Of a stretch of 48,147 nucleotides of DNA, positions 1 to 48,147 are shown piece after piece. The translations under genes and the position numbers were made by a program. The number at the start of each line of letters is the position of its first letter. The first letter of the stretch is position 1. The notes below the pieces were generated by a model that did no database searches, was not told where the DNA came from, and worked only from the letters and a program-made list of their open reading frames with translations. Location: sequence record PV636260.1. One strand, given 5' to 3'. Origin of the DNA: a phage.

Positions 1-127
1 ACGACTGGTCTATTTATAAAAATGTAGACTCTGAGCCGCCAAGCGGTTCCGATTCTTCAGGCGGCAGGATTGATTCAAAATTCAAGGTTGGTGAAGTTGA
101 TAAGTACAGATCCTCTTTCGAATTGCA
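1..127. repeat. 127-bp terminal direct duplication (identical to 48021-48147); circular closure or assembly overlap
   Basis: Positions 1-127 match 48021-48147 base for base; an ORF reads continuously across the junction. Confidence 0.9.
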
Positions 128-899
128 GGGAGGTAATGAAATAGATATATGGACAAGGATAACAACAATCAATGACAGATATAAGCAGGGCGCGGCAACG
201 TGGGATTTCAAACTGGACGGAAAGTTGATTTTTAACAAGGGTCTAACACCAAATGCAACTGGATATGCTCCAGGTAATACCTATTTGACATTGGCTAACA
301 CATGGATGAGTTCTTCGTACAGCGGTTATATTGGTCTAGTTGGTGGCGGCGTTGGTTTATCCAACGGCGGTTGGAGGAATTTTATCTCTCTTGGTTCGCT
401 TATTTTTCCAGGTAGTTCTCACCCCGTGGCGGTAATATCTCAGGTGTACGATTATGATATAGCTTCAGGTAATCAGCCAAACGGTGACATTGTAAGGAAT
501 ACATCGTTCAACGCTGAGAGTTACGACATAACGTTTGGGAATAACTCAGGTACTGTCAACTATATATTTTCCAAGTCTCCAGTGTCAGATGAGAGACTTA
601 AAAGCGACATAAAGGATATTGAAACAAGATTGGCGCTTGACAATTTGATGAAAATGAAATACCGATCATTCACATACAATTATGACAAGGAGAAAACTGT
701 AAGGAGAGGGTTCATAGCTCAACAACTTATGAGCATAGATAGTCAGTACGTTAGAAAGTACGGAAATATGAATGGAGAAGATTACACGCTATCACTGGAT
801 GAGAATGTTCTTTTGCTTGACGCTATAGCTGCGATACAGGAGCTTTCAAAGCAAGTATCTTCTCTAAAAGAAGAAATAAAATCACTTAAACAATCATAA
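1..899 (+). CDS. tail fiber protein, C-terminal part (intramolecular chaperone / peptidase S74-like domain); 5' part is 47072..48147
   Basis: In frame with 47072.. across the junction; C-terminus SDERLKSDIKDIE...AIAAIQELSKQVSSLKEEIKSLKQ resembles the autoproteolytic chaperone domain of phage tail fibers/endosialidases. Confidence 0.8.
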   Translation, partial: DWSIYKNVDSEPPSGSDSSGGRIDSKFKVGEVDKYRSSFELQGGNEIDIWTRITTINDRYKQGAATWDFKLDGKLIFNKGLTPNATGYAPGNTYLTLANTWMSSSYSGYIGLVGGGVGLSNGGWRNFISLGSLIFPGSSHPVAVISQVYDYDIASGNQPNGDIVRNTSFNAESYDITFGNNSGTVNYIFSKSPVSDERLKSDIKDIETRLALDNLMKMKYRSFTYNYDKEKTVRRGFIAQQLMSIDSQYVRKYGNMNGEDYTLSLDENVLLLDAIAAIQELSKQVSSLKEEIKSLKQS

Positions 900-902
900 A
901 GA

Positions 903-928
903 AAAGCCCCGCAATGCGGGGCTTTCTT
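903..928. terminator. bidirectional intrinsic terminator between converging tail fiber and ssb genes
   Basis: Hairpin AGCCCCGC-AAT-GCGGGGCT flanked by A-run and T-run. Confidence 0.7.
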
Positions 929-929
929 A

Positions 930-1346
930 TCAGAATGGGATATCATCGTCAAATGTTGACTGAGGGTTCGGTTGTGGTTGTTGTTGAGTTCGCTGTTGTT
1001 GCTGAGGCGATCGCTGTTGTTGATTGCTTTGTCCTCGTTGACTGAATACCAGCTTAGGAAAATCAGCGGCCTGCAATGAATTGTAAACCGTTCCGTTGTG
1101 CTCACGGGATGAGATCTTCAACGTTTCGCATGATACAGATATAACTCGACCAACTTGGAACGCTTCACGATACCAGTCAGCAAGGCCAGGCTTTCCACCA
1201 TCACTAAAAAAGAATGTGTAGTTGGTGTATTCTCGATCGCCATCACGAGGTTTATAGCTCTCTGCCAGTTCGATGATATAAGTATTGCCGCCGTTACGCT
1301 CCAGAATCTTAGGTTCTTTGCGGATCTCGCCAGTGATAATATGCAT
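930..1346 (-). CDS. ssb: single-stranded DNA-binding protein
   Basis: RBS AGGAGAG before ATG; Q/P-rich linker and C-terminal acidic tail DDDIPF typical of SSB. Confidence 0.85.
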   Translation of the reverse strand: MHIITGEIRKEPKILERNGGNTYIIELAESYKPRDGDREYTNYTFFFSDGGKPGLADWYREAFQVGRVISVSCETLKISSREHNGTVYNSLQAADFPKLVFSQRGQSNQQQRSPQQQQRTQQQPQPNPQSTFDDDIPF

Positions 1347-1392
1347 GTTTTTCTCTCCTAAAATTTATGGGCGACCGAAGCCGCCCTGATGA

Positions 1393-2040
1393 TTATTCGA
1401 AGTTGGTGATTGATTGAGATTGTACAGGCTTCGCGCTCGTTGCTTCAACCTGTTTTTTCTGTTCCGGTTGTGCCGGGCGAATACCGCGAGCTTTACCGAT
1501 CTCAAACTTAGCCTTAAGTGCGTTGTAGTGATCCTGAATGATTGACTTGCTTGCCGTGTCCGTCTGTCGGTAAGCGTTAGCCCATACCTCTTTCAGTGAT
1601 TCGATATCTTCACACGCATCAAGTTCTTTCTTCCAGTCCTTGACAGATTTTACTGCAAGCTGAGCATCGTCATCACTCTGGCTAATCCCCAGCGCTGCGG
1701 CTAATGAGTAACGTCGAGCATACGTCATTGCGGAACCTACGCCTTGCGGATCGCGCTTTGCAATCGGCATCATCATGAAGAATTTGGCCCACTGCCCGGA
1801 TTTGTGAATAAGCATCGTTTCAAGATGGAAAGTTGTTTCAGTGCTGGTATCCAGCATTGATTGCAGGATCATAATATCGTTATCTGTTAGTGCTGGGCTT
1901 ACTGCCGCCATCATTGCATCAAGAGTTGCATATGAGTTTTTCAGGTGATTGTTTTTAGCGTCCTTCTTTGCTTTCGCGAATTTGTTGCGAGCATTGAACA
2001 GTGCAGGAAGGATTTCGTTTGTTTCTGGTGATAATTGCAT
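1393..2040 (-). CDS. erf: Erf-like single-strand annealing recombination protein
   Basis: Start moved to internal ATG at 2040 with RBS CAGGAGAAG; sequence character of ERF-family annealing proteins; sits between ssb and exonuclease. Confidence 0.7.
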   Translation of the reverse strand: MQLSPETNEILPALFNARNKFAKAKKDAKNNHLKNSYATLDAMMAAVSPALTDNDIMILQSMLDTSTETTFHLETMLIHKSGQWAKFFMMMPIAKRDPQGVGSAMTYARRYSLAAALGISQSDDDAQLAVKSVKDWKKELDACEDIESLKEVWANAYRQTDTASKSIIQDHYNALKAKFEIGKARGIRPAQPEQKKQVEATSAKPVQSQSITNFE

Positions 2041-2114
2041 ATTAACTTCTCCTGATTGGTGTATGAGGTGCATTATAACACCTCATTAATTATTTGTTTA
2101 GCTATTTGTGCCGT

Positions 2115-3179
2115 TTACTTATTTTGGTAACGCACCCATGATGGCGTTTCAAGTTCGATCTCGCTTGCGTCGCCAGCGTACCCAGGCCAAATATCCATTT
2201 CAGAGCAAGCCTTGTAAGTGTGGACTACGCTAATGTACTGGTTACGACCGATCCTGATTTGCTCCATAGTCATACGGTAAGCCAGTGCGATATAAGGCTC
2301 TTTTTTCTCCTGCGCAAGCAATCTAACTACGATCGGGATATCTTCAGGGAAGTTGCCTTCAAAAGCGCCAGCCTGGATTGCGCGTCGTAGCAGATCATGC
2401 TGCAAGGCCATTTTCAGATAATACCCGTGATTATATGCAAGGCGCGGGAACTCCAACGGATTTGCGCTCATCGTTGTTTTGAAGTCGGTGATAATCAGTG
2501 CTTCCGGGAAAATAACGTCTTCGAATACCGGATCTCCATTCTCATCATAACCAGTCAGCACACGACCTGGTACATTCTCTTTGTAGTCCAGATGGTCAAG
2601 TCTAACCTTAACCTTTACGCCGGATATCTCACCGAAGATTGAGATCTCACGCTGCGCAGTTTCGCTATTGATGCACGCTTCATGATCGGGATTTTGCTCA
2701 AGAATGGCCCTCATCTTCATACAGGCATCATATTTATCAGCGTCAACCAGTTGCTTTCCTTCAGCGCGCGCCTCAGCTTCAGCAATCAGTTCAATAAGAT
2801 ATTGAACATTGAGATCTTCACCGCAATCAACCATCATTTTGATGAGGTCAGGGTACTGCTTACCGGATGTACCTTTCAGGCCAAAAGATTTTAATTTTGC
2901 TGCCAGTGCCGTTTGCGAAGTAATAAGATCTTTAAACTCTGACGGAGCAGGACAACGCGCATACGTTGCAGTAAACAGATCTCGACTCTCAAAGTTAGTG
3001 TGCGACTGAGTACCGAACTCCAGCGCTTTCGTTGTCTCATTCTTCTTGAATCGCCAGTTAGCTGGGCAAGTTTGATAAATTTCTGCAAGGCTCGATCCGC
3101 TTACATACTCTGCCGCCCAACCTTCGTTGCTATGATACTCGTCATTAGAAAGCTGACTTGATGTGAATACCTGGAACAT
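2115..3179 (-). CDS. recombination exonuclease, PD-(D/E)XK (YqaJ/lambda-Exo-like)
   Basis: RBS AAGGAG; motif ITDFKTT and surrounding acidic residues typical of YqaJ-type nucleases; adjacent to erf and ssb. Confidence 0.7.
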   Translation of the reverse strand: MFQVFTSSQLSNDEYHSNEGWAAEYVSGSSLAEIYQTCPANWRFKKNETTKALEFGTQSHTNFESRDLFTATYARCPAPSEFKDLITSQTALAAKLKSFGLKGTSGKQYPDLIKMMVDCGEDLNVQYLIELIAEAEARAEGKQLVDADKYDACMKMRAILEQNPDHEACINSETAQREISIFGEISGVKVKVRLDHLDYKENVPGRVLTGYDENGDPVFEDVIFPEALIITDFKTTMSANPLEFPRLAYNHGYYLKMALQHDLLRRAIQAGAFEGNFPEDIPIVVRLLAQEKKEPYIALAYRMTMEQIRIGRNQYISVVHTYKACSEMDIWPGYAGDASEIELETPSWVRYQNK

Positions 3180-3210
3180 TGCGCTTATCTCCTTCGTTTA
3201 CGATGAATCC

Positions 3211-3238
3211 ATTATAGCCATTAACAGCGTTTAGTCAA
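3211..3238 (-). promoter_or_regulatory. sigma70-type promoter for the exo-erf-ssb operon
   Basis: On minus strand TTGACT - 16 bp - TATAAT, about 30 nt upstream of the exonuclease RBS. Confidence 0.65.
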
Positions 3239-3647
3239 TCGGATACATGTAATTGGTGTGTAATAGCGTGTCTATATCGCTCAAGTTACAATCAGCATCA
3301 ACAGAATCAATGGCTTAATCCTGTTTTTATGTGGTGTCTATTTCGTAATACTTGTAACCGCTTTTTCTTAGAAATACACAGATATCCATGAATAGAATCA
3401 AGATTGATTATATTTTGAACAAATATGATAGAAATTTGACGAATCAATCAAATCACCTGTTACACGATATACAACTGTTACACAACAATAATTATATATA
3501 TAAAGCTAAAATTAAATATTATCTATCTATATATATTATATAGAGTTTTTATCATATCTCCCTGCGGTCGAATGAGGTCGATTTTGTAACACACCTCCCG
3601 GTTACAAAAATAGACACCTGTTACACGAAAAAATTGTAATCGAACTA

Positions 3648-3676
3648 TTGCAATAAAAGTAAATGCGACATACAAT
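3648..3676 (+). promoter_or_regulatory. sigma70-type promoter for the cor-like/RBP genes
   Basis: TTGCAA - 17 bp - TACAAT, about 30 nt upstream of ATG 3706. Confidence 0.6.
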
Positions 3677-3705
3677 GCAATCACACTAAAGACGAGGACA
3701 CACGA

Positions 3706-3936
3706 ATGAAAAAGTTAATCACCATTATCGCCGCCGCGTTCATCCTGACTGGTTGCGCTCAGAATCTTAAGAATGGCGACTGTGTTACTTACGCTTACGG
3801 ATCTTGCATGATGCGATTCGTTGACGGTCAGAAAGTGCCTGCTGGCGAAATCGATATGCGATTCAAGGGTCTGTCATCCGACGACGATCAGGGCAACTTT
3901 AGCGGCAAGGTGTCAATCAAAACTAAAGAGTGGTAA
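3706..3936 (+). CDS. small outer-membrane lipoprotein, Cor/Llp-like superinfection exclusion candidate
   Basis: Signal peptide with lipobox LTGC (MKKLITIIAAAFILTGC); 76 aa; sits next to receptor-binding locus downstream of J. Confidence 0.65.
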   Translation: MKKLITIIAAAFILTGCAQNLKNGDCVTYAYGSCMMRFVDGQKVPAGEIDMRFKGLSSDDDQGNFSGKVSIKTKEW

Positions 3937-3938
3937 TT

Positions 3939-4895
3939 ATGGGACAAGGAATATATATAAACCTAAACGACGGTCGCCCGGCAATGGAGATAACTTCGGG
4001 TCTTCGCGCACCGTCATGGTGCGGACCCATACAGGCTGACGGGGTTGATTCATCTGGATCGGTGTTTGATTTTGGTTTGCAAATGAGTCCAGGGTCTACT
4101 GCTTTTTGCCTTCCATCTCAGGCTATCTACATAGACGATATGGATTACATCCCGGAGGTGTATTATTTGACTAGTTTTCAGAAGGTAAATGATTCAACCG
4201 GACGAATAACGGTAGGTAATTTTAACGGGCACGGTGGAAGGAGGATGAGATTTTATGGAAACTGCTACGAAATCCTCCCCGCTCAAGCTGGAAATCAGGG
4301 GATACTTGTTAACGATTCAACGAACTTCGCAGCTATACCGAATAACGCCAGATTGATGAGCGCTGCATTTGTTGGGGGGATTCAGGTTAACGGTCAGGCT
4401 CAGTTGCCAGTACAGGGCGTTCCTTTCGGTATGTGGGATAATCCAAACGTAACACTTGAATCTGACGGCAATACAATATGGTGCAGGGATGCAAACTATA
4501 ACGGGATTGATGACGTTGGCGCTAGCGTATACGTGCAACTCGTAATATTTAATAACACTCCACCACCTCCTGGGCTAGGAATAACTATGAGTAACCCTGC
4601 TGGTCAGATCGTTTTCTCAAGCGTTAGACGCCCATTCGTTCTTGGCGGGACTATGGCGATAAATGATGGTTGGCAGTGGTGCGGTGGATTTTTCCCAATA
4701 CTGAGAACAGGTACGATATGCAGAGTTACGGGTGGATATAATAACATTCGATACAAGGGAGTTTGCATGAGCGGCGGTAACGTGAGAAGCGCACCCGGAA
4801 CAAGGGTGGGTAACTATTCTACTCAGAGCGGCGCTCAATTTCCCTTCAATATAAACATTTCAATGCCAATTCCTTTCACTCCAAACATGTATTAA
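3939..4895 (+). CDS. putative receptor-binding protein (distal tail protein)
   Basis: ATG 3939 after RBS AAAGAG; 318 aa, Gly/Asn-rich with PPPP linker; position between cor-like gene and J, converging on J. Confidence 0.5.
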   Translation: MGQGIYINLNDGRPAMEITSGLRAPSWCGPIQADGVDSSGSVFDFGLQMSPGSTAFCLPSQAIYIDDMDYIPEVYYLTSFQKVNDSTGRITVGNFNGHGGRRMRFYGNCYEILPAQAGNQGILVNDSTNFAAIPNNARLMSAAFVGGIQVNGQAQLPVQGVPFGMWDNPNVTLESDGNTIWCRDANYNGIDDVGASVYVQLVIFNNTPPPPGLGITMSNPAGQIVFSSVRRPFVLGGTMAINDGWQWCGGFFPILRTGTICRVTGGYNNIRYKGVCMSGGNVRSAPGTRVGNYSTQSGAQFPFNINISMPIPFTPNMY

Positions 4896-4920
4896 AAAAA
4901 GGGGCCAATCGGCCCCTTTC
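4896..4920. terminator. bidirectional intrinsic terminator between RBP and J
   Basis: A7-GGGGCCAATCGGCCCC-TTTCT. Confidence 0.7.
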
Positions 4921-4922
4921 TG

Positions 4923-7900
4923 TTACCAGACACCAACAACCACTCGGCCCCCGTTAGGTAGGTTAACCGTGATCCCGTTATTGTTTATCTGAACCGTATT
5001 GTTTGTCCCGTTGAATGCAAACGATCCGTTATTTGCATACAAAGCACCCCTTACGGTTGCGTTCATGAAGTAAGCTGCACCATTCTTGTTAATATGCCAC
5101 CCTTGATTTCCATCCCAATTGTTAGACTGAATCGCGTTACCAATCATGGCGTTAGTAATAAATCCATCCTTGATGATCGCGCTACTTAGAATGACCTGGC
5201 CATTCTCAACAACGAATGGGTACTGAGTCTGACCATTCATTCCTGTCATGATGGCAAATCGTGATGCCTCAAACAAAATCTGCGCCTTAGCCGCAGCTCC
5301 GGAACCAATCAGAGACATAGCCATGCCTGCACTGTATTCCTGGCCGTTATACTTCAGACCGAGCTTGACGCCGTACATTGCACCAGTCGAATCCGCATTG
5401 CTCCACGAATCAAGTTTTTGAGAAAGAGCTGCCTCATTATCCCCAAGCCTCGCGCTTAACGACAAGTCAGCTTGCGTTCTCGCCTCAGTCTCGTTTGCTA
5501 TAGCCTCTCTGATATCAGTCAAACTTGCCTGGATATCATCACCAATCTCTGCCCTGAGTTGATCGATTTCACGCGATAGCGCTCCAGTCTCAGTTGCGAT
5601 AACTTCACGCAATTCGCTGTTGCTAGCGCTAATCTGATCGCCAAAACTTGCCTTCAATTGCTCGATCGCCGTCACTCGTGCCTGCGTCTCATCAGCAATA
5701 AGTTTCAGTGATTTCGTGTACTCGGCTTTTCGTTTTCCGTTCTCCTTCTTCATGTAGATCGCGTCTTTGTCATTGGCGAGCGCGTTTTCTATTGCCGCCT
5801 CTGCGTTAGCTGCGTTCTGCGCCGCGTTGTCGGTTGCGTTGTCAACAAGCCACTTGTAACCCGGCGAGTTTTCGATATCGACAGAAATCTCTCCGATGAT
5901 ATCGTCAACGTTTGTTGATGCCATACCTCTGACAAAATCAGTCCACTGAGACACGTTACCGATCCTGTCAACCGTCCTTACCCGATACCACACAATATTC
6001 CCTCCAGGCATCGGTGAGTGATAATACTCATGCTGCGGATACGGAATCAAAGAAAGCAAACTTGCGTTATCCACTGTTCCATCCGGTGACTGTTGCAACT
6101 CTGTATAGGCCGTATCTCCAGAACCATCAGAGAACCCCCATTTTGTACGGATACCAAAAACAACATCATCCGTAGCTGTAAGGTTAATCGGTCTGCCCGG
6201 TTCACCCTGTTTACCCGTCAACGTTGCCGCGACGATATTTGACCAGCCTGAAGTCGTGCCCGAACCAGCGACTGAGCGCACGCGAACCTGATAGTTTCCA
6301 GCGTAAATCCCTTCAACATAAACCTCTTTGTTTGCTGTCTGCGGAACGTTTTGCCAGTTGCCGTCATCCTTTCTCCACTGTACGTCATAGAAAACTGCGT
6401 ACGGCACTTTATCCCAGCTAACAATCATAGTTTCTACGCTCATCCCTTGGACGATTCTCGACTCTGAGGACACTTGCACGTTTTCCGGTCTAGGGATCTG
6501 ATCTGGTTCAACGATGCTTGTCGGTCGGTCGTCGATGTTAACTCCGTAATCAATCTCATCGTACTTGTTAGGATCGTACTCAACCGCAGTAATCTTGTAG
6601 GTAAATTCCTCATCGTCATCACCCTTATCGATTTTTGTCACGACGTACTGCTGTAACGCAATGTCTGTGCGGTCGATAGCGAATACCGTGTTAGGCTTCA
6701 CAGGAAAGCCAAAGCCAATGTTAACCTCTATAGTCTTACCATCCGCACTAACACTTGAGATTGTGCGCTTCACGGGCTTGCCATCTGGCTTATTTACGAT
6801 AATAAAGTCACCCGCGCGTGCATCAACCCGGAACGGCAAGAAAATCTGACTTCCAGACACTTCGAGCAAGCGCCCTGATAGGTTCATCGTCAAGTTACTT
6901 GACCAGAAGTTATCAGCTATTGCCACAACATCTCCGATTGTCGGGATCATACCCTCAAGACCGGTAGCGAAGTTTACCGTAGTGCTGCGGAGGTTGGTTT
7001 TCAGAATCCATCTCCCGCGTCGGTTAGCCTCGCTTCGACGTGTGCAACCGATCGCTGTAATGCTGGTTACGTTATTACCGAACCGCAGAGTCGCCTCACG
7101 ATCGAATACTGGCTCAACGTCCTGTTGATACATGTTTTGCTCGTCGTCAAACATCACGTTACACGTCGTGTACATACTCTTTTCGCTTGCGAACGTATAG
7201 GAGAAGTCACCATTAACAACGTTGTCGTTAGTGAAGATGTACGCAGGCTCACGCGGTCTGTCGATGATTACCGAGATGCTTTCGCCATTCCAGAAGCTCA
7301 TACCACGGAAGATTGAGCAAATATCTCGAATCACCTTATACGCATCAGTCTGTGACTGAATTATCACGTCGCAAAGGTAGCGAGGCTCCGTGCCGCCTTT
7401 CCCGTCAGGAACCATCTGGTCGCAATATTGCGCCGCCTCATATAGCGCCCATTTATCTACAGATATTCCAAGCTCTTTCTGATCCAGTCCGTAACGCTGA
7501 TTAATCATCAAGTCATAAAGAACCCAAGCCGGATTATTAGTCCACGCCTTCTTAAAAGTGCCATCCCAATTTCCGTTATAAGTTCGTGATTCCGGATCGT
7601 AGTTTGACGGAACGTTTACAATCTTCCAGCGCTTACGAATTGAGATCGTAGGTAACTGGTTTGGGAACATCTTCGAGTCGAACTCTACGAAAAGAAGACC
7701 TGTCAGAGGATAACGGAACTTGGCATCGATAACCTCAGCATAGCTTTTTACCTGAATTGCATCGACAACGTTTGAGTTATCAGAGTCTGGAGTCTTTCTA
7801 ACAATCCTGAATATCACCTGGTTGTTGAAGTTTGGTAAGTTTATTCGACGACTTCGATCGTAACCAGACATTGTTTTGCCTTCGATTACGTCAGTGAGAA

Positions 7901-8372
7901 CAGTCTCAAACGAACCACCATCAACCGCTTGCTGCACTTCGTACTCAACGCGAACTCCGTTTTTATCACCGTTGCTTTCAATTCGTACTCCGCGTGGCAT
8001 AAACATTTTTATACGTATTGCCGATAGCGTTTTATTGGTTACTGATATTGAGTAAGGATTATTGGTAGTAATCTCACGGTTTACAGTTACCTCGCTTGAG
8101 CTATCTTCCATTCCTTTTATGTATTCCTGAGTCTGAGTTCCCGATCTGAACTCTGCTGTTACTCCTTCAAAGTTGAATGATCCGTCCTCGTTCTGCACTG
8201 GTACAGAGTTGAACATCAACTGCCTAAGGTCGAATTTATCGTCAATCTCACCATCAGATATTGCTAACAGGATCTTAATCTTGTTGATTGAGATCAGGTT
8301 ATCTTCCATTTCTTGAGGTTTGTGAGGTTTTGGTGAACCACCTTTCGATCCGCTTATCACTTTTTGAATCAT
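4923..8372 (-). CDS. central tail fiber / tail tip protein, lambda J-like
   Basis: 1149 aa; size, position after gpI, and C-terminal region typical of J-like host specificity proteins. Confidence 0.85.
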   Translation of the reverse strand: MIQKVISGSKGGSPKPHKPQEMEDNLISINKIKILLAISDGEIDDKFDLRQLMFNSVPVQNEDGSFNFEGVTAEFRSGTQTQEYIKGMEDSSSEVTVNREITTNNPYSISVTNKTLSAIRIKMFMPRGVRIESNGDKNGVRVEYEVQQAVDGGSFETVLTDVIEGKTMSGYDRSRRINLPNFNNQVIFRIVRKTPDSDNSNVVDAIQVKSYAEVIDAKFRYPLTGLLFVEFDSKMFPNQLPTISIRKRWKIVNVPSNYDPESRTYNGNWDGTFKKAWTNNPAWVLYDLMINQRYGLDQKELGISVDKWALYEAAQYCDQMVPDGKGGTEPRYLCDVIIQSQTDAYKVIRDICSIFRGMSFWNGESISVIIDRPREPAYIFTNDNVVNGDFSYTFASEKSMYTTCNVMFDDEQNMYQQDVEPVFDREATLRFGNNVTSITAIGCTRRSEANRRGRWILKTNLRSTTVNFATGLEGMIPTIGDVVAIADNFWSSNLTMNLSGRLLEVSGSQIFLPFRVDARAGDFIIVNKPDGKPVKRTISSVSADGKTIEVNIGFGFPVKPNTVFAIDRTDIALQQYVVTKIDKGDDDEEFTYKITAVEYDPNKYDEIDYGVNIDDRPTSIVEPDQIPRPENVQVSSESRIVQGMSVETMIVSWDKVPYAVFYDVQWRKDDGNWQNVPQTANKEVYVEGIYAGNYQVRVRSVAGSGTTSGWSNIVAATLTGKQGEPGRPINLTATDDVVFGIRTKWGFSDGSGDTAYTELQQSPDGTVDNASLLSLIPYPQHEYYHSPMPGGNIVWYRVRTVDRIGNVSQWTDFVRGMASTNVDDIIGEISVDIENSPGYKWLVDNATDNAAQNAANAEAAIENALANDKDAIYMKKENGKRKAEYTKSLKLIADETQARVTAIEQLKASFGDQISASNSELREVIATETGALSREIDQLRAEIGDDIQASLTDIREAIANETEARTQADLSLSARLGDNEAALSQKLDSWSNADSTGAMYGVKLGLKYNGQEYSAGMAMSLIGSGAAAKAQILFEASRFAIMTGMNGQTQYPFVVENGQVILSSAIIKDGFITNAMIGNAIQSNNWDGNQGWHINKNGAAYFMNATVRGALYANNGSFAFNGTNNTVQINNNGITVNLPNGGRVVVGVW

Positions 8373-8420
8373 GATGTTTACCTTTTTGTGCTATTTATCG
8401 GTGAACTCATTATACAGGCG

Positions 8421-8445
8421 AAAAAAAACCCGCGCAAGGCGGGTT
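8421..8445 (-). terminator. intrinsic terminator between gene I and gene J
   Basis: Minus strand AACCCGCCTTGCGCGGGTT followed by T8. Confidence 0.7.
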
Positions 8446-8449
8446 GATT

Positions 8450-9049
8450 TTAACTCATATCCTCAGCGTAAGAACCTGCTGAGAATGTTGCTCCACCTCC
8501 GGCTCGATACCCGTATGGTATAGGGAGAGGATATCCCGCCGCCGTCGTATTGACAGCACCACCGAACGCGTACGAAGGTTTATTCTTGCTTGACTGAACC
8601 TCAAAATTTGCGCCACCTGGCTGAGGTGAAATCATCTGCATCACGCCACCCAGCACCATAGCGCCACCCATCATGAATATAGATGAGGACATTGTACCCA
8701 TTAACGCCAGAGATGCGCCGCCAGTATAGAATGCGGCAACCATTATTGCCGCGCCCAATACAACCTGGAATAGACCGCCGGACTTAGAACCAGTTGGGAT
8801 AGGTACGATTCTTATCTCTTTAGCACACTTGAATTTTTCCTCTTCATGTTGCCCTACGTTAATGCCATCCACGAATATTGCAAACTTGCTACGTGATCCG
8901 ACCTCACTTTGCATATATTCTTTGAATCCATCCACCTGACTGGATAGCGCCCGGATAGCTTCCGGGTAAGAGTCAACGGCGAATTTGTGAAAGACGCCGA
9001 AGCGCCTTCCAAGTGAACCGGATAATTTGATTACTTTTACATCATTCAT
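8450..9049 (-). CDS. tail assembly protein, lambda gpI-like
   Basis: Size, position, Gly/Ala-rich hydrophobic C-terminal half. Confidence 0.7.
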   Translation of the reverse strand: MNDVKVIKLSGSLGRRFGVFHKFAVDSYPEAIRALSSQVDGFKEYMQSEVGSRSKFAIFVDGINVGQHEEEKFKCAKEIRIVPIPTGSKSGGLFQVVLGAAIMVAAFYTGGASLALMGTMSSSIFMMGGAMVLGGVMQMISPQPGGANFEVQSSKNKPSYAFGGAVNTTAAGYPLPIPYGYRAGGGATFSAGSYAEDMS

Positions 9050-9780
9050 AATTTAAGATCCTTATGGCGAACAATTAAAACAGTATGATCCTGATACCAT
9101 CCGGAATAGATATCACGTCGCGAAAGTTTGCCAAAGGCGTGATGCAAGATCTGATTATCACCCAGGTAAATCCCTGCGTGGTTCCATACCGGAACATTTT
9201 GCCCTATCTGCATGATTACCATATCCCCGAATGATGGGTTATTCTGATCTGGAATCTCAACGAATCCATCTTGCTTGTAATAATCCTGATAGAGATTAAT
9301 TCCGTACTCAGGTTTCCACCATTCAAAATTCAATCGGCGATCGCGTAACTCTACGCCGTGCTCTTTGTGCCACGCCATTACTAGCCCGTAACAGTCAAAT
9401 GAGCCTAACGACCACGGTCTACCAATCAGAGGTAATTTCTCAGGCTTAACAAATCGCATATCTCCTTCCGGTACGCTAACAATAATCCAGGTAACTTCCA
9501 TCTCGTTGCACATGCATGTGTCGTGCGCACTGGGAAGAGTTGTAGCCCCGTCTCCTGTGTGGCTGTGAACGATCGCAATCGTGGTTGAGTCTGCGTCATC
9601 CTCAATACATGCGTATTGCACTGCGTCCATCATGAAATGATTCTCAGGATCGCGATGCACGTTATCAATGCGATGGTATTTTTGCACGCGTCCTTTTTGG
9701 GTAACTACCCCGCAGCATTCTCGGGGGTATTCTTCTTGAGCGTGAGTCATGATTTCAAGTTTAATTTTTGCATTAATCAT
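9046..9780 (-). CDS. tail assembly protein, lambda gpK-like (JAB/MPN + NlpC/P60 domains)
   Basis: Start at internal ATG 9780 overlapping the upstream stop (ATGA); HSHT motif and Cys/His residues consistent with MPN and NlpC/P60. Confidence 0.75.
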   Translation of the reverse strand: MINAKIKLEIMTHAQEEYPRECCGVVTQKGRVQKYHRIDNVHRDPENHFMMDAVQYACIEDDADSTTIAIVHSHTGDGATTLPSAHDTCMCNEMEVTWIIVSVPEGDMRFVKPEKLPLIGRPWSLGSFDCYGLVMAWHKEHGVELRDRRLNFEWWKPEYGINLYQDYYKQDGFVEIPDQNNPSFGDMVIMQIGQNVPVWNHAGIYLGDNQILHHAFGKLSRRDIYSGWYQDHTVLIVRHKDLKL

Positions 9781-10559
9781 TGATTTTTCCTCTGTAGTGA
9801 AGCGACAGCACAACCGCCAAAATCCAATTCATTATTTGCACCAAATCTAAGTCGGCACGCAGTTACCGTTCCGGGGCAGAAGTCTAGGGATGGATCGCCT
9901 ACCTTGTTGTTGTCTTTGTCAAAATAACCGTTTTGCCCGTTGTATCCGCAGCCTTTCCCGGTTTTATACCATCCCCGCTGCGCCCAATAGCAAACGCTTT
10001 GCGTTAGTCGAGACGGGATCATGATGCCATCCATATCATACGGCGACGTGAGATCGAATCGGGCGACGCTCTTATCGACATAGCTCGGGCGTTCGATATA
10101 GTATACCAGTTTGCGGTAAGCGCCGTCAGCTATTGAGCCGTCAGGTTGAATTAAGTCCTTTTGAGTGATCCAGATTGTCACCTTAGCTTGCATCAATCCG
10201 TTATATGATCGAATCATTGCAGATACTCTGCTATCAATGTTCGCCACCGTCAACTGTGGTTTTGTTGCCTTGCCGGAACTATCAAACGAGATCCCGGATA
10301 TGCCGAACGGGCGCGCTCCATATTGCTCCCCACGGAATGTAATTTCTTTCGGCGGCAGCGTTCCAGTTTGCTGGGCCTGCATGATTTCCTCTGGAGTGTA
10401 CTGGATGTTCTCTCCGTGGAATCGATACACCTGAGCGCCGAACTTGCTACCATCAACTTCAATAAGGGTGATTATCTCCCCTGGATACAGTGACTGAAGG
10501 CAGTTATGAAACAGGCTCCTTCCGCTTTCTTCATCATAAAGTTTTTTGTTTTCGCTCAT
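9777..10559 (-). CDS. minor tail protein, lambda gpL-like
   Basis: Start at ATG 10559 after RBS AGGAAAAG; C-terminal cysteine cluster. Confidence 0.75.
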   Translation of the reverse strand: MSENKKLYDEESGRSLFHNCLQSLYPGEIITLIEVDGSKFGAQVYRFHGENIQYTPEEIMQAQQTGTLPPKEITFRGEQYGARPFGISGISFDSSGKATKPQLTVANIDSRVSAMIRSYNGLMQAKVTIWITQKDLIQPDGSIADGAYRKLVYYIERPSYVDKSVARFDLTSPYDMDGIMIPSRLTQSVCYWAQRGWYKTGKGCGYNGQNGYFDKDNNKVGDPSLDFCPGTVTACRLRFGANNELDFGGCAVASLQRKNQ

Positions 10560-10597
10560 TTTCTTTTCCTCTTGTTTAGTTGCAACCATTCTACAGC

Positions 10598-10622
10598 TAC
10601 AAAAAAACCCGCGCAAGGCGGG
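10598..10622 (-). terminator. intrinsic terminator between M and L
   Basis: Hairpin CCCGCCTTGCGCGGG + T7 on minus strand; 22 bp identical to the terminator at 8421-8445. Confidence 0.65.
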
Positions 10623-10638
10623 CTTTTGTCATGAAGTG

Positions 10639-10992
10639 CTATTCCATAGATGTAAACTGCTCCATAAACGTTACATTAATTTCCATCACGTCACGTGATA
10701 CTGGTTTCGCTCCCAAACTATTTGGCTTAACTACCCATATCCCGATCTTCCCGTCTGGAGGCGTCCATGCGAACGGCTTGATGCGGTGAGAATCGCAGAA
10801 GTCGTAAACAGCCATGAAATCTTCCCCAGCATAGACAACTGAATACTCGCGCCGAGTGGTGTTAAATCCAGAAGATGCAAGCTGCATGTATCCGTTACCA
10901 AACTGTATGGATCTGTCATTGTTGGTAGTGGTAAGGGAGCCACCGCCCCCTTGAACCTGCGTACACCAACTGAAAGTGTCAAGTGTCGCCAT
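10639..10992 (-). CDS. minor tail protein, lambda gpM-like
   Basis: RBS CAGGAGG; 117 aa; position between tape measure and L. Confidence 0.75.
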   Translation of the reverse strand: MATLDTFSWCTQVQGGGGSLTTTNNDRSIQFGNGYMQLASSGFNTTRREYSVVYAGEDFMAVYDFCDSHRIKPFAWTPPDGKIGIWVVKPNSLGAKPVSRDVMEINVTFMEQFTSME

Positions 10993-10994
10993 TA

Positions 10995-13868
10995 TTAGCC
11001 TCCTGTTTTTTCCTGAATGTAATTGTAAACCTCACCGCCCTGTGAACAAGACTCTCGAATCATTTTTTTGAACATCATTTCTACGCCCTGAGAAATTCCT
11101 CTCGGATCTGAACCGTTGTCAACTTTAACCTCCATGCCCCTAACATCAACGACCGTCCCGCCTGCTGATTGGTTCACTGCCTTCGGTGCGGATTTAGATG
11201 CGTTAAATCCAGATGTTGCAACACTACCAGCAGCGGCAGCAAGCGAGGTAACGGCGGCTCCTGAAGATAAAGACCTAAAACCAGAGGCGGCAGGCGTAGG
11301 GGTTGCCTGTGATGCCGCAGAAGCACCAGACGACGCCACTCCAGCAAAGCTCCACGTCTTACCGCCCATCATGCCTGAGATCGTATTGAATATTACCATC
11401 TGAGCAATCATCTTGATAATCATGCTAATGATGTTTTTCGCAAAGTCCTCAAAGTTTGCCTTACCTGTAGTAAGGAATTGGGTCATCATATCACTCATTC
11501 CGTTAAGTGAACTTGACGCGATATCATACACGTTGCCGTACATATCCATTGCAGAATCGCCGTAATCTGCAAATGCGCTTTCAGCACCAGCTAACCAGTC
11601 AGCGCGCTTGGCATCTTCCGCAGCATAGTAATCATTTTGTGCCTTGATCATGTTCTGGAGTTTTTCATCTCCTTCGCTGCCACCTGCATTAATATAGTCA
11701 GTGGTGATCTTAGCCAGCTCCGCTTGTCGTTCCATTTCTCGGGTGCTCATCCCGCGAGACGCGTTTAGCTGCTCTGTAGCTGCCGTCAAATCATTGACAA
11801 ATTTCAGTGATTTATCGGTAAGGGCGTTCAACTGCTGCTGCTTAACAATCTGATCGCCAATCTCAGCCTTTTGTTTCGCAAGCTCTAAAACCTTCTCTTG
11901 GTTTGCAAGTAGTGCTTTTTCTTCCGCAGATAACTGACGCTTAGAACTAGCTTCTCGAAGAACAGCAATCGTCGCCTCGGTCGTAAACAGTGCTTTTCTC
12001 TGTGCGGAAAGTTTTTGCCCAATCTCCTTGTGCTCTTGCAATACCTTAAGTTGAGCCTTGAGTGAAATTAACTCCTTGTCGAATTGCTCTGTCGGTGAGC
12101 GTACAATTTTCGACTGCTTATTTCTTTCTCGGTTTCGCTTCTCGATCTCTTCTGCTTCTTTCCTTATTGCCTCCTTAGTTTCCTCACTGTACTGCTTTTC
12201 AAGAGTTCGACGCTGCTTCATCGCTTCAATGTATCCCATCTCGCCTTTTTCTACGCGAGCGTTAATAGCATCAAGCTCTGAAGCCAACTGGTCGTAGTTG
12301 TCGCGAGAACTTTTTACGATGTTCTCCTGCTCCTTCAGTACATCAGCGCCGAAATCACTCATTCCAGGCAGTGACTGAGTTGCCTTTATGGCTGAGGCGA
12401 TAAAGTTTGAGATGTACTCATCACCCTTCGCTAGAATCATTTTGACCTGAATCACTGTACCCTGAACAACGTCGATAATCAGGTTTAGCGCCCCGAGTGT
12501 ATGATCACCAACCCATCCCCACGCGTCCGAAGCCCATTGTTTAATATCGCTCCACATCTTTTCCAGAGGGGTAGCGTTATCCGCGATCGACTTCATTCGC
12601 TTTTCCATTACGTCTGCGAATAGTTTGGTAGCCTCTGATACAGCCTCAGTTTCTCCTTTCGTCCGGCTTAATGTATCGATATAGGTAAGCTGCCCTTTTT
12701 CAAGGAAATTATATTGCTCGTTTAACTTCTTCAGACCTTTTACCGGATCGCTTGCGATTTTGTCGAACTCAGAAATAATTTGACTTGCTGACTTTCCTGT
12801 TGACGCTGACCACTCTGCGGTAGCCTTAGTGATGTTCTGGATCTGCTCGCGGGTGTACTTACCAGAACTTGCCAACTCCGTCACAATCTCGCGAATACTC
12901 CCAATGATTGAGTTGCTTGTCTGAGCCACCTTTTTAGCAACAGAATCAAGTTCTTCAGCCGTGACTCCTGCATAACCTCCAGTCTCAACAAGAGCCTTCT
13001 GCATATCAGTTATTGACTTGTAAGAGTCATAACCGGCTTTCGCAAGAAGGCCTAAAGAGCCGACAAGAACACCAACACCAACTGTGACCGGATTAATATA
13101 GCTGAGCAATACCTTAAATGTATTCCCGATCCCGCCGAACGAGTCCTTGATTTGACCGCCTTGCTGGATGGCAACCATCCAAACTGGCATACCGGACGCA
13201 AGAGATGTAACGACGTCGGTAATCTGCGCGGGAAGCATTCGCATTGCCTGCCTATATTGCCCAGCGCTAATACCTGCGGCATTCATAGCTCGACCCTGCT
13301 CTTTCAGTTTTGCGATCAGTGGCGCTGCTTCATTTGATAGTCCAAGCTGAGCCGCTTTCAGTTCCATTAACTCTGCGTGAGTTTTGCCAATAGCGTTAAC
13401 CTGACTGTTCAGGGAATCCATGAACGCTTTGTTTTTCGCTGCTGCCTGCTCTTTTGCTTTCGCTTCCTGCAATGCTGCCTGACCCTCTTCAGTAAGCATG
13501 GCTCGGCTACGAGCAAGTTTTGCATTTTGCATGTCCAGCATTTCACCCAAACGGAAAAATGTTTCATCTGGAACAACGCCCTTTTGCCAGAGTTTATCAA
13601 GCTGCTGAGATGCAATCTTCAGCCTTTCCATTTTTGATACTGTAGGATCGATTGCCTTTTCTACAGCCTCGTACTCTTTGCGCTGGCGCTTAAGTTGCTC
13701 AGCGTGTTCTTTAGCCTTCTGTTTTGCAACCTCGGCCTCATTGATTAAAGACCCCATAGAGTCAGCGGCTTGGTCGTTAGCTTTTGAAAACTCCTTCAAT
13801 GACTTGACGGCGCGCTGTACTGTCGACACATCAACGTCAAGCGATAGACCTGCTACCTTATCAACCAT
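10995..13868 (-). CDS. tail tape measure protein
   Basis: 957 aa, long coiled-coil Ala/Lys/Glu-rich regions, hydrophobic Gly-rich segment, position after G/GT. Confidence 0.9.
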
Positions 13869-13885
13869 ATAACCCCCTTATATAC

Positions 13886-13910
13886 AAAAAAACCGCCAAA
13901 CGGCGGCTTA
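13886..13910 (-). terminator. intrinsic terminator-like hairpin upstream of the tape measure gene
   Basis: CCGCCGTTTGGCGG + T7 on minus strand. Confidence 0.5.
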
Positions 13911-14542
13911 GTTATTCTGCTTAGCAATCATTTCAAGCGCTTTCGCTTCCATGATCCTAACGTCCTGCAATGCCAGTTCTTCATCTTCTATTTTATAGAT
14001 TTTAAACAACATAGGCAAAACATTATAGTCAAGACCATAAGCGCCAGCGCCTGAACTTCTCCACTGAGTGAGCATTGATGTAAAAACATTCCAAGCCTTC
14101 ACCATTTCAGCGTCGCCAATTATCGTTTCAGGTTCCTCGTCTTCATAGTCTGAAAGACTTAAACCAACCGATCGCAATTGTTCCTCTGTTGGCGGCTTCT
14201 GATATAACAGATAGACCGCCTTTTTTAGTTTTTTGCGCGGTGTCCGGCAAGAGCCTTGATGTAAGTCGCTGTCAGGTTGTACGCTGCTGAAGGATAATAC
14301 TGAACCAGTTTTCGCGCATTTTCTTCGTTAAATTCTTCTTCAAGGTTCCATCCTGACGCGATCTTGGTAATGAACTCGCTGTCGTTCATTTCTCCCTGGT
14401 TGGCATACATATCCTGAACTTCTTTACTGGAAAGGTGGCGTACAGTGAAAATGATCGTTGCATCTTCACCGTTAGGCATGGTGAAGGTAACTGGAAGTTT
14501 GAAGTCTGGAAGTTGACCAAGAATAAAATTAAATTTAGCCAT
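13908..14542 (-). CDS. tail assembly chaperone -1 frameshift fusion product (gpGT-like)
   Basis: Slippery heptamer A_AAA_AAC (complement of 14228-14234) at the last codons of G; the -1 frame is open into ORF 13908..14177. Confidence 0.7.
14225..14542 (-). CDS. tail assembly chaperone (gpG-like)
   Basis: RBS CAGGAGAAA; 105 aa; immediately upstream of tape measure with slippery site at its 3' end. Confidence 0.8.
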   Translation of the reverse strand: MAKFNFILGQLPDFKLPVTFTMPNGEDATIIFTVRHLSSKEVQDMYANQGEMNDSEFITKIASGWNLEEEFNEENARKLVQYYPSAAYNLTATYIKALAGHRAKN

Positions 14543-14564
14543 GATATTTCTCCTGATTGGTTAA

Positions 14565-14583
14565 TGGCACTTTTTGTTAAAAG
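14565..14583 (+). promoter_or_regulatory. copy of the ATAGCAC...TAAAAC element (TGGCACTTTTTGTTAAAAG), plus-oriented within the minus-strand tail module
   Basis: 17/19 match to the repeated element; TACGAT 18 bp downstream. Confidence 0.4.
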
Positions 14584-14626
14584 AGAATAGTGCAAACTTG
14601 ATACGATGATTTTACAGAAATGAATA

Positions 14627-14647
14627 AGGGGGCGCAAGCCCCCTTGT
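14627..14647. terminator. hairpin terminator downstream of the major tail gene
   Basis: GGGGGCGCAAGCCCCC followed by T-rich tract on minus strand. Confidence 0.6.
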
Positions 14648-14656
14648 AGATATGAT

Positions 14657-15325
14657 TTAGGCACCAGGTGATGCCAGAGCGGATGAAACGAAAGTGAAAT
14701 CACCCTTCAGGGATACGGCGAGTTGTACCGTTTCCATTTCGTTTACTTGCGTAGATGGAATGTCGTTAAAAGACAAGATACCAGCCCACATGCGCATCTC
14801 GTTCGCTTTTGGAACATACATCCGAACCGCAGTTACCTGACCAGAAGAATCCAGCTTACGCAGAATAGGGTAGATCGGGTTATCAAATTCGTGCGCGAAT
14901 GTGTAAGTTAGCGAGATCGCAGATTTAAACGTTGGGATCTGCTGTTCTTTATCGTCGGACAAGCACTGATAAGTATAATACTGCTGCTCGCCGCCGTCCT
15001 GACCAATCTCCTGTACACAAGGAATCTCAGTCCAGCCAGTAATTTTTGCAAAGCTCATCGTACCGCCAGCCGGGAAAACAAGAGTATCAGAGGTGTCAAT
15101 CCCAGCGAGAGTGATGCTTGTTTCCTGGGCGTCAGTAACAATTAGCACTCGACTAACCATCTTGGCCCAGGTTGACTGAGTTACAATAACGTAATCACCT
15201 TTTGCCAAGTCGCCCTTAGATGCAACTGTAGCAACAGGATTTTTTGCGTTAGTGACAGCGGTCGCCTCGATCTCTTCTCCGCGAGAGGTTTCCACGAAAA
15301 TTTGCGCGCCATTTGGTAAGTGCAT
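14657..15325 (-). CDS. major tail protein (gpV-like)
   Basis: RBS AAAGGAGA; 222 aa; position upstream of G/GT. Confidence 0.8.
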   Translation of the reverse strand: MHLPNGAQIFVETSRGEEIEATAVTNAKNPVATVASKGDLAKGDYVIVTQSTWAKMVSRVLIVTDAQETSITLAGIDTSDTLVFPAGGTMSFAKITGWTEIPCVQEIGQDGGEQQYYTYQCLSDDKEQQIPTFKSAISLTYTFAHEFDNPIYPILRKLDSSGQVTAVRMYVPKANEMRMWAGILSFNDIPSTQVNEMETVQLAVSLKGDFTFVSSALASPGA

Positions 15326-15326
15326 A

Positions 15327-15725
15327 TTAAGTCTCCTTTGTGTCTACTCGTACTGTAAAGCGAACCGGAATCATCCATCCGCTTTCGTGTTTAACAATTT
15401 GATGCACGATTGCACCTTCGAAAATATAACCAACGTTAAGCATTTTACCATCTTTGAAAAAATCAGCAATCTCTTTTGCTTTCAATCTTGCCTCATCAAC
15501 GCCGGAACCAGGAGGGAACACAACTCCGATCTGAACTATTGCGATGTAAGATTTACACTTTCGGTCAATTGATAGATAAAGCGTATCACCTTCAATGTAG
15601 TTGAACCTTAGCCACATGCCGCCATCCTTCGGAGGTGTAAAGTTCCTGTTTTCCATGTAGTGAGGAAAGTCTCTATACTTCGACAGAAAGGCGGCGCGCG
15701 CCGCCGCTGATAACTCATAGTGCAT
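15327..15725 (-). CDS. tail terminator protein (gpU-like), putative
   Basis: RBS AAGGAGA; position directly upstream of the major tail gene in lambda-like order. Confidence 0.55.
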   Translation of the reverse strand: MHYELSAAARAAFLSKYRDFPHYMENRNFTPPKDGGMWLRFNYIEGDTLYLSIDRKCKSYIAIVQIGVVFPPGSGVDEARLKAKEIADFFKDGKMLNVGYIFEGAIVHQIVKHESGWMIPVRFTVRVDTKET

Positions 15726-16158
15726 TTTGTTGTCTCCTTGCTTGCTTTATTGCGTCTGCCATATACGATCGCAATCTCAATGCAACCAGTCCGACGACTC
15801 CGTTTGGTGCTTGTTGTGAATGACCGTACTCAAGAGAGTTTGCATAAATCAACATGTTTGAGAAGTGAACTGATGTTATCGCACCTCCACGGCTGAACAT
15901 GCCATAAGTTTTTGCTTGCTCCTCACTACGGACGACGCTGCCAGTTTTATCGTATCGATTTAATGCGTAGTTAGGGATTTCGTTAAAAGTTATCTGCCAG
16001 TTACCCTTAAAGCGCCCAGTGTCGACGGGAGAACGGCTAACGAGCGCGTCGTGAACATCCCTTACAAATATCTCAATGGAATGTTCTAACGTGCTTTCAG
16101 CGGCCTTAATCCACGCATCAATCTCACCTTGAAATCTACGAATCTGATAATTAGCCAC
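15715..16158 (-). CDS. tail completion protein (gpZ / HK97 gp10-like), putative
   Basis: GTG start after GGAGGG; synteny. Confidence 0.5.
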   Translation of the reverse strand: MANYQIRRFQGEIDAWIKAAESTLEHSIEIFVRDVHDALVSRSPVDTGRFKGNWQITFNEIPNYALNRYDKTGSVVRSEEQAKTYGMFSRGGAITSVHFSNMLIYANSLEYGHSQQAPNGVVGLVALRLRSYMADAIKQARRQQNAL

Positions 16159-16522
16159 CTACTGATACCCTCCGCAATACTGGGCGATAGGCGACTGGTT
16201 TCAGTGACGCCTGAACCGGGCGAGCATCAACGACAACATGACGAACGCCGTCAATCTCTATATGGTCACCTTCGTTTATTTCATGGTCGTTATTGAAGAT
16301 CCCCAAAAGGTCTGAGGTGCGGATAGTCTCCCCGTCAATCTCACGCGCGTTCGGTCTTCGCGTCGCGCCGGATATTGGAATAATCTGTTCCATCGGTGGG
16401 ATCTCGAATCCGTTTTCATCATATCCGTATTCACCTTGCTTTATCAGGTTCATAGGTCTTGATGCATCGGTGAAGAAATCCACGCCTTTGCGAGCCATCC
16501 TTTCGATCTGTGAGTAGTTCAT
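16151..16522 (-). CDS. head closure / head-tail joining protein, putative
   Basis: Start at ATG 16522 after GGAGG; synteny. Confidence 0.5.
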   Translation of the reverse strand: MNYSQIERMARKGVDFFTDASRPMNLIKQGEYGYDENGFEIPPMEQIIPISGATRRPNAREIDGETIRTSDLLGIFNNDHEINEGDHIEIDGVRHVVVDARPVQASLKPVAYRPVLRRVSVGG

Positions 16523-16932
16523 TGGTGGCATCCTCCACGGAGTCCTGTTATTAATGCGAATCGACCACGGCGTCGCGCTTTAAGCTGTTCGAACATCTTA
16601 CCCCACGGCGTCGAAAGCATCATGTTCTCTGACTGGTTCTTCGTCACCTCTCCAAAAGTCTGGCTAAATTCACCGCTCAGGGAGAATGACGTAACGCGTC
16701 GTGAGTACGATTCAAGATCCTCATCTTCACCTTTTAGCGCCCCATCAAGGAAAGCAAGGTGCAATGCATAAAGAGCAAGCGCCTTGACGTATGCATCTTT
16801 AAAGGTCTTCTGGCATACAAATAGCTCAGCCATTTCTACCCATGCATAAAGCGTTTCGTCTGGAACCTTGCGAAGTGCCGGAACCAGCTTTCTCATTTGC
16901 TCGACCACTTTGTTTAATGTTTCTTGATCCAT
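16519..16932 (-). CDS. head-tail connector (adaptor) protein, putative
   Basis: Start at ATG 16932 after AGGTGG; synteny. Confidence 0.5.
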   Translation of the reverse strand: MDQETLNKVVEQMRKLVPALRKVPDETLYAWVEMAELFVCQKTFKDAYVKALALYALHLAFLDGALKGEDEDLESYSRRVTSFSLSGEFSQTFGEVTKNQSENMMLSTPWGKMFEQLKARRRGRFALITGLRGGCHQ

Positions 16933-16944
16933 AATTTCCACCTA

Positions 16945-16972
16945 TAAAAAAAGGCGCATTAAGCGCCTTGTT
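16945..16972 (-). terminator. intrinsic terminator
   Basis: AAGGCGCTTAATGCGCCTT + T7 on minus strand. Confidence 0.65.
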
Positions 16973-16974
16973 GA

Positions 16975-17265
16975 TTAATAGTATTCGCCGCCGTCTTCAA
17001 GCTCTTTTACGCTCATCTTATCCCACGGATCAGGTTTTTTAAGTTTAGCCATCTCTGCGCGGATTTCCCGGTTGGTGGCACTGTCGTCTTTTACTTCGAT
17101 TTCTTCGCGAGCAATCAAGAAACGCAGCCCGGGCAATTCAAGTGCGGATGCTGGGAGTGTCACCTCTTCATCCGGGAGAACCTTTGCGAATGAGCCATCT
17201 TCAAGACGGAACATCTGAAGCGCTACACCAACGTTTACGATAACAACAGTTTTTTCTTTAGCCAT
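16975..17265 (-). CDS. hypothetical structural protein
   Basis: RBS GGAGAAA; 96 aa between capsid and connector genes. Confidence 0.55.
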   Translation of the reverse strand: MAKEKTVVIVNVGVALQMFRLEDGSFAKVLPDEEVTLPASALELPGLRFLIAREEIEVKDDSATNREIRAEMAKLKKPDPWDKMSVKELEDGGEYY

Positions 17266-17280
17266 TTTGATTTCTCCAAT

Positions 17281-17310
17281 AAAAAAGGGACCAACTAAGT
17301 TAGTCCCTAT
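17281..17310 (-). terminator. intrinsic terminator downstream of the major capsid gene
   Basis: GGGACTAACTTAGTTGGTCCC + T6 on minus strand. Confidence 0.65.
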
Positions 17311-17314
17311 AATA

Positions 17315-18274
17315 TTACACGCCAGTGATTAAGACAATAGTCATCGGACGATAAATTGTAAGGCCAGTACACTTGGAGGTGCAAGGCACTTTAAAGTGAA
17401 GGTCTTTCGGCTGCGCTGGCAGCATGTTAAATGCTTCCGGGATTTCGATGGACATATTCATCGGATTTTTTTCGTACACCAGTACGCCTTTAGTCCCCGC
17501 ACCGTCGATATCTTCAAGCTCTGCGATAGAGTCGATTTCGATACCAGCATTCTGAGACTTGAAATAGTCCAGGTAAGACATGGTAGTTTCAGGCATACGG
17601 ATCGCCAGAACCTTACGCATGGACGGCGGGATCAGAATGTTGGTTGCACGATGCTGACCGCGAGTAATCGTCTCGATGGTTTCGATTGCCTGAGTCAATT
17701 CAGCTTCTGCCGTTTCCGGTTTCTGAGTTGCGCCATCCATCCACTTACCGGAGGTAATTTTGGTGATGTTCGGATGATTGAACACGGACACGATCTTGTG
17801 CGGCGCGGAACCTTTGAACACCAGACGGTTAACCAGTTGGTCATGCGCTAACTGACATGCACTTGCCTTACGAGTTGACAGTGGGCGACCAGTTGCCTGA
17901 CCCGCTTTGATTTCGTCGATTGAGATCAGATACGCGTTACCCAAACGGAACACTTTACCGAACTCAGAAGTACCCAGGGCATCAACAAGCGGCAGGTCGT
18001 CGGTGTAGTCCGCGATAATCTGAGCCGTGCCAACCTTATCAAAGGTCATGTATTCGAACGTCTTATCAGTCGGAGAAAGATCGGTTGTAACCGGGAATAC
18101 GCGTAGAGCGGAGCCGACCGGGTAGTCTTCTTCATAGGACTGGCTTTTAATGCGGTGTAGTTCCTGAGCGGTCCAGATACCCATTGTTGCGGCTGCATCC
18201 TGTTTTACGCCAGCCTGGATCAGATACATTTCAACATTGCTTTTATCTGCTTCATCAAATTTTTTAGTAGTCAT
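17315..18274 (-). CDS. major capsid protein
   Basis: RBS GGAGAAG; 319 aa; flanked by strong terminators; position after scaffold/decoration genes. Confidence 0.8.
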   Translation of the reverse strand: MTTKKFDEADKSNVEMYLIQAGVKQDAAATMGIWTAQELHRIKSQSYEEDYPVGSALRVFPVTTDLSPTDKTFEYMTFDKVGTAQIIADYTDDLPLVDALGTSEFGKVFRLGNAYLISIDEIKAGQATGRPLSTRKASACQLAHDQLVNRLVFKGSAPHKIVSVFNHPNITKITSGKWMDGATQKPETAEAELTQAIETIETITRGQHRATNILIPPSMRKVLAIRMPETTMSYLDYFKSQNAGIEIDSIAELEDIDGAGTKGVLVYEKNPMNMSIEIPEAFNMLPAQPKDLHFKVPCTSKCTGLTIYRPMTIVLITGV

Positions 18275-18295
18275 GATTACTTCTCCGTAGTTAAT

Positions 18296-18325
18296 AAAAA
18301 AGCCGTGATTATGTTCACGGCTTCA
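18296..18325 (-). terminator. intrinsic terminator immediately upstream of the major capsid gene
   Basis: AGCCGTGAACATAATCACGGCT + T6 on minus strand. Confidence 0.65.
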
Positions 18326-18328
18326 ATA

Positions 18329-18348
18329 ATAGCACTTTTTGTTAAAGC
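18329..18348 (+). promoter_or_regulatory. copy of the repeated element (ATAGCACTTTTTGTTAAAGC), plus-oriented
   Basis: Sequence match; lies between decoration gene stop and capsid terminator. Confidence 0.4.
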
Positions 18349-18365
18349 GTCAAAGTGTTTTTATG

Positions 18366-19133
18366 TTATGCATCAACCTCTGGCTCTGGCACTGCTTCTA
18401 CGCGATAAGCAATGGTTGCCGTCGTCTTGCTGGCATCGTTAGCCGTCCATGTGATATTGAAATCACCGACCGATTCTCCACCAGCAGGAGTTACAAGACC
18501 TGAGTCAGGATCGATAGTAGCGATGTTGGTGGCGTCAATTGACCACTTGCCAGTTTTATCATCAGCGTTCACAGGAAGAACATTAGCTACGCACTGAATC
18601 GTAACATTGTTCGGCTGAGGACTTTCCTTGTCGGTAGTGATCGTAGCTGATTCAACAAGAACAACTGGAGGTGGTGGCGGTGGGACGATGAAAGCATTTT
18701 GTTTCACCTGAACCTCAATGATGTAGCCGTCTTCATGCTTAACAAATCCACCAGCGAAGGTCCAACCTGCGGAACCAGATCCACCAGTAACAACGCCACC
18801 AGATCCAAATTGCAACTTTGAGAATAAGTCGGGAGCCTCATCAAGAGAAGTAAGCGTCCACATGCGACCGTGAGAAACTACGTTGCACACTTCGCCGTCT
18901 AAGATTTTACCGCTCAGGTGTTCATATTGAGAACGGAAAGCGATACCGTAAGGAGTCCCGCCATCAGAAAGTACTTTGACGACTTTCACACCATCAACGA
19001 TGCCGACAACCTGAACCGCCGCGCCGAACTCAATGTCACCTTGAGCCACACAAGCGCCATCAATATTGTAGGTTGAAGTATCAGAAAGATTTCCCGGACA
19101 CGCCGGGCGCAACATTAAATTTTCGTAAGCCAT
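18366..19133 (-). CDS. head decoration-like protein with C-terminal Ig-like (Big_2-type) domain
   Basis: N-terminal 150 aa paralogous to 19196..19672 (DTSxYNIDGACV...GAAVQVV...); PPPPPP linker then beta-rich domain. Confidence 0.65.
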   Translation of the reverse strand: MAYENLMLRPACPGNLSDTSTYNIDGACVAQGDIEFGAAVQVVGIVDGVKVVKVLSDGGTPYGIAFRSQYEHLSGKILDGEVCNVVSHGRMWTLTSLDEAPDLFSKLQFGSGGVVTGGSGSAGWTFAGGFVKHEDGYIIEVQVKQNAFIVPPPPPPVVLVESATITTDKESPQPNNVTIQCVANVLPVNADDKTGKWSIDATNIATIDPDSGLVTPAGGESVGDFNITWTANDASKTTATIAYRVEAVPEPEVDA

Positions 19134-19148
19134 AATGATTTCTCCATA

Positions 19149-19182
19149 AAAAAAGGACTATCCAAAAAAAGGATAGTCCCCA
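19149..19182 (-). terminator. intrinsic terminator between the two decoration paralogs
   Basis: AGGACTATCC-T7-GGATAGTCCT + T7. Confidence 0.6.
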
Positions 19183-19195
19183 TATTAAACGCTAA

Positions 19196-19672
19196 TTACA
19201 GTTGATGCAACTGAACCTCAACAAGCTGAATATCTTTGTATTTAGTCCAACCGCCAGCGTAGGTCCAGGTTGTTTCGATCGTGCCATCAGATTTTTCCTG
19301 ACCATCAACATCAAGTTTAACGGCAGAGCCGAAAGTTGGTGCTTCGGTGGATTTGGAAAGCATCCATACTCGACCTGAAGTCATCACGTTGATAGCGCCG
19401 CCATCTTCGTAAATCATCTGATTTTGAGCGTTAACAGTCTGCCAGTGAGAACGGATTGCCACGCCGTAAGGAGTGGTTCCGGTAGTAAGAGCCTTAACCA
19501 ACTTATGACCATCAACCGCCTGAGCTTGAACAACTTGTACGGCAGCGCCAACAAGAACATCACCTTCATTAACGACACAAGCGCCGTCAATATTGTACTT
19601 TGAAGTATCCGCAACCATACCCGGAAGCGCAATCGCCATATCTCGCTGATAAGATGCATTAATTTGTGCCAT
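19196..19672 (-). CDS. head decoration-like protein
   Basis: RBS AGGGGAAA; paralog of the N-terminal domain of 18366..19133. Confidence 0.65.
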   Translation of the reverse strand: MAQINASYQRDMAIALPGMVADTSKYNIDGACVVNEGDVLVGAAVQVVQAQAVDGHKLVKALTTGTTPYGVAIRSHWQTVNAQNQMIYEDGGAINVMTSGRVWMLSKSTEAPTFGSAVKLDVDGQEKSDGTIETTWTYAGGWTKYKDIQLVEVQLHQL

Positions 19673-19683
19673 GATATTTCCCC

Positions 19684-20796
19684 TTACATTACTTTGCTTA
19701 AACGTGAATTTGGCGTAACAGGCGCGGCGTCGTTTTTCTCTTCCGGCTTACCGCCTTCGATAGAGTCGCCTTTTACTGCTTTACGCTGAATAGCCATGAT
19801 ATCAGAATCTTTAGCAACATCAAACATAGCGTCGATATATGCGTCTGATTTTTCACTAACATCTTTATCAAGCATGGCTTTAACTACGGCAATCTTGACG
19901 TCTTTGATATCAAGACCATCATGTTTGACGCCTGCGGTTTCTGCTACTGCGGTAACTTCTGCGCGTGCGGCGGCATCAGCTTTTTGCTTCTCTACTTCAG
20001 CCTTCACAAGTTCCGGCAGAGAGTCAACCTTAACCTTCAGCGCATCGCGCTCAGCTTCGAAGCCATCAGCTTTCCCCTGAATGGTTGCAATCTGCGCGGT
20101 TAATTTTTCGATATGGTTCGCAACGTCTTCGGTTACTTCCACATCAACTGAGTCGATCTTAATTTTTTTCATTTGCTTGTCCTCGTTAGTTAATTGAACG
20201 TTATTATCATACGGGAACTCCTGTTCGGCATCAAGATTTAATTTAGCAATTCCCGCGCGACCTTTGAAAACAAGTGCGATATGGTTGACCTTGATATTAG
20301 TCTGTACCGCGTCAAATTTCACCCAGCCTTCAGGTGGCGCTTCGTCCTGTTTCATATCCTCTTCGAAGATATATTCTCCAGTCTCATTTGAACCCCATCC
20401 CGGTTTATCAATATCTACTGACGTGTAGCCAACAGATAATTCACCAGCTTCTTTTGCTTTAGCCTTGCTGATCGCGTAGTCGCTGTAAATGCTTAAAGGG
20501 ACTTCAACTCCAACACCTGAAGCAATACCAGCGCCAGCGCACGAACCTACAACAACGTCCTTAGCATTTTGGGGAGTCACCGTTACGTGACCGACTGTGA
20601 TCGGCTTGCCTGCAAAACTTTGCAAGGAATCTTGCTTGAAAACTTCGGACGCCGGACGGAACTCAACTCGATCGCCGTGCGGCGTTTTGTAAACCTGAGC
20701 GCCGATTCGCGCCACTATTGGGCGGTCAACTAAAAAACCGTTATCATCAAAGTGCGCCTTGATTTTTACTGAATCGAATCTTTGCTTTGCCTTCAT
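19684..20796 (-). CDS. scaffolding protein (possibly with N-terminal prohead protease-like domain)
   Basis: Start at ATG 20796 after CAGGAGA; Ala/Lys/Glu-rich coiled-coil C-terminal half; position. Confidence 0.6.
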   Translation of the reverse strand: MKAKQRFDSVKIKAHFDDNGFLVDRPIVARIGAQVYKTPHGDRVEFRPASEVFKQDSLQSFAGKPITVGHVTVTPQNAKDVVVGSCAGAGIASGVGVEVPLSIYSDYAISKAKAKEAGELSVGYTSVDIDKPGWGSNETGEYIFEEDMKQDEAPPEGWVKFDAVQTNIKVNHIALVFKGRAGIAKLNLDAEQEFPYDNNVQLTNEDKQMKKIKIDSVDVEVTEDVANHIEKLTAQIATIQGKADGFEAERDALKVKVDSLPELVKAEVEKQKADAAARAEVTAVAETAGVKHDGLDIKDVKIAVVKAMLDKDVSEKSDAYIDAMFDVAKDSDIMAIQRKAVKGDSIEGGKPEEKNDAAPVTPNSRLSKVM

Positions 20797-20798
20797 TT

Positions 20799-21560
20799 TT
20801 AATCTCCTGTAGAAAAGTCTGGAACAGCCCAACAGCGGCAATTGTATTCCTCACCCGGGAATACGTGATCGGAATCTACCGCTATGCGCTTACCTTCCCA
20901 TCTTACATGTTTTTCACGTTCACGTAAATCCATCACCCCACGCCAGAAATAGTAAGAGACTCCAGCGTCTTTTATGCGCTGACGCATTAGTCTACTGTTC
21001 CAGGTTCCAACAATTCCCGACGCTCTATTTTTGGCCCAATTCCGGTAAACACCAAATCGCTCATTAGCAAGTTCAACAACAAAATCCTTGCTTTTACCCT
21101 GACCGGATGCAGCACGAAGTTTATCAGTGAAATCAGTAACCATGTTGGCAGCAAATTTCCTGATAGAAGTAGTCACCTGCGATCGCCACAGATTATATTG
21201 TCCTGAGTACCAGCTTTCGGCAGCGGCAGGACCAATCAGGGCAAGTAGCATTACGGCTTGATTCTTCTTACCTCCAGCATTTCGAGCTATTCGCAACCAC
21301 TGCTTAGAGTTGAATTTATATATAGTTAGCGCAACGGATGATAGAGAACCAATAATCGGAGCGATGAGTGATTCAACGTAATCAAGCAATGACCTTTCTG
21401 TCTGATCTATCTCTTCGTCGGTAGCATCAAATTTCATCGGCTTTAATTCGTCACGCATTTTTTCAGTTAGTTTGGCTGCAACATCCTGTAGGGAGCGCGA
21501 CATTGCGCGCTCGCTCATTTCAGGATAGCGCCACTGTGTTGCAACGCCATTAATTTTCAT
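20799..21560 (-). CDS. head morphogenesis protein (Mu F / SPP1 gp7-like)
   Basis: RBS GGGGAGAAG; position after portal. Confidence 0.6.
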   Translation of the reverse strand: MKINGVATQWRYPEMSERAMSRSLQDVAAKLTEKMRDELKPMKFDATDEEIDQTERSLLDYVESLIAPIIGSLSSVALTIYKFNSKQWLRIARNAGGKKNQAVMLLALIGPAAAESWYSGQYNLWRSQVTTSIRKFAANMVTDFTDKLRAASGQGKSKDFVVELANERFGVYRNWAKNRASGIVGTWNSRLMRQRIKDAGVSYYFWRGVMDLREREKHVRWEGKRIAVDSDHVFPGEEYNCRCWAVPDFSTGD

Positions 21561-22833
21561 CTTCTAACTTCTCCCCTAATCCCGGTTCCGGTTCGGTTGT
21601 TTCTTCCTGTTCGCGAATGTTGATGTTATTACCATCCTTGAGTTTGAACTCAGGGGCAATGGATCGCAACGTGTCTCGAGCTTCTTCCAGATCGATGATT
21701 TGCTCAGTGATAGCTTTCGTGACTGACTCAACGTTATTCTTCGTGATCTCTGATTCCTCTTTCTTACTCGGAACAGACAAAGGCTCAAACTCGATCGACC
21801 ACTCTTGCTCGTCAACAATGAACGGCAGCAAGAACTCAAGAAGAGGCCTGTAATCTTCCTCACGCTTACGATCTACCAGCTTATAGAAAGTCTCAAGCGC
21901 TGTGTTTTGGCTCGCTGATACGCCGCCTACGTTCTTATTTTTGATGATAATCTCATGAATCCCTGAAAGGGAAACAATACGATCCATCTTGCTCGATAAG
22001 AACTCAGGCACTCCGCTGATATCAGAGTTTAGAACATCGTATTCTTCCGTCTCAGCATCGATACCGATCGCACGGCCTACTCCGGAGTTGTCATCAACCT
22101 GAGCAAGTCGCAGGCGCGCAGCATACTGAGCATCGTCATCATCGCACATTTCGGCAAGACCTTTGACCTTCCATACCGCCTGTTGCTTACGCCGCAGGAT
22201 CTGAGTCGCAAGTGATTCGCAATAGTCGTAGTCGCAGATTGCATCAATCAGTGACTTATTCAAAACTGAAGCACCCCACCCCTGATTCTGCTTGCGAATC
22301 TGAGGGGTTACTCGCTCACCATCAGCAATAAAAATTCTTGTGTGGTGGATTAAGTAAGGTTGAAGATTATCGCCAGGAGATACCTTGTATATCTCAGGCT
22401 CACCATAGCGAGGCGATCGAGCGTTGGTTACTCTCTTTTCAACGGTGATTGCAAATCGATCGTAAACACGCACGCCCTCAAGTTTAGCGCCAGGTTTAAC
22501 GGGGCTGGTTAGCATTCTGTTGTCTTTGATGATTGCCACAATAGCAGCCCCACCGTATAGTCTCGCCCAGCAAAGAACGTCAACCAAGCTAGAATCAATT
22601 TTGTAACTATCCCACAGAGACTTGAACTCTTTTTCATCCTTGACGCCTGACATTTTAAATCCAGCCGTCACCATCTCTTCCGGGATAACATCCACAATTC
22701 GCTTCGCGGTTGCGTTGTCGTTGTAGAAAGATCCTACGTGATATGATGCATCAGACATAAAGAATGGCTTAGGCGATCCGTCTGCACCGCCGTTAAAGAT
22801 ATCGTTATATCCATCATGCTTAACAATTTTCAT
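21550..22833 (-). CDS. portal protein
   Basis: Start at ATG 22833 after GGAGGAAAC; 427 aa, acidic C-terminus; position after TerL. Confidence 0.8.
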   Translation of the reverse strand: MKIVKHDGYNDIFNGGADGSPKPFFMSDASYHVGSFYNDNATAKRIVDVIPEEMVTAGFKMSGVKDEKEFKSLWDSYKIDSSLVDVLCWARLYGGAAIVAIIKDNRMLTSPVKPGAKLEGVRVYDRFAITVEKRVTNARSPRYGEPEIYKVSPGDNLQPYLIHHTRIFIADGERVTPQIRKQNQGWGASVLNKSLIDAICDYDYCESLATQILRRKQQAVWKVKGLAEMCDDDDAQYAARLRLAQVDDNSGVGRAIGIDAETEEYDVLNSDISGVPEFLSSKMDRIVSLSGIHEIIIKNKNVGGVSASQNTALETFYKLVDRKREEDYRPLLEFLLPFIVDEQEWSIEFEPLSVPSKKEESEITKNNVESVTKAITEQIIDLEEARDTLRSIAPEFKLKDGNNINIREQEETTEPEPGLGEKLEDEN

Positions 22834-22844
22834 GTTTCCTCCAA

Positions 22845-22875
22845 TAAAAAAGGCCGTCAATTGACAGCCTTGATT
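22845..22875 (-). terminator. terminator-like hairpin between TerL and portal
   Basis: AAGGCTGTCAATTGACGGCCTT + T6. Confidence 0.5.
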
Positions 22876-22887
22876 ATATCTCATTTA

Positions 22888-24456
22888 TTACCGCTTAACC
22901 ATCCCGGCGAGCCGCTTCATTCTCTCGATAGGATCATCAATGGTCAGCAATTCGATGTTCGCCGCATCCATGAAGTTATCGACGATATCATCATGCGGAT
23001 GGGTGTCATCGTAAGTGAAGGCGCTGTGTTCAGCGATAATTTCAGCAAGCATGGGGTGCTCTTCTGGCAGAACCACACGCCCGGCTTTAATAACTGGCTG
23101 AGCATCCATAGCGCGGGTAACTTTGTCTTTGTTACGCTGCAACGGAGTGATAGAGATCGGAGTCTTTTTCCTGAGGTTCTGTATAAGGCCCGTACCGCTC
23201 GCTTTATCTTCCACGTAGATTTTTCGAAGCACGCCCATTGATTTATTGTGTCTCCATGCCTGATTAACGAAAGCGGTAAATTGTTTCTCCATATCCGGCG
23301 CTTCCCACTTACCGCGAATGCCGTCAATAAAGTAAACCTTATCGTTCTTCTTACCCCACAAGCAAAAGACTGTGTAGTCGTTTAGCTCGCCTGTCTTCTG
23401 AGCGGTATCGGCAGTGATGAAACGGTAGTCGTACTTACCCGGATCTGGTTCGTCAGCGTCAAGGCTGCTGCCGTAATAAGTCCACCATTCCGAGTTAAAC
23501 ACGGAGCCACCAAGCGCGATCGGCTTCTGCTGATACTGAGAGTCAAAGGTGTACTGGTCAGCTTCGCGAAGCGCTAACAGGTCATGTACACTTTCCTTAC
23601 TGGGCCAGAACGAGTAATGCTTGACGCCATCAAGTTCGACATACTCAGACGATAAAACGTCGCGCTCGAAGTAAGGTTGTAACCAGTCAGGAAGCGTCTT
23701 TCCGTATTCTTCCGTGACCAGCGCCGGGATCGAGATCTGGTCAAACTCAATACCCATACCTCCATTCATCATAAACCAAGTTGAATCCTGCGCGTGCAGT
23801 CGCTGCTGGATTGCGATAATCGGCGTCTCGTTGTGCATACGACGGGATCGTATGGTGTTCTTCAATAGCATGTGAGTACGCTCACGCTTAACCTTTGAGA
23901 ACATATCGTCAGGCTTGTCTATATCGTCGAGCATTACCATCCCGGAGAATCCCGGCATCATATAGCCACCACGCGAACCTGTGATTCGACCTCCGGCTGC
24001 TGCGGATATTAGCTCGAACCAGACCTTGCCATCTTCGTTAAGAACTTGCATCTCTTCATCTTTCGATGTGCCGAACTTACAGGGCCACAACTCTTGGAAC
24101 TCTTTGCTGCTGATAATCTCACGAACTCGCTTACTGTTACGCTTTACAAGGCTATCTGCAAATGAAACGTTAAGGTTTCGTACCTTCTTGCACTTGAGCA
24201 TTGCGTAAACAGGAAGGTGAATTGAGAACACCTCGGTTTTACCCGAACCTGGCGTGACGTTAAAGATAGTGTTCCCGCGTCGACCTGCAATTATTTCCTC
24301 CACTTCGTGACATAGGTAAAGGTGATGCCAGTTAGGCTGGAACTGCTGCGCCTGCATAAGCTGGAACCAGATCCGAATCATTTTTTCGAAATTGGCCTCG
24401 CTCATTTTCTTGATCGCTAACTTCTGCGTTGCGTTAAGGTCTTCCCATTGAATCAT
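22888..24456 (-). CDS. terminase large subunit
   Basis: Start at ATG 24456 after GGGAGAC; Walker A-like TPGSGKT; 522 aa. Confidence 0.85.
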   Translation of the reverse strand: MIQWEDLNATQKLAIKKMSEANFEKMIRIWFQLMQAQQFQPNWHHLYLCHEVEEIIAGRRGNTIFNVTPGSGKTEVFSIHLPVYAMLKCKKVRNLNVSFADSLVKRNSKRVREIISSKEFQELWPCKFGTSKDEEMQVLNEDGKVWFELISAAAGGRITGSRGGYMMPGFSGMVMLDDIDKPDDMFSKVKRERTHMLLKNTIRSRRMHNETPIIAIQQRLHAQDSTWFMMNGGMGIEFDQISIPALVTEEYGKTLPDWLQPYFERDVLSSEYVELDGVKHYSFWPSKESVHDLLALREADQYTFDSQYQQKPIALGGSVFNSEWWTYYGSSLDADEPDPGKYDYRFITADTAQKTGELNDYTVFCLWGKKNDKVYFIDGIRGKWEAPDMEKQFTAFVNQAWRHNKSMGVLRKIYVEDKASGTGLIQNLRKKTPISITPLQRNKDKVTRAMDAQPVIKAGRVVLPEEHPMLAEIIAEHSAFTYDDTHPHDDIVDNFMDAANIELLTIDDPIERMKRLAGMVKR

Positions 24457-24495
24457 GATTAAGTCTCCCATGTGGGCGCTAGCGCGCCCGTAACG

Positions 24496-25020
24496 TTAAA
24501 GCATGTCAAGAATGCTATTTACTGCCTCTTTCATTGCATCCTCAGTAGTGGCGACTACTGTCGATGCGGAAGCTGACGAGTTTTCGATATTGATTGAGGC
24601 TGGCTTATCGATTCCGAGATCCTTACCGATAAAGGAGGCATTAATAACACCGTTGGCGGCAAGCTGGAATTTTTGCTCGTTGATTACCGATTCCACAAAC
24701 TCCATAACCTCACTGTATTCTTCCTCTCGCTTCCACTTAATGATTGCGGCCTCGCTTGCACCGATGAATAGTCGGTATCCGGTCCAGGTGAAGACTCGCG
24801 GCTTATGAACTAGCGATTCATAAACGCCACCCTGAAAGCTGGCTGATTCTGACGCCTTGATTGCGTTGTCCTCAGCCCATTCGAAATACTTAACTGACAG
24901 ATCGAATAGTTGCTCAGGCGTCATTGCCCGGTTTTTAGCAAGAACAGTGCCGAACTTTTTCTTGTATAGCTCTTTGAAATTACCTCCCTGGACTACGGGG
25001 GCGTTCTTAGGTTCACTCAT
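24496..25020 (-). CDS. terminase small subunit
   Basis: RBS AGAGGA; 174 aa directly upstream of TerL. Confidence 0.65.
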   Translation of the reverse strand: MSEPKNAPVVQGGNFKELYKKKFGTVLAKNRAMTPEQLFDLSVKYFEWAEDNAIKASESASFQGGVYESLVHKPRVFTWTGYRLFIGASEAAIIKWKREEEYSEVMEFVESVINEQKFQLAANGVINASFIGKDLGIDKPASINIENSSASASTVVATTEDAMKEAVNSILDML

Positions 25021-25035
25021 AAATCAATCCTCTTT

Positions 25036-25057
25036 GTTTAACATTTAGTGCTATTTT
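25036..25057 (-). promoter_or_regulatory. copy of the repeated element upstream of TerS
   Basis: Minus strand ATAGCACTAAATGTTAAAC directly upstream of the RBS. Confidence 0.45.
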
Positions 25058-25073
25058 ACCATATTGCAGGCAT

Positions 25074-25096
25074 AAAAAAACCCGCCGAAGCGGGTT
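25074..25096 (-). terminator. intrinsic terminator ending the leftward early operon
   Basis: AACCCGCTTCGGCGGGTT + T7 on minus strand. Confidence 0.7.
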
Positions 25097-25104
25097 AGTA
25101 TTTA

Positions 25105-25332
25105 TCACGATAATCGTCGTTTAATGCCTTTAGGGTGGGTCTGAGCTTTAGAGTAGCAGTGAGCAAGGTCGCCAGTCATTTCCCATTGATCCTTCTTAGG
25201 CGAGTAGGTCAGCCATACGCCAGTTTTATCTTTTGCTTCCGTAGCCATCATGAACGCTACAAGAACGAAGCCAGAAAATAAACCAGCACCAAAAATAACG
25301 ATACAAGCGATAATCCATAAAAAAATTTCCAT
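25105..25332 (-). CDS. small membrane protein
   Basis: RBS AAGGAGA; one strong TM helix (IFLWIIACIVIFGAGLFSGFVLVAFMM). Confidence 0.6.
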   Translation of the reverse strand: MEIFLWIIACIVIFGAGLFSGFVLVAFMMATEAKDKTGVWLTYSPKKDQWEMTGDLAHCYSKAQTHPKGIKRRLS

Positions 25333-25333
25333 G

Positions 25334-25519
25334 TTAAATCTCCTTAATTAATTCAATGTTTATTTTGTGAGTGTCAAGGTTTGCGCCGGAAAGTTTTTTG
25401 GCTTTCGTGATGGCTTCTGCCTGACTGGTTGCTGATAATTCAGTCTCGAAAGATTGTTTGCATGATTGGCAAAACATCCCCATCTTTCGAATGATTAATT
25501 TAACTTTGAATCGCTTCAT
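25334..25519 (-). CDS. hypothetical protein
   Basis: ORF in operon context. Confidence 0.5.
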   Translation of the reverse strand: MKRFKVKLIIRKMGMFCQSCKQSFETELSATSQAEAITKAKKLSGANLDTHKINIELIKEI

Positions 25520-25661
25520 CTTCTTGCGCCTTAATCATAACGCCATCGATGCGACCAATAACGGCCTCTCCAGGATTTAATCGCTTTTTATAACGAGTCG
25601 TTTTGCCGTTGCGAGTTACTTTAATTTCGATTTTGACTGATTCGTCTTTGATATTTTGCAT
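25500..25661 (-). CDS. hypothetical small basic protein (53 aa, not in ORF track)
   Basis: ATG 25661 with RBS GAGGA 8 nt upstream; MQNIKDESVKIEIKV... Confidence 0.45.
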   Translation of the reverse strand: MQNIKDESVKIEIKVTRNGKTTRYKKRLNPGEAVIGRIDGVMIKAQEDEAIQS

Positions 25662-25825
25662 TATGCAATCCTCTGGAATTGTTGCCGCTTACGGGTCTGC
25701 GGCGTTGCTTAACCACTATGCAACCGAGCTTGTTAGCTGGGAGTGTGAGAATCGTCTCACGCGTTGCGCTTCTTTGCGCCTCGTCTGTCTACGGGGTTAA
25801 TACTATCACCGCTAAGCGATTCAGG

Positions 25826-26029
25826 TCAATCATTAATTTCGAATTGTCCCTTAGTCATATCCTGCGGGTAATCAATCTCATGCAAGTTTCCATCGTCGCC
25901 GTACACATATATGAGTCTCTTTGCTTTACTAACCTTTTCCACATCGTAAGAGCATCCCGCTGAGAAAGCATCACTATTGCGTGATGTAATGCATCGAACC
26001 TGATCGCCTTTCTTCGGTAAGTTAGCCAT
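25826..26029 (-). CDS. hypothetical protein
   Basis: ORF, TAATG coupling with upstream gene. Confidence 0.5.
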   Translation of the reverse strand: MANLPKKGDQVRCITSRNSDAFSAGCSYDVEKVSKAKRLIYVYGDDGNLHEIDYPQDMTKGQFEIND

Positions 26030-26259
26030 TATTCGTAATCCCCCTCTTTGTTACCTACACGCCCTGCGATATACCCGGCAGTCCAGACAAACTTGTATCG
26101 ATCAATGAGTAGCTCAACCTTTTTGTGATGAGTTGAGATCACATCAATCATAATCTTTTCGTTTTTGCGATCTTCTTTCTTCATTCCGCTAACGAATTTA
26201 TTCAATTCCTTCGCTGCGCGCTTTACTACGTTCCATTCCGCTTCACTTAAACCGAACAT
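26029..26259 (-). CDS. hypothetical protein
   Basis: ORF, translationally coupled. Confidence 0.5.
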   Translation of the reverse strand: MFGLSEAEWNVVKRAAKELNKFVSGMKKEDRKNEKIMIDVISTHHKKVELLIDRYKFVWTAGYIAGRVGNKEGDYE

Positions 26260-26603
26260 TATTTACCTCTCCCAAATGAAAAATTAACACCTAAAACCTG
26301 ATTGCAAACTGATTCCATGTATCGCAACTGATATTGAGCAACCTTTGAAGGGCTTAATTCATCAGTAAATAAGTCATCAACATTGATTTCTTTTTTATGC
26401 TTGCGCTTCCATGCCTTGATGATATTGGGCAGGATTCGCTCGCTTTTCCAGGCTGCAAACTCAGCTTGATTCGTTGAAACAGGAGTAAGTTGTTTTTCGA
26501 TCTGGTTTAGCAACTCGGCGGCCGCTCCTTTTATATGCAACTGGTCGCCGATCGCATCAAGGATTTCACGAGCTTGCTTCTCTGACAGGTTAATCGTAAT
26601 CAT
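26259..26603 (-). CDS. hypothetical protein
   Basis: ORF, translationally coupled. Confidence 0.5.
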   Translation of the reverse strand: MITINLSEKQAREILDAIGDQLHIKGAAAELLNQIEKQLTPVSTNQAEFAAWKSERILPNIIKAWKRKHKKEINVDDLFTDELSPSKVAQYQLRYMESVCNQVLGVNFSFGRGK

Positions 26604-26809
26604 GCCTCTTCTCCCTCATCTTCGATCGGTGTAAAAAACTGAGTGTTCACTGCCGGGTTGTAATAAACCCCGTCATCATAGTCGCTTTCTTTCACTTCAA
26701 TGAAAACGTCGCAACCGTCATGCATGAAATCACCGTTATCAGTATGAACGAGTTCGAATACTTCAGAAGTTTTATTGCAAGTGAAAAACTTATCAGTTGA
26801 CACCATCAT
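26600..26809 (-). CDS. hypothetical small acidic protein
   Basis: ORF with upstream element and hairpin; Asp/Glu-rich. Confidence 0.5.
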   Translation of the reverse strand: MMVSTDKFFTCNKTSEVFELVHTDNGDFMHDGCDVFIEVKESDYDDGVYYNPAVNTQFFTPIEDEGEEA

Positions 26810-26837
26810 TTCTATTTTCTCTCTTCGTTGTCGATGA

Positions 26838-26887
26838 GGTGACTATATCAAATCACCCCACCGACGTTTTAGCAATTAGTGCTATTT
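26838..26887 (-). promoter_or_regulatory. repeated element (ATAGCACTAATTGCTAAAAC) plus hairpin with -10-like TATAGT
   Basis: Stop codon TAG of the kinase gene lies inside the element; hairpin GGTGA-N10-TCACC. Confidence 0.55.
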
Positions 26888-27454
26888 GTTGATGAACGTA
26901 GCGGCTATGTGCTGAGCGGTAATTTCAGGATGACCCTCAACAGAGAAGAAATCACATTCCTGATAACCGTTAACCCCGATCATATCGTCCAGGTAGATAT
27001 AATCGCGACTGTCGTTATCGAAGTTGCAACCGTTGCGATGTATGCGGCATAGCTTGACCTTGATATCGCCTTCAATCATTTGCAAGATCTCGTCTTTGAA
27101 TCCCCCGTCAGTAAATACCGAAAGTGAGTGCGACTCTTTCACCTTGCTTTCCGCTCGCATACCGAAGAATCGATTTCCGAACTGCGGCTTGATGACTTCC
27201 TCGCTAATCCAGATCATAAACTGGCGCGGGCTTTTACCGTTCAGGATTGACGCTGGCTCTTCTTTGTAACGACGGTCCTCATACAAGAACATGAAATACT
27301 CGTAGTTAGTTTCACCCAGGATTGCCCGAGCAATCTCAAACATTGGTGCTTTGAAGCTGCGCAAAGCTACATGATCGTAAGTGTCAGCCAGGATGCATCC
27401 GATAGTGTCCTTGCCTGCTCCAGGAGCGCCGTTTAAAATGATAGCTGTTTTCAT
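26882..27454 (-). CDS. P-loop nucleotide kinase (dNMP kinase / PNK kinase-like)
   Basis: N-terminal Walker A ILNGAPGAGKDT. Confidence 0.65.
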   Translation of the reverse strand: MKTAIILNGAPGAGKDTIGCILADTYDHVALRSFKAPMFEIARAILGETNYEYFMFLYEDRRYKEEPASILNGKSPRQFMIWISEEVIKPQFGNRFFGMRAESKVKESHSLSVFTDGGFKDEILQMIEGDIKVKLCRIHRNGCNFDNDSRDYIYLDDMIGVNGYQECDFFSVEGHPEITAQHIAATFINK

Positions 27455-27455
27455 A

Positions 27456-27566
27456 TCAGTATCTCCCTAAAAATAATTTTGCCATATTGATAATAGTGTG
27501 ATTGATGATTAGCAGGATGATAACCGTCAATACCGGATGTGCTGCAATAAATTCGTATAGGTTCAT
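27456..27566 (-). CDS. 36-aa hydrophobic peptide between phosphatase and kinase (not in ORF track)
   Basis: ATGA overlap with phosphatase stop, TGA then 1 nt before the kinase ATG; RBS GGGGTAGAG; MNLYEFIAAHPVLTVIILLIINHTIINMAKLFLGRY. Confidence 0.4.
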   Translation of the reverse strand: MNLYEFIAAHPVLTVIILLIINHTIINMAKLFLGRY

Positions 27567-28096
27567 TTCTCTACCCCGTGCGATTTTAAATGATCGTGAA
27601 CGTTATCGCCATAGTCAACTACAGCATATGTGGTTATTCCAAGCGACCGGAATAATGGAATAATTTGCGGTGAATCATCCCAAGCCGCGAGGATGTTTTC
27701 AATACCGATAGCTCGCACCGCTTCCTCTTTCATCACTGTGTCTTTCCGGTTGTCGGTGTGCGGTCGCATGACTAAGTAATCATATCGCGCACCGTGATGC
27801 TTAAGCCATAACTCAGATGCGTAACGAACCTCATCACTTCGCCCGGTTAAAACTATTACGTGATACCCAGCGGCAAACATAGAGTTCATCACCTCAATCG
27901 TGCTCTGGATGGGGTTATCAAATATTGCGGCTCGATTAAACTCAGACCAGCTTTCAGTCAAGTGCAAATCCTTTTTTGGCAACAGGTGAATGCGCTTTGA
28001 TCCGTCACTCAGTGTTCCGTCAAAGTCAAAGATTGCGACGCGGCGCGGACCGAGAAACAGGTTGATAGTTTGACCCCAAATTGTAATTTTATCCAT
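27563..28096 (-). CDS. HAD-superfamily phosphatase (PNK 3'-phosphatase-like)
   Basis: Motif I FDFDGTL near N-terminus; later VLTGR and Asp-rich motifs. Confidence 0.7.
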   Translation of the reverse strand: MDKITIWGQTINLFLGPRRVAIFDFDGTLSDGSKRIHLLPKKDLHLTESWSEFNRAAIFDNPIQSTIEVMNSMFAAGYHVIVLTGRSDEVRYASELWLKHHGARYDYLVMRPHTDNRKDTVMKEEAVRAIGIENILAAWDDSPQIIPLFRSLGITTYAVVDYGDNVHDHLKSHGVEK

Positions 28097-28132
28097 GATT
28101 TATTCCTCTGATCGGTTGTTTAACTCAACGAA

Positions 28133-28181
28133 GGGCACTATATCAAATGCCCTTGAGCAAGTTTTAGCAATTCGTGCTATT
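28133..28181 (-). promoter_or_regulatory. repeated element (ATAGCACGAATTGCTAAAAC) plus hairpin with TATAGT
   Basis: Hairpin GGGCA-N10-TGCCC; element abuts the stop codon of 28180..28626. Confidence 0.55.
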
Positions 28182-28626
28182 ACCAGTAATCTAACTCGCG
28201 TCCAACCCAGGCGTCAAAGTCACTTTGGCAGAATGTGCCGCTATAATTTTCCATCATTTCATCGATCAGGAAGTTGGCTGGCTCTCCGATGCTATAGAAG
28301 TATAAATCAGCAGCGTTACGCGCCCAGCGCCCGGCATCTTTCTTGCTCATCTTCCAGTATTTAATTGCAATCTTCTTGAATGCGCGAACTACGCGCTTGC
28401 GGATCTTGATATGCTTGTATACCGCATTGCAGCCGTAAGCCATATATTCATTGTTGCCAAGATTCTGCATGATGTACGGATTAACGTCTTTTGACGTAAT
28501 CATCAGTTCGCCATCTCCGCGACGCGCATAATAAATGCTTGCTGTCATGTAGTGACCTTTGAACATTCCAATGCCGTACAGGGTATGTTCATCGTTAGGT
28601 GTATCAATGCAAATCAAATGTTTCAT
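28180..28626 (-). CDS. hypothetical protein
   Basis: Start moved to ATG 28626 with RBS GAGGGAA. Confidence 0.5.
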   Translation of the reverse strand: MKHLICIDTPNDEHTLYGIGMFKGHYMTASIYYARRGDGELMITSKDVNPYIMQNLGNNEYMAYGCNAVYKHIKIRKRVVRAFKKIAIKYWKMSKKDAGRWARNAADLYFYSIGEPANFLIDEMMENYSGTFCQSDFDAWVGRELDYW

Positions 28627-28651
28627 GAGTGTTCCCTCGTTCGTTGGTGTG

Positions 28652-28700
28652 GGGGAATCATAGCGCATTCCCCTTGATAGGTTTTAGCAATTCGTGCTAT
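28652..28700 (-). promoter_or_regulatory. repeated element plus hairpin with TATGAT
   Basis: ATAGCACGAATTGCTAAAAC; hairpin GGGGAAT-N8-ATTCCCC. Confidence 0.55.
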
Positions 28701-28902
28701 TCGTTTTAATAGTGATGCAAAAATAATTTTTTAAGCACGTCACCACGCGCGCTGAATCGACTTGTGGGAGCATTAAAATTTCGTGGACCAATTGCACTGC
28801 CGACACCTCAGATTTGTAGTAGTGTGCGATTCTGGAGGTATTTGGGCGCATTCCTTCCACTGCGTCACGCGCTGCATCTTCTGCTGTCATGATAGTAGCC
28901 AT
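28684..28902 (-). CDS. hypothetical protein (uncertain; 3' end reads through the repeated element)
   Basis: ORF track only; weak RBS. Confidence 0.3.
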   Translation of the reverse strand: MATIMTAEDAARDAVEGMRPNTSRIAHYYKSEVSAVQLVHEILMLPQVDSARVVTCLKNYFCITIKTNSTNC

Positions 28903-29010
28903 AAAACACCCTTAAGAGATAATGTCAGGACCAGGAGGCAGAATAGCAACTCCTGAAATGATGGCGGCTCGTTATTCCAGTTAGAAAAGTCTGGCATAGT
29001 GTTTTCTCCA

Positions 29011-29040
29011 AAAGAAAGGGGAACCGCTCAGAGTCGATTC
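29011..29040 (-). terminator. terminator-like hairpin downstream of 29051..29689
   Basis: GGGGAATCGACTCTGAGCGGTTCCCC then TTTCTTTT on minus strand. Confidence 0.5.
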
Positions 29041-29050
29041 CCCGTTAAAA

Positions 29051-29689
29051 TTACATGATGAACAATAGCGAAATCGAAGCGACCAAGAGAACAATCGCAA
29101 TAGCCAGGCCAGACAAGTCTGCTTTCTCTTCAAACTTCAGTGCTGGCTTGCGGTCAGCATTAATAGGCTTGACGTTGCTAATCTTGCTGGTGTTGATCTT
29201 GCCGTTGGCGCGGAAGGTGCGCTTGCGCTTCTTGCCGAACGTTGCAAACTTAGTGCCGCCGCTATTCCAGCGAAGACCCTCTCCGTTGTGCGTTACGGTT
29301 GCAATGCGGTTGCGGCCCGTGTCGTCGGTAATTACAGCCGTGTGCTTAGCGTGCTCAGAGGGAACGTCGTAAATTTTGCCAACAGTAAATTTTTTGGTGT
29401 TATCGCTGATACATTCGAATTTCATAAATTTTACCTCTTTATTATGCAGTTGGTTGATTGCTTCGATTACGTCGTTAAATTTAACACCATCCACGATTCG
29501 ATGGAAGATATATTTTGAACTGCCGCCATACGGAAGGAAGATCTCCTGATATTCGTGACGCCGTACAACGTTTACGTTACTACCGTACTCATCAACTATA
29601 ACGAAGCTGTCGTCATTGACGCGAGCGCCTTCGTAGATTTTGCCGTACTTAAAACCAGATCCTATACTTGATACGCATTCAAATTTCAT
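29051..29689 (-). CDS. tail-anchored membrane protein with tandem duplicated domain
   Basis: Two repeats starting MKFEC(V/I)S...GKIY; basic linker; C-terminal TM helix LSGLAIAIVLLVASISLLFIM. Confidence 0.55.
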   Translation of the reverse strand: MKFECVSSIGSGFKYGKIYEGARVNDDSFVIVDEYGSNVNVVRRHEYQEIFLPYGGSSKYIFHRIVDGVKFNDVIEAINQLHNKEVKFMKFECISDNTKKFTVGKIYDVPSEHAKHTAVITDDTGRNRIATVTHNGEGLRWNSGGTKFATFGKKRKRTFRANGKINTSKISNVKPINADRKPALKFEEKADLSGLAIAIVLLVASISLLFIM

Positions 29690-29973
29690 GGTCTAACCTT
29701 CCTGTAAGGCTTGATTGATAACATCACGTATTGCGTGAAGTCGCATTCTTGCTCGTCATACCCGCGATTGATGTATGGCGTCACATCGGTAACATCGGAT
29801 ACCCTGGCGTGAACTTCCCACCCGGTAAACTCACCGCGATCGAACTCGCGTAGCTCCAGAATATCGCCAGGCCGGAAGTTTCGATCATTGACGCGGAACT
29901 CTGCCGTTTTGGTGCCGTTCATTACTCCAATAAAATGTACCGTGTTGATCTTAAGTTTGTGAATATTGCTCAT
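29686..29973 (-). CDS. ASCH-domain protein
   Basis: GxKxxExR signature (NGTKTAEFR) near N-terminus. Confidence 0.55.
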   Translation of the reverse strand: MSNIHKLKINTVHFIGVMNGTKTAEFRVNDRNFRPGDILELREFDRGEFTGWEVHARVSDVTDVTPYINRGYDEQECDFTQYVMLSIKPYRKVRP

Positions 29974-30163
29974 CTTCCTTCACCTCGAATGTTACGTTCC
30001 AAAATTTATTGCCGCAAGAATGATAGGTTACGTCATGCGGAGTTAGTTCGTGCAATGCATGACCGATGATTTCCATGCGATCGTTCGGTGCCAGGCATCG
30101 AAGTGATTCACGAAGGCGTGAAGCCTTGTCGTAAATCTGCCACTGCGTGAGTCGTGTAGCCAT
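29951..30163 (-). CDS. hypothetical protein (start revised to ATG 30163)
   Basis: Strong RBS AAGGAA before internal ATG; the track start is a TTG. Confidence 0.45.
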   Translation of the reverse strand: MATRLTQWQIYDKASRLRESLRCLAPNDRMEIIGHALHELTPHDVTYHSCGNKFWNVTFEVKEDEQYSQT

Positions 30164-30173
30164 AGCTAATTCC

Positions 30174-30251
30174 TTATTTGCAAAATGGGCAGGTTGATTT
30201 ATTTCCGCTGCCACCATGATTAGGGCAGCACAATTTCTCAATTGGCGTCAT
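30174..30251 (-). CDS. 25-aa Cys-rich mini-protein (not in ORF track)
   Basis: RBS GAGGAA 7 nt before ATG; MTPIEKLCCPNHGGSGNKSTCPFCK; stop TAA overlaps the next RBS. Confidence 0.35.
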   Translation of the reverse strand: MTPIEKLCCPNHGGSGNKSTCPFCK

Positions 30252-30285
30252 AACTGATTCCTCTGATTGGTTGCCATGCTTCAAT

Positions 30286-30335
30286 AAGGCCACTATATCA
30301 AATGGCCTTGCGGAAGGTTTAGCAATTCGTGCTAT
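30286..30335 (-). promoter_or_regulatory. repeated element plus hairpin with TATAGT
   Basis: ATAGCACGAATTGCTAAAC; hairpin AAGGCCA-N10-TGGCCTT. Confidence 0.55.
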
Positions 30336-30481
30336 CGTTTAACACACATTGTTTTTACTTCGTATCCGAACGGCTTGTTTTCTGCAATTACTTCACGAGC
30401 TTTGTTACATGATTGCTGACTCTCCATGTATACGTGATCCGGCCCGGTGCTCATCAGTATAATCAATACCCATGCAGCCAT
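30332..30481 (-). CDS. 49-aa hypothetical protein with hydrophobic N-terminus (not in ORF track)
   Basis: TAATG coupling to upstream gene, RBS GGTGA; stop TAG is the TAG of the repeated element. Confidence 0.4.
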   Translation of the reverse strand: MAAWVLIILMSTGPDHVYMESQQSCNKAREVIAENKPFGYEVKTMCVKR

Positions 30482-30987
30482 TATTTCACCTCGTAGCGTA
30501 CAAGCGTTCCGCGCTTAATGCTGATTTCACCTGATACCGTATTGTTCTTGAAGCTGCCGTGATGCAATAGAAGCGTGATGATATCGTCGTGCACCTCAAT
30601 AGTTTTTGGTATCGCGGTAATCTCAACCCAAGAATCGCTGCTAATCTGGACACCTTTTAGCTTTGCGCTAAGTGGCATGTTCTCGATCTGAGAGCACTGT
30701 ATAGACGGCTTGATTTCTGGCTTTGCAGCTTTGAATATCGAGCCTTCAATCTTCCAGCTATAATACAAGCTGTAAGCATTATGACCGTCACTCATAATGT
30801 AGTGGTAGTCCTTATTTGGTGAGTTTTCTTTATTCACTTCATTATGTCTGGCAATAAACCACTCCAGATTAAGCTGCGACACCTTATCAGTGGCCCATGT
30901 ACCCTTATCTTTATCGGTGAACGTAATTTCACCACATCCCATGCTGATAAATTTGATCGGGAATTTAACGTCTTCTAATTTCAACAT
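30481..30987 (-). CDS. hypothetical protein
   Basis: ORF preceded by element, hairpin and RBS AAGAGGAAA. Confidence 0.55.
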   Translation of the reverse strand: MLKLEDVKFPIKFISMGCGEITFTDKDKGTWATDKVSQLNLEWFIARHNEVNKENSPNKDYHYIMSDGHNAYSLYYSWKIEGSIFKAAKPEIKPSIQCSQIENMPLSAKLKGVQISSDSWVEITAIPKTIEVHDDIITLLLHHGSFKNNTVSGEISIKRGTLVRYEVK

Positions 30988-31013
30988 AATGATTTCCTCT
31001 TAGTGGTTGATGT

Positions 31014-31061
31014 GGGATTGTACCAGTCAGGACGAATCCCCTTTTAACAATTCGTGCTTAG
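31014..31061 (-). promoter_or_regulatory. repeated element (AGCACGAATTGTTAAAAG) plus hairpin with TACAAT
   Basis: Sequence match and position. Confidence 0.5.
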
Positions 31062-31552
31062 TAGACTAGCTCGCACTCAATAGAGAACGGTTCGGAGTCG
31101 CGATGGAAGAAGCAAAGTGACTCTTTATTCATCCCACCCCAAAAACCTACAGCATTGAGTTGTTCATTGCCAACGTAAGCTAGGGTGCTGGTAATTTCCT
31201 CAAAGTCAACAATAACCGGGAACGTGCGATTCTCATAACCAGGGCGCATAGGATACCCGCCATTGTTGAGAAGTCGAACCTTGCGCGGCTTGATGTTTGC
31301 CTGGACTTCCCATTTAAAAAAGAACATCGTTCCGTCCTTCTCGTTGAAGTCAGCCGGGCCAAATGCCGGACTAACCGATAGGCCGTAATCAAGATCGTAC
31401 ACGCCAGCTTTAACCAGGTCATCGACCTTTACGCGGTAGCCACCGCCGCCCAAGCTATCATCGCACTTCACCGCGTCAACGATAATCGGGTCTGATTCCA
31501 GGTCGCGAGTAAAGCCTTTGTAACCGCCAGTGCACAGTAATTTAATTTTCAT
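31058..31552 (-). CDS. hypothetical protein (start revised to ATG 31552)
   Basis: RBS GAGGACGAGAG; the longer track ORF would run through the regulatory element. Confidence 0.5.
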   Translation of the reverse strand: MKIKLLCTGGYKGFTRDLESDPIIVDAVKCDDSLGGGGYRVKVDDLVKAGVYDLDYGLSVSPAFGPADFNEKDGTMFFFKWEVQANIKPRKVRLLNNGGYPMRPGYENRTFPVIVDFEEITSTLAYVGNEQLNAVGFWGGMNKESLCFFHRDSEPFSIECELVY

Positions 31553-31577
31553 GCTCTCGTCCTCATTCGTTGTCGAT

Positions 31578-31629
31578 GTGGTTACTATATCGCAACCACA
31601 TGATCGCGTTTTAACAAAAAGTGCTATTT
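31578..31629 (-). promoter_or_regulatory. repeated element (ATAGCACTTTTTGTTAAAAC) plus hairpin with TATAGT
   Basis: Hairpin GTGGTT-N10-AACCAC. Confidence 0.55.
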
Positions 31630-31863
31630 CATCAGAGTGAAGCAACGAATCTCGTTTGGCTTAAAGATGAATGTCTGTATGCCATTGATAAGACCTGCGT
31701 GAATAACTTCGAACCCAAACTCTTTCTTTACATACCTTACAAATTCGAAGGTTGTACGATAATCACCATTGAATCCAAACGTCTCGGGGTTAAGCTGGAA
31801 TGCTTCGCCTGGGTTTAGTCGCATCAAGATACCTTTCAGGGCGTCATGCTTAATTTTGCTCAT
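31624..31863 (-). CDS. hypothetical protein
   Basis: ORF in operon. Confidence 0.5.
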   Translation of the reverse strand: MSKIKHDALKGILMRLNPGEAFQLNPETFGFNGDYRTTFEFVRYVKKEFGFEVIHAGLINGIQTFIFKPNEIRCFTLMK

Positions 31864-31865
31864 GA

Positions 31866-32441
31866 TTACTTCTCCTCATCCAGTAAATGCGAGCGGAATT
31901 GCTCGACCAGCTTGTTGAGATCGGATACCGAGATATTGCTGCCTTCAAAATCCCTCAAATCGATTCTGAACGCTTCAACCTTCGCATTGAACACGTCGGC
32001 TATGCTCTTTCGCTTCCGACCTCTCTTGCCCTGTTTAGCTTCGCATATGACCTTCTTCGCTTCCTCACCTTCTAGTTCGGTTATGAATATCGTCACCCCG
32101 TCAACCTGATCGCGGTTGATTCGCACAGATACGGCCTTATTGTGCACCTTGAGCATGTGGCGCTTGATGATATTGGACACATACGACGCGGTGAGTCGTT
32201 CTAGCAACCAGGCTGATCGAGATGTGTACTCGTTAACGACTGCCTCATCAATCTGGTCATCGTTAAGTTCCACGCCATGAGTAGCCTTTACAATCTCGGC
32301 CTGCTCATTGACGTACACTTCAACCATTTGCTTTCCGGTGATTGAGAACTCATTCCCTGATTGGTTGATTTCAATCGCCTTTCGAATATAGTCCGGCAGG
32401 TTGAGTTCAAATTCTGTCACTTCTTTAAGCTGAGTTTTCAC
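31866..32441 (-). CDS. hypothetical protein, first gene of the leftward early operon
   Basis: GTG start after GAGGT; 191 aa. Confidence 0.5.
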   Translation of the reverse strand: MKTQLKEVTEFELNLPDYIRKAIEINQSGNEFSITGKQMVEVYVNEQAEIVKATHGVELNDDQIDEAVVNEYTSRSAWLLERLTASYVSNIIKRHMLKVHNKAVSVRINRDQVDGVTIFITELEGEEAKKVICEAKQGKRGRKRKSIADVFNAKVEAFRIDLRDFEGSNISVSDLNKLVEQFRSHLLDEEK

Positions 32442-32489
32442 TTGTCTATACCTCGTTGTCTATGGTTGTAACTTTCAACTTCGAAAAAC

Positions 32490-32519
32490 ATGTTACAGCT
32501 ACAACGTCAGATGCGTCAA
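32490..32519 (-). promoter_or_regulatory. candidate sigma70-like leftward early promoter
   Basis: Minus strand TTGACG - 18 bp - TAACAT, about 50 nt upstream of the first gene. Confidence 0.35.
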
Positions 32520-32851
32520 TGTCTATAGCTGCATTTTTTATTTTTGTAACCAGTGCAACCGATGCAACCGACTTTTTCTATAAAAGTAAGAACATCTATT
32601 TATGCGCGCGGAATAGTATGTTTTTTATACTATGCATCACGAAATATATGCCACCCTCAAAAAATGCGGTTGCACCTATTACGCCGATTACATACCAATA
32701 TATAATATAATAAATAAATAAATATATATTATCTATCTTATTATTATATATAGATATTTTATTATCTATAGGCCTATCGATTCTCTGGCCATTTTGTAAC
32801 ACCCCTGATGGTATACAACTATTACGACAATTACAACTAACGCATAGACGA

Positions 32852-32871
32852 ATAGCACGTTTTGCTAAAAA
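32852..32871 (+). promoter_or_regulatory. copy of the repeated element within the large intergenic region (no obvious -10 at the usual spacing)
   Basis: ATAGCACGTTTTGCTAAAAA. Confidence 0.4.
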
Positions 32872-33221
32872 TGGAGATGACCACCAGGCGAACTGGGTAA
32901 CACTAAATCCCCCCTCTCACAATCATTGCAATCTAAGCAACAAATCAACCAACTGTTGCACACCATGCAACAATCACATTTCATCATTCGAGATCAATCA
33001 TGATCGTAATTATTCCAGATATTCCAGTATTGATGGAATAATGAGCAATTATTGGAATAGCATTTTTTGCCACACATCAGCCCTGCCGATCGGGTATGAT
33101 TCATCTCATCAACCAATCAGAGGAGATTTGCAGTGAAATTAATCTGGTCGCTATTCGACGGTTCCGGCCTTGCAGGTCATGAACTTAACTTTGCGCGATG
33201 TCTTCCGTTTTGAGGTGATGA

Positions 33222-33749
33222 ATGATTTGGCACGATTACTTTACATACAATCCGAAAACTGGAAAGCTGTTCTGGAAAGAAAGAAAAGATATACACAAAT
33301 CAAGAGTTAAACAATGGAATGCTCGCAATGCTGGTAATGAGGTTGGCTCTTTGGGTAGTGGTGGCAGATATTTAGAAACTACACTTACTGTAAACGGAAA
33401 ACGTTATAACCTGAAAGTTCATAGAATATGCTATGAAATGCACTATGGCCCAATACCTGAAGGAAAGGCGGTTGATCACGTAAATCACATCACGACTGAT
33501 AACAGAGCAATAAACTTTGAGTTAAAAGATCATAAAGGAAATATGCGAAACACATCAAAACAGAAAAACAATACAAGTGGCATACCAGGTGTGCATAAAA
33601 ATAAACATGGCAAATGGGTTGTAAGGATTGGAGGGGGAAAGCGAGGGAGGAGGATTTACATAGGGTGCTTCTCAAGTTTTGATGATGCGATTTCCGCAAA
33701 GAAAGCAGCTGAATATGAACATGGATACCATGAAAACCACGGCAAATAG
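33222..33749 (+). CDS. HNH endonuclease with C-terminal AP2 DNA-binding domain
   Basis: HNH core VDHVNHITTDNRAINFEL; AP2-like SGIPGVHKNKHGKWVVRI...IGCFSSFDDAISAKKAAEYEHG; RBS GAGGTGA. Confidence 0.7.
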   Translation: MIWHDYFTYNPKTGKLFWKERKDIHKSRVKQWNARNAGNEVGSLGSGGRYLETTLTVNGKRYNLKVHRICYEMHYGPIPEGKAVDHVNHITTDNRAINFELKDHKGNMRNTSKQKNNTSGIPGVHKNKHGKWVVRIGGGKRGRRIYIGCFSSFDDAISAKKAAEYEHGYHENHGK

Positions 33750-33765
33750 CACTTTTTGTTAAAAC
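33746..33765 (+). promoter_or_regulatory. repeated element (ATAGCACTTTTTGTTAAAAC) abutting the HNH stop codon
   Basis: The TAG of ATAGCAC is the HNH stop codon; -10-like TAATTA about 20 bp downstream. Confidence 0.5.
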
Positions 33766-33822
33766 TCGATCGGTGCGATTTGGCATAATTACCTCATCGA
33801 AACGAGATTGAGGAAAAACAAA

Positions 33823-34008
33823 ATGGCACGTCGCATCACTAAAGAACTTAAAGTTCTGAACAAAGAAAACGTAGTTAAAATCCTGGTTATTTGGGGATAC
33901 AGCGAAGAGTCAGCAAAGCAGAAGGTAGAAGCAGGTTACGACCTGGCTATCAAGGCAATGCCTAACGACGACGCAAAAGGCATTGCAAACTATGTAGCGT
34001 TCTTTTAA
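33823..34008 (+). CDS. hypothetical protein
   Basis: ATG 33823 after GAGGAAAAA. Confidence 0.5.
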   Translation: MARRITKELKVLNKENVVKILVIWGYSEESAKQKVEAGYDLAIKAMPNDDAKGIANYVAFF

Positions 34009-34023
34009 TTAACAGGCTAACAA

Positions 34024-34209
34024 ATGAAAACGAAATTAGTGCATAAATCAGAAATCAAGATCGGCGATACTGTGATTCACAACGGAGAGCTTAAAACTGT
34101 TGGCAAGGAGTCAATAACCAAAGATGAATTTATGGGGTTATTGTTGTTCGGGGACTCCTATCGACTTGGTTACAAAATGGTTGAGCTTGTTGAAGATGTA
34201 AAATTCTAA
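34024..34209 (+). CDS. hypothetical protein
   Basis: ORF; stop followed directly by the repeated element. Confidence 0.5.
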   Translation: MKTKLVHKSEIKIGDTVIHNGELKTVGKESITKDEFMGLLLFGDSYRLGYKMVELVEDVKF

Positions 34210-34259
34210 ATAGCACTTTTTGCTAAACGAAAATGCGGGAGGGCTGCTATAGTTCTCCC
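34210..34259 (+). promoter_or_regulatory. repeated element (ATAGCACTTTTTGCTAAAC) plus hairpin with TATAGT
   Basis: Hairpin GGGAG-N13-CTCCC with TATAGT in the loop, then RBS GAGGTAA. Confidence 0.55.
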
Positions 34260-34284
34260 ATCAACAGAAAACGAGGTAATCACC

Positions 34285-34656
34285 ATGTTTAAACAATTCG
34301 TAGACCTGGACTTCTCAGCAAGCACAGCAATCCAGACTGACGAGAAAGAGAACGTAGCGATCGAGAACATTGCGCGAAAGATTTACAACAAGCAAGAGAA
34401 GGCAGTGAGAGCCGCTCTAAGCGCTTATTACGGCGTAAGTGATGCAATGGAGTGCGTGAACCGAGTAACCCGCGCAGTGGACCATTTAGGCGTGTCTCGC
34501 TTCATTGATAATGATACTGGAGAGACAATAATCCAGCTTAACAACCCATCAATGCGGACCGAGCTTGGCAATATTGCATTATGGGGCGTGGCTAACTACT
34601 CAATCACTGTAAACTCCTGCATTGCGGATCGTGTTAAGGAGGCATTGTATGAGTGA
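34285..34656 (+). CDS. hypothetical protein
   Basis: ORF with RBS. Confidence 0.55.
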   Translation: MFKQFVDLDFSASTAIQTDEKENVAIENIARKIYNKQEKAVRAALSAYYGVSDAMECVNRVTRAVDHLGVSRFIDNDTGETIIQLNNPSMRTELGNIALWGVANYSITVNSCIADRVKEALYE

Positions 34657-34849
34657 TAATATCTACCGCGTGGTTGCGATCTCACGCAAGACGCAAAAGA
34701 GAGTAGTTGCCTACATGGGAAATAGCGCAATTGAAGCTACGGATGCCTTCGAACTATTGAAGAACAACGAGGGATTTATGAACACGTTCCGCGTTCGACT
34801 TGAGCGCCTCGAACCTGTTATCATTGATGAAGCGCGAAAGCTATCCTGA
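34651..34849 (+). CDS. hypothetical protein
   Basis: ATG 34651 overlapping the upstream stop (ATGAGTGA). Confidence 0.5.
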
Positions 34850-34866
34850 CTGGTTAAGGGGGAGTA

Positions 34867-35187
34867 ATGAACCACACTTACAAAATCACAACGAAGTCAC
34901 CGAAGATTAACGGAAGCACGGTTGCGGCACTGAATAACGCGGCGGCAATTCACGAAAAAAATATCATGGAGCGCGTGAAGGCGGCGGTAGGTAGATTCTA
35001 CGGGATCAATGCCGACATTGCCGACAGCAAGCGACTGTTCAAATACGTTCCAGGTCATCCATATGGCAGGATGATTGATATCAAGCATGAAAAAGAATTG
35101 GTTCGAATCGGATCGCTAAGCATTGATGAGTTCGATCATAGCATCAACCTGGTGACGGCGTATCAAACTTGGGACGGTAAAAAATGA
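34867..35187 (+). CDS. hypothetical protein
   Basis: RBS AAGGGGGAG. Confidence 0.55.
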   Translation: MNHTYKITTKSPKINGSTVAALNNAAAIHEKNIMERVKAAVGRFYGINADIADSKRLFKYVPGHPYGRMIDIKHEKELVRIGSLSIDEFDHSINLVTAYQTWDGKK

Positions 35188-35327
35188 TTTATATTCACAC
35201 TTTCTATACTGGCAAATTTAACAACGTAAAAAATGTTCGCGTTTACGATAGCCACCAAAAAGCAATGATGCAGAAAGTAGTTCTAGGCGGCACAACCAAA
35301 GAGTGCAAAGTAATTTCTGAGTACTGA
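35184..35327 (+). CDS. 47-aa hypothetical protein (not in ORF track)
   Basis: ATGA coupling with upstream stop; stop TGA immediately before the repeated element. Confidence 0.4.
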   Translation: MIYIHTFYTGKFNNVKNVRVYDSHQKAMMQKVVLGGTTKECKVISEY

Positions 35328-35378
35328 TAGCACGAATAGCTAAAGACAATCAGCAAGGGAGTAAGGTATATTACTCCC
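35327..35378 (+). promoter_or_regulatory. repeated element (ATAGCACGAATAGCTAAAG) plus hairpin with TATATT
   Basis: Hairpin GGGAGTA-N8-TACTCCC. Confidence 0.5.
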
Positions 35379-35404
35379 ACACCAAACAAACAAAGGAATT
35401 AAAA

Positions 35405-35629
35405 ATGAGCATTAAAGTTGAGAATATCATCAAGCACCTGAACGCGAAAGGCCGTGTAGTTATCAAAATGGATAAGTCTTCCGGTTTTATTTCAATGACG
35501 GTAACTAAGACTCGTAACGGTAATAACGTTATCGGCAGCACGCCAGGCTCTCGCTTAGTAAATGCAACAGATGCTGATGTGCGCGCTACGCTTGAGGCTA
35601 ACTCAATTTACATTAATTCATGGAGTTAA
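35405..35629 (+). CDS. hypothetical protein
   Basis: RBS AAAGGAA. Confidence 0.55.
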   Translation: MSIKVENIIKHLNAKGRVVIKMDKSSGFISMTVTKTRNGNNVIGSTPGSRLVNATDADVRATLEANSIYINSWS

Positions 35630-35632
35630 TTG

Positions 35633-35842
35633 ATGGAACGGGATAATTTCTGGACTCGTTATTTTGCCGCTCTTGATGCCGGGCTTAGTGCGGAATGGTG
35701 TATCAAGGTTGCATATAAGGAAATCACACTTGAGGACGCGCTAGGAAATATGGATATGGACGCAGAAAGCGAATATAATCCAAACTTCGAGTTACCTGGC
35801 GATGATATTGATGAGGACGACGACGATTATATTCCCTGGTAA
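35633..35842 (+). CDS. small highly acidic protein
   Basis: C-terminus PGDDIDEDDDDYIPW; 69 aa. Confidence 0.5.
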   Translation: MERDNFWTRYFAALDAGLSAEWCIKVAYKEITLEDALGNMDMDAESEYNPNFELPGDDIDEDDDDYIPW

Positions 35843-35892
35843 ATAGCACGATTTGTTAATATTGCCGTAAGGTCATTTGATAAAGTGACCTT
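35843..35892 (+). promoter_or_regulatory. repeated element (ATAGCACGATTTGTTAATA) plus hairpin with TAAAGT
   Basis: Hairpin AAGGTCA-N10-TGACCTT. Confidence 0.5.
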
Positions 35893-35922
35893 ATTCAAGA
35901 TAACCAATCAGGAGTTAATGCG

Positions 35923-36339
35923 ATGAAATCAATCAAACTGAAATGTACTTACGCCGATAAAATCACAGGATTTGAAATTAACAACCTATACAAAGGTCGA
36001 GAGCGTTTCGATGGCACTCGCGAAGTAAAATTAAAATGCGGCAAGTATTTAAAACTTGAAAAGCATGATGAATTACAGATTCACGGATCTGATGAAATCT
36101 TCTTCGCGAAGTTCACTGAGTTGAAAACAAAGACGCTCAAGTGCACCGGGCTTGACCATCGCAACCCAATGAAAAAATCATTCAAAGTTGGCAAGCGTTA
36201 CCAGGTTGAAAGCGGTCGCGCTCTCGGTGGAGTAGCTGGTTACATCTTTGATGAAGATGGTTGTCGCTGGACCTTATTTCGCGAAGAGGTTGGTTTTAGT
36301 ATCGCAGACGGCACAAACTTTGAGGCCAAATACTTATAA
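35923..36339 (+). CDS. hypothetical protein
   Basis: RBS CAGGAG. Confidence 0.55.
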   Translation: MKSIKLKCTYADKITGFEINNLYKGRERFDGTREVKLKCGKYLKLEKHDELQIHGSDEIFFAKFTELKTKTLKCTGLDHRNPMKKSFKVGKRYQVESGRALGGVAGYIFDEDGCRWTLFREEVGFSIADGTNFEAKYL

Positions 36340-36342
36340 CCA

Positions 36343-36394
36343 ATAGCACTTTTTGCAAAACGCGTGTACCATTGGCGGTGTATCATTCACACCG
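36343..36394 (+). promoter_or_regulatory. repeated element (ATAGCACTTTTTGCAAAAC) plus hairpin with TATCAT
   Basis: Followed by RBS AAAGGAG and start at 36416. Confidence 0.5.
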
Positions 36395-36415
36395 TCAACA
36401 AAGGAGTTTATTGTG

Positions 36416-37984
36416 ATGTTTAATATTAAGCCAAAACTGAATTACCAACAGATTATTGAGATCGCAAATAGCACTGGAGTTAATCCGGTGGCGATCGCAA
36501 TTCGTGAAAACAGCTATGGGGATTCAGTTTCGTTTTGGCAAGATCCGATCGATATAAACAGTGGAAACGATAAGTTCCCGCTGATTTCGTTAGGTGGCGA
36601 TAACCTGGTATTCGAATATGCAAAGGCAAAGGCTGAGTCTGTACAGTTCCCTGTTTCGTCTGCGTACGCTCATTTCATTGGGTGCATCTCAGCCGCGATG
36701 CTCGGGAAGTTTTGGGTGCAATATCACGGAGAAGAGCAACCGACAGCTCTTTACATGGTGATTAGCCAGCCACCTTCAACGGGTAAATCCGCGATTAACT
36801 CAGCGGCAATTACACCTATGCGTGCAGAGATTCAGCGACTGAATGAAGAGCGAAAAAAGGAACGTATCCGCTTAACCAGTCAGCTACGTCAGGTCGAGAA
36901 GGAAATTAAAAACGACCCGAAGGGTAACACGACGGCGGCGCTGTACGAGGACAAAGAAAAACTGGAAGAGAAGATCAAGAAGATGGCTGATATTGTTTTC
37001 GCGGTATCAGATCCTACACCTGAAGGTCTAGCGAAGGTAGCTGCTGTTCAAGGTCATTTCTCCGTAATCTCTGATGAGGCGACAGCAATCAATACATTGC
37101 TCGGCCTGACTTATGGTGGTTCAGACAAGAAATCAAATAGTGAGCTTATCCTTAAGGCGTGGGATAAAAACCATATGGAGGTGGCGCGTTCCAACCAGGA
37201 TAACAACTTGTCCCTTTGCCCGGTCGGTTCCATCTGCGTTATTGCGCAAGATGAAACAATCAAGGGCATCATGGACGCAGGCCAACGAGGCATCGGCGTA
37301 TCTGAGCGTTTCCTTTTAGTTCGTGAGGAACCGCTTTTAGGTACTCGTATTCTTTGTGATGAAAATGGTGATGCGCTGTATAAGGAAGTCGATCGAGGAT
37401 TGGTGAGTAAATATTATCGACTCGTGCACAACATCATGAAAGAGGATAACGTTGTTCTCTATGTAAGCCGTAATGCTATGCGTGAATTAAACCTTGCGCG
37501 TCAGGCGATGGAACCGGATTTCGCCGCAGGTGGGAAATACTCTCACTCAATGCTACGCGGTCATCTCGGCAAGTTCGATAAGCACGCCTTGCGTATTGCT
37601 TCAGTTCTCCACACGATCAAGAATTGGGAGGGTGAATCACCGAACCGTTCCAACCGTGAGATTGACCTTGAAACAATGCAAGAAGCGATCATGATTTTCA
37701 ATGAGCTTTCCAGGACTTATCTGTCGTCTGCCAGCGCTGCCGGGTATGCTGGTGATGAGGCTGAATCTCGTAAGCTGATTGATGTTATCACTGAGATCGC
37801 AAAGAAGAATAAAGGGCGCGCTCCTATTCATAGCATCGTTGCAAAGTGCCGGAACGTTACGCCGTTCAACGGTCAACAGAAAGTATCTGAGCGAATCGAC
37901 AGCCTGCTGATCACGCTCGAAGAGATGAACTACACTTGCCGCATTGATGATATTGTTTTCATCAATCCTAGACTGATGGGTTAA
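36416..37984 (+). CDS. putative ATPase with degenerate Walker A (QPPSTGKS)
   Basis: Start moved to ATG 36416 after AAAGGAG; the track start 36353 lies inside the regulatory element. Confidence 0.55.
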   Translation: MFNIKPKLNYQQIIEIANSTGVNPVAIAIRENSYGDSVSFWQDPIDINSGNDKFPLISLGGDNLVFEYAKAKAESVQFPVSSAYAHFIGCISAAMLGKFWVQYHGEEQPTALYMVISQPPSTGKSAINSAAITPMRAEIQRLNEERKKERIRLTSQLRQVEKEIKNDPKGNTTAALYEDKEKLEEKIKKMADIVFAVSDPTPEGLAKVAAVQGHFSVISDEATAINTLLGLTYGGSDKKSNSELILKAWDKNHMEVARSNQDNNLSLCPVGSICVIAQDETIKGIMDAGQRGIGVSERFLLVREEPLLGTRILCDENGDALYKEVDRGLVSKYYRLVHNIMKEDNVVLYVSRNAMRELNLARQAMEPDFAAGGKYSHSMLRGHLGKFDKHALRIASVLHTIKNWEGESPNRSNREIDLETMQEAIMIFNELSRTYLSSASAAGYAGDEAESRKLIDVITEIAKKNKGRAPIHSIVAKCRNVTPFNGQQKVSERIDSLLITLEEMNYTCRIDDIVFINPRLMG

Positions 37985-37988
37985 TGAT

Positions 37989-38396
37989 ATGCTGCTTCTT
38001 TTAGATCTGTTCAGGTTCTGCGAAGGTTACGACAAATACACTCGACAGCACATAGCGAAATTTATATACGCCCACAAGGAAAGTGAGCGATTTGCTAAGG
38101 CCGCAGGAATGACTCGTCGTGAATTTACAAGCGCGCTATCTAAGGAGTTTTGCTCACGCTGTGTAACTGAGGGTTATCTTGATTGCAGGGATGGGTTTTA
38201 CTGGTGCAAGGGAAAGATTAAGCGCCCGGTAATGATGAAGCTGATGTGTATTGATGGCTACAACAATCGGTATACGTGGGAAATGATGCACATTGGAGAG
38301 ATGAGTGATGAGGATTTGTTTGGCGAACGTAGAAACATTGATAGATCGGAACGTCGAATTGTGCGCAAGGCTCCAGCTTACGAAAGAAGAATTTGA
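37989..38396 (+). CDS. hypothetical Cys-rich protein
   Basis: CSRCVTEGYLDCRDGFYWCKGK cysteine cluster. Confidence 0.5.
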   Translation: MLLLLDLFRFCEGYDKYTRQHIAKFIYAHKESERFAKAAGMTRREFTSALSKEFCSRCVTEGYLDCRDGFYWCKGKIKRPVMMKLMCIDGYNNRYTWEMMHIGEMSDEDLFGERRNIDRSERRIVRKAPAYERRI

Positions 38397-38508
38397 GCAA
38401 GGGTTGTTGAGTCTGTTGCTCACTTCAATGAGGGCCAGTAACGAAAGCGAGCATAATCTTTGCGACCAGGAGGGGGAGTTACTACTTAACGTAAAAAGGT
38501 ACAAATAA
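38308..38508 (+). CDS. hypothetical protein (uncertain, overlaps the 3' end of the previous gene out of frame)
   Basis: RBS GGAGAG before ATG; ends at the bidirectional terminator. Confidence 0.3.
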   Translation: MRICLANVETLIDRNVELCARLQLTKEEFEQGLLSLLLTSMRASNESEHNLCDQEGELLLNVKRYK

Positions 38509-38509
38509 C

Positions 38510-38535
38510 AAAGGAGGCTAAGCCTCCTTTTTTTC
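38510..38535. terminator. bidirectional intrinsic terminator closing the rightward block and the lysis cassette
   Basis: AGGAGGCTAAGCCTCCT + T7; hairpin spans the spanin stop codon. Confidence 0.75.
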
Positions 38536-38922
38536 GTCCTTACGAAGTGAAAAATAAACCAGCAATAGACCGATAAAAACGAGAATCCAGCCAACGATAG
38601 CATCGTACCAGTTTTCCGGTTTTGTTACTGTGATGCTTTCAGCGTTAACCGTGTTAGCCTTAATGGTTGACACTTCAATTGACTTCTTCAAGGAAGAGTC
38701 AATCTTTCCTACATTGGACTTCTCAACTTTAACATCTCGCTTATCTTCGGATTTTGCGGTTACTCCTGCTAATTGCTTTGTGTTCTCCTCTCCGATTTGT
38801 GCTGTAACTTCCGGTTTAGATCCGATTAAACCGCTCAGGGCAGATGCCGTCGAACAACCGGATAGGGAAATAACGCCAACAGCCACTGCAATCGCAATGC
38901 ACGTTTTCTTCAGTTTCATCAT
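38518..38922 (-). CDS. unimolecular spanin (u-spanin)
   Basis: N-terminal lipoprotein signal with lipobox LSGC and a C-terminal TM helix ([16 protein letters not shown]); the topology described for T1 gp11. Confidence 0.75.
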
Positions 38923-39407
38923 AATTCCTTAACGCAATACGCGTATTCTTCAGCGCGTCGGTTCTTTAGTCCTCTAGACACTTCGCGCTTTTTGGTTTTT
39001 GGGTTGTAGTAGTATACCCATCGCCATAACTGATTGCACGCTTCCTTGTGCTTACTCTGATTTATTAGCTTAAGCATTGTAGAAGATCCGAACGCGCCAG
39101 TACCGACGTTGAAAGTGAAACTGTACAGTGACGCGCGCATCGTTACCGGAATATCAACATTCACCTTTTTGTCAACGTATCGCTGAGCGACTACGATATG
39201 TTTTATCAGCAATGCATCGCATTCTCGCTTAGTGTATTTCTTGCCAGGTATGACGTCCGGCCCGGTTATTCCGCTGCATACTGTAGGGACTCCGGCTATA
39301 TCGTAATACACCTCGTATTCTATCCCTTCGATTCGTTCCAGTAGTGTAGGTGTCAACGTCAAAGCGGCCCCGATCGATGCGCCTATAACGTTATTTTTTA
39401 AGCTCAT
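38919..39407 (-). CDS. SAR-type endolysin, glycoside hydrolase family 24 lysozyme
   Basis: N-terminal weakly hydrophobic Gly/Ala-rich segment; catalytic motif E-G-x(5)-Y-x-D-x(2)-G-x(2)-T-x(3)-G. Confidence 0.75.
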
Positions 39408-39622
39408 TATCTCCCCCTGATCTTAAGCGCCTTATTTAGATCGCCATCGTTTAACGCTTCCTGAATCGCCTTACTATCACGATACTTCCAGTATGCTCCC
39501 CAAGCGCCAAAAAGCAGAAAGCAAATGAATGTAGCGCCAGCAATGTAAAGTTGCCCGGTAGCGGCCCCGACTAATGAAGCGCCGCCAGTGCTGGACGTCG
39601 CAGCTGTTAAAAATTCTTTCAT
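39407..39622 (-). CDS. holin (71 aa, probably pinholin type)
   Basis: Start at ATG 39622 after GGTGAG; two hydrophobic segments and a charged C-terminus; 1-nt overlap with endolysin. Confidence 0.65.
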
Positions 39623-39656
39623 AATCTCACCATATATTTTTTGAACAAGTGAGTCG

Positions 39657-39685
39657 ATTTTAACCTTCAAATTTATTTGATACAA
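39657..39685 (-). promoter_or_regulatory. sigma70-type promoter for the lysis cassette
   Basis: Minus strand TTGTAT - 17 bp - TAAAAT, about 35 nt upstream of the holin ATG. Confidence 0.5.
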
Positions 39686-39694
39686 CGCAAAAAG

Positions 39695-39725
39695 GCCAGC
39701 ATGTAAATCATGCCAGCCTGTAAGG
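39695..39725 (-). terminator. terminator-like imperfect hairpin + T5 between the small gene and holin
   Basis: GGCTGGCATG-N5-CATGCTGGCC then TTTTTG. Confidence 0.4.
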
Positions 39726-39740
39726 TGATGAATGATATTG

Positions 39741-39917
39741 TTAATCTATCGCAATAAATTCCAGGTAGTGACCGTTCAGAGGCGCTTGGATTGCTGAACC
39801 TCGCCCGTCGTAAATCTCAAATAATCCCCCACAGAAATCATAACCAACACTATAGATCTGATTTACACGGAATGGAAGTGTCTTGGAGTCATTTCGGATG
39901 CACTTAACTAGCTTCAT
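39741..39917 (-). CDS. 58-aa hypothetical protein (not in ORF track)
   Basis: RBS AAAGAGG before ATG 39917; preceded by repeated element and hairpin. Confidence 0.45.
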   Translation of the reverse strand: MKLVKCIRNDSKTLPFRVNQIYSVGYDFCGGLFEIYDGRGSAIQAPLNGHYLEFIAID

Positions 39918-39950
39918 GATATAGCCTCTTTGTTTCGATGTGGTTACTAT

Positions 39951-39990
39951 GCCCGAATCCCTTCGGGCGTTTTTATCAATTAGTGCGATC
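39951..39990 (-). promoter_or_regulatory. variant repeated element (GCACTAATTGATAAAAAC) plus hairpin
   Basis: Hairpin GCCCGAA-N4-TTCGGGC followed by TAGTAA. Confidence 0.45.
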
Positions 39991-41131
39991 CTGTCATTTC
40001 TGGACGATAGATGAAGCGACCTATTTCCCCAAACTGCTTATCGTAAACAATTACAGCCGCTTGGCGATATGAGCGCCACCCTCCGCGTGCTGCGTATGCA
40101 TCTTTCGCGCCTAACTGACCGTGCACTTCATCAATACCAAGCGAGTGCTCAGTGATTGTCTGGTGATGCCAGTGACCACTATGAGTATACACATACTTGC
40201 TCTCGCCGAAGTCTGATCGGAAATCTGCGGCCATTGCTGCAAGTCGCGTGTCTGCCTTTTTCATAGTGTGCCCGTGAGTGTATCCCAACAAGGTATTTCC
40301 CCAACGAGTCTTATGCAGAATCATAGGACTAACGTCAACGAATACTCGCGGCTCGTCTTCATAATATGCCGACATTGCAGCGCGTAGCCAAATCATCCCT
40401 GCCTGGTCGTGGTTCCCTTCGATAACCTGGACTTCGACTTCCTTGTGTTTCAGTAGCATTTTGTCGATAGCGCGACGAACAGATCTAATAGCTACATGCA
40501 CCAATTTTGCATATCGTGAATCCTGATCCAGAACGTGACCACTTGCCGGGGTAACAGCATCAAGACCGTCCGAGTGAAGGAAGTCACCGCCGATTAAAAG
40601 AACGGCCTTCTCTGCGTTCGGAGCAATATCGATCGCGTAATTAAAGAAGTCGCTAAGCACTTTTTCCGCTACGTCGGTAGAGTAGTTCTCTCCACATTCA
40701 TGCTTATGAGCAAGCGCGCCAATGTGAAGATCGAATACCGGGTAGAGTGCCAGCTTGCCAATAGCGGTTGTAAGACCTTGCGATGTGAGTAGCTCAGTTG
40801 GCTTTGCTCGCGGCAAGTCTTCACAAAATGCAATGCGTGCAGCTTCCATCATAGCGGCAATCTTCTCACGGTCCTGATCGGTCTTAACCCATCGCACGAC
40901 CTCAGTCCCATCACCGCGAATCATTGTTGATGTGCCTTTTACCATGAAGCCTTCAGGAACGTTTTTAGCAACATGCTCATTGCCGTGAAAGTGGCCTTCT
41001 TTTGCCAATTTTGCGTGTCGAGCCTCAACAGTGCGAATATGCATACCGTACTTTTCCGCGATCTCGCGAAGTGTAAGTCCGTTCATACGTTCTTCGATAA
41101 GTTGCTCGGTAGTGATTTTAGCTTGTGACAT
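39980..41131 (-). CDS. calcineurin-like metallophosphoesterase with N-terminal HTH domain
   Basis: HTH-like LTLREIAEKYGMHIRTVEARHAKL; phosphoesterase motifs GGDFLH and GNHD. Confidence 0.7.
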   Translation of the reverse strand: MSQAKITTEQLIEERMNGLTLREIAEKYGMHIRTVEARHAKLAKEGHFHGNEHVAKNVPEGFMVKGTSTMIRGDGTEVVRWVKTDQDREKIAAMMEAARIAFCEDLPRAKPTELLTSQGLTTAIGKLALYPVFDLHIGALAHKHECGENYSTDVAEKVLSDFFNYAIDIAPNAEKAVLLIGGDFLHSDGLDAVTPASGHVLDQDSRYAKLVHVAIRSVRRAIDKMLLKHKEVEVQVIEGNHDQAGMIWLRAAMSAYYEDEPRVFVDVSPMILHKTRWGNTLLGYTHGHTMKKADTRLAAMAADFRSDFGESKYVYTHSGHWHHQTITEHSLGIDEVHGQLGAKDAYAARGGWRSYRQAAVIVYDKQFGEIGRFIYRPEMTGSH

Positions 41132-41209
41132 ATTTTAATCCTTACATGATAATGAAATACATTACTGAAAATGAAATTAGCGGTGTTAATACTACAGCAA
41201 AATAAAGTC

Positions 41210-41611
41210 TCATGCCACAGCCTTTAACCAGAATCCTAGATCTGAAGATTTAAACTCAACTAGTTTTCCATCAACCTCAAGCATCATACTGTTTCTACCT
41301 GGTGAGTAATAACCTATATGCAACTCTTGCTCGATCCCAATAGTGCAAAGCACGTTAACGAAGTCAGGAGGCAACCAATCAGAGAAAGGGATTTGCTTAA
41401 CCTGCTTCTTTCCGATCCATATAGTCTGGTAATCTTCTTCGTTAATGTTTAAGCCTGGAAGACTTGTTGTTCTTTGATGTTTTTCGTTCTCGCTCAATTC
41501 TCTTTCCCTCTTCACGATAAAACTCAAGTGACGGAGTTGCTGGCACTCTATGCATTTTTCTCGGCATATCCTCCATAAATGAAATCTTGCCATTTGAGAT
41601 AATGCTAACAT
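41210..41611 (-). CDS. hypothetical protein (frame B; overlaps 41442..41714 out of frame)
   Basis: ORF track; start unclear. Confidence 0.35.
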   Translation of the reverse strand: MLALSQMARFHLWRICREKCIECQQLRHLSFIVKRERELSENEKHQRTTSLPGLNINEEDYQTIWIGKKQVKQIPFSDWLPPDFVNVLCTIGIEQELHIGYYSPGRNSMMLEVDGKLVEFKSSDLGFWLKAVA

Positions 41612-41714
41612 CCTTTATATCGAAATATTTCGCTATTAGTGCTATATCGTCTGAGATTCCGCACTCCTTCGCGTGCTCCCAAACCTCTCGTTTACCTTGT
41701 TTTTTTATCAGCAT
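41442..41714 (-). CDS. hypothetical protein (frame A)
   Basis: RBS GGAGAA before ATG 41714; the C-terminal third is low-complexity basic. Confidence 0.4.
   Translation of the reverse strand: MLIKKQGKREVWEHAKECGISDDIALIAKYFDIKDVSIISNGKISFMEDMPRKMHRVPATPSLEFYREEGKRIERERKTSKNNKSSRLKH
41627..41646 (-). promoter_or_regulatory. intragenic copy of the repeated element (ATAGCACTAATAGCGAAAT)
   Basis: Sequence match inside frame A, just upstream of the frame B start. Confidence 0.35.
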
Positions 41715-41901
41715 TGGTTAGTTTCTCCACGCTTTCAATAAAACACTCAACATCTTTGACTGAGCAGAGGTAATAAGCCATTTTAAGGAAGTTCATAGCA
41801 ATATCCCAATCAAAGTTACCGCCTTTCTTGTCAGTGATATGAACAGCCATTTTTGCGGACTGTTGAGCGATATTGAAAAAGTTTGCGTTAATGCGTGCCA
41901 T
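41692..41901 (-). CDS. hypothetical protein (start revised to ATG 41901)
   Basis: RBS GAGGAATCAGAAG. Confidence 0.5.
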   Translation of the reverse strand: MARINANFFNIAQQSAKMAVHITDKKGGNFDWDIAMNFLKMAYYLCSVKDVECFIESVEKLTNADKKTR

Positions 41902-41938
41902 CTTCTGATTCCTCATTTCGTTTCTATGAAATAACTAT

Positions 41939-41977
41939 ACCCGACTTTCGCCGGGTATTTTTAGCAATTAGTGCTGT
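41939..41977 (-). promoter_or_regulatory. repeated element (AGCACTAATTGCTAAAAAT) plus hairpin, TATAGT after the hairpin
   Basis: Hairpin ACCCG-N8-CGGGT. Confidence 0.5.
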
Positions 41978-42219
41978 ACGATTGTATCAGCTTTAAGTTC
42001 TTCCACGTCTTTCTGTATGATTGAAGGCCAATTCTCTATGTATTCATTTTTTATCTCATCGAAAGACATATCAAGAGAACTAGTGAACTCCCACAGATCG
42101 CAACCAATAACATCCTGAGTCAATCCGTTTCGCTCCATAATTTCGCAGCAGGTAGCTCGATAAAGCAGCCATAAACCTTGATCAGTTAACTTAACCGGAA
42201 TCATTTTCTCGTTAATCAT
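41968..42219 (-). CDS. hypothetical protein
   Basis: ATGA coupling with the dam stop; RBS GAGGAAAG. Confidence 0.5.
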   Translation of the reverse strand: MINEKMIPVKLTDQGLWLLYRATCCEIMERNGLTQDVIGCDLWEFTSSLDMSFDEIKNEYIENWPSIIQKDVEELKADTIVQH

Positions 42220-42929
42220 ACTTTCCTCACTTTTGCGCGATTGTTTTTCACCGAAGGGCAAATGCTTGTGATTGGGATATAGTGAGTTTGCTGCGTCTCA
42301 CCCTCTTTAAGTTCGCGCATAATGAAAATTACCGAACCTTTGTTGTTACCGTCAACCGCCTTTCCTGTTTCACCGGATATGAACGCCAGGCGACCTGATC
42401 GTGCATATTCATTGCCGTCAATATCCTCAGTCAAGTCAGCTTCAATCCAGATGATTTCAGCCGCGTGCTGTCGAGCCTCAGTAAACCACGCCGTCGAGTT
42501 ATCGGCAGGTAAAAGAATATCGATCTGGTTGTTGTGCTCCATTTGCTCAATCGCTTTCTTGACGAATATATCAGGTCGACTGTAAGGAGGATTTAACCAT
42601 ACGTGCTTATTTTTACCCCACCAACGTTTTAAGCAGTTTGTTTCCTGGGAATAAAACTTCTCGCAAACTTTATTTTCTTCGCTTGCCGCAGCGTCGAGAT
42701 CATATTTTTCGTAGCGACCCTCAAGGTATGCGATAACCTCGCGTGGGGTTGACCATAAATCACGAACGGCGTCAGGTGTATTGGTTCCCTTGTATCTACG
42801 GCCTGAAATCTCTTTGCAGGTCGGCGTTTTCAGTGCCTGATAATAACAGCCTGATGCTATTGCTTCACGAGTGAATGAGCACCCAGTATCTGCAAAGTCT
42901 ATGGTTTCGATATCATTAAAGTCTTTCAT
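42216..42929 (-). CDS. dam: DNA N6-adenine methyltransferase (Dam-like)
   Basis: Catalytic motif NPPY (WLNPPYS); RBS GAGAGGAA. Confidence 0.8.
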   Translation of the reverse strand: MKDFNDIETIDFADTGCSFTREAIASGCYYQALKTPTCKEISGRRYKGTNTPDAVRDLWSTPREVIAYLEGRYEKYDLDAAASEENKVCEKFYSQETNCLKRWWGKNKHVWLNPPYSRPDIFVKKAIEQMEHNNQIDILLPADNSTAWFTEARQHAAEIIWIEADLTEDIDGNEYARSGRLAFISGETGKAVDGNNKGSVIFIMRELKEGETQQTHYIPITSICPSVKNNRAKVRKV

Positions 42930-42961
42930 TTTTATTCCTCTCGTTTTGGTGAGGTAATAAT

Positions 42962-43002
42962 GCCAGATTCCATTCCGGCATGTTTAGCAAAAAGTGCTAT
43001 TT
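42962..43002 (-). promoter_or_regulatory. repeated element (ATAGCACTTTTTGCTAAAC) plus hairpin upstream of dam
   Basis: TAG stop of the VRR-NUC gene lies within the element. Confidence 0.5.
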
Positions 43003-43413
43003 CATCATTTCGTATATTGCGATCTTGAATTGCTCAAATCCGTATGCAACGGCAGAGAATCCACCGCGATCCCGAACCTTTTTGAGAAACTCCCTTTGCT
43101 TATCGCTGACTGGTGACGCCTTTCCCTTGCCGGACTTATTAACCCGTTTGAGTTCGATAGCTGCGAACGGGTAACGTGAGTTTACACCAATCAGGATAAC
43201 GAAATCTGAAACACCTTTAAGTAATCCAGCCTGCTCATCCCTGAGTGCTGAAGTGATTGTTTTTTCACCTTCATTTACAGTGTGCCAAAATAGAAGGTGT
43301 GGAAAGTTGTATTTCAGCCAGGAAACGCAATCTACCTGATGAGCGTCCTCCTTTCTAGTGTCGCTAGGATCTCGATCGTAAAACTCTAAGTAATCGCCTT
43401 TATCTGTAATCAT
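42997..43413 (-). CDS. VRR-NUC domain nuclease
   Basis: Motifs VSDFVIL and AIELKR typical of VRR-NUC; ATGA coupling with helicase. Confidence 0.65.
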   Translation of the reverse strand: MITDKGDYLEFYDRDPSDTRKEDAHQVDCVSWLKYNFPHLLFWHTVNEGEKTITSALRDEQAGLLKGVSDFVILIGVNSRYPFAAIELKRVNKSGKGKASPVSDKQREFLKKVRDRGGFSAVAYGFEQFKIAIYEMMK

Positions 43414-45422
43414 TCCGGGATATCCTCCATACCGAAGTCTTTGCGTGAGATAATATCTTCTTTCTTCTGGTTGCGACGATGAGTTACGCGTACCGGGTGA
43501 GCGATATGATGTGCGTACTGCACGATCTTGATGGCGTTCTTCATTCCGATAAAGTAGCGACGCATTTTAGGATCTGACACATGAGGAAGTACACCTTTAG
43601 TTTTCCATAGCGTACCGCAAATCTTAGAGTCAGACTCGGGGAAGAATTTTTCATACGCCTTGAACTCATCACCATCGTCGTTAATCAGCATGTATTTGTA
43701 TATTATGCCTTTCTGGTTTTTGGTTAGCGTAACTTCAAAATTCTTTACCTCGTACCAGTCATTCTTAGTGTACGCCTTACCGGACAACTTCAGGTTCGGA
43801 TCGACAAGTGAGACATCACAACAACGACAGACTCGGGCCACAACGTCATTCTCTGCACCGCATCCTTTAACAAGGATTTTTCCGGTGCGCTCGTCAACCT
43901 GGTCCTCACAAATCTGAGAAGTCCAGAAATGATCGCAACGTTCACCATCAATGACATTAACGCATCGTCGAGCATAGAAGCTATTTACGCAACCGCATTT
44001 CGGACATTTTTTCGGATCTTTGCCATTTTCAAAACGCTTTTGGAATTGCGCCTGCTCAAGTATAGGATCGAAATAAAGCTGCCCCAACTCATCCATCGTG
44101 CCTGCGAAATCCCATACAAGATGATCTTGCTTAACCATTCCTTCAGCAACCTGCCAGGATTTAAGAAGTCGCATACCCCTACCCAAAAGCTGAATCAGCA
44201 AGGTAAGAGATCCTATCTTGCGAAGTATTACACTAAAATCCCAATTTGGAACGTTAACGCCAGTAGTTAGCGCCATGACTTGAAAGGTGTATTTAATTTT
44301 CCCGGCCCTCACATCATCAAGAATCTTCTTGCGCGTTTTAGTGTCTGTGTCGCCAGTAATAATTGCATATGTGCTTCCTGGTGGTAGTGCCGCCGCCGCC
44401 TCTTTGCAGTGACGCACACCAGCGCATGTAATCAGAACTGCGTTACGCTCTTCAGCCTTTTTGGCAACCATTTGCATGATTCGCTGAGTAAGAGATTTAT
44501 CATGAAGGATCTCATCTTCCATTGCCTTCATATCTTTCTCTGTAAAGTCCTGTACACCATCCTCGCTTGATGCCTTAAATTTATCAAGATCGTAGTGAAC
44601 TCCGTCCGTAGAACCGAATATAGTCGGAACGACTGAGCCAAACTCAATAAGGTAGTTGGTGTCTATATCAGTAACGCGCTCACGCCAGAATCCTAACGCC
44701 TTTGGATTCTCAACAAGAATAGGAACTACGCCCCTAAATTCAGATCCGGTCATACCAAATATTCTAAGGTCGTGACCGTGAACCTGTTTACAGCGTCGCA
44801 TCATTTCCATGATTACGATCGTGTACTGACTGCGCTTAGTTCCAAGAAGAGGCTTTCCATCATTACCAATCAGAGGAGTATCACCGTCCATGATAATTTT
44901 CCCTTTCTCTCCCCGCATCTGTTCCATCGTTTCCTTGCCTTCGATAGCTTGCGCAAGGTCTTCCCAATCCACCTGGTGACATTCATCGATCCCGATTACG
45001 TGAGGGACAAAATCAGATAACTCATTATTTAGACCATTTGCAACAGTTCCCTCAGATCCAACCACGATAGGGAAGTAGCAAGACTTGATTCCAAGTGACG
45101 CTGAGAATATAGAGTTAGTCACCCCGAAATTGTCGATCTCTTCACTATCCTGATCGACAATCTCACCCTGGCGTGCCAGAACAAGCATTTTCAAGCCCAT
45201 TTTTTGACACTGCTTTGCAACCATAGCAAAAATGATGGTCTTACCCGCAGATACTGACGCTTTAACAAAGAATGGATGCTCGTAATTTGACAGGCGTTTC
45301 GCGATCTCGGCATAAGCAACAACCTGGTACGGATAAGGAACAACCTCACCAACAGTAAATCGCTCCTGAGTTCGCTTTATGTAGTCCTCGCCAAGTAATG
45401 CAATCTGTTTTTTAATGTTCAT
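43410..45422 (-). CDS. SF2 DNA helicase (DEAD/DEAH-like) with C-terminal Cys-rich zinc-binding region
   Basis: Walker A VSAGKT, DEAH-like GIDECHQ, C-terminal CPKCGC...C...C cluster; start ATG 45422 (GTG 45428 possible). Confidence 0.8.
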   Translation of the reverse strand: MNIKKQIALLGEDYIKRTQERFTVGEVVPYPYQVVAYAEIAKRLSNYEHPFFVKASVSAGKTIIFAMVAKQCQKMGLKMLVLARQGEIVDQDSEEIDNFGVTNSIFSASLGIKSCYFPIVVGSEGTVANGLNNELSDFVPHVIGIDECHQVDWEDLAQAIEGKETMEQMRGEKGKIIMDGDTPLIGNDGKPLLGTKRSQYTIVIMEMMRRCKQVHGHDLRIFGMTGSEFRGVVPILVENPKALGFWRERVTDIDTNYLIEFGSVVPTIFGSTDGVHYDLDKFKASSEDGVQDFTEKDMKAMEDEILHDKSLTQRIMQMVAKKAEERNAVLITCAGVRHCKEAAAALPPGSTYAIITGDTDTKTRKKILDDVRAGKIKYTFQVMALTTGVNVPNWDFSVILRKIGSLTLLIQLLGRGMRLLKSWQVAEGMVKQDHLVWDFAGTMDELGQLYFDPILEQAQFQKRFENGKDPKKCPKCGCVNSFYARRCVNVIDGERCDHFWTSQICEDQVDERTGKILVKGCGAENDVVARVCRCCDVSLVDPNLKLSGKAYTKNDWYEVKNFEVTLTKNQKGIIYKYMLINDDGDEFKAYEKFFPESDSKICGTLWKTKGVLPHVSDPKMRRYFIGMKNAIKIVQYAHHIAHPVRVTHRRNQKKEDIISRKDFGMEDIPE

Positions 45423-45441
45423 TGTCACGGCTATTAATCCT

Positions 45442-45470
45442 TTGAATCGTTGTAACGTTTACGCTATAAT
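45442..45470 (+). promoter_or_regulatory. sigma70-type promoter for the HTH regulator gene
   Basis: TTGAAT - 17 bp - TATAAT; flanked by inverted repeat AACGTTTAC / GTAAACGTT. Confidence 0.6.
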
Positions 45471-45488
45471 ACACGGCATAAAGTAAAC

Positions 45489-45510
45489 GTTTTTAGCAAA
45501 AAGTGCTATA
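45489..45510 (-). promoter_or_regulatory. repeated element (ATAGCACTTTTTGCTAAAAAC) upstream of the helicase
   Basis: Its -10-like TATTAT is the complement of the plus-strand TATAAT region. Confidence 0.5.
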
Positions 45511-45521
45511 GGAGAATCAAG

Positions 45522-45974
45522 ATGAGTATTCAACGTATCGCAGAGTCAACTGGTGAAATCGATAAACGTCACATCAATGGTAACAACGGAACACGGCGCG
45601 GTAAAGATAAAAAGCCTCGACAGCGTTGCGGGTTCTATATTCATAAAGAAGAAACACGCGCCGGACTGCGAGCGCGACTTGATGCTCTTATCGAATATTA
45701 CGGCGGCCCTGCGGCCTGCGCAAAGGCTCTAAAAGTTAGCAATCAGACGGTGCAAGGCTGGAAAGATCGAAATATGATTTCATGGCAAGGCGCTGAAGCT
45801 GCGCATCGCGCTTACCGCCGACAGGGGTGCAAAGGATTTCGTGCCGCATGGTTGCGATTCGACCTGAAGTTTGACGGTAACGGCAAGTGCCTTGAGAAGC
45901 GATGCAAGAACAAGAAATTTATGCGCGTCGTGAAGAAGGAAGATATCGGAACTACCAATAGCATTTTTAGTTAA
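45522..45974 (+). CDS. putative DNA-binding regulator (Cro/YdaS-like HTH)
   Basis: RBS AGGAGA; HTH-like AACAKALKVSNQTVQGWKDRNMIS; Cys/His and basic residues. Confidence 0.5.
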   Translation: MSIQRIAESTGEIDKRHINGNNGTRRGKDKKPRQRCGFYIHKEETRAGLRARLDALIEYYGGPAACAKALKVSNQTVQGWKDRNMISWQGAEAAHRAYRRQGCKGFRAAWLRFDLKFDGNGKCLEKRCKNKKFMRVVKKEDIGTTNSIFS

Positions 45975-45977
45975 AAC
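45958..45977 (+). promoter_or_regulatory. variant repeated element (ATAGCATTTTTAGTTAAAAC) overlapping the regulator stop
   Basis: Sequence match. Confidence 0.4.
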
Positions 45978-45982
45978 AAACG

Positions 45983-46019
45983 ACGCGTAGCGGGTTAACA
46001 TCCTTATACGCGTTTTTTA
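45983..46019 (+). terminator. terminator/attenuator-like hairpin upstream of primase
   Basis: ACGCGTA-N17-TACGCGT followed by TTTTTTATTTT. Confidence 0.45.
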
Positions 46020-46035
46020 TTTTGGAGATCTGGAA

Positions 46036-46971
46036 GTGAACGAAGAATTTATGATGTTTCAGAAAGAGGACGTTTTGCCGTACATGAAGGGGTTATGGCG
46101 CGAGGCTTTCCAATCAATCTGCGGATTGCCGAATGATGTTTTTAATAAGAAGCACCAACCTTGCCCCAACTGCGGCGGTAAAGACCGCTTTCGCTGGACC
46201 GATAACTTAAACACTCCTGGCGACGGCGGCGCGATCTGCAACTCATGCGGGAACGACTCCGGGATCGGGTGGCTAATGAAATTAACTGGTATGCCGTACA
46301 GTGAATGTATAAACATCCTGGGGAGATTTCTCGGCAAGGTTCCGCAGGAATACATTGTTAAGGCAAACAAGAAAGCACGCAGGACTCCGGTATCTGGTGT
46401 CAATGTCATGATGGCAGATCATGAAGCGGTGATGAAAGTCATGGAGCGTACAGAGAAGCGCGTAAACACACCTCTAAGCATGTTTGAATCTCTACCTACT
46501 GAATCATTCGACGTTGGCGTAAAACGTCGCGAGGATGGCGGCGAGAGCGTATTTCACACCATACCATGTCAACTTGTACACGAGGACGGTCTTGATGATG
46601 AGTTTTGTAATATTTTGATTATTGATGAGGAGGGTAGGGAGTCATTTTACGCTAAGAAATACACAAGTTGCTCGGTTGCCGTGACTGGTAAAACAGAAAA
46701 AGCGATCTACTTATGCCTTAATTGGATTGATGCTCAGCATATTGCATTTCACACAAAGCAAGAGGTATGGGCCTGCTTCACTCCTGAGAATCTGGAAATG
46801 GTTGCATACAGATATAAAGGGGATCGAGAAGTAAGGGTTGCGTGCGAACCTTCAGACAAGGAGACTTTATACATGGCAGACGACCGACAATTAAAAATAA
46901 TCATCCCAAATCCTGGAGGATACCGCTCAGGAATGCAAGCCAAGTTATTCTCAGCAAGTGACCTACTCTGA
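46036..46971 (+). CDS. DNA primase with N-terminal zinc-binding domain
   Basis: CPNCGG...CNSCGN zinc ribbon; acidic IIDEEG motif; next to the helicase. Confidence 0.7.
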   Translation: MNEEFMMFQKEDVLPYMKGLWREAFQSICGLPNDVFNKKHQPCPNCGGKDRFRWTDNLNTPGDGGAICNSCGNDSGIGWLMKLTGMPYSECINILGRFLGKVPQEYIVKANKKARRTPVSGVNVMMADHEAVMKVMERTEKRVNTPLSMFESLPTESFDVGVKRREDGGESVFHTIPCQLVHEDGLDDEFCNILIIDEEGRESFYAKKYTSCSVAVTGKTEKAIYLCLNWIDAQHIAFHTKQEVWACFTPENLEMVAYRYKGDREVRVACEPSDKETLYMADDRQLKIIIPNPGGYRSGMQAKLFSASDLL

Positions 46972-46993
46972 CCGCCTTCTGGCGGTTTTTTAT
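46971..46993 (+). terminator. intrinsic terminator after primase
   Basis: ACCGCCTTCTGGCGGT + T6. Confidence 0.75.
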
Positions 46994-47010
46994 TGTCCAT
47001 TGCAAGTCGG

Positions 47011-47053
47011 ATAGCACAATGATAAAATCAGCGTTTAGCAATTCGTGCTATTT
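47011..47053. promoter_or_regulatory. head-to-head pair of repeated elements upstream of the tail fiber gene
   Basis: ATAGCACAATGATAAAATC (plus) and the complement of ATAGCACGAATTGCTAAAC; then RBS AAGGAG and ATG 47072. Confidence 0.5.
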
Positions 47054-47071
47054 ACTTAAGGAGTTTATACT

Positions 47072-48147
47072 ATGGCTTTATATAGACGCGGTACAGCATC
47101 AATGGATGCAGATGGAACGGTTCGCGGAACCGACACAAAATGGAAGGATCAGCTTGCTCTGATTCGAGTAGGTGCAACTATCGTATTCCTGGAGCAACCA
47201 ATTAAGCTGGCTGTAATCAGCGATATCGTGAGCGACACTGAGTTAAAGGCTATCTCTACGGATGGTCAGACTGCCGCTGACGGTAAGTATGTGATCCTGC
47301 TTAACGATTCACTGACTGTAAACGGCTTAGCTCAAAACGTTGCTGAAACGCTGCGATACTACCAGAGCAAAGAAACTGAGATTGCTGCGGCTCTTGATAT
47401 CATCAATCAGCTTGATATGGATAAACTTGAGCAAATAGTTACTGAGGTGAATAAGGCGAAATCTGATTCTCAAGCTGCGCAAAATCAGGCTGAATTAGCG
47501 CGTGACGCAGCCAACGCTGCACGAGATGAAACTAACTCAATCAAGAACCAGACTCAACAAATTGTTGACGGTGCTGTAGGTAGTATTAATGCAGCAAAGG
47601 ATCAGGCCATTACTGATATAGGATCTAAGGAATCATCTGTCATCACTCACATTGACACTGAAGAGGCGGCAGCGATTCAGGCCATTAATGACGCGAAAGG
47701 TGATTTATCTGGTTACGTTAATGACGCTCAAACGGCAGCACAAACTGCGACCTCTGCAAAAAATGACGCTCAGGTAGCGCGTGACAATGCGGTAAGCGCA
47801 AAAGATGCGGCGGCGGTAAGTGCTCAGGAAGCGAAAGACGCAGCAAATAGCGTTAATGCTGAAAACCTTTTAACTAAGGACGGTAATTTAGCTGGTCTTG
47901 TGGATAAATTAGAATCATGGAAAAACTTGAGGCCAGACGCCCCATTAGAGTTACTTAAAGATCCTGAAGGCAACATGGACGCAACTACTAAGGGTTGGGT
48001 TGAGAAAGGCCTAAAAGTAAACGACTGGTCTATTTATAAAAATGTAGACTCTGAGCCGCCAAGCGGTTCCGATTCTTCAGGCGGCAGGATTGATTCAAAA
48101 TTCAAGGTTGGTGAAGTTGATAAGTACAGATCCTCTTTCGAATTGCA
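47072..48147 (+). CDS. tail fiber protein, N-terminal part (continues through the terminal duplicate into ..899; about 615 aa in total)
   Basis: RBS AAGGAG; Ala/Gln/Asp-rich coiled-coil shaft; reading frame continuous with the ORF ending at 899. Confidence 0.8.
   Translation, partial: MALYRRGTASMDADGTVRGTDTKWKDQLALIRVGATIVFLEQPIKLAVISDIVSDTELKAISTDGQTAADGKYVILLNDSLTVNGLAQNVAETLRYYQSKETEIAAALDIINQLDMDKLEQIVTEVNKAKSDSQAAQNQAELARDAANAARDETNSIKNQTQQIVDGAVGSINAAKDQAITDIGSKESSVITHIDTEEAAAIQAINDAKGDLSGYVNDAQTAAQTATSAKNDAQVARDNAVSAKDAAAVSAQEAKDAANSVNAENLLTKDGNLAGLVDKLESWKNLRPDAPLELLKDPEGNMDATTKGWVEKGLKVNDWSIYKNVDSEPPSGSDSSGGRIDSKFKVGEVDKYRSSFEL

Follow-up and report, generated by a model that had tools for sequence, protein, structure and literature searches.

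The 212-amino-acid protein encoded at positions 29051-29689 (minus strand) of the window, by which we mean the whole 48,147-nucleotide stretch of phage DNA analysed here (PV636260.1), is best explained as a tail-anchored binding module that gained a second barrel domain in frame within the genus Tunavirus, that is made as two nested products, and that the phage can do without; we hold this combined reading with about even confidence. It is already known that the family is catalogued as hypothetical and that its anchor was predicted earlier in phage T1. The fold assignment, the link to the domain families DUF6501 and DUF7244, and the duplication history with its probable nested start are new.

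The window represents nearly the whole genome of a T1-like phage, and over the 3 kb around the gene it shares 88-92% identity with Tunavirus phages (family Drexlerviridae) of Escherichia and Shigella. The reading frame starts with ATG, fills 29051..29689 exactly, with its stop codon at 29051-29053, and is the orthologue of phrog_10580, SH6 gp15 and Bas13_0070; the phrog_10580 profile matches the protein with an E value of 1.1e-132 over residues 1-212 of 212. Homologues fall into 44 protein clusters, and those that are named come from T1-like phages of E. coli and Shigella. Beyond placing the protein in phrog_10580, which has no assigned function, searches of PHROGs, Pfam and NCBIfam gave no functional match; no Pfam or NCBIfam family passed its threshold, NCBIfam returning no match of any kind, and we found no experiment on any member of the family in the literature and family libraries searched.

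The gene sits in a block of small ORFs, all on the minus strand, between the genome end and the terminase genes, and its position is that of the family of phrog_10580 and T1 orf68: the gene comes after an ASCH-like gene or a 49-aa gene, and is followed by a terminator and then by the 72-aa and 148-aa genes and pnk. Neither cor nor any other known exclusion gene adjoins it. The first ATG lies 7 nt downstream of the Shine-Dalgarno sequence AGGAAGG (29697..29703, minus strand; duplex energy -7.2 kcal/mol). In all two-barrel loci (14/14) this ATG and the stop codon of the upstream DUF3850/ASCH gene overlap (ATGA), which suggests translational coupling. At the other end, a rho-independent terminator (29008..29043, minus strand), with a 9 bp stem that includes six G-C pairs and is followed by TTTCTTTT, begins 8 nt past the stop codon. 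This element also appears in the T1 annotation, and its position right after the stop codon indicates that the gene closes a transcription unit. From its genome position the gene would be expected to be expressed early.

Several neighbouring elements merit description in their own right. The upstream gene (29686-29973, minus strand) encodes a 95-aa DUF3850/ASCH-like protein that carries the RefSeq label 'RNA-binding protein'; it is missing in T1 and Bas12, both of which carry the anchored-barrel gene, and an obligatory partnership between the two genes is thereby ruled out. Directly past the terminator is a 36-aa ORF, MPDFSNWNNEPPSFQELLFCLLVLTLSLKGVLWLLS (approximately 28887-28997, minus strand), which is shorter than the usual ORF length cut-offs and corresponds to T1 orf67, described in GenBank as having a single transmembrane helix oriented N-out and C-in. 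Further upstream, an intergenic region carries a conserved motif, TAGCACGAATTGCTAAA, and then a hairpin, AAGGCCATTTGATATAGTGGCCTT (30270-30330, minus strand), and with a nucleotide diversity (pi) of 0.049 this is among the least variable stretches of the region. In T1, IME347 and SRT8 the element directly precedes the anchored-barrel gene, and in the window the small ORF, the ASCH-like gene and the 212-aa gene all follow it. It may serve in regulation or processing, and no good match to a sigma-70 promoter was found at it.

The original prediction described two consecutive copies of a domain of about 85 residues. The repeat is real, but the homologous unit is a barrel of about 65 residues, and 88 residues is the spacing of the copies. 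Each copy does start with MKFEC(V/I)S, as claimed, and G-K-I-Y occupies positions 16-19 of both. On self-alignment the repeat is significant: residues 1-88 and 89-212 give a local BLOSUM62 score of 64, compared with 24.8 +/- 4.3 (maximum 50) for shuffled sequences, none of which reached 64 in 2000 trials. Comparison of barrel-1 and barrel-2 orthologue profiles with hhalign, built from 24 and 23 sequences respectively, gives a probability of 97% and an E value of 4.7e-11 over 39 columns with 36% identity, and AlphaFold2 predicts the same order of six strands in both halves (residues 2-8, 18-25, 28-32, 38-43, 50-53 and 60-65 in the first copy, and 88-95, 106-110, 117-121, 127-132, 138-141 and 146-150 in the second). 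Taken together, the shuffled controls, the profile comparison and the common strand order establish that the duplication is real, and the first two rule out a chance repeat.

The homologous segments are residues 1-66 and 89-152, with sequence similarity between the copies detectable over the first 40-58 or so residues only. Barrel 1 (residues 1-66; 29492..29689, minus strand) is a predicted six-stranded small beta-barrel and the more variable copy, with a pN/pS ratio of 0.195; barrel 2 (residues 89-152; 29234..29425, minus strand), also predicted to be a six-stranded beta-barrel, is the most constrained part of the protein (pN/pS 0.062). Between them lie a predicted helix (residues 71-82) and a junction (together residues 67-88; 29426..29491, minus strand) that have no counterpart past barrel 2 and whose pS is 0.054, compared with about 0.35 elsewhere; it is because copy 1 carries this extra 22-residue helix and junction behind its barrel that the copies are spaced 88 residues apart. 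Barrel 1 is the better-predicted domain (pLDDT 88-91), while barrel 2 modelled alone reaches a pLDDT of 89.6 and is confident in one of five models, and both structure models derive from shallow alignments of 20 and 7 rows.

The remainder of the protein is a Lys/Arg-rich linker and a single C-terminal transmembrane helix, both as originally described. The linker (residues 153-192; 29114..29233, minus strand) has 13 Lys and Arg residues against four Asp and Glu, a net charge of +9 and a pI of 10.8. It is predicted to be disordered (pLDDT 31-38), and both its length, 20-48 aa, and its sequence differ between lineages. Its net charge is only +1 in IME347 and +2 in SRT8, and the notion that it is a conserved nucleic-acid- or lipid-binding element is thus ruled out. 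The only hydrophobic window in the protein spans residues 184-212, with a mean Kyte-Doolittle value of 2.82 for the 19-mer at 194-212 and no residue after it; AlphaFold2 places a helix at 192-211, and the strongly hydrophobic residues 193-212 (29054..29113, minus strand), with which the protein ends, would constitute a tail anchor. Linker and anchor exist in two or more unrelated sequence versions, found in the 212-aa and 218-aa proteins, whose properties are the same, which argues that tethering and anchoring matter and the exact sequences do not.

Sequence-based evidence also supports the tail-anchored layout with cytoplasmic-face domains that had been put forward. The 212-aa protein lacks an N-terminal signal sequence or hydrophobic segment, the positive charges are all N-terminal of the helix with no residue beyond it, and the barrel-linker-anchor layout is kept in orthologues of only 30-41% identity. 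A sole C-terminal hydrophobic helix is likewise present in the T1, IME347, SRT8 and UP30-type relatives, and the T1 GenBank record states of orf68 'single transmembrane domain predicted N-in and C-out'. The predicted topology is accordingly N-in and C-out, with the barrels on the cytoplasmic face of the membrane. Bacterial C-tail-anchored inner-membrane proteins include ElaB, YqjD, DjlC and Flk. TssL, a further protein of this class that is inserted by YidC (PMC3426401), resembles the phage protein in that its N-terminal domain faces the cytoplasm, a basic stretch borders the membrane and one helix forms the very C-terminus, although the soluble domains of such proteins are unrelated to the phage barrels. 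Literature searches on phage tail-anchored proteins, T1 early membrane proteins and essentiality screens covering Tunavirus phages found nothing relevant.

A tblastn search of 50,697 phage records found the gene in 72, with the two-barrel frame intact in 58 of them; among the 40 matches listed, all are T1-like phages of E. coli or Shigella, and those examined individually belong to the Tunavirinae. T1 orf68 (ST68 / CPTT1_010), at 124 aa, is 80% identical to residues 89-212 and shares with the window gene its Shine-Dalgarno core, its terminator and its genome position, whereas T1 is without approximately 860 bp that comprise the small ORF, the ASCH-like gene and barrel 1; the T1 joint lies at a short sequence, CAACCAACTG...GAGGTAAAATTT, that resembles the upstream intergenic sequence. 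Sertoctavirus SRT8 gp48 (104 aa), Bas12_0070 (104 aa) and Badaguanvirus IME347 gp15 (126 aa) each combine a single barrel with a linker and a terminal anchor and occupy the same place in the gene order, with 30-41% identity to residues 89-212, and in these three and T1 orf68 a terminal hydrophobic 18-mer is followed by 0-2 residues. The presence of the one-barrel form at the same position in T1 and the sister genera argues that the second barrel is a Tunavirus-specific in-frame addition, and that one barrel with an anchor is the common form.

Constraint is uneven along the protein: pN/pS is lowest in barrel 2 (0.06), higher in barrel 1 (0.20) and highest in the linker and transmembrane helix (0.36-0.39). 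The gene is absent from Klebsiella T1-like phages that have the flanking DNA in common, and the orthologues in ADB-2 (L016; one frameshift, in barrel 2) and vB_SsoS_008 (L018; several) are frameshifted, these being either real pseudogenes or sequencing errors. The absence and, unless they are sequencing errors, the frameshifted copies indicate that the gene can be lost, and by this comparison it is apparently a dispensable accessory gene. The surrounding region (26600-32200), compared with related loci (L004-L014), has strongly mosaic nucleotide diversity: gene interiors have pi values of 0.3-0.5, and nearly every gene boundary, together with 28650-29040, has values of 0.02-0.07. Such a mosaic could reflect conserved initiation regions or, alternatively, recombination linkers that join exchangeable modules.

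The junction between the barrels retains the signals of a translation start. A Shine-Dalgarno sequence, AAAGAGGT (29433..29440, minus strand), lies 7 nt 5' of the in-frame ATG of Met89 (29423..29425, minus strand), which corresponds to the only start in T1 and is the probable start of a 124-aa isoform comprising barrel 2, linker and anchor. This sequence is invariant in the window and in all 13 related loci that keep the junction (13/13), and its GAGGT core and spacing are those of the annotated ribosome-binding site of T1 orf68 (GGAGGT). Its pairing with the anti-Shine-Dalgarno sequence, at -7.1 kcal/mol, compares with -7.2 kcal/mol at the first start; among internal in-frame ATGs in the window only 10 of 345, Met89 included, have a Shine-Dalgarno sequence as strong or stronger, and the 70 nt around the Met89 start are nearly unstructured (-3.4 kcal/mol). 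A set of 12 intact orthologues shows a drop in synonymous diversity over codons 61-90, from about 0.35 to about 0.06. At the nucleotide level there is a low-diversity block (29390..29509, minus strand) centred just 5' of Met89, with 3-5 variable columns per 30 nt, compared with 9-20 elsewhere, and a pi of 0.032; the diversity profile of the surrounding 5.6 kb dips at every true gene boundary, and this internal dip is equally deep.

The block extends some 90 nt 5' of Met89, however, which exceeds a typical initiation region, and it could instead reflect a recombination linker or a recent sweep. An internal sigma-70 promoter as the source of the short form was rejected: a promoter scan gave no suitable match, and by eye there is only a CATAAT before the Shine-Dalgarno sequence with no usable -35 element, and a transcript from this hexamer would cut into the Shine-Dalgarno sequence. 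Retention of the old ribosome-binding site inside the frame most likely means that the gene makes two products with a common anchor, and a 124-aa short isoform is thus probably made besides the 212-aa protein.

A barrel profile built from both copies found only 31 matches at E<=0.001 among 1.84 billion representative proteins. One group of these consists of one-barrel proteins of 104-145 aa with a C-terminal anchor (P0084, P0090, P0093 and P0103), and another of soluble proteins with 2-13 tandem copies of the pattern KC[VI]..G...LT.GK.Y.V....DGD..I.DD.G. Several of the tandem proteins pass the Pfam threshold for DUF6501, and one (P0087) also that for DUF7244; the DUF6501 scores of P0085, P0087 and P0097, all retrieved with the barrel profile, range from 25 to 73 bits. 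The 212-aa protein itself scores 12.6-13.7 bits with DUF6501 (PF20111; gathering threshold 23.8) and 14.9 bits with DUF7244 (PF23896; E value 0.028, residues 90-113 only; gathering threshold 27), and these sub-threshold scores rule out direct membership in either family. Comparison of the barrels with the DUF7244 family by hhalign gives a probability of 13% and a P value of 0.002; given this weak direct comparison, the link rests on intermediate sequences, and that to DUF6501 is transitive only.

Both families nonetheless share with the 212-aa protein the N-terminal motif K-C-[IV]-x(4-7)-F-x-[VI]-G-K-x-Y ... D-D-x-G and a recurrent tandem repetition of the barrel, whereas none of the DUF7244 members aligned (49-68 aa) has a membrane anchor. 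DUF7244 belongs to the SH3 clan, and a 2026 paper (PMC13164509) presents it as an SH3 domain that stands alone in the lysis module of the Drexlerviridae; structure matches of the barrels in BFVD are mostly single-domain phage proteins of 56-81 aa. We conclude that the barrels belong, as divergent members, to a diffuse group of small SH3-like barrels in phages, a group in which tandem multiplication is common.

Other proteins encoded in the window show traces of the same motif. Between a 383-aa gene and the holin lies the gene for a 58-aa stand-alone DUF7244 protein (phrog_4788, 99 bits; 39741-39917, minus strand). BLASTP aligns this protein with barrel 2 at 29% identity over 52 aa (E value 0.04), and it shares with the barrels the motif K-C-I...F-x-V-x-x-I-Y...D-G-x-G. 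A 138-aa protein (phrog_2684; 35923-36339, plus strand) has two apparent barrel motifs, IKLKCTYADKITGFEINNLYKG and TLKCTG...KKSFKVGKRYQV...FDEDG, and matches the barrel HMM weakly (E value 0.0011 in a search of the window's own ORFs); like the 212-aa protein it may contain an internal barrel duplication, in this case without a membrane anchor. A 67-aa protein (phrog_4927; approximately 25826-26029, minus strand) with the motif VRCITSRNSDAFSAGCSYDV...YGDDGN is a weak single-barrel relative (E value 0.014), and both phrog_4927 and phrog_10169 give weak matches with barrel 2. These weak relatives point to a diffuse family with several members per genome.

The closest solved structure to the modelled barrels is the crystal structure of Gp54 of phage Bas11 (PDB 9AXB). 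Gp54, a six-stranded barrel with a prominent beta1-beta2 loop, has no known function and is not essential; the defence protein CapRel-SJ46 is triggered directly by Gp54, but not even by its close homologues, and a counter-defence role was proposed for it by its discoverers (PMC11578894). The models suggest that the barrels have in common with Gp54 (PF25180) both the six-stranded small beta-barrel and the long beta1-beta2 loop. A sequence search of the PDB with barrel 2 gave no match at E<=10, BLASTP of the barrels against Gp54 gave no match, the PF25180 profile ('Phage antiviral trigger protein Gp54') matched neither barrel at E<=10 (Gp54 of Bas11 itself scores 6.3e-34), and hhalign against 12 Gp54 homologues gave probabilities below 3%. 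Sequence homology to Gp54 was thus found by none of BLASTP, PF25180 and hhalign, and the relation indicated by the models is at the level of the fold only. The proteins also differ in that Gp54 is a soluble single domain of 66 aa, encoded elsewhere in its genome, whereas the 212-aa protein is anchored and has two barrels; no Gp54 homologue was found elsewhere in the window. Since Gp54 has no known function, the fold gives no mechanism.

The reading that these observations best support is of a membrane-tethered binding module on the cytoplasmic face, for which we infer a role in binding or sequestration. Its conserved core would be a six-stranded barrel of about 65 aa, of the fold type of Bas11 Gp54 and a remote sequence relative of the DUF6501 and DUF7244 SH3-like phage barrels, followed by a flexible tether of 20-48 residues and an extreme C-terminal hydrophobic helix. 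The helix would insert post-translationally, N-in and C-out, so that the barrel hangs in the cytoplasm a few nanometres off the membrane. In Tunavirus, a second, diverged barrel with a short helix would have been joined in frame at the 5' end, directly behind the ASCH-like gene, to give two products with one anchor, a two-barrel protein of 212 aa and a one-barrel protein of 124 aa, of which T1 would have the latter only. The barrel may hold or relocate a cytoplasmic or membrane-proximal partner, either a host or a phage factor, at the inner membrane, with host takeover or counter-defence as its likely role, and the extra barrel may confer a second specificity or more avidity. Two of the alternatives considered below, counter-defence and the control of exclusion or DNA entry, are special cases of this reading.

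In the first, a Gp54-type barrel would bind a host defence protein that the anchor then sequesters, or the barrel would act as an immune decoy sensed by a CapRel-type sensor. Gp54 being the closest solved structure speaks for such a role, and the patchy distribution, pseudogenes, and gain and loss of domains fit a gene caught up in an arms race. The likeness to Gp54 is at fold level only, however, even close homologues of Gp54 fail to trigger CapRel-SJ46 (PMC11578894), and no anti-defence activity is known for DUF6501, DUF7244 or Gp54 proteins; we regard this more specific function as unlikely. A still more specific proposal, that the two nested tail-anchored isoforms serve as membrane traps for a host immune or takeover target and draw a soluble defence sensor to the membrane, is a speculation to which we give only slight credence. 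If true, it would make the Gp54, DUF7244 and DUF6501 barrels general modular host-protein binders whose specificity is tuned by tandem multiplication.

T4 Imm and HK97 gp15 have been described as acting on DNA entry from the cytoplasmic side, and exclusion or injection-related functions formed part of the original prediction for this protein. Barrels placed beneath the inner membrane might in like manner block or modulate the entry of a second phage's genome, or aid that of the phage itself. The predicted inner-membrane location with a cytoplasmic domain is in keeping with this, as are the dispensability of the gene, its place in a small-ORF accessory region near the genome end, and a diversity (a variable barrel 1 and swapped linker/anchor variants) typical of accessory genes that face other phages. 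Set against these are the lack of similarity to known exclusion proteins in Pfam, PHROGs and NCBIfam, the published report that T1-like phages already exclude by means of the outer-membrane lipoprotein Cor (PMC13164509), and a topology that exposes virtually nothing on the periplasmic side to an arriving tail or tape-measure protein, and we consider a role of this kind rather improbable.

We think it similarly doubtful that the one-barrel product alone matters and that barrel 1 is the decaying remnant of a once separate upstream gene, read through by chance. T1 and the sister genera do manage with a single barrel, the internal ribosome-binding site is intact in all loci with the junction, the database entries P0027, P0030, P0036 and L018 are truncated or frameshifted within barrel 1, and the first start in DELF2 (L015) is GTG and not ATG. 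Barrel 1 is under purifying selection, however (pN/pS 0.195 at a pS of 0.37), and is the better predicted of the two domains (pLDDT 88-91); moreover, the full-length frame is intact in 58 of the 72 matching phage records, and its first start has a good Shine-Dalgarno sequence and is coupled to the ASCH-like gene in 14 of the 14 loci checked. Finally, the remote relation of the barrels to DUF7244, the SH3 protein of the Drexlerviridae lysis module (PMC13164509) encoded here at 39741-39917, could suggest periplasmic, cell-wall-binding SH3b-like barrels that are tied to lysis and anchored N-out, but this is very improbable given that there is no signal peptide, that a stretch of about 190 residues would need to be moved across the membrane although the C-terminal helix is the sole hydrophobic segment, that the positive charges flank the helix N-terminally and the T1 annotation is N-in, and that approximately 10 kb separate the lysis cassette from this gene, which closes a transcription unit of its own.

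In summary, phage genomes very commonly encode small beta-barrel proteins of unknown function, and Gp54 of Bas11 is the only one that has been studied in depth. The gene described here would encode an inner-membrane-tethered barrel of the Gp54 kind, which is present in two in-frame copies and is probably made as two isoforms. It does not overturn current knowledge, and its value lies in annotation and in a testable lead, in that T1-like and BASEL phages, of which Bas13 carries the gene, offer a compact and genetically tractable case for finding the partners of such barrels. It would also add a nested internal start in a phage gene, together with a tail-anchored phage protein, a class that has seldom been described.

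Follow-up and report, generated by a model that had tools for sequence, protein, structure and literature searches.

A candidate accessory micro-gene of 25 codons conserved across phage families

Results

Five small open reading frames in a T1-like coliphage

The window (the whole 48,147-nt stretch of record PV636260.1) comes from a T1-like coliphage, a Tunavirus, whose closest record is AV106. A preliminary description drew attention to five open reading frames (ORFs) of fewer than 60 codons, and reading the sequence places all of them where it had put them: p25 (30174–30251, minus strand), p49 (30332–30481, minus), p53 (25500–25661, minus), p58 (39741–39917, minus) and p47 (35184–35327, plus). 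The translation signals ascribed to them are present as well, with an SD-like sequence 6–8 nt before each of the five ATGs (GAGGAA for p25, GAGGTG for p49, AGAGGA for p53, AGAGG for p58, and a weaker one for p47). Overlaps of the kind claimed between starts and stops were confirmed at p49, p47, p25 and p53. The p49 ATG has base 30481 in common with the stop codon of the 168-aa gene upstream (TAATG), which couples p49 to that gene in translation, the p47 ATG overlaps the stop of a 106-aa ORF (ATGA), and p53 and the ORF that follows it, taken from its listed start, overlap by 20 nt. Conservation in relatives had been chosen beforehand as the refutation test; all five reading frames are kept, so we take all five ORFs to be real genes. 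They had been called unlisted because the ORF track then in use had a 60-aa cut-off. Absent from that track they certainly were, but p49, p53, p58 and p47 are already annotated in NC_005833 and AV106.

These four ORFs have full-length PHROG matches (E from 9.4e-25 to 4e-34), share 91–96% identity with annotated T1 genes, and are direct orthologues of T1 genes 69, 57, 14 and 4, respectively. Their lengths are the same, save for the last residue of p47, and nothing material differs. By these matches, four of the five flagged ORFs are ordinary T1 genes rather than discoveries, and p25 is the exception. Two of the four can be dealt with briefly: p53 is the gene 57 homologue (phrog_6666, E=3.9e-34; 92% identity with T1 ST57), and p47 is the gene 4 homologue (phrog_3955, E=9.4e-25; 91% identity with T1 ST4).

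The p49 ORF belongs to the gene 69 family, matching phrog_5579 over residues 1–49 (E=1.5e-26), and is 96% identical to T1 ST69 and 98% identical to the AV106 CDS. It is annotated in AV106 and SA12KD, and it lies, like T1 gene 69, directly after an orthologous upstream gene, here the 168-aa gene (30481–30987, minus; phrog_7116). AlphaFold2 models it as a small beta-beta-alpha-beta globule (pLDDT 88), and p49 is thus predicted to be a small soluble domain. The hydrophobic N-terminus that had been noted, as a hint of membrane association or secretion, falls in this model on the first strand of the globule (residues 4–10), and on the strength of the model we rejected that reading. No PDB fold matched the model significantly; a likeness to T7 Gp2 (rank 22, E=0.76, TM 0.45) was too weak to use, and the matches in BFVD are uncharacterised phage proteins throughout.

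The gene 14 homologue, p58 (93% identity with T1 ST14), is the sole one of the four whose T1 counterpart has a proposed role. It scores 99.2 bits against the Pfam family PF23896 (DUF7244 standalone SH3; cut-off 27) and lies between a 383-aa exonuclease-like gene and a holin-like ORF, and the holin, endolysin and spanin genes are downstream of it. The same arrangement, with a DUF7244 standalone SH3 protein beside a lysis cassette, was published in 2026 (PMC13164509). The suggestion that p58 is an early host-takeover factor accordingly gives way to an SH3 domain tied to the lysis cassette.

A repeat and stem-loop module precedes p25

Between p49 and p25 lies a module made of a repeat and a stem-loop, and p25 is the first ORF after it. 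The core of the repeat, GCACGAATTGCTAAA (30318–30332, minus), begins at the p49 stop codon and matches the T1-like 21-nt intergenic repeat exactly. Where 2.1 copies of this core would be expected in the window, there are 19, each in the orientation of the genes around it, and stem-loops of similar kind follow most of the copies. In phage TLS the 21-nt repeat has the consensus aaATAGCACnnnTTGnTAAAA and was assigned no function (PMC11447400). The stem-loop upstream of p25, AAGGCCAtttgatatagTGGCCTT (30286–30309, minus), was identified by RNA folding and has an extended -10-like sequence, TGATATAGT, in its loop and 3′ arm. The homologous site in SA12KD is annotated as a rho-independent terminator, and a simple scan of the element in the window called neither a terminator nor a promoter.

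The p25 gene itself consists of 25 codons, MTPIEKLCCPNHGGSGNKSTCPFCK, and a TAA stop. Its SD, GAGGAA (30258–30263, minus), was read from the sequence 6 nt upstream of the ATG, and its stop codon is part of the SD (TAAGGA) of the next gene, a 70-aa gene (MATRLTQWQ...; 29951–30163, minus; phrog_18601) that lies directly downstream and is missing in T1.

Codon-position evidence for a micro-gene

A tblastn search found p25 in about 139 phage records, nearly always at full length, conserved at the protein level as a coding gene, so that the Cys-rich mini-protein of the preliminary description withstands scrutiny. The family consensus is MTPIEK[ILV]CCPxHGGSGxK[ST][ST]CP[FY]CK, with a length of exactly 25 residues throughout. 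All 31 instances that we compared (22 unique DNAs) have an ATG start followed by exactly 25 codons. Across the 22 unique DNAs, the variable columns at the first, second and third codon positions number 5, 5 and 24, and pooled pS and pN are 0.74 and 0.077 (pN/pS about 0.10). Mean identity is 77% for nucleotides and 86% for amino acids; with the same number of changes placed at random, amino-acid identity would be 55%, and in 20,000 simulations it never came up to the value seen. Both remaining forward frames are closed by stops in all the sequences. Some of the instances were gathered with a DNA pattern in which 9 of the 25 codons are fixed; over the 16 codons left free, the skew between codon positions is less marked (7/8/15; P=0.04). 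SDs stand 7–8 nt upstream of p25 in the Tls, BrunoManser, Skate, Klebsiella and LL5 contexts, while the RB43-type copies are without an obvious one, and in Skate-type phages the p25 ATG overlaps the stop codon of a ParB-like gene. With purifying selection, constant start and stop positions and a ribosome-binding site, p25 shows the general marks of a coding sequence. On this comparative evidence, p25 is a real protein-coding micro-gene under strong purifying selection.

We weighed this against the view that p25 is not a gene at all, whether a chance frame in an intergenic regulatory region or the decayed fragment of a larger gene. Some features of the locus are in keeping with that view: p25 is unannotated in nearly all records, including those of the classic phages TLS and RB43; it sits between the next gene and a stem-loop annotated elsewhere as a terminator; a small hairpin lies inside the ORF in the window; and in records L009 and L013 the slot is taken by a larger Cys-rich ORF. 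Conservation of p25 is, however, far higher at the protein level than at the DNA level, and its stop position is constant although three different stop codons (TAA, TAG and TGA) are in use there. The internal hairpin is not conserved. A consensus RNA fold comes out weak (-5.5 kcal/mol) and is backed by no compensatory pairs, for which reason we rejected p25 as a terminator or structured RNA. The larger ORF of L009 and L013 (78 aa) is unrelated to p25 in sequence, and an exhaustive HMMER search of 1.84 billion representative proteins found no longer homologue of which p25 could be a remnant; the search added one RB43-type call and otherwise returned repeat-derived false positives. As for the missing annotation, the Prodigal gene caller has a minimum gene length of 90 nt, and the 78 nt of p25 fall below it, which would explain the gap. 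We consider a non-coding origin extremely unlikely, the codon-position pattern in these sequences effectively refuting it.

Distribution and genomic contexts

The p25 records fall in the Drexlerviridae, in Skatevirus and in the T4-like Pseudotevenvirus (Straboviridae). About half of them are laboratory derivatives of one phage, so the number of independent natural occurrences is closer to 70. The phages concerned infect five genera, Escherichia, Shigella, Salmonella, Citrobacter and Klebsiella. Among the matches listed, only one phage with p25 is from the BASEL collection, to which BrunoManser belongs. A search with a degenerate DNA pattern through 185,579 species genomes brought up no more than 3 matches, which we put down to chance and each of which is broken by in-frame stops, and neither a DNA match in 5,426 E. 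coli genomes nor a tblastn match in plasmids was found. Within the scope of these searches, p25 is restricted to phages.

The gene occurs in at least six unrelated genomic contexts, and in each one examined it fills a gap between annotated genes and points in the same direction as its neighbours. In TLS it stands directly upstream of dcm, in Skate it is coupled to the ParB-like gene and lies near RusA, and in RB43 it follows a nucleotidyl/cytidyltransferase gene. At the DNA level the p25 segment matches 9 records, against 254 for the surrounding 3 kb. In the window, the segment that carries p25 is 88 nt long and is absent from most close relatives. This segment is bracketed by two copies of an imperfect 15-nt direct repeat, which agree at 12 of 15 positions: the upstream copy, GAGGAATCAGTTATG (30249–30263, minus), comprises the SD and ATG of p25, and the downstream copy, AAGGAATTAGCTATG (30161–30175, minus), comprises the SD and ATG of the 70-aa gene. 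Relatives L002–L005, in which p25 is absent, read GAGGAATCAG(C/T)TATGGCTACACGA. Viable seszw genome-reduction mutants have p25 deleted from codon 21 onwards (PMC9825161), and these mutants without the C-terminus show that p25 is dispensable in the laboratory.

The arrangement recalls the PeSL (promoter/stem-loop) cassettes of T4-type phages as well as the TLS repeat. Here too, small genes are separated by a motif and a stem-loop oriented with transcription, and the gene content of close relatives differs exactly at module boundaries. PeSLs are proposed as mediators of such modular shuffling (PMC2839356, PMC4122927). Two differences stand out. The Tunavirus p25 indel is bracketed by SD/ATG repeats and not by two copies of the module, and the promoter or terminator activity of the T1-like module is putative.

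The position of p25 also invites a cis-acting explanation, in which it is an upstream ORF or leader peptide whose translation, or the arrest of whose nascent chain, controls the downstream gene while the free peptide is idle. The embedding of its stop in the SD of the next gene in the window fits such a role, as do an ATG within 10–12 nt of p25 in BrunoManser and Skate, its place as the first ORF past the module, and a length like that of established leader peptides (TnaC, for one, has 24 aa). Yet the downstream gene is a different one in every p25 context. The Klebsiella-type context has a further repeat/stem-loop module between p25 and the next gene, the TLS context has a stem-loop after the p25 stop, and close relatives express the 70-aa gene directly from the same SD without any p25. 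Near-total conservation of residues, including a metal-ligand pattern, would moreover be unneeded for plain coupling. We therefore regard control in cis as rather improbable.

A putative zinc knuckle outside known families

Four residues, C9, H12, C21 and C24, are invariant in 15 distinct p25 peptides, including the RB43-type copies, which have lost C8 and P10. That the divergent copies keep only these four suggests a zinc knuckle, and four conserved Cys/His positions arranged as two knuckles would place p25 in the zinc knuckle/ribbon class. Like the minimal members of that class (rubredoxin-type CPxCG pairs), p25 has two knuckle-like motifs, C-P-x-H-G-G and C-P-[FY]-C. It differs from them in its spacing, C-x2-H-x8-C-x2-C, in being a free-standing peptide of 25 residues, and in matching no PDB sequence, profile or fold. 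AlphaFold2 gives it a pLDDT of about 80 across the peptide, a moderate confidence for a model that does not include the metal.

Protein searches were made with a tandem query of two family members, alongside the degenerate DNA pattern. There was no match in Pfam, PHROG or NCBIfam, and nothing meaningful among PDB sequences and profiles, the best being the linker and knuckle of a human zinc finger (E=1.1). Foldseek found no match in the PDB for the AlphaFold2 model, and a literature search with the peptide sequence returned none.

One database name points elsewhere. P0002 (DAG79302.1), an over-extended 38-aa call of the p25 gene, was automatically named 'restriction alleviation protein', from which p25 could be taken as a Lar-type protein. 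Lar (PF14354) and p25 are both small, cysteine-rich and phage- or prophage-encoded, with a CPFC knuckle, and hhalign pairs the C-terminal KSTCPFCK of p25 with VKPCPFCG of Lar at a probability of 61%. That alignment, though, spans 8 columns only (p25 residues 18–25 with Lar residues 6–13) and sets the last knuckle of p25 against the first of Lar. Against PF14354 (gathering score 28.6 bits) a control Lar sequence scores 53.5 bits, whereas p25, P0002, P0003 and an RB43 copy have no Pfam match of any kind at E≤10. The Lar domain has about 58 profile positions, with an N-terminal CPFCG and then a second CxxC; p25 is less than half as long, includes one His ligand and has an 8-residue spacer between its knuckles. 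With neither a PF14354 match nor correspondence over the full domain, we rejected membership, and it is very unlikely that p25 acts as a Lar protein.

Comparison with T4 Stp

T4 Stp, an anti-restriction peptide of 26 aa, is in addition an activator of the PrrC anticodon nuclease. Like p25, it is a tiny phage peptide of some 25 residues whose gene lies among accessory genes, and in the records seen Stp, too, is often unannotated or hidden beneath the annotation of a neighbouring gene; unlike p25, it has no Cys/His metal-ligand pattern. T1-like phages also have Stp homologues: Shigella phage Shfl1 carries a 26-aa Stp homologue in its gene-69 slot, adjoining the p25 slot, and p25-carrying phages of the TLS and Klebsiella types also encode an Stp homologue. 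We looked for likeness to the 18 conserved N-terminal residues of Stp by local tblastn: two Stp-type queries matched records L006, L024, L034 and L042, but the window gave no match, and neither did the p25 ORF at any locus.

Discussion

Relatives lack p25, its truncation is viable, and its contexts in three lineages are unrelated, from which we conclude that p25 is accessory and behaves as a minimal gene cassette, complete in itself. We put the probability at roughly 60% that it is a real accessory micro-gene whose product folds around a metal and acts in trans on a conserved host target. On this account, p25, being the first ORF past the repeat/stem-loop module, would be translated from an SD and ATG that belong to it, and the peptide would fold around one metal ion, most likely Zn2+ to judge from the conserved residues, with C9, H12, C21 and C24 as ligands in the two knuckles. 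Recombination, at short SD/ATG repeats or at the repeat modules, may be what moves or removes the gene. The peptide may bind a target that Escherichia, Shigella, Salmonella, Citrobacter and Klebsiella have in common, and its role may be host-modulating or counter-defensive, like that of tiny phage peptides such as T4 Stp. Across the contexts examined we found no target, no phenotype and no consistently co-occurring neighbour gene for p25. Our best guess is an accessory peptide that acts in trans by binding to a target in the host, and host takeover or anti-defence appears, on indirect grounds, the most plausible reading: p25 is accessory and horizontally spread, is dispensable in the laboratory, and has an Stp homologue in the adjacent slot of a relative.

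Alternatively, p25 could serve the biology of the phage itself, as a zinc-finger cofactor or regulator of a methyltransferase, of a replication or recombination protein, or of the transcription of the module. Small zinc fingers often bind nucleic acids, and the neighbours of p25 in TLS (dcm), Skate (the ParB-like gene and RusA) and RB43 (the nucleotidyltransferase gene) are compatible with such a function. But these neighbours all differ, close relatives that share all core genes do without p25, and the truncation mutants are viable; the same peptide is also found in siphoviruses and in T4-like myoviruses, whose replication and transcription machineries are very different. We think a role of this kind unlikely and continue to favour a trans-acting peptide directed at the host.

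Going further, p25 could be the founding member of a hitherto undescribed class of 25-residue, metal-stabilised phage effectors that spread as cassettes among unrelated virulent phages, neutralise a conserved enterobacterial defence or housekeeping protein, and stay hidden from annotation below the gene-caller minimum. This is a tentative idea, which we hold to be possible but doubtful.

While p49, p53, p58 and p47 contribute nothing new, p25 is among the smallest strongly conserved phage genes, equal in length in every copy found. It lies outside every curated family searched, goes unannotated in almost all the genome records in which it is present, and shows in a concrete case how genes of fewer than 30 codons are systematically overlooked. 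The peptide is short enough for chemical synthesis, so that metal binding, pull-down and plating on a defence panel would be cheap. Should p25 turn out to inhibit a defence of the host or one of its essential proteins, it would count as a new and very compact effector; if it inhibits neither, it would still be of use for marking where phage families have exchanged cassettes.

Four of the five small ORFs are known T1 genes

Positions 29000–32000 of the window match 254 phage records by megablast, with Escherichia phage AV106 (Drexlerviridae, Tunavirus) at the top (91.6% identity) and other T1-like phages next. The preliminary description singled out five unlisted ORFs of fewer than 60 codons, and all are present: p25 (25 aa, Cys-rich; 30174–30251), p49 (30332–30481), p53 (25500–25661) and p58 (39741–39917) on the minus strand, which is the coding strand of the genes surrounding p25 and p49, and p47 (35184–35327) on the plus strand. 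The translation signals are likewise as described. An SD-like sequence lies upstream of each ORF, the p49 ATG has one base in common with the stop of the 168-aa gene (30481–30987, minus strand; TAATG), the p47 ATG overlaps the preceding stop (ATGA), and the SD of the gene following p25 includes the p25 stop codon (TAAGGA).

The observation is thus confirmed and all five genes are real, and only p25 is previously undescribed. The other four were unlisted solely because the ORF track used for the preliminary description ended at 60 aa. Each has a full-length PHROG profile match (p49, phrog_5579, E = 1.5e-26; p53, phrog_6666, E = 3.9e-34; p58, phrog_4788, E = 2.4e-33; p47, phrog_3955, E = 9.4e-25), and in local tblastn searches they coincide with annotated CDSs in AV106 and T1 (NC_005833), where they correspond at 91–96% identity to ST69 (p49), ST57 (p53), ST14 (p58) and ST4 (p47). 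p58 also matches Pfam DUF7244 (99.2 bits, cut-off 27), a standalone SH3 domain protein consistently tied to the Drexlerviridae lysis cassette (2026; PMC13164509), and a holin-like ORF lies directly downstream of it in the window. The preliminary interpretation, which extended to possible roles in host takeover or anti-defense, is partly supported: the genes exist, four had been described before, and one of these four is tied to lysis. p53 shares 20 nt (25500–25519, minus strand) with the beginning of the next ORF as listed (61 aa, 25334–25519). The overlap is also annotated in AV106 and is absent from T1, where ST56 is annotated from a later start, so the 61-aa gene may in fact begin at an internal ATG.

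The p49 family is narrow, comprising eight clusters, each of 49 aa and 84–98% identical. An AlphaFold2 model built on the family alignment (pLDDT 88) predicts a beta(4–10)-beta(13–19)-alpha(22–35)-beta(43–48) globule. Because this globule begins with a strand, the hydrophobic N-terminus remarked on previously is predicted to be one of the strands of the core rather than a membrane or signal segment. Foldseek returned no significant PDB match for the model (T7 Gp2 ranked only 22nd, with E = 0.76), and its matches in BFVD are without exception uncharacterised phage proteins. Like p25, p49 is not kept in every close relative: the homologue in phage JMPW1 has an in-frame stop at the Cys25 codon, the C-terminal part of the gene-69 homologue is divergent in a second relative locus (L004), and the gene is missing from a third (L012).

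p25 is a conserved microprotein family of phages

The p25 peptide matches 138–139 phage records by tblastn at 76–100% identity, about half of them laboratory derivatives of Salmonella phage seszw. The majority of matches are full-length, many seszw mutants match residues 1–20 only, and most matches lie under no annotated feature. Carriers include TLS, Stevie, Sazh, LL5, Skate, seszw, Klebsiella phage RCIP0096 and the T4-like Pseudotevenviruses RB43, Lw1 and CfP1. In every context examined, p25 is co-oriented with its neighbours in a gap between annotated genes: between gp75 and dcm in TLS, with its ATG overlapping the stop of a ParB-like gene in Skate, between two hypothetical genes in RCIP0096, and after ORF138c in RB43. 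BrunoManser has it annotated, as a 39-aa protein with an upstream start. Three carriers of ~49–50 kb, 'Streptococcus phage MBBL140', 'Vibrio phage Vc1' and 'Pseudomonas phage Motto', are T1/TLS-like; since their genomes resemble those of enterobacterial phages, these host labels may be wrong or due to contamination.

A search with a degenerate DNA pattern retrieved 17 loci from IMG/VR and 8 genuine ones from metagenomes. The pattern's three matches among 185,579 bacterial and archaeal species (one genome each) are chance, as all come from high-GC organisms and are interrupted by in-frame stops. There was no match to p25 DNA in 5,426 complete E. coli genomes, nor a tblastn match in 72,556 plasmids; p25 is confined to phages.

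Several lines of evidence show that p25 is coding. All 31 instances (22 unique DNAs) have an ATG start and exactly 25 codons, and the stop position is identical while TAA, TAG and TGA are each used. Variable columns at codon positions 1/2/3 number 5/5/24, where the collecting pattern fixes 9 codons and the other 16 codons plus RB43 give a weaker skew (7/8/15, P = 0.04). Pooled Nei-Gojobori estimates are pS 0.74 and pN 0.077, and both other forward frames are closed by stops in 22 of 22 sequences. Mean identity is 77% for nucleotides and 86% for amino acids; placing changes at random yields 55%, and the observed value was not attained in any of 20,000 simulations. A small hairpin folds inside the ORF in the window; it is not a conserved feature, because folding 11 diverse copies together gives a weak consensus structure (−5.5 kcal/mol) in which no pairs are compensatory.

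The consensus is MTPIEK[ILV]CCPxHGGSGxK[ST][ST]CP[FY]CK, with M1, T2, P3, E5, K6, C9, H12, G13, G14, S15, G16, C21, P22 and C24 invariant in 15 distinct peptides. RB43-type copies (MTPIEKSACRKHGGSGDSFSCPFCR and MTPIEKLICRKHGGSGDSFSCPYCR) lose C8 and P10 and keep C9, H12, C21 and C24, suggesting a putative two-knuckle metal site, C-x2-H-x8-C-x2-C. AlphaFold2 models the 39-aa extended form with pLDDT ~80 across the peptide, and the model has no PDB fold match. p25 has no match in Pfam, PHROGs or NCBIfam, and sequence and profile searches of the PDB gave nothing useful. Four clusters are the only matches among 5.8 billion clustered proteins, and each is a call of 38–46 aa with an over-extended N-terminus; exhaustive HMMER over 1.84 billion representatives added one RB43-type call. 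The minimum gene length in Prodigal is 90 nt and p25 measures 78 nt, which would explain why it is unannotated. One cluster is auto-named 'restriction alleviation protein'. Membership in Lar (PF14354) is not supported: no p25 form scores, against 53.5 bits for a real Lar sequence, and hhalign aligns only an 8-residue CPFC knuckle at opposite protein ends.

p25 is accessory and mobile

We aligned the p25 region with AV106, SA12KD and 12 IMG/VR relatives found via the downstream 70-aa gene (29951–30163, minus strand). In most of these, GAGGAATCAG(C/T)TATG leads directly into the 70-aa gene. The window and AV106 have an additional 88 nt, comprising the entire p25 ORF and a second SD, flanked by imperfect 15-nt repeats (30249–30263 and 30161–30175). 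At the DNA level the segment occurs in only nine records (AV106, Sfin-1, counted twice under two accessions, Sfin-2, Sfin-4, Sfin-5, Sfin-6, IME-JL8 and BrunoManser). In two IMG/VR contigs (L009, 3300045988_004116; L013, 2974585480_000001) the slot is filled by an unrelated Cys-rich ORF of about 77–78 aa (~1270–1505; MIIVNKETGE...CKAPGCGN...CSKSCAA...), which has no Pfam match and is putatively another small zinc protein at the insertion point.

The p49 stop codon adjoins GCACGAATTGCTAAA (30318–30332, minus strand), followed by a stem-loop (30286–30309) whose loop and 3' arm read TGATATAGT. The window has 19 copies of the motif, aTAGCAC(G/T)AATTGCTAAA, where 2.1 are expected. They often begin at a stop codon and without exception share the orientation of the local genes; the 18 further sites include 28163–28177, 28683–28697, 47034–47048, 26868–26882 and 35330–35344 (plus strand). 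After most copies comes a similar GC-rich stem-loop with a TGnTATAGT/TATAAT-like element, and then an SD and ATG. The TTGCTA-to-TATAGT gap of 22 nt is not sigma-70 spacing. A simple scan called neither promoter nor terminator at the module in the window; the homologous stem-loop is annotated as a terminator in SA12KD. The motif is the 21-nt intergenic repeat aaATAGCACnnnTTGnTAAAA of TLS, whose function its authors leave as an open question (PMC11447400). In layout, the modules recall the PeSL cassettes of T4-type phages, proposed mediators of modular gene shuffling (PMC2839356, PMC4122927). In the window, AV106 and BrunoManser, a module is followed by p25 as the first ORF; in Klebsiella-type phages a module lies downstream of p25.

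p25 is dispensable in the laboratory. The seszw mutant records derive from plaque-forming, genome-reduced mutants of the CiPGr study (PMC9825161), which could not score p25 because it lacked annotation. In clone 40S (MZ375302), p25 codon 21 through the downstream gene is deleted and MTPIEKICCPRHGGSGTKSTKQHMIKVK* remains, a fusion ORF created by a deletion starting within p25 (801–887 of the compared locus).

Counter-defence peptides occupy neighbouring slots

Where the window has p49, adjoining the p25 slot, Shigella phage Shfl1 has a 26-aa ORF, MSNWYNEHVMQFYRNRIKKILNSTNC (HM035024, 4233–4310; 1353–1430 in compared locus L006), coupled as p49 is (TAATG). It is an Stp homologue, 78% identical over residues 1–18 to T4-type genes annotated 'stp', 'type IC restriction inhibitor' or 'anticodon nuclease activator'. 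T4 Stp is an anti-restriction peptide and PrrC activator. Stp-like ORFs, which often lack annotation, are also present in TLS-, Klebsiella- and Skate-type phages, including p25-carrying TLS- and Klebsiella-type phages; the window has none. This shows that these small-gene slots house counter-defence peptides, and says nothing on p25's own role.

p25 is thus a real, undescribed and conserved microprotein family. It is accessory, is mobile among phage lineages and, judged from its conserved residues, is probably a zinc knuckle. The two main rival readings are that p25 is a cis-regulatory leader and that it is a phage-internal cofactor. Our best guess is that p25 would act in trans, binding a host target.

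Follow-up and report, generated by a model that had tools for sequence, protein, structure and literature searches.

Paralogous AT-rich modules, candidate replication origins, in a composite cis-acting region and a second gap of a T1-like coliphage genome

The DNA analysed here as a whole (the window) is the 48,147-nt genome of a Tunavirus (T1-like) coliphage. Two of its gaps are discussed: region A (32442-33221) and region B (3180-3705, between exo and cor). Together they make up 2.7% of the genome, and the G+C content of both is 37%, compared with 45% genome-wide. Region A is a composite of several cis elements and a gene remnant, and is best explained as a composite cis-acting region at the physical left end of the T1-type genome. 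The features of region A and of the gene to its right are:

32442-32530 (minus strand): leader and candidate leftward early promoter of the phrog_11083 gene (31866-32441), from a consensus scan, 9/12
32543-32842: module A, paralogue of 3351-3650, consisting of repeats, AT core and repeats (alignment statistics and repeat map); candidate replication origin
32545-32571 (plus strand): three tandem 9-mers, TGTAACCAG, TGCAACCGA and TGCAACCGA
32613-32633: palindrome ATAGTAT-GTTTTTT-ATACTAT, read from the sequence
32673-32696 (plus strand): left direct repeats CACCTATTACGCC and GATTACATACC, with ATTACG at 32678 and ATTACA at 32687, spaced 9 bp
32697-32770: AT core of 74 bp with 4 G/C, 95% A+T; candidate DNA-unwinding element
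32791-32802 (minus strand): inverted GTTACA repeat ATTTTGTAACAC, directly right of the core; the identical 12-mer is at 3581-3592 in module B
32812-32842 (plus strand): right direct repeats ATACAA (32813), ATTACG (32821) and ATTACA (32830), spaced 8-9 bp
32850-32871 (plus strand): orphan copy of the direct repeat (DR) element, aaATAGCACnnnTTGnTAAAA, at the left edge of the block common to all Tunavirus; mosaic breakpoint
32895-33010: conserved block around the pac end, with six AATC, all on the plus strand, phased ATCA and a palindrome
33012-33058: operator-like repeats, ATTCCAG twice in direct orientation (33012, 33021) and TGGAAT twice on the opposite strand (33034, 33053)
33054-33100 (plus strand): DR-type rightward early promoter, GGAATAGCATTTTTTGCCA, 22 nt, then TATGAT (33095-33100)
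33133-33213 (plus strand): remnant of a Dcm-like C5 methyltransferase gene, whose first 18 codons (VKLIWSLFDGSGLAGHEL) match the gene of relatives
33222-33749 (plus strand): HNH endonuclease gene (PF13392, E 1e-13), which took the place of the methylase body

The first-pass annotation had described region A as 780 bp of non-coding DNA. It is mostly gene-free, but it is non-coding only short of 33221, because the methyltransferase remnant occupies 33133-33213 as an ORF of 26 codons. This ORF starts with GTG, where relatives have ATG, diverges in frame after the 18 shared codons and ends at the ribosome-binding site of the HNH gene. From the next DR element (33742) onward, the sequence is again homologous to that of relatives. 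The rightward operon is led by HNH in this phage, as had been proposed, but this is a lineage-specific replacement, since relatives lead with the Dcm-like methylase, and we regard the HNH gene as a secondary insertion. Two small ORFs, 32456-32710 (plus strand) and 32596-32802 (minus strand), were dismissed. They span the AT core, are unannotated in the closest relatives and are also disfavoured by many indels in the alignment of the two modules. The adjoining gene on the left (31866-32441) belongs to family phrog_11083, has weak matches to DUF7174/AcrF2 and co-varies with the left half of region A. We did not find a PDB relative of its product, and no signs of DNA binding were seen in it. An Rfam scan of the whole window had no family reaching the gathering score, and a BLAST search with 32540-33134, run on E. 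coli genomes and plasmids in search of satellites mimicking the T1 pac or ori, resulted in no match.

The candidate leftward promoter has, on the minus strand, a -35 box TTGACG (32519-32514), an 18-nt spacer and a -10 box TAACAT (32495-32490). T1 and LeonhardEuler-type relatives carry TTGACA-16/17-TAACAC/CACAAT at the same place, as read from their sequences. The rightward promoter is built on the DR motif, of which the window has 13 oriented copies, 10 with a -10 hexamer at a fixed 22-nt spacing. This regulatory element is the 21-nt direct repeat already published for T1 and TLS (PMC11447400). The orphan copy that had been noted at 32852 is real: like the copy at 33054-33075, 32850-32871 matches the family motif aaATAGCACnnnTTGnTAAAA. 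Unlike the published repeats, it has no -10 at 22 nt (best 2/6) and no gene behind it, and it marks a recombination boundary; the homology of most relatives begins at 32852. The rightward DR, oriented with transcription, begins 79 nt upstream of the start codon, and a Shine-Dalgarno sequence, GAGGAG, follows 3′ of the promoter at 33120-33125. In TLS the DR lies about 76 nt before the start codon (PMC11447400). The ATTCCAG and TGGAAT copies, direct and inverted, are as the first-pass annotation had them, and the last TGGAAT overlaps the rightward promoter motif. These operator-like repeats are kept in Tunavirus, in L076 and in Klebsiella-type phages; at this position TLS has tandem palindromes, two copies of AGACCAATCGGTCT, instead.

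The right half of region A (32850-33132) is a separate conserved block that holds the T1 genome end, the operator-like repeats and the rightward promoter. From 32852 to 33132 it is common to Tunavirus relatives at 80-94% identity, whatever adjoins its left. The AATC density around the pac end is the genome-wide maximum. ATCA recurs every 10 bp (32973, 32983 and 32993), and the palindrome is GTTGCA-CACCA-TGCAAC at 32955-32971. The T1 GenBank coordinates 1 and 48836 map to 32971/32972, where the annotated repeat_region 1..2800 starts, an argument that rests on the GenBank annotation, several other records having probably been oriented by copying T1. The ends of other records map to 32884-32984, a scatter of about 100 bp. 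The TLS block differs in sequence, yet an AATC-rich array is found at the same place. The pac of T1-like phages has been located in this UTR (PMC7718038), and the TLS pac was placed by its authors in the homologous gap, via AGATTT, the complement of AAATCT (PMC11447400). Among PhageTerm-based papers on relatives we did not find a usable pac coordinate.

Thus, we infer that the AATC block acts in the initiation of packaging (pac). The small terminase, TerS, is of the P22 gp3 family, and a terminase of this type would be expected to bind the AATC/ATCA array, with the first headful starting at about 32971 and running leftward. The arrangement is like a P22 headful pac in its gp3-family TerS and its asymmetric array of short repeats, in the T1 terminal redundancy starting here and in the scatter of record ends over about 100 bp. 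The P22 pac lies within gene 3, whereas the one proposed here would sit in a gap free of genes, some 8 kb away from the terminase genes.

The left part of region A is related to the second gap, which contains:

3338-3650: module B, between the exonuclease VIII gene (2115-3179, minus strand) and the cor-like lipoprotein gene (3706-3936, plus strand)

Region A had been said to resemble 3500-3625 over about 100 bp. The similarity is real and longer. A local alignment of 32688-32818 with 3478-3607 scores 71, against 24.4±3.1 (maximum 39; 0/300 as high) in dinucleotide shuffles. A global alignment of 32530-32850 with 3338-3650 has 60% identity over about 320 bp and scores 137, against 63±11 (maximum 93) in 300 shuffles preserving local composition. 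Both types of shuffle were exceeded, so the similarity is better than the chance level that the first-pass annotation had set against it. The 12-mer TTGTAACAC occurs only twice in 48 kb, once per module at equivalent positions, and 11 of the 29 genome copies of GTTACA fall in A and B. The window has only two extreme AT islands, 3458-3566 and 32670-32786, one in each module. By these comparisons, modules A and B are confirmed as true paralogues. The proposal that two related regions represent duplicated control regions or origins is borne out as to their paralogy, but only for the left 300 bp or so of region A (32543-32842).

The repeat maps of the two modules are parallel. The common layout is two or three direct RTTACR repeats about 9 bp apart, an AT core, one inverted repeat and three direct repeats. 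The cores are 66-74 bp and 91-95% A+T, and the RTTACR spacing is 8-10 bp on both sides of the core, in A and B alike. The modules are extreme in A+T, with many TpA steps. In the window the direct repeats differ, being ATTAC[AG] in A and GTTACA in B. Module B has its GTTACA repeats at 3459, 3477, 3585 (minus strand), 3601 and 3620 and its core at 3487-3552 (91% A+T). The left direct repeats of A correspond to CACCTGTTACACG and CAACTGTTACACAAC in B, and the right ones run parallel to GTTACA/TAGACA/GTTACA at 3601/3611/3620. The core of A fits the family consensus ATATA-TATATATAA-ATAAATAAAC...TATAT-ATATA. Module B is flanked by the promoters of exo (3238-3211) and cor (3648-3676). Because the promoters of the flanking genes adjoin their genes, the central 300-400 bp or so is extra cis DNA. 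Scans of A and B did not find a DnaA box (within 1 mismatch of TTATNCACA); an IHF consensus was absent from A and found once in B, as a perfect match at 3305.

The left margin of module A is the most lineage-bound. The tandem 9-mers have one counterpart unit in module B, TTGTAACCG at 3351, and other tandem 8-9-mers are found at the same spot in T1 (GTGTTAATC, three copies), LeonhardEuler (TGTCTAGC, two), L076 (TGTATAAGA) and TLS (TGTTCACG, two). The TGCAACC repeats are limited to this lineage, other Tunavirus having different tandem 9-mers there. About five TGCAACC copies had been counted. Three are exact (32554, 32563 and, inverted, 32668), and the hexamer TGCAAC does occur five times. Another repeat, TTACAACT, had been given as present twice but has a single exact copy; it is TACAACT that occurs twice (32814 and 32832). 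In place of the palindrome at 32613-32633, relatives of the T1, LeonhardEuler and L076 types carry a LexA-box-like CTGTATATATA(A/C)ACA(G/T).

The pairing of the modules was tested only in genomes with both available, which gave 25 genomes of several genera and two subfamilies. The pair was found in 25/25, the A of each genome matching its own B. In 11 Tunavirus including T1 the A-B scores are 43-78, against about 23±3 in shuffles; the L076/L020 genus scores 96, and TLS, of a different subfamily, scores 63 against 23.6±2.8. Further same-contig pairs from other genera were all paired (12/12, scores 43-96). Order and orientation of the two copies are the same in all genomes tested, although the flanks of A are heavily mosaic. 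In nearly all loci anchored on the helicase gene and not cut short, a single strong AT island is found 3.3-5.5 kb upstream of that gene. In the whole genome of Citrobacter phage HCF1 we found only B; the ends of this record are mis-assembled, with duplicated and inverted sequence at the junction, and its module count therefore carries no weight. The matching of the pair in every genome tested leaves duplicated origins or control regions as the leading class of explanation, and supports the view that selection maintains the pairing.

Across genera, the layout and the sequence of the AT core are conserved, the core consensus being common to both copies in every lineage. What varies by genus is the 5′ end of the repeat sequence (GTTACA, GATTACA, GTGACAA, TCTTACC or GAACA). 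Genus-specific repeats within a fixed layout are the pattern that would be expected of binding sites for a phage-encoded protein. Counting 7-mers shared by the flanks only, the own-genome A-B excess is clear for L097/L020 (38 vs 11), T1 (22 vs 13) and L156/L041 (24 vs 16), i.e., in only 3/14 genomes, and is at noise level in the window (17 vs 15). Thus, the counts do not generally show that the repeats co-evolve with a single trans-factor, and we make no claim that the A and B repeats evolve in concert.

Our best reading is that the two modules are dual replication origins, to which we give a probability of about 0.45. A phage DNA-binding protein would occupy the repeats on both sides of the AT core; the core would melt, the helicase and the phage primase (46036-46971) would be loaded, and host DNA polymerase III would replicate the genome. 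The most economical candidate reader of the repeats, acting through a winged-helix domain and perhaps helped by a small HTH protein (135 aa, 37989-38396) encoded just downstream, is the product of:

36416-37984 (plus strand): MCM-like DUF3987 helicase, 522 aa (PF13148), with a C-terminal winged helix

A PDB sequence search with this helicase gave nothing useful, and a fold search was therefore needed. The model has a pLDDT of 89, every one of its 17 best PDB matches is an MCM subunit, and residues 447-516, at the C-terminus, have winged-helix topology. DUF3987 proteins have been assigned to SF6, as replicative helicases bearing a wHTH at the C-terminus (PMC4889955). Variability is highest in the N-terminal residues 1-60, in the internal residues 151-180 and at the winged-helix end. 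The helicase may be the trans-acting factor of the modules. Within Tunavirus, it is 99% identical, yet the A-side repeats vary by lineage; together with the difference between the A and B repeats, this means that the helicase fits poorly as the only reader. Candidate initiators are its winged helix, the downstream HTH protein and a Cro-like protein. According to recent genome papers, a replication origin is yet to be found in T1-like phages (PMC11447400, PMC7718038), and we found nothing relevant in the literature on T1 replication or its transcriptome.

The main rival to the origin reading is that the modules are operator or enhancer arrays. As transcriptional control regions, their RTTACR repeats would be sites for a phage regulator, e.g., the Cro-like HTH protein (45522-45974), their AT cores would be bent or UP-like DNA, and the leftward early operon (at A) and the exo-erf-ssb operon (at B) would be switched in step. 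We consider this possible but doubtful. Each module is placed upstream of a leftward operon, and the distances are similar, about 290-340 bp between the core and the first start codon; the phage also encodes a Cro/HTH regulator. A TGTTACA repeat (32491) overlaps the candidate leftward -10 in the window and likewise in T1, and this overlap would suit an operator equally well. The operator-like repeats beside the promoter in the right half of A indicate that regulation by repeats is in use here. However, the exo promoter matches the consensus closely (11/12) and is found about 100 bp outside module B, a 74-bp block of 95% A+T between symmetric repeat arrays is atypical of phage operators, and the layout is kept in genera with different types of flanking promoter.

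The modules could also be structural sites for nucleoid or packaging proteins (H-NS, IHF, Fis; anchors for injection or condensation) with no direct role in initiation of replication or transcription. Their extreme A+T and TpA content, the perfect IHF consensus in B and the position of module A inside the terminal redundancy beside pac are in keeping with this, but module B is about 19 kb from pac by the nearest circular distance and has no AATC block, and genus-specific repeats favour a phage-encoded reader over a constant host protein; we think such a role improbable. Still less probable is a functionless relic of an old intergenic duplication in AT-rich DNA that drifts slowly or recombines. 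The noise-level sharing of repeats between A and B in many genomes is what independently drifting copies would give, but both copies persist in order and orientation across two subfamilies despite the mosaic flanks of A, and every lineage has the core consensus in both of its copies. That the similarity is due to chance or low complexity in two gaps that are both AT-rich (37% G+C, against 45%) is refuted by the shuffle scores (71 against a maximum of 39, and 137 against 93 with local composition kept), by the shared 12-mer, which is unique to the modules and equivalently placed, and by the recurrence of the pairing in 24 other genomes.

The dual-origin reading may be extended, tentatively and with less confidence than for the window itself, to all Drexlerviridae. 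These phages would have two origins of the same type, one beside pac in the terminal redundancy and one beside the recombination operon, each with symmetric repeats around an AT core on which the DUF3987 helicase would assemble via its winged helix. T1, which belongs to the seven classical T phages, is notorious for contaminating laboratories and fermenters. If the reading is true, it would be the first origin assignment for classical phage T1, and a bacterial-virus case of MCM-type origin recognition without ORC/Cdc6. The modules are short, sharply bounded and family-wide, which makes them the best current candidates for the origins of the family and directly testable, and they define what engineering or rebooting of these genomes must keep. 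Three elements that occupy the same 780-bp gap, namely the origin-like module, the pac region and the early promoters, can be told apart, a separation that bears on annotation, on the choice of genome start and on the reading of mosaic breakpoints.

Among the closest known layouts is that of the SaPI ori, an iteron-flanked AT-rich origin bound by Rep, a helicase-initiator. In both, an AT-rich stretch of 70-80 bp is flanked by short repeats on either side, related elements differ in repeat sequence but keep the layout, and the element has its own helicase and primase. Unlike in SaPIs, the T1-family helicase is MCM-like (DUF3987) and not of the Rep type, and each genome has two modules. Two separated cis elements with the same initiator-binding repeats are found in SPP1 (oriL/oriR) and satellite P4 (ori/crr), where the initiator is known (G38P and alpha, respectively) and one of the sites is in or beside its gene. 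The T1 record describes the primase of that phage as P4 alpha-like. Like these systems, the small pac-type genome studied here has two related, repeat-bearing, AT-rich cis regions far apart; unlike in them, the reader of the T1-like modules is only a candidate, and there is a slight difference in direct repeats between A (ATTACR) and B (GTTACA).

The 48-kb window is an entire T1-like genome. By BLAST, region A (32442-33221) and its flanks match 75 phage records, all of T1-like coliphages and Shigella phages, and these are classified as Drexlerviridae, mostly Tunavirus. Region A corresponds to T1 48675-48836 together with 1-538, which puts both ends of the deposited T1 sequence inside this gap. 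A second gap, region B, contains a unit paralogous to the left part of region A. We call these units module A (32543-32842) and module B (3338-3650).

Features of the two gaps and their flanks
3180-3705: region B, between exonuclease VIII and a cor-like lipoprotein; T1 29851-30377
3238-3211: exo promoter, TTGACT-16-TATAAT
3459, 3469, 3477: left direct repeats of B (GTTACA, ATACAA, GTTACA), 8-10 bp apart
3487-3552: AT core of B
3581-3592: inverted GTTACA in the 12-mer ATTTTGTAACAC, after the AT core of B
3601, 3611, 3620: three right direct repeats of B, 8-10 bp apart
3648-3676: cor promoter
31866-32441, leftward: gene left of region A, family phrog_11083, function unknown
32519-32490: candidate leftward promoter of region A
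32545-32571: three tandem 9-mers of A, about 120 bp leftward; a single unit in B
32678, 32687: left direct repeats of A (ATTACG, ATTACA), 8-10 bp apart
32697-32770: AT core of A, 74 bp with 4 G/C
32791-32802: inverted GTTACA in the identical 12-mer, after the AT core of A
32813, 32821, 32830: three right direct repeats of A, 8-10 bp apart
33012-33058: ATTCCAG/TGGAAT repeats, kept in Tunavirus, the relative L076 and Klebsiella-type phages
33054-33100: DR-type rightward promoter, -10 TATGAT
33222-33749, rightward: HNH gene right of region A

The repeat maps of the two modules run parallel. The promoters of the flanking genes hug their genes, so the central ~300 bp of each gap is extra cis DNA. 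In the best local alignment of A with B, 32688-32818 matches 3478-3607 in the same orientation (score 71; 300 dinucleotide shuffles, 24.4±3.1, max 39). Globally, 32530-32850 and 3338-3650 are 60% identical (score 137; 63±11, max 93, when shuffling was restricted to 30-nt blocks that preserve the local A+T profile). The two AT cores are the genome's only extreme AT islands. The genome has just two copies of TTGTAACAC, one in each module at corresponding positions; of the 29 GTTACA copies, 11 lie inside A and B. Given these scores, the shared unique sequence and the clustering of GTTACA, the similarity is genuine and chance is excluded; it is about three times longer than the ~100 bp seen in the first-pass annotation. 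That annotation had labelled the 780-bp region paralogous, which holds for the left module, while the right half (32852-33132) is a different element. Among the repeats it listed for region A, ATTCCAG and TGGAAT (two each) are as described, TGCAACC is present in three exact copies rather than about five (the hexamer TGCAAC has five), and another needs a small correction to TACAACT, found twice.

Several other sequences were noted in and around the modules. At 3305-3317, with the exo promoter on one side and module B on the other, region B has a perfect IHF consensus, AATCAATGGCTTA, one of only four genome-wide. DnaA boxes were sought and none was found in A or B. Region A of the T1, LeonhardEuler and L076 types carries a LexA-box-like sequence ~60 nt left of the AT core, seen in T1 at ~346-366 (TACTGTATATATAAACATGA), in the relatives L003, L054, L056 and L060, and in L076 at 4540-4559 (CACTGTATATATACACAGAA, a perfect CTGT-N8-ACAG); at this position the window has an unrelated palindrome (32613-32633). 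Upstream of the terminase genes, among small early genes, is a third, weaker AT-rich spot (25309-25370; T1 8042-8111; 48/60 A+T) with no similarity to module A or B.

Left of 32852, most Tunavirus relatives have no detectable homology to the window. In 11 Tunavirus genomes the AT core of the genome's own region A matches its own region B (scores 43-78 vs ~23±3). The pairing recurs in a neighbouring genus (L076 vs L020, score 96), in TLS, of another subfamily (63 vs 23.6±2.8), and in 12/12 further same-contig pairs from other genera (43-96). In nearly all helicase-anchored loci uninterrupted by contig ends, the DUF3987 helicase is preceded at 3.3-5.5 kb by a single strong AT island, and among 46 loci nearly all have the region B core ~280-300 bp away from the start of the exonuclease. 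Fifteen aligned modules, from both positions and many lineages, share a core consensus and repeats that all finish in ACA(A/C), with 5′ parts that vary by genus (GTTACA, GATTACA, GTGACAA, AGTTACAT, GAACA/GAAAACA and, in Klebsiella-type phages, TCTTACC). The flanking repeats of A were also compared with B of the same genome and with other genera, where an own-genome excess would indicate a shared reader or gene conversion. This excess was clear only for L097/L020, T1 and L156/L041, and was absent in the window. Within Tunavirus, the tandem 9-mers and several repeats on the A side vary by lineage (GATTAACA/GTGTTAATC in T1, GTGACAA/CTAGACA in the LeonhardEuler type, ATTACR/TGCAACC in the window) and B is constant. 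Co-variation of the A and B repeats is suggestive, not proven, and the repeats may be read by more than one protein. The record of Citrobacter phage HCF1 (L083, NC_054897) lacks the divergent gap carrying pac and module A; its last ~400 bp include a tandem duplication and then an inverted copy, and its deposited ends look mis-assembled or incomplete.

The right half of region A is distinct from the module. Tunavirus relatives share 32852-33132 at 80-94% identity. At the start of this block is an exact copy of the 21-nt direct repeat (DR) aaATAGCACnnnTTGnTAAAA, which was described in TLS and has also been seen in T1, Rtp and Rogue1, function unknown (PMC11447400). The window has 13 DR copies, all oriented with transcription, and in 10 of them a -10-like hexamer lies exactly 22 nt downstream. 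The copy at 32850, proposed earlier as an orphan regulatory element at 32852, is a true orphan, since it has only 2/6 of a -10 at that spacing. It coincides with the homology breakpoint of most relatives, and the next copy (33742) carries a second breakpoint, where the HNH replacement ends on its 3′ side. These positions suggest that DR motifs also serve as recombination joints for module swapping among T1-like phages. The fixed 22-nt spacing from TTGnTA to the -10 means that TTGnTA is not a normal -35. Six of the ten DR-type promoters (28165, 28685, 31612, 34208, 35841, 36341) have the -10 hexamer in the loop of a strong hairpin, with stems that vary in sequence between copies and fold z-scores of -3 to -5.6. 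A DR promoter with its stem-loop resembles the T4-type 'PeSL' cassettes.

The position of the ATTCCAG/TGGAAT repeats, abutting the DR-type rightward promoter, suggests an operator. TLS (L080 and L081 joined) has in their place two tandem 14-bp palindromes, AGACCAATCGGTCT, just upstream of its own rightward DR promoter, an arrangement that points to an operator specific to the lineage but conserved in position. In relatives, a Dcm-like C5 methyltransferase gene begins with the start codon at 33133. At 33133-33749 (compared with L001 3336-4040 and L003 2784-3488) the window keeps just 18 N-terminal methylase codons, VKLIWSLFDGSGLAGHEL; after 8 further codons the frame ends in a stop that falls on the HNH endonuclease gene's ribosome-binding site. 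This HNH gene supplanted ~630 bp of methylase, and homology resumes at the DR motif at 33742. Six relatives (L053, L054, L055, L059, L062, L063) are 134-219 bp longer between the rightward promoter and the start of the methylase, in the interval equivalent to 33124-33134; some records label this added stretch a small hypothetical gene.

T1 position 1 corresponds in the alignment to 32971 and T1 position 48836 to 32972; from this point the T1 record carries an annotated repeat_region 1..2800. The ends of other records correspond to 32884, 32904, 32918 and 32984. PMC7718038 assigns the pac of T1-like phages to this untranslated gap; that of TLS was mapped by restriction analysis, and the TLS record starts at the homologous place (PMC11447400). 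AATC occurs six times in 116 bp on one strand, the top density genome-wide, ATCA recurs at 10-bp intervals (32973-32993), and the palindrome GTTGCA-N5-TGCAAC terminates exactly at the T1 boundary. The small terminase belongs to the P22 gp3 family. From annotation and homology we infer that the block around the T1 ends is a putative pac recognition and cleavage region, with packaging leftward. Both the pac region and the DR element were already known from the T1-like family.

T1-like phages lack a DNA polymerase; their genes include those for a primase, an SF2 RadD-like helicase and a DUF3987 protein. DUF3987 proteins are classed among the SF6 replicative helicases related to MCM and carry a winged helix at the C terminus (PMC4889955); DNA unwinding has been demonstrated for one (PMC11724360). 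A structure model of the window's protein, built from 38 homologues (pLDDT 89, pTM 0.87), has MCM subunits as all of its top 17 PDB matches; the topology over the final 70 residues is helix-strand-helix-helix-hairpin, with local matches to winged helices. Across the family, variability of this helicase peaks in the N-terminal 60 residues, at residues 151-180 and at the winged-helix end. Its mechanical ORF starts at TTG 36353; homologues and the alignment favour ATG 36416 (522 aa). A small protein just downstream has an HTH annotation in TLS.

According to recent papers, no origin is known for T1-like phages (PMC11447400, PMC7718038). Together with the symmetric layout and the MCM-like helicase, this leads us to rank first the reading of modules A and B as two candidate replication origins, at a probability of roughly 0.45. 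Symmetric repeats around an easily melted core would match the needs of loading a ring helicase on both sides of an origin. The main rival, that the repeats are operators or enhancers of the two leftward operons, gains from the overlap of one repeat with the -10 of the candidate leftward promoter; we think it less likely than the origin reading. Structural or host-protein sites rank lower, as does a functionless relic. The earlier proposal of duplicated control regions or origins is thus partly supported.

Region A consists mostly of known kinds of elements plus one member of a conserved pair of origin-like modules. The paralogy of the modules and its family-wide conservation appear to be undescribed in the literature searched. 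Through this pair the open question of where T1 replication starts can be put to a direct test. In layout, the candidate modules would work like iteron origins read by a helicase-initiator, a likeness for which we do not claim membership, and the two-site arrangement recalls SPP1 oriL/oriR and P4 ori/crr.

Follow-up and report, generated by a model that had tools for sequence, protein, structure and literature searches.

An HNH-AP2 endonuclease gene, probably a homing-type cassette, in place of a Dcm-like methyltransferase gene in a T1-like phage

Genomic context of the locus

The analysed DNA (PV636260.1; a stretch of 48,147 nucleotides, hereafter the window) comes from a T1-like phage that falls into Tunavirus, a genus of the Drexlerviridae. 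When 2 kb around the locus were used as query, 156 phage records matched, nearly all of which are T1-like phages of Escherichia or Shigella, and the best whole-region match is DELF2, which aligns with 93% of a 24-kb query at 93% identity. The locus heads the plus-strand genes past a divergent intergenic region of 691 bp (32442-33132), and its features are collected in Table 1. A first-pass annotation, made from the letters alone, had placed here the first gene after the large intergenic region, coding for an HNH nuclease with an AP2 domain, behind a 26-codon ORF with a GTG start and a strong ribosome binding site. Its coordinates, start codon, codon count, ribosome binding site and position past the intergenic region were all confirmed, as was the gap between the stop codon of the short ORF and the HNH start codon, which is exactly 8 nt (33214-33221). 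The stop codon of the short ORF overlaps the Shine-Dalgarno sequence of the HNH gene, GAGGTG. The HNH gene is an ORF of its own with its own Shine-Dalgarno sequence and ATG, and an Rfam scan of 32000-34300 at E≤0.1 returned zero matches, so that there is no intron or riboswitch in that segment.

Table 1. Features of the HNH-AP2 locus and its borders
Feature	Position	Strand	Remarks
Repeat box AATAGCATTTTTTGCCACA (33056-33074), then -10-like TATGAT (33095-33100)	33056-33100	+	Conserved ahead of the methyltransferase genes in AV106 and DELF2
Former methyltransferase Shine-Dalgarno sequence, GAGGAG	33120-33125	+	7 nt ahead of the GTG; aligns with the methyltransferase ribosome binding sites of AV106 and DELF2
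Upstream short ORF	GTG 33133 to TGA 33213	+	26 codons; methyltransferase/gp50 chimera
Methyltransferase 5' stub, codons 1-18, MKLIWSLFDGSGLAGHEL, with AdoMet motif I (FDGSG)	33133-33185	+	blastn/tblastn against AV106
Last nine codons, including the stop, of the Poky gp50 homologue (NFARCLPF-stop)	33186-33213	+	28 nt; aligned to Kalemo, GS71, Poky and L008/L009
Shine-Dalgarno GAGGTG of the HNH gene	33212-33217	+	Identical in the Tempevirinae copies
HNH-AP2 endonuclease gene	ATG 33222 to TAG 33749	+	175 aa; homology and domains
HNH core (beta-beta-alpha-metal), ~aa 65-110	33414-33551	+	Preceded by an N-terminal beta-rich region
AP2-like domain, ~aa 118-166	33573-33719	+	Profile and predicted fold
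Same sequence as the final 21 nt of the relatives' methyltransferase ORF, GCAAATAGCACTTTTTGTTAA	33742-33762	+	Provides the last codon and the TAG stop of the HNH gene; AV106 blastn
Repeat box AATAGCACTTTTTGTTAAA (33745-33763) and extended -10-like TGGCATAAT (33781-33789)	33745-33789	+	Right boundary of the one-gene slot
DUF7421 protein gene	33823-34008	+	Pfam DUF7421, E=3e-41; 95% identical to AV106; conserved right flank, outside the cassette

Domain architecture and conservation of the HNH-AP2 protein

The assignment of the encoded protein to the HNH endonucleases is firm. It matches the Pfam family HNH_3 (PF13392) over aa 65-109 (E=1.1e-13; 51 bits against a cut-off of 24.8) and the PHROG family phrog_99, annotated as 'HNH endonuclease' (E=2e-51). 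A family profile of 40 aligned homologues matches I-HmuI (1u3e) with E=5e-8, and the same structure is the top Foldseek match of the AlphaFold model (pLDDT 87.8), at E=1e-4 over 104 columns with a TM of 0.40, and the sole PDB match below an E of 0.001. Four residues, D85, H86, N94 and N110, are invariant among the 40 homologues, conservation reaches at least 90% for a further two, N98 and N107, and these six align with D74, H75, N83, N87, N96 and N99 of I-HmuI. By analogy with I-HmuI, we take the Asp-His pair to be catalytic and the Asn residues to belong to the metal finger; the I-HmuI-like catalytic residues are kept, and the catalytic core is intact.

The AP2 domain is real, but weak by sequence. 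The full-length protein gives no match to Pfam AP2 (PF00847) at E≤0.1, and its C-terminal 69 aa alone reach 19 bits (E=0.0018), below the cut-off of 33.3. The combination of PF00847 and PF13392 is precomputed on seven homologues, which align with 79-99% of the query (all but one with at least 94%), and the family profile matches the second AP2 domain of WRI1 (E=4.8e-4). In the model, the C-terminal domain consists of three strands (124-126, 132-136 and 145-150) and a helix (153-166), for which Foldseek retrieves the AP2 domains of TEM1, WRI1, ERF96 and ERF1 with probabilities of 0.98-1.0 and E-values of only 0.03-0.2. The HNH-AP2 architecture proposed in the first-pass annotation is accepted here, its AP2 part being sub-threshold by Pfam and backed by the homologues, the profile and Foldseek. 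An exact-protein look-up of the HNH protein of the window returned no record. All copies of the gene are intact, with 175-176 codons, and comparison with five of them gives dN/dS values of 0.11-0.19; the protein is under purifying selection.

Replacement of a Dcm-like methyltransferase gene in the Tunavirus slot

In 54 records that cover the locus with its flanks (AV106 and 53 others), the slot is filled by a ~705-bp DNA methyltransferase gene, annotated as 'Dcm-like' in the BASEL phages, the product of which bears the FDGSG, FPPC and ENPV motifs of C5-cytosine enzymes. The gene matches phrog_757 (E=1e-83) and is, in AV106 as in the other 53 records, the first of the rightward operon. An HNH gene at the Tunavirus slot was found elsewhere only in the Shigella phage S2_02, among 50,697 phage records, where the junctions are identical to those of the window; the two genomes share 96% identity over 33132-33808, and 87% or no match outside this module. 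Homology between the window and AV106 in blastn extends over 32801-33185, breaks off and restarts at 33742, and a tblastn search of the whole window with the AV106 methyltransferase recovers residues 1-18 only, 17 of which are identical. An interior of 631 bp in the methyltransferase gene has been swapped for 556 bp of foreign DNA, and the GC content of the insert is 39% (39.0% for the HNH gene), as compared to a mean of 45.1% in the window and 52% in the interior that was lost. On these alignments the methyltransferase gene was evidently displaced by a horizontally acquired HNH cassette, and not split by a plain insertion. The slot methyltransferase of the window is cut to 18 codons and cannot function, and a search of the whole window for another copy of either the Dcm-like methyltransferase or the HNH gene found none. 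A second methyltransferase, of the Dam type, is kept in the window at 42216-42929. The slot methyltransferase is evidently dispensable, since it is present but frameshifted in the closest genome, DELF2 (93%), and is likewise flagged as frameshifted in ADB-2.

The segment ahead of the short ORF (33056-33100) likely held the promoter of the methyltransferase gene before its replacement and would now serve the stub ORF and the HNH gene, while that at the right border (33745-33789) is the likely promoter of the gene which follows the HNH gene. A generic scan of 32300-34100 for sigma-70 promoters and terminators yielded sites no more numerous than in shuffled sequences, and flagged none upstream of the stub.

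Homologues in the Tempevirinae and other phages

Copies of the HNH gene in the Tempevirinae, where it is located after gp50, are 90-93% identical to that of the window, and the similarity extends over 28-40 nt of upstream sequence. The gene is found in 12 of the 136 matching Tempevirinae records (Poky, Kalemo, GS71, PeterMerian and others; 90-91% identity), in all of which it follows a 74-codon gene (gp50 in Poky) and abuts a homologous methyltransferase gene. Three states of the Tempevirinae slot can be distinguished. In A139 and FritzSarasin, gp50 is directly followed by the methyltransferase gene, and the site is precisely empty. When filled, the HNH gene stands in place of 22 nt, comprising the methyltransferase ribosome binding site spacer and first five codons, and in the resulting gp50-HNH-methyltransferase state the HNH stop codon overlaps a new methyltransferase start codon (CATGGGAAATAA), which is supplied by the end of the HNH gene. 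In the third state, represented by the metagenomic contigs L008, L009 and L010, the HNH gene follows gp50 and the methyltransferase gene is absent. This third state is the nearest to the window, with 92.7% nucleotide identity over 33180-33805 and 95% protein identity, and shares its exact 3' end, CACGGCAAATAG followed by CACTTTTTGTTAAAA.

Distribution of the gene is sporadic, both at the Tunavirus slot, where the presence/absence comparison that the first-pass annotation had proposed sets 54 methyltransferase genes against one other HNH gene (S2_02), and among the Tempevirinae. That annotation had named universal presence at this position, with no insertion signature, as evidence against a mobile element; the gene is not universal, and A139 and FritzSarasin provide precise empty sites. 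On its left flank Poky shares 98% identity with FritzSarasin, but its methyltransferase gene, on the right, is 97% identical to that of A139 and only 72-75% to that of FritzSarasin. By this pattern, and by the drop in identity to S2_02 outside the shared module, the HNH gene sits at recombination boundaries, with co-conversion of its flanks.

The place of the methyltransferase gene differs between the two groups, as it heads the operon in Tunavirus and lies between gp50 and a helicase gene in the Tempevirinae; the gp50 homologue of Tunavirus is encoded 2.4 kb downstream (35630-35842). More distant HNH homologues are found in the nin region of lambdoid prophages (73-75% protein and ~74% nucleotide identity), where they are not adjacent to this methyltransferase family, and the only two relatives in IMG/VR, 73-74% identical, also occur in lambdoid-type contexts. 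Homing endonuclease genes are already annotated in this phage family, as is the case for a 'homing endonuclease' in BEK12A.

Junctions of the cassette and origin of the short ORF

The left joint falls between 33185 and 33186, with GGTCATGAACT upstream of it as in AV106, and downstream TAACTTTGCGCGATGTCTTCCGTTTTGA, which encodes a gp50-type tail (...N-C/F-A/P-R-C-F/L-P-F-stop). Homology to the HNH region of the Tempevirinae (Kalemo, GS71, Poky and L008/L009) begins at 33180-33194, and gp50 of Poky ends in CARCFPF before its stop codon. The joint is illegitimate and in frame, essentially without microhomology. Because the fusion is in frame, the chimeric ORF stops at the native site of the donor, inside the HNH Shine-Dalgarno sequence.

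The right joint lies within 33741-33764, where a stretch of 23 nt (33742-33764) is identical in the window, AV106 and L008. Past this joint the window tracks AV106, with one mismatch in ~60 nt, and not L008. The HNH-only contigs L008-L010 have the 3' end ...CACGGCAAATAGCACTTTTTGTTAAAA, as does the window. An illegitimate event made in Tunavirus was considered for the right joint and rejected, as L008-L010 already had the GGCAAATAG-box end in the donor type. The right-joint stretch represents one of ~20 copies of a repeat box in the window, which occur at gene boundaries and are always oriented with transcription. From this one junction, we infer that the right joint formed by homologous exchange within the repeat box. 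The box corresponds to the 21-nt direct repeat aaATAGCACnnnTTGnTAAAA of phage TLS, for which a function as stoperator, enhancer or UP-like element was left open (PMC11447400). Since the 3' end of the methyltransferase gene and the HNH stop codon both lie inside the box, the slot is a one-gene cassette bounded by the boxes at 33056 and 33745.

With the homology to AV106 interrupted between 33185 and 33742, the short ORF consists of methyltransferase codons 1-18 followed by the gp50 tail. The upstream ORF with its strong ribosome binding site thus exists as first annotated, its identity being that of a methyltransferase remnant with an imported 28-nt tail; the strong ribosome binding site is the methyltransferase gene's own, and the ORF is a fossil and no purpose-built leader. 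Both stub alleles, in the window and in S2_02, start with GTG, as opposed to ATG in the intact methyltransferase genes, and this shared, derived state fits a single origin of the replacement event. The 26-codon chimera is confined to these two genomes, and the Tempevirinae HNH gene is preceded by the full 74-codon gene and not by a 26-codon ORF. The two stub copies differ at four positions, one of them non-synonymous, which is too few for a test of selection. An exact search of IMG/VR and the JGI metagenomes for the 25-mer spanning the left junction found it absent, and the allele is therefore rare and without visible spread.

The geometry of the junction suggests that the short ORF is probably translated from the methyltransferase ribosome binding site, and the placement of its stop codon inside the HNH Shine-Dalgarno sequence may couple the translation of the two. 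As a good ribosome binding site is kept and the ORF stops where the upstream gene of the donor ends, the stub plausibly feeds ribosomes to the HNH start codon. The donors show the same layout of stop codon, Shine-Dalgarno sequence and ATG ahead of the HNH gene. An in-frame fusion arises by chance in one of three cases and proves nothing on coupling.

Nature of the cassette and alternative explanations

The locus is probably best explained as a free-standing HNH-AP2 homing-type cassette of Tempevirinae-type origin, which replaced the Dcm-like C5 methyltransferase gene heading the rightward early operon of Tunavirus. The gene is a member of the known HNH-AP2 class of free-standing homing endonuclease genes, and its product would cleave site-specifically and home. 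As an event, the replacement falls within the usual mosaicism of phages; its junctions are unusually clear. The cassette would be transcribed from the old methyltransferase promoter, with ribosomes starting at the methyltransferase ribosome binding site and GTG, stopping in the HNH Shine-Dalgarno sequence and re-initiating at the ATG 8 nt further on, as they would in the donor. Positioned by the AP2 and N-terminal domains, the HNH site, similar to that of I-HmuI, would then act in cassette-free phages on a target within or close to the 5' end of the methyltransferase gene, and the nick or break would be repaired from a cassette-bearing genome in a mixed infection. Such repair would spread the cassette and erase or displace the methyltransferase gene. 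The left joint is essentially without microhomology, and the transfer was therefore not textbook homology-guided homing.

In its new neighbourhood, which differs from that of the donor, the cassette landed in the one gene that is also its neighbour in the donor, and this points to a target within or close to the 5' region of the methyltransferase gene. We regard this placement as tentative, a possibility that falls somewhat short of an even chance. The presumed target gene survives in the stub with its first 53 nt, which include the methyltransferase start and motif I, and this counts against the homing-type explanation; were the target wholly within these 53 nt, the genome bearing the cassette would not be immune. 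A more speculative and rather doubtful extension is that this HNH-AP2 lineage is a 'methyltransferase hunter', which would target the conserved 5' end (start to motif I) of Dcm-like genes in the Drexlerviridae, follow these genes from one genomic neighbourhood and subfamily to another, displace or erase them, and use the 21-nt boxes as homologous landing pads.

The nuclease could instead be domesticated and no longer a selfish homing element, and could benefit the phage, for instance through the exclusion of relatives that infect the same cell, the breakdown of DNA from the host or competitors, or action against defence. Its strong purifying selection (dN/dS 0.11-0.19), its place at the head of the rightward operon, with a promoter and ribosome binding site that once belonged to the methyltransferase gene, and the occurrence of the same allele in two phages with different outer flanks are all consistent with such a role. 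An active homing gene would, however, show purifying selection too, and a single other record with the gene at the slot, against 54 with the methyltransferase, as well as its sporadic presence in the Tempevirinae (12 of 136 records), make domestication unlikely. It is also hard to separate from the homing-type explanation, as marker exclusion and homing are two readouts of one activity. Far less credit can be given to a restriction-modification-like pair of the Poky type, formed by the HNH protein and the adjacent Dcm-like methyltransferase, of which the nuclease in the window would have been orphaned by loss of the methyltransferase. The overlap of HNH stop and methyltransferase start (CATGGGAAATAA) in the 12 Tempevirinae records links the two genes translationally, but most genomes have the methyltransferase without the HNH gene, and the window, S2_02 and L008-L010 have the HNH gene without the methyltransferase, which an obligate toxin and antidote would not tolerate. 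The combination of AP2 with an I-HmuI-like HNH domain is, furthermore, the architecture of homing enzymes and not of known restriction enzymes.

A similarly very low probability is assigned to the short ORF being a dedicated regulatory leader peptide, evolved to control expression of the HNH gene. Its good Shine-Dalgarno sequence, the gap of only 8 nt to the HNH ATG, the overlap of its stop codon with the HNH Shine-Dalgarno sequence and the in-frame fusion, which puts termination at the native position of the donor, would all suit a leader, but the first 53 nt are the methyltransferase 5' end (17 of 18 residues identical) and the last 28 nt the tail of the gp50-like gene of the donor. The ORF is, moreover, confined to two genomes sharing one recombination event, and is not conserved wherever the HNH gene occurs. 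A function of the HNH protein as a terminase packaging cofactor of the HK97 gp74 type has nothing in its favour other than the HNH motif, and can be practically discounted. T1-type phages package their DNA by a headful (pac) mechanism. The genes for the terminase large subunit (22888-24471) and portal protein span 21550-24471 on the minus strand, opposite to the HNH gene, which is situated in the early region ~8.7 kb from the large subunit gene; this distance makes a packaging role unlikely. Nearly all close relatives are without the HNH gene yet package normally, and the AP2 domain and I-HmuI-like fold also speak against a cofactor. The first-pass annotation, which had noted that the gene is not next to the terminase and had considered a mobile homing element likelier than a packaging cofactor, is supported on both counts by this distance, the sporadic occupancy of the slot and the sharp junctions.

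Relation to known systems and significance

Free-standing selfish nuclease genes are well known in the T-even phages, where the Seg and Mob proteins (e.g. MobE) are encoded by intergenic genes that vary between relatives, spread in mixed infections and co-convert their flanks. The gene in the window behaves alike, but combines a different nuclease with a different DNA-binding domain, and a neighbouring gene was removed here, rather than the nuclease gene being inserted between genes. The best structure and profile match over the N-terminal sheet and HNH core, I-HmuI (PDB 1U3E), is an intron-encoded nicking HNH enzyme of Bacillus phage SPO1, and the equivalents of its D74, H75, N87 and N96 are conserved in the HNH protein of the window. 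I-HmuI is, however, encoded in a group I intron and has helical C-terminal DNA-binding modules, whereas the gene here is free-standing with an AP2 domain, and identity between the two is ~22%. In phages, cyanobacteria and protists, HNH-AP2 genes form a recognised family of homing endonuclease genes (Magnani, Sjolander and Hake 2004, cited in PMC10448857). The family includes the IPA-HNH genes of vibriophage ICP1 (PMC10448857), which share with the window's gene an N-terminal HNH and C-terminal AP2 domain, a free-standing small phage ORF, sporadic occurrence and a location at the boundaries of genetic exchange. The HNH domains of ICP1 are too divergent for the HNH_3 profile (PMC10448857), in contrast to the clear HNH_3 member found here.

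A link between an HNH homing-type element and a phage DNA methyltransferase gene has also been reported in the actinophage ShiLan, where an HNH endonuclease is hidden in an insertion within a DNA methylase gene (PMC11855218). In ShiLan the insertion is in frame, the methylase is still translatable and the HNH is out of frame (PMC11855218), whereas 18 codons of the methyltransferase are left in the window. The box known from the 21-nt TLS repeat brackets the slot here in two copies, and a role as recombination joint is our proposal for it.

The general understanding of homing endonucleases is unchanged by this locus, to which are added an explanation of the short ORF and the identity of the replaced gene. 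It provides a nucleotide-resolved case in which a selfish nuclease gene overwrote a neighbouring phage accessory gene, and in which the invader would be expressed by way of the fossil of the overwritten gene, comprising its promoter, ribosome binding site, start codon and 18 codons. In annotations, the short ORF is to be read as a gene remnant and not as a new regulatory element. Dcm-like methylation, of which most related phages are capable, is expected to be missing from this phage, with possible consequences for its host range among restricting strains; in the BASEL study, these methyltransferase genes showed no simple relation to restriction sensitivity. If the HNH-AP2 lineage does follow and displace methyltransferase genes, its movement would switch the DNA-modification state of the phages, and hence their sensitivity to restriction, and the 21-nt boxes would make such one-gene cassette swaps easy.

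Repeat box and divergent intergenic region

About 20 copies of a repeat box, AATAGCAC-nnn-TTGyTAAA, occur at gene boundaries in the window, with the orientation of every copy matching that of local transcription. The box itself has already been reported in phage TLS (PMC11447400). Its core is formed by the short palindrome TAGCA-N5-TGCTA, and in most copies an extended -10-like element, TGnTATAGT/CATAAT, which is often enclosed by a GC-rich inverted repeat, follows at a constant 22 nt past TTGCTA. This fixed spacing would place the centre of the palindrome near -42, a position resembling that of a class II activator site. Mid-way in the 691-bp divergent intergenic region, a strongly AT-rich, partly palindromic stretch (ATATATAATATAATAAATAAATAAATATATATTATCTATC...) could represent an origin or regulatory region.

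Positions of features in the window and in related phages (for Poky, GS71 and DELF2, positions within loci L005, L004 and L017)
Feature	Genome	Position	Strand
Box copies	window	14563, 18328, 32851, 33056, 33745, 34209, 35842, 36342, 45957	+
Box copies	window	10643, 25055, 26886, 28181, 28701, 30336, 31628, 41978, 43001, 45510, 47052	-
AT-rich stretch	window	32690-32770	
gp50 homologue	window	35630-35842	+
Second methyltransferase gene	window	42216-42929	-
HNH-methyltransferase junction	Poky	3040-3075	
Shortened methyltransferase gene	GS71	2753-3190	
Second HNH gene	GS71	3648-4145	
Split methyltransferase gene	DELF2	2237-2941	

Genomic context of the HNH endonuclease and slot methyltransferase

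In Poky, and at the equivalent positions in Salmonella phage GS71 and a further locus encoding both proteins (L003), the HNH insertion has removed the native RBS and first five codons of the methyltransferase gene. The replacement ATG is supplied by the 3' end of the HNH gene (CATGGGAAATAA) and overlaps its stop codon, so where both genes are present the methyltransferase is probably expressed through coupling to the invading HNH gene. The methyltransferase gene downstream of the HNH gene in GS71 is shortened to 438 nt, and a second HNH endonuclease gene, unlike the first, lies two genes downstream. Second genes of the HNH_3 type are also found downstream of the helicase gene in an HNH-only Tempevirinae metagenomic contig (L008) and downstream of ninG in L011.

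The latter is one of the E. coli prophage contigs and IMG/VR loci (L011-L016) where HNH homologues with 73-75% protein identity are encoded in the nin region of lambdoid prophages. Their genes are flanked by ninG on one side and by an ORF resembling a membrane-protein gene on the other, with a Dam (PF05869) methyltransferase two genes upstream. The window also encodes a 70-aa protein homologous over its N-terminal two thirds to Tempevirinae gp50, whose gene precedes the HNH gene in the donor phages, with a differing, acidic C-terminus; gene order near the methyltransferase thus differs between the two subfamilies.

Some 20 UNVERIFIED GenBank records titled 'Campylobacter phage' (MG0656xx, including L006) are T1-like Hanrivervirus genomes with 92-97% identity to E. 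coli phages at the HNH/methyltransferase locus, and Campylobacter as their host looks doubtful.

Within Tunavirus, a frameshift splits the slot methyltransferase gene of DELF2, which is the nearest relative with a sequenced genome, and the ADB-2 copy carries a frameshift flag. This gene seems to have decayed repeatedly in the genus. A second DNA methyltransferase gene (phrog_111; Dam-type according to the annotation of relatives) is intact in the window, and therefore one of the two methyltransferases of this phage has been lost, rather than both.

Follow-up and report, generated by a model that had tools for sequence, protein, structure and literature searches.

The gp4 protein of phage T7 consists of a RecA-type SF4 helicase fused to a primase. 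The DUF3987 family has been proposed to comprise SF6 replicative helicases of phages (PMC4889955). [quoted passage not shown] Among the T1-like phages, the TLS paper describes T1 and TLS as lacking a polymerase gene, and reports the DR repeat aaATAGCACnnnTTGnTAAAA ~76 nt ahead of start codons in TLS, T1, Rtp, and Rogue1 (PMC11447400).

The window analyzed here is the whole 48,147-nt stretch of phage DNA (sequence record PV636260.1), and represents the nearly complete genome of a T1-like phage (Tunavirus, Drexlerviridae). The cassette of interest contains the counterparts of the T1 genes ST7 (138 aa), ST9 (the large ORF), and ST10 (135 aa), and we consider it likely that it forms the distal end of a rightward transcription unit, with a core gene encoding the replication-fork helicase of the phage. 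Its genes and their terminator are as follows.

35923–36339, plus strand: 138-aa basic protein (pI 9.2), homologue of T1 ST7; phrog_2684 (E=5e-53), function unknown
36416–37984, plus strand: DUF3987-family MCM-like (SF6) AAA+ helicase, 522 aa, 58 kDa, homologue of T1 ST9
37989–38396, plus strand: 135-aa basic protein (pI 9.2), homologue of T1 ST10, winged helix at residues ~15–75
38305–38508, plus strand: 67-aa acidic protein; phrog_9539 (E=7.6e-29)
38510–38530, no strand assigned: bidirectional intrinsic terminator, 9-bp stem with T-runs on both strands

The ORFs of 138, 523, and 135 amino acids that the earlier note described are present. The length of the large ORF depends on the start codon: it is 522 residues from ATG 36416, 523 residues (the count in that note) from GTG 36413, and 543 residues from TTG 36353, the mechanically longest version.

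The large ATPase is a conserved, previously annotated DNA helicase of T1-like coliphages, and is already known. It is 99.4% identical to T1 ST9, which bears the RefSeq label “DNA helicase”, and it matches the PHROG “DNA helicase” with E=3e-233. The Pfam DUF3987 profile (PF13148) is matched over positions 2–355 of 364 with a score of 145.1 bits (cut-off, 27 bits; E=4e-42); in this family, 5,775 cluster representatives were matched at E-values up to 0.001. The guess that the protein might be a replication-associated NTPase is thus borne out by the DUF3987 match, the T1 label, and the published work on the family (PMC4889955, PMC11724360), and the ATPase falls within a housekeeping replication family, the outcome that the earlier note had set against its own reading.

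The structure model of the helicase (pLDDT 86, pTM 0.84) is predicted to contain an N-terminal helical domain (residues ~1–95), an AAA+ core with the MCM-type fold (~96–310), a lid (~327–442), and a C-terminal winged helix (~447–522). The Pfam MCM profile (PF00493) did not match the protein at E-values up to 1, and the model predicts helices for the first 95 residues; therefore, we regard the helicase as MCM-like rather than as an MCM proper. As compared to the archaeal and eukaryotic MCMs (SF6), with which it shares 10–14% identity, it lacks the N-terminal OB-fold/zinc domain, has a long helical hairpin (~122–189) inserted after the P-loop helix, and starts its Walker A motif with Gln. The PDB yielded nothing in sequence searches, either with the single helicase sequence or with the profiles of the helicase, the 135-aa protein, and the 138-aa protein, indicating that the helicase family has no solved structure detectable by sequence comparison.

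The DUF3987 helicases of phages and mobile elements, such as the PriCT-DUF3987 protein AgaPH, have in common with the present helicase the AAA+ core followed by a small C-terminal winged-helix domain, as well as the Walker A Lys and the Walker B Glu, both conserved, and its relatives are fused to primases or have them as gene neighbors. Unlike AgaPH, which has 5′-3′ polarity, the present helicase has no fused PriCT or primase domain, and its N-terminus is the helical domain of ~95 residues, while the primase, of the DnaG/T7 type, is encoded on its own at a distance of 8 kb. The present helicase would be expected to perform the task of T7 gp4 at the fork, and the primase of the window shares homology with the primase half of proteins of the gp4 type; in contrast, the helicase belongs to the AAA+ (SF6-like) proteins, is unrelated to that of gp4, and is separately encoded.

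Which protein unwinds the replication fork in this phage? Several relatives of the DUF3987 helicase are fused to replication domains, including the DnaG zinc ribbon (P0158, P0247), the DnaB N-terminal domain (P0185), and the NrS-1 polymerase domain (P0255). In a relative with 35% identity, the helicase gene lies beside genes for a primase, an SF2 helicase, a DUF3799 exonuclease, ERF, and SSB. The window itself encodes the following primase, which is not adjacent to the helicase gene.

46036–46971, plus strand: primase of 311 aa carrying a zinc ribbon of the T7 gp4 type (Pfam Zn_Ribbon_Prim, E=5.6e-16), without the helicase half

The match of this primase to phrog_510 (“DNA primase”) is confined to profile positions 6–321 of 667. 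Since the relatives are linked to primases by fusion or adjacency, and the T1-type primase lacks the helicase half, the best reading of the DUF3987 protein is that of the fork helicase, and the 311-aa primase is its probable functional partner. For the T1-type DUF3987 protein, we infer helicase activity and ring formation: the protein would form a ring on DNA, in which ATP is hydrolyzed at the subunit interfaces and R298 acts in trans, and would unwind the fork for the primase, which has a gene of its own. It would work with the host DNA polymerase III, because the T1-type phages encode no polymerase.

Alternatively, the 672-aa SF2 helicase (43410–45428) could drive the fork, and the DUF3987 protein would then be an initiator or origin-melting ATPase, or a motor for recombination or restart. 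The SF2 helicase gene is next to the primase gene in the window, and the TLS paper names the SF2 protein beside the primase as the replication helicase (PMC11447400). However, the SF2 gene is also directly upstream of a VRR-NUC nuclease gene. We take this pairing to point to fork remodeling or recombination, rather than to a ring helicase. As for an initiator, the winged-helix MCM-like AAA+ proteins include ORC and Cdc6, and both were found among the winged-helix structural matches, but over its full length the DUF3987 protein is best matched in structure by MCM motors, and not by ORC or Cdc6. In addition, its relatives are fused to primase and DnaB N-terminal domains at the position of a replicative helicase, and one member of the family unwinds DNA (PMC11724360). 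We therefore consider this alternative unlikely. The likely fork helicase is the DUF3987 protein, and not the SF2 helicase assumed in the TLS paper, a distinction that is easily overlooked in T1 annotations.

The helicase, 135-aa, and 138-aa proteins are carried by 926, 836, and 824 phage records, respectively. Their genes belong to the core, and their order is kept in more than 800 Drexlerviridae records from several genera and hosts. The terminator at 38510–38530 ends both the rightward unit and the lysis genes that run toward it, and the T1 record annotates a rho-independent terminator at the homologous position. The tight linkage claimed for the three genes holds for the helicase and 135-aa genes, which are 4 nt apart, but not for the 138-aa gene, which ends 76 nt before the helicase gene begins and is separated from it in T1 by an HNH endonuclease gene between ST7 and ST9. 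NCBIfam searches with the cassette proteins yielded no useful match, and the single Rfam match, sraA, scored 26 bits, below the family threshold of 56.

The suggestion that the cassette is an accessory host-takeover or anti-defense module accounts for its location in a block of small early-type genes without assigned functions, and for the 138-aa, 135-aa, and 67-aa proteins, which likewise have no assigned function. Nevertheless, the helicase, 135-aa, and 138-aa genes are core genes in a conserved order, unlike the variable accessory genes, and the PADLOC defense models did not match three of the cassette proteins and gave only an insignificant LmuB match for the helicase (E=0.0028), with no domain passing the threshold. 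Moreover, the ATPase is a member of a family of replication helicases, and more distant relatives carry its gene inside a module together with genes for a primase, an SF2 helicase, an exonuclease, ERF, and SSB. We consider an accessory module of this kind in the cassette highly improbable, and no support for it was found; as the ATPase is an annotated MCM-like DUF3987 helicase, the cassette is best seen as common replication machinery rather than as a new host-takeover or anti-defense system. The statement that no function is apparent no longer applies to the ATPase, while it still describes the 138-aa protein and, for the most part, the 135-aa protein, for which only the fold is known.

The elements of the putative active site were assigned as follows.

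36761–36790, plus strand: Walker A/P-loop ISQPPSTGKS, residues 116–125, from the sequence
37064–37081, plus strand: putative Walker B strand VISDEA, residues 217–222 (modeled strand 214–219)
37238–37312, plus strand: putative sensor-1 VIAQDE (275–280) and candidate arginine finger in SERF (296–299), by analogy with MCM

The first Gly of the Walker A motif is indeed replaced, by Gln in ISQPPSTGKS, as the earlier note had observed, but its description as degenerate does not hold. Gln118 is conserved in 255 of the 259 relatives, and K124 and a Ser or Thr at position 125 are present in all 259, while some relatives have QPPGTAKS or QPSGTSKS, with Ala or Ser replacing the second Gly. Judging from this alignment, the motif is a strictly conserved family variant starting with Gln. 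The unusual P-loop was thus a false lead, being conserved as the hallmark of a large MCM-like family of phage helicases. We do not regard the Walker B assignment as canonical, because the Asp preceding E221 is not conserved: position 221 is Glu in 263 of 263 relatives, and position 220 is Asp in 162, Ala in 62, and Ser in 32. Farther along, Q278 and R298 are kept in 260 and 262 of 263 relatives, respectively. A predicted β-hairpin (residues 254–267), which holds the essentially invariant R258 (264/266), precedes the sensor-1/SERF region; the order of these three elements was taken from the modeled secondary structure. SERF resembles the SRF motif of MCM. The helicase appears to retain every residue expected for ATP hydrolysis: K124, S125, E221, and R298. 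That the ATPase has decayed into a pseudo-enzyme without catalytic activity is scarcely credible: the P-loop QPPSTGKS does deviate from GxxxxGK[ST] by the loss of the first Gly and the Asp of the putative Walker B is variable, but the Gln is kept even in distant fusion proteins, and its conservation, together with the near invariance of K124, S/T125, E221, and R298, indicates purifying selection on the active site.

The cassette genes had also been credited with regulatory elements of their own, and promoter-like elements do precede two of them.

35842–35892, plus strand: promoter-like element before the 138-aa gene, with DR AATAGCACGATTTGTTAA at 35842–35859, −10-like TAAAGT at 35881–35886, and a hairpin at 35869–35892
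36342–36398, plus strand: promoter-like element before the helicase gene, with DR AATAGCACTTTTTGCAAA at 36342–36359, −10-like TATCAT at 36381–36386, and a hairpin at 36372–36398

However, these are two copies of a genome-wide and Drexlerviridae-wide repeat, and are not specific to the cassette. The repeat AATAGCAC-NN-TTTG-Y-W-AA occurs 18 times in the window, as compared to 0.20 copies expected by chance in the motif search. The DR element also precedes the helicase gene in T1 (L006 2679–2695) and in Vibrio phage Vc1 (L008 8929–8945). The DR repeat has the dyad symmetry TAGCA-N5-TGCTA, with its center ~42 bp upstream of the hairpin-embedded −10-like hexamers, and the spacing between the repeat and the hexamer is fixed at 21 nt. 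The hairpin at 35869–35892, with the stem AAGGTCA/TGACCTT, surrounds TAAAGT and has a predicted energy of −15.4 kcal/mol (z=−5.0). In T1 and Vc1, the stems of the hairpins at the helicase gene differ in sequence and are still complementary. The repeat in the excerpted TLS description is identical in sequence and orientation to the two cassette copies, and the dyad, the fixed 21-nt spacing, and the hairpins with varying complementary stems go beyond that description (PMC11447400).

We rejected a classical promoter model for these intergenic elements, because the TTGCTA-like hexamer sits 22 nt from the −10-like hexamer. A scan of the sequence for sigma-70 promoters found 11 sites, against 10.8 in shuffled sequence, and thus no excess. 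A sigma-54 reading of TAGCAC...TTGC was also rejected, as its spacing is 2 nt shorter than what we take to be the consensus.

The 135-aa protein model (pLDDT 83) has three helices followed by a β-hairpin wing, which is a winged-helix DNA-binding fold. C-terminal to the winged helix are the acidic SDE(D/E)LFG motif, which is conserved, and a tail of basic character. The 135-aa gene starts 4 nt past the helicase stop codon, and the two are therefore probably translationally coupled; the gene is directly downstream of the helicase gene in both of the other genera checked. The protein is Cys-rich in its composition, as claimed, with six Cys (4.4%) versus 1.15% in the window ORFs of at least 150 aa, but only C87 is invariant in the homologues, while C55, C58, C66, and C73 are replaced in the alignment. 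Since the cysteines are not conserved, and the alignment shows no conserved CxxC...C...C ligand set, we rejected a zinc finger or zinc ribbon. We also rejected the idea that the protein arose by copying of the winged helix in the helicase (hhalign probability 0.3%). BFVD matches of the model to a “DNA primase” and a “Helicase” of Vibrio phage Vc1 were discarded, as the current Vc1 record has the helicase and 135-aa genes apart, without such a fusion.

The gene order, fold, and charge suggest that the 135-aa protein would most likely be a DNA-binding accessory of the helicase, acting in loading or in anchoring to the origin or DNA. We propose only tentatively, and with considerable doubt, that it is a dedicated partner of the MCM-like helicase (a loader or origin anchor), in loose analogy to the winged-helix licensing factors of MCM, or else a factor that binds the DR element. 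The main alternative to the accessory role is that of a transcription factor. No homologues of the 135-aa or 138-aa proteins were found beside the more distant DUF3987 genes. If the 135-aa protein does bind DR, then it would define an unstudied promoter class controlling most T1-type genes.

The 138-aa and 67-aa proteins are conserved neighbors of the helicase. The conserved domain of the 138-aa protein is its C-terminal ~75 residues in the alignment; the protein has no match in Pfam, NCBIfam, or the PDB, and a suspected internal duplication was not significant (hhalign probability 8.7%). Positions 35923–38508 also contain a fourth gene, encoding the 67-aa protein, which shares ~90 nt with the 3′ end of the 135-aa gene, is read in the +1 frame relative to it, and is absent from the T1 RefSeq annotation. 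Past the 135-aa stop codon, the 67-aa frame differs from T1 by 11 synonymous and five non-synonymous codon changes, as compared to 1:14 and 0:15 in the other frames, and the final 81 nt of the overlap contain no substitutions relative to T1. In Vibrio phage Vc1, the homologue of the 67-aa gene overlaps likewise.

The central protein of the cassette is already known: it is annotated in a classical phage, and the helicase family to which it belongs has been described. The region 35800-38600 shares 93-97% DNA identity with T1, DELF2, Sfin-1, LeonhardEuler and other Tunavirus genomes, and the counterparts in the T1 RefSeq annotation are ST7 (138 aa), ST9 (“DNA helicase”) and ST10 (135 aa). The observation of the earlier note is confirmed, with corrections, and its interpretation is half right. 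The three open reading frames lie where it placed them, and its length of 523 aa for the large protein is true from the GTG at 36413, with 522 aa from the adjacent ATG at 36416. This protein matches Pfam DUF3987 with 145 bits (cut-off, 27) and PHROG 2373 “DNA helicase” with E=3e-233. When 1.84 billion cluster representatives were searched with a profile, 5,775 relatives had E-values of at most 0.001, 371 of them no higher than 1e-30. The proposed replication-associated NTPase thus belongs to a described replication helicase family.

DUF3987 has been assigned to the MCM-related SF6 helicases, with a winged helix at the C-terminus (PMC4889955), and our analysis independently reproduces this assignment. 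The AlphaFold model, built from 19 input sequences, is confident (pLDDT 86, pTM 0.84). An MCM proper is ruled out: the protein has no Pfam MCM match, searching PDB by sequence or by profile gave no match, and its N-terminal 95 residues are helical in the model, without the OB-fold/zinc domain of MCM.

The P-loop ISQPPSTGKS is present at residues 116-125 (36761-36790), and the earlier note called it a degenerate Walker A. We examined 268 helicase-family sequences (close homologues and profile-search matches, aligned to the profile from alignment A1), counting in each column only the sequences with a residue there. Gln occupies the first P-loop position in 255 of 259 relatives, and K124 and a Ser/Thr at 125 are present in all 259. 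Similarly conserved are E221 of VISDEA (263/263), R298 of SERF (262/263), Q278 (260/263) and R258 (264/266). The near-invariance of Gln, K124, Ser/Thr125, E221 and R298 rules out a decayed Walker A, and the conservation pattern shows an active site that is presumably working, with a family-specific signature rather than decay. In some relatives, AKS or SKS replaces GKS, a type of deviation also found in MCM P-loops. The one genuine departure from the canonical pattern is the variable residue preceding E221 (D in 162, A in 62, S in 32).

The predicted order of elements is strand 113-117, the P-loop, a long helical hairpin (122-189), strand 214-219, D220-E221, a beta-hairpin (254-267), strand 270-277, SERF and strand 300-303. 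This order fits an AAA+ core that carries a pre-sensor-1 hairpin plus an arginine finger, the individual motifs being assigned from secondary-structure order and conservation rather than from model coordinates. The candidate arginine finger in SERF resembles the MCM SRF motif.

Where does this helicase act? The T1-type gene set is complete in the 48-kb window, and its relevant features are as follows.

Minus strand: structural genes
38510-38530: 9-bp bidirectional terminator, closing the unit of cassette genes
38518-39685: holin, endolysin and spanin block
42997-43413: VRR-NUC nuclease, directly downstream of the SF2 helicase
43410-45428: SF2 helicase
46036-46971, plus strand: zinc-ribbon primase, 311 aa
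Also encoded in the window: Dam methyltransferase, ERF recombinase, PDDEXK exonuclease

The DUF3987 protein is most likely the phage fork helicase, on the basis of domain fusions, gene neighbourhood, a half primase, the missing polymerase and the biochemistry of a related protein. Two relatives, the close P0158 (468 bits) and P0247, carry a fused DnaG-type zinc ribbon, while P0185 is fused to a DnaB N-terminal domain and P0255 to the NrS-1 polymerase helical domain. In a phage contig with a 35%-identical helicase, the gene directly adjoins those for a zinc-ribbon primase, an SF2 helicase, a DUF3799 exonuclease, ERF and SSB; in T1-type genomes, the lysis genes split that same replication module. 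We read the window primase as probably equivalent to the primase half of gp4-type proteins, with the helicase half absent, because it aligns with positions 6-321 only of the 667-position primase profile phrog_510. According to PMC11447400, neither T1 nor TLS encodes a DNA polymerase, and the phage must therefore provide the helicase and primase that work ahead of the host polymerase. Moreover, a PriCT-DUF3987 protein acts in vitro as a 5'-3' DNA helicase and binds its own primase-polymerase, and mutation of Walker A or B abolishes its activity (PMC11724360).

The main rival for this role is the SF2 helicase, which is next to the primase and which the TLS paper takes as the fork helicase (PMC11447400). 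However, the SF2 helicase gene lies directly upstream of the VRR-NUC nuclease gene. Such a pairing would suggest fork remodelling or recombination instead. Nothing supports the ATPase as part of a host-takeover or anti-defence module, the other half of the earlier interpretation, against which stand its core-gene status, its replication family and a sole, insignificant PADLOC match.

The 138-aa and 67-aa proteins, on the other hand, could conceivably be anti-defence or host-takeover factors, though nothing positive points that way. Phage records with a tblastn match number 926 for the helicase, 836 for the 135-aa protein and 824 for the 138-aa protein, and all three are core genes of Drexlerviridae; beside more distant DUF3987 genes, no homologues of the two small proteins were found. 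Searches placed the 138-aa protein in no family and found it no relative in PDB; comparison with itself showed no significant internal repeat. Its conservation is confined to the C-terminal 75 residues, and Vibrio phage Vc1 encodes a part like these upstream of its helicase gene. A 212-aa phrog_10580 protein (29051-29689, minus strand) is a weak paralogue among the window ORFs (E=2.9e-5), and both proteins weakly match phrog_14592.

The 135-aa protein is Cys-rich, as previously noted (6 Cys, 4.4% versus 1.15% in the window's long ORFs). The 67-aa gene (38305-38508, plus strand) overlaps the final ~90 nt of the gene for this protein in the +1 frame, as does the homologue in Vc1, and is absent from the T1 RefSeq annotation. 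Compared with T1, the final 81 nt of the overlap are without substitution, and 11 synonymous and 5 non-synonymous codon changes lie past it. The 135-aa model also matched two Vc1 entries in BFVD, A0A6M5CCU5 and A0A6M5CB08, over ~55 residues at 35-36% identity. These are named “DNA primase” (529 aa) and “Helicase” (345 aa), whereas the helicase and 135-aa genes are separate in the current Vc1 record, with no such fusion.

The linkage described as tight is so for the helicase and 135-aa genes, 4 nt apart; the 138-aa and helicase genes are 76 nt apart. Regulatory elements were also claimed for the cassette, and one copy of the motif AATAGCAC-NN-TTTG-Y-W-AA indeed precedes each of the 138-aa and helicase genes. 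With 18 copies in the window versus 0.20 expected, however, the element is a feature of the whole genome, not of the cassette. Examples are as follows.

26869-26886, 28164-28181, 30319-30336, 31611-31628, 42984-43001, 45493-45510, minus strand: DR copies
34209-34226, 35842-35859, 36342-36359, plus strand: DR copies
14563-14580, 18328-18345, plus strand: DR copies antisense to the surrounding genes, inside the minus-strand structural block, without the usual downstream hairpin

This repeat is the known DR element of phage TLS, given in PMC11447400 as aaATAGCACnnnTTGnTAAAA, ~76 nt upstream of start codons, and also present in T1. To this element we add a dyad, a fixed spacing and a variable-stem hairpin. 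The dyad, read from the sequence, is TAGCA-N5-TGCTA. A -10-like hexamer (TAnnnT or CATnAT) begins exactly 21 nt past the motif in 12 of 16 strict copies, or 14 if two weaker hexamers are included. This spacing places the dyad centre at about -42, a position associated with class II activators; the TTGCTA-like hexamer, separated from the -10 by 22 nt, is too distant to serve as a classical -35 element. Overall, the arrangement resembles that of a promoter whose activator would bind near -42. The -10-like hexamer is located in the loop of a hairpin or next to it, and the stem varies from copy to copy yet stays complementary (z down to -7.5); the same holds between the orthologous helicase promoters of the window (GGCGGTGT/ACACCGTC), T1 (GACGGTGT/ACGCCGTC) and Vc1 (GATGCCG/CGGCATC).

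The insertions that differ between close relatives are small and mobile. In T1, the interval from ST7 to ST9 (2213-2752 of its record, L006) holds ST8, an HNH endonuclease gene; the matching interval of the window (36340-36415) lacks it, and an HNH gene is found at 33222-33749 instead. In LeonhardEuler (L001, about 11700-12002), an additional DR element and a 71-aa gene are inserted just ahead of the terminator, a pattern suggesting that small genes move along with their own DR element.

Finally, between the leftward block of genes and the rightward one lies a stretch (32442 to about 33130) without a plausible gene. Its features are a patch of ~28% GC (32690-32770), TGCAACCG-type short repeats and an inverted repeat of 33 nt (32545-32577 and 32660-32692). 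The region 32442-33221, especially 32540-32770, lies 3.7 kb upstream of the helicase gene and may be a replication origin or a region of divergent early promoters.

Follow-up and report, generated by a model that had tools for sequence, protein, structure and literature searches.

Organisation of the lysis locus

The DNA analysed here (the window: 48,147 nucleotides, sequence record PV636260.1) is that of a T1-like phage (Tunavirus, Drexlerviridae), and its top nucleotide matches were all Tunavirus/Drexlerviridae. A nucleotide search with the 1.4-kb region that holds the lysis genes matched 75 phage records, all from Escherichia or Shigella T1-like phages; the top matches ran over the full length at 97.5% identity and were labelled holin, endolysin and either Rz-like spanin or u-spanin. 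Phage DELF2 matches the right half of the window at 93% identity, and this half is also syntenic with Tunavirus genomes. On the minus strand, from 39622 to 38518, lie three closely packed genes that are orthologues of T1 genes 13, 12 and 11, and whose products are named holin, endolysin and Rz-like spanin in PHROGs. The features of the locus, listed from the upstream to the downstream side of the cassette, are as follows.

39917-39741, upstream of the holin gene: SH3-like protein (gp14), 58 aa, with a match to DUF7244 (E=1.4e-28)
39693..39719, minus strand: intrinsic terminator that separates the gp14/SH3-like gene from the holin gene; the stem has 11 bp, 6 of them GC, the loop has 5 nt and the tail is TTTTT
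39657..39685, minus strand: candidate sigma-70-like promoter, -35 TTGTAT (39685-39680), 17-nt spacer, -10 TAAAAT (39662-39657)
39626..39631, minus strand: Shine-Dalgarno-like GGTGAG, read from the sequence, 3 nt before the holin ATG
39407..39622, minus strand: holin (predicted pinholin), 71 aa, ATG at 39622 and stop at 39407, orthologue of T1 gp13
38919..39407, minus strand: GH24 endolysin with a SAR-like N-terminus, 162 aa, orthologue of T1 gp12
38518..38922, minus strand: unimolecular spanin, 134 aa, orthologue of T1 gp11
38510..38530, both strands: bidirectional intrinsic terminator, found by terminator scan, which also serves the convergent gene 10 homologue

The first-pass annotation had proposed a holin, an endolysin and a spanin gene overlapping by 1-4 nt. 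All three assignments hold, the genes being near-identical to annotated T1 genes far beyond chance, and the overlaps are present on the minus strand: the holin and endolysin genes share 1 nt in the junction TAATG, and the endolysin and spanin genes share 4 nt (ATGA) in the junction TTATGATG (ATGATG/TTATGA). The latter overlap is reduced to 1 nt if the second of the two adjacent ATG codons of the spanin gene is used. That codon, at 38919, gives a 133-aa product as annotated in T1, and it is preceded by the ribosome-binding motif AAGGA at a distance of 6 nt, compared with 3 nt for the first ATG. Orthology to T1 at 79-100% identity settles the membership of the cassette. In NCBIfam, no specific family was found for the holin or the spanin, and the lysozyme matches of the endolysin were all below threshold. 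The gene structure, the orthology and the sequence features of the cassette are established in this analysis; the cassette and its proteins are already known, with identical or near-identical proteins deposited and named.

The holin

The program-made open reading frame of the holin begins at TTG 39685. This is not a credible start codon, as it is part of the proposed -35 element, and we place the start at ATG 39622. The resulting 71-residue protein is 100% identical to T1 gp13; the two genes are 92% identical in nucleotide sequence and all differences are synonymous. The protein matches PHROG 2877 'holin' (E=1.9e-38); no Pfam holin family was matched, and PHROG 2877 is a holin family in its own right. 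No dual-start motif was found in the gene.

By hydropathy the protein has two segments, of which residues 4-24 are weakly hydrophobic (76% Gly/Ala/Ser/Thr, mean Kyte-Doolittle about 0.9) and residues 25-45 form a strongly hydrophobic helix, followed by a highly charged C-terminus. The two-segment pattern is kept in phages herni, TLS and swan01, whose holins are 55-59% identical to this one. One transmembrane domain is given for the T1-type holin in the T1 GenBank record and in the curated Sin4 record; the TLS paper describes two, and proposes the T1 holin as a class II pinholin (PMC11447400). The holin of T1-family cassettes has been termed a predicted pinholin repeatedly (PMC6139136, PMC11447400, PMC13164509), and the curated annotation of Sin4 gives its three genes the same names as are used here (pinholin, SAR endolysin and u-spanin). 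Our literature search, which was of partial coverage, found no experiment on the hole size of the T1 holin. Pinholin is thus a reasonable label for this protein, as a prediction both here and in the literature.

The endolysin

The endolysin and T1 gp12 are 98% identical in amino acid sequence, and their genes are 92% identical. A GH24 catalytic motif behind a signal-anchor-like segment had been claimed for it, and both parts were recovered. The protein matches Pfam PF00959 Phage_lysozyme (GH24) with E=3.3e-33, and carries the catalytic triad E27-8-D36-5-T42, all three residues of which are invariant across four genera. Ahead of the triad, N5-L23 (nt 39395-39339) is a run of 19 consecutive uncharged residues between K4 and E24, and this run aligns to the SAR region of R21 of phage 21. 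Nine of the 17 residues of V7-L23 (53%) are Gly, Ala, Ser or Thr, and the hydrophobicity is weak (Kyte-Doolittle about 1.1). The character of the uncharged stretch is kept across four genera at 61-67% overall identity. It contains a proline, and its predicted membrane insertion energy is unfavourable (Hessa sum +6.8); this is typical of SAR domains but would also fit a segment that does not insert.

The closest relatives of solved structure are the lysozyme of phage 21 (3HDE, 7e-34; 3HDF, 5e-33) and also RrrD of E. coli (4ZPU). Among SAR endolysins, phage 21 R serves as the structural paradigm. On the basis of homology to R21 and of composition, the endolysin of the window is predicted to behave as a SAR endolysin. 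T1 gp12 has likewise been termed 'a predicted SAR endolysin' (PMC11447400), and within the partial coverage of our literature search no experiment on its export was found.

The spanin

The spanin is 79% identical to T1 gp11 over its whole length, 100% identical to a protein of phage SH2 and 99% identical to a 'u-spanin' of phage LeonhardEuler; it also matches PHROG 1804 (E=9.1e-48). Its gene is 81% identical to that of T1 in nucleotide sequence, compared with 92% for the holin and endolysin genes, and is therefore the more diverged allele of the three.

The topology of a unimolecular spanin, with a lipoprotein signal at one end and a C-terminal membrane helix at the other, had been proposed in the first-pass annotation and is supported. 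The N-terminus starts with the positively charged MMKLKK, followed by a hydrophobic core and the lipobox L20-S-G-C23 (nt 38865-38854), with Ser24 at position +2. Serine at +2 after the lipobox cysteine is the pattern of outer-membrane sorting. Cys23 is predicted to be the lipidated residue. It is followed by about 80 periplasmic residues without a cysteine and then by a hydrophobic helix at about 106-126 (nt 38607-38545), in which the best 19-mer, 108-126, has a Kyte-Doolittle value of 2.56 and a Hessa sum of -2.7; the charged tail RKDEKKEA comes next. A single-sequence AF2 model has a helix at 102-132, with block-mean pLDDT of 76-85 only over 101-130; its mean pLDDT is 57.5, much of the periplasmic domain is below 50 and the signal peptide is drawn as a helix. 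In the literature the periplasmic domain of u-spanins is predicted to be beta-rich and not a coiled coil.

The coding strand of 38500-39700 was searched for a second reading frame with a lipobox, and only that of the spanin was found. An embedded or overlapping o-spanin gene is thereby ruled out, and the cassette hides no two-component spanin.

Gene 11 of T1 complements the lysis defect of lambda Rz/Rz1 and is the prototype u-spanin (PMC6139136). The lipobox of wild-type T1 gp11 is LSGC (PMC6139136), identical to that of the spanin studied here. Among the u-spanin families of Kongari et al., that of T1 was the largest, and its members were accompanied in their cassettes by a pinholin and a SAR endolysin (PMC6139136). 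Of the description of this protein as a rare u-spanin first described in T1, the reference to T1 stands, since T1 gp11 is the prototype and the phage is T1-like. The word rare does not hold for current databases, as tblastn matched the family in 1128 of 50,697 phage records.

Terminators and a candidate promoter

The terminator upstream of the holin gene (39719-39693) was found by terminator scan and folds with -16.9 kcal/mol (z = -2.87). A hairpin with a T-run is present at this position in all ten Drexlerviridae loci compared, with unrelated stem sequences, and a terminator before the holin gene is also annotated in phage Sin4. The terminator at the other end of the cassette (38530-38510) folds with -20.1 kcal/mol on the minus strand (z = -4.3) and with -16.3 kcal/mol on the plus strand. 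The stop codon TAG of the spanin gene lies inside its hairpin loop, and a terminator downstream of the spanin gene is annotated at the same place in T1 and Sin4.

A dedicated promoter, TTGTAT-17-TAAAAT, had been claimed for the cassette. The sequence is present, with TAAAAT 34 nt before the holin ATG, and transcription from it would be expected to start near 39650. As a match to the consensus it is at chance level: it agrees at three of six positions in the -35 and five of six in the -10 element (8/12 in total), which is below the threshold of the promoter scan. Equally good promoter-like sites have a density of 2.3 per kb per strand in the window, and between 30 and 48 kb such sites are no commoner than in shuffled sequence. 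We thus rejected the consensus match alone as evidence for a promoter. At the -35 position the window has TTGTAT and T1 has TTGTGT.

Comparison of the spacers upstream of the holin gene in eight diverged Drexlerviridae lineages gave a different kind of evidence. The distance from the T-run of the terminator to the holin start codon is 62-78 nt in all eight, and in seven of them a TAnnAT hexamer lies 24-29 nt past the T-run. Shuffled spacers gave a mean of 0.66 for this position, and in a control in which any offset was allowed the highest count in 2000 shuffles was six of eight, against the seven observed. The -35 region is T-rich and not conserved across the lineages. The conserved position of the -10 element thus favours a real promoter with a weak -35 element that abuts the terminator, and the original claim is partly supported, by this positional conservation in other Drexlerviridae and by the place of the site immediately behind a terminator.

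Two further features of the holin leader were tried and set aside. A leader hairpin that hides the ribosome-binding site (CUCAC...GUGAG) is ruled out, as the leader is essentially unstructured, its fold of -3 kcal/mol being weaker than that of 194 of 200 shuffles. A repeated motif common to the holin leader was also sought; the sequence considered, TTGAAGGTTAAAAT, is not well matched anywhere else in the window. A promoter-like element that is repeated in the window consists of AATAGCACnnnTTGcTAAAA followed 22 nt later by TGnTATAGT (TLS-type); it occurs in 24 copies where 2.2 are expected, of which one lies before the gp14 gene and none before the holin gene. A search of the literature found no mapped transcription start sites for T1-like phages.

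Alternative readings

The chief competitor of a dedicated promoter is that the cassette has none of its own and depends on transcription that partly passes the terminator at 39719-39693, having started at the repeat-associated promoter ahead of the gp14/SH3-like gene (39989-39943) or further upstream; TTGTAT-17-TAAAAT would then be fortuitous. The 8/12 match at chance density fits this reading, and so does the placement of the 24-copy AATAGCACnnnTTGcTAAAA/TGnTATAGT element before gp14 and not before the holin gene. In the late region, moreover, terminators run straight into the ribosome-binding site and start codon of the next gene, which leaves no space for a promoter; genes there often stand directly behind terminators, so read-through must be routine in this phage and could also feed the lysis genes. 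Against this, the spacer between terminator and holin gene measures 62-78 nt in all lineages, whereas whole intergenic gaps in the late region are often only about 40-60 nt. The TAnnAT hexamer keeps its position in seven of eight lineages, a count that none of the 2000 any-offset shuffles reached, and the terminator to be read through is strong, with its 11-bp stem and -16.9 kcal/mol. On balance a dedicated promoter for the lysis cassette is somewhat the better supported reading, and we regard supply by read-through alone as rather unlikely. The extension of the former to the family, by which the Drexlerviridae lysis cassette would be driven from a dedicated weak promoter abutting a strong terminator, with a good -10 element, a poor -35 element and no repeat element, is a speculative proposal with a low probability. 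The same terminator bears on whether the lysis module comprises four genes, the SH3-like protein acting as an accessory in lysis, a role put forward for it in KanT1. The match to DUF7244 at E=1.4e-28 speaks for such a role, as does the report that the SH3 gene is present in 188 of 522 Drexlerviridae genomes and always adjoins the lysis module (PMC13164509). However, a strong terminator stands between it and the holin gene, and it has its own promoter element of the repeated type, a class seen before early/middle genes. Its 58-aa translation has no signal sequence, which suggests a cytoplasmic protein that a pinhole would bar from access to the wall before lysis; and the gene is absent in herni, TLS, swan01 and Sin4, all of which have the three-gene cassette. 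A four-gene module is therefore improbable in our view.

As to the class of the lysis proteins, the holin might be of the canonical large-hole type and the endolysin an ordinary cytoplasmic lysozyme, with its hydrophobic stretch a part of the fold. The single transmembrane domain given for the holin in the T1 record would agree with this, as would a stretch in the endolysin that is short, contains a proline and is poorly predicted to insert; nor did the literature yield a direct experiment on gp12 or gp13. But a run of 19 uncharged residues, 53% Gly/Ala/Ser/Thr in its core and flanked by K4 and E24, is kept in four genera and aligns with the SAR domain of phage 21, and specialist annotations and papers class T1-family cassettes as pinholin plus SAR endolysin. 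We consider the large-hole type with a cytoplasmic lysozyme very improbable, and retain the pinholin and SAR endolysin.

Proposed pathway of lysis

We conclude with high confidence that these genes form the lysis cassette of a T1-like siphophage, orthologous to T1 genes 13, 12 and 11, and that it most likely encodes the pinholin/SAR-endolysin/u-spanin pathway. The three genes would be expressed from one transcript bounded by the two intrinsic terminators, which probably begins at the weak sigma-70 promoter abutting the upstream one, and their translation would be coupled through the overlapping stop and start codons. The endolysin would be exported by Sec, and its weakly hydrophobic N-terminus would keep it tethered to the inner membrane, inactive, on the periplasmic side. 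The spanin would be lipidated at Cys23 and, because Ser and not Asp is at +2, sorted to the outer membrane, while its C-terminal helix would remain in the inner membrane. With its lipid anchor in the one and its helix in the other, each molecule would thus cross the periplasm through the peptidoglycan mesh. The small holin would accumulate, trigger and depolarise the membrane, and the endolysin would thereby be released and activated. Degradation of the wall would then allow the spanin to disrupt the outer membrane, the probable mechanism being fusion of the inner and outer membranes. This model has been published for the T1 family, and for T1 gp11 its spanin step is backed by experiments in the literature; what we infer here is that the endolysin behaves as a SAR protein, that the holin is a pinholin and that the promoter is real.

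The cassette follows the textbook T1 route of pinholin, SAR endolysin and u-spanin, and matters little beyond correct annotation. The analysis is useful in that the start codons and the feature map of the three lysis genes are confirmed, that a -10-like element upstream of the holin gene is seen to be positionally conserved across the family, and that the SH3-like gene, a proposed lysis accessory, is found to be set off by a strong terminator and a different promoter-like element. A dedicated weak promoter, if real, would insulate the timing of lysis from the adjacent DNA-metabolism genes, and might perhaps make it depend on a late factor.

Comparison with known systems

The closest characterised system is that of T1 itself (NC_005833, 42878-43982, genes 13, 12 and 11), in which the gene order, the overlaps and the terminators are the same as in the window. 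Both cassettes are flanked by gp14 on the upstream side and by the convergent gene 10 on the downstream side, and the spacers ahead of their holin genes are nearly identical. The two differ in that T1 has the HNH gene 15 upstream of gp14, which is absent in the window, and in the allele of the spanin, which in the window is that of phage SH2. Tunavirus KanT1, described in a 2026 paper, has a DNA repair exonuclease, an SH3-like gene, a pinholin, a SAR endolysin and a u-spanin, without the HNH gene of T1 (PMC13164509); this layout is exactly that of the window.

Beyond Tunavirus, the succession of terminator, 62-78 nt spacer, holin, endolysin, u-spanin and terminator recurs in TLS, herni, swan01, Sin4, Pocis76, phiEB49 and 12469I, as it does in KanT1 (PMC13164509). 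The proteins of the other Drexlerviridae lysis modules are 35-67% identical to those of the window. In most of these modules the -10-like hexamer keeps a constant distance to the upstream terminator, and several lack the upstream SH3-like gene.

The endolysin of the window and R21 of phage 21 are clear homologues (7e-34, alignment of residues 11-139) that share the E-8-D-5-T triad. Both have an uncharged N-terminal anchor, that of the window being 8 residues shorter, and the principle, a tethered enzyme freed by depolarisation, is presumably common to the two. No relationship between the holin and S21 68 is known, and a two-helix topology of the holin is tentative. Phage 21 also differs in having a two-component spanin, whereas that of the window is a single chain. 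The Rz/Rz1 proteins of lambda have the same role as the spanin of the window and are likewise encoded at the last position of the cassette. They too link both membranes, by a lipoprotein anchor in the outer and a helix in the inner one, but do so with two polypeptides, whereas the spanin described here is one polypeptide with no embedded lipobox frame and no periplasmic cysteines.

The gene immediately upstream of the holin

The immediate upstream neighbour of the holin is a short gene on the same strand:

39741-39917, minus strand: DUF7244/SH3-like protein, 58 aa (Pfam E=1.4e-28), orthologue of T1 gp14

This protein has been proposed to be an auxiliary lysis factor (PMC13164509, 2026). In the window, the gene is cut off from the lysis cassette by a strong terminator (39719-39693, minus strand); no signal peptide was seen in our own reading of the 58-aa sequence, and the promoter element found 5′ of the gene is of the repeat type that precedes early and middle genes. 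Taken together, these three features argue against co-expression of the DUF7244/SH3-like gene with the lysis genes. The Tempevirinae and Braunvirinae relatives compared in this region (L004, L005, L006, L009 and L011) have the motif ATTGAC(A/T)TTT in common. It lies about 25-35 nt 5′ of the holin start codon, in the stretch that separates the putative -10 from the holin RBS; the sequence at the equivalent position of the window is CTTGTTCAAAA.

Repeated promoter-like element

The sequence AATAGCACnnnTTGcTAAAA was found 24 times in the window against 2.2 copies expected, including the following sites:

26885, 28180, 28700, 31627, 39989, 41977, 43000 and 45509, minus strand: copies of the repeat
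32852, 33746 and 34210, plus strand: copies of the repeat

The repeat contains an inverted repeat, TAGCA-N5-TGCTA, and precedes early and middle genes at a distance of about 70-75 nt from their start codons. Of 22 close copies, 11 have an extended -10-like TGnTATAGT exactly 22 nt downstream, often with a small GC hairpin between or around the two elements. This layout resembles a class of promoters controlled by an activator or a repressor. The same repeat has already been described in phage TLS (PMC11447400), where it was given no function.

Terminators in the late region

In the structural-gene region (4900-25100, minus strand), many intergenic gaps consist of a terminator hairpin with a T-run, followed almost directly by an RBS and ATG, and from this close spacing transcription of the late genes would appear to pass through a series of terminators. 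Two of these intergenic hairpins have TATAAT or TAGAAT after them:

8408-8452, minus strand: hairpin followed by TATAAT or TAGAAT
10587-10631, minus strand: hairpin followed by TATAAT or TAGAAT

Genome ends and comparison with related phages

The first 127 bases of the window (1-127) are identical to the last (48021-48147). This duplication looks like an overlap introduced by the assembler, the genome being circularly closed or permuted, which would give a unique length of 48,020 bp.

Compared with phage T1 (L002), the spanin gene (38518-38922; T1 43581-43982) has 81% nucleotide and 79% amino-acid identity, whereas the adjacent genes are far less diverged (holin, 92% and 100%; endolysin, 92% and 98%, respectively). 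In Tunavirus the spanin gene circulates as two alleles, one of the SH2/LeonhardEuler type and one of the T1/JMPW2 type. T1 also has an HNH homing endonuclease gene (gene 15) that is absent from the window between the homologues of gp16 (exonuclease) and gp14 (window 39920-39995, compared with T1 42028-42510). Conversely, the window lacks an insertion of about 296 bp that separates the spanin gene from the gene 10 homologue in phages LeonhardEuler, ISF002 and SH6; in LeonhardEuler this insertion contains a 71-aa ORF.
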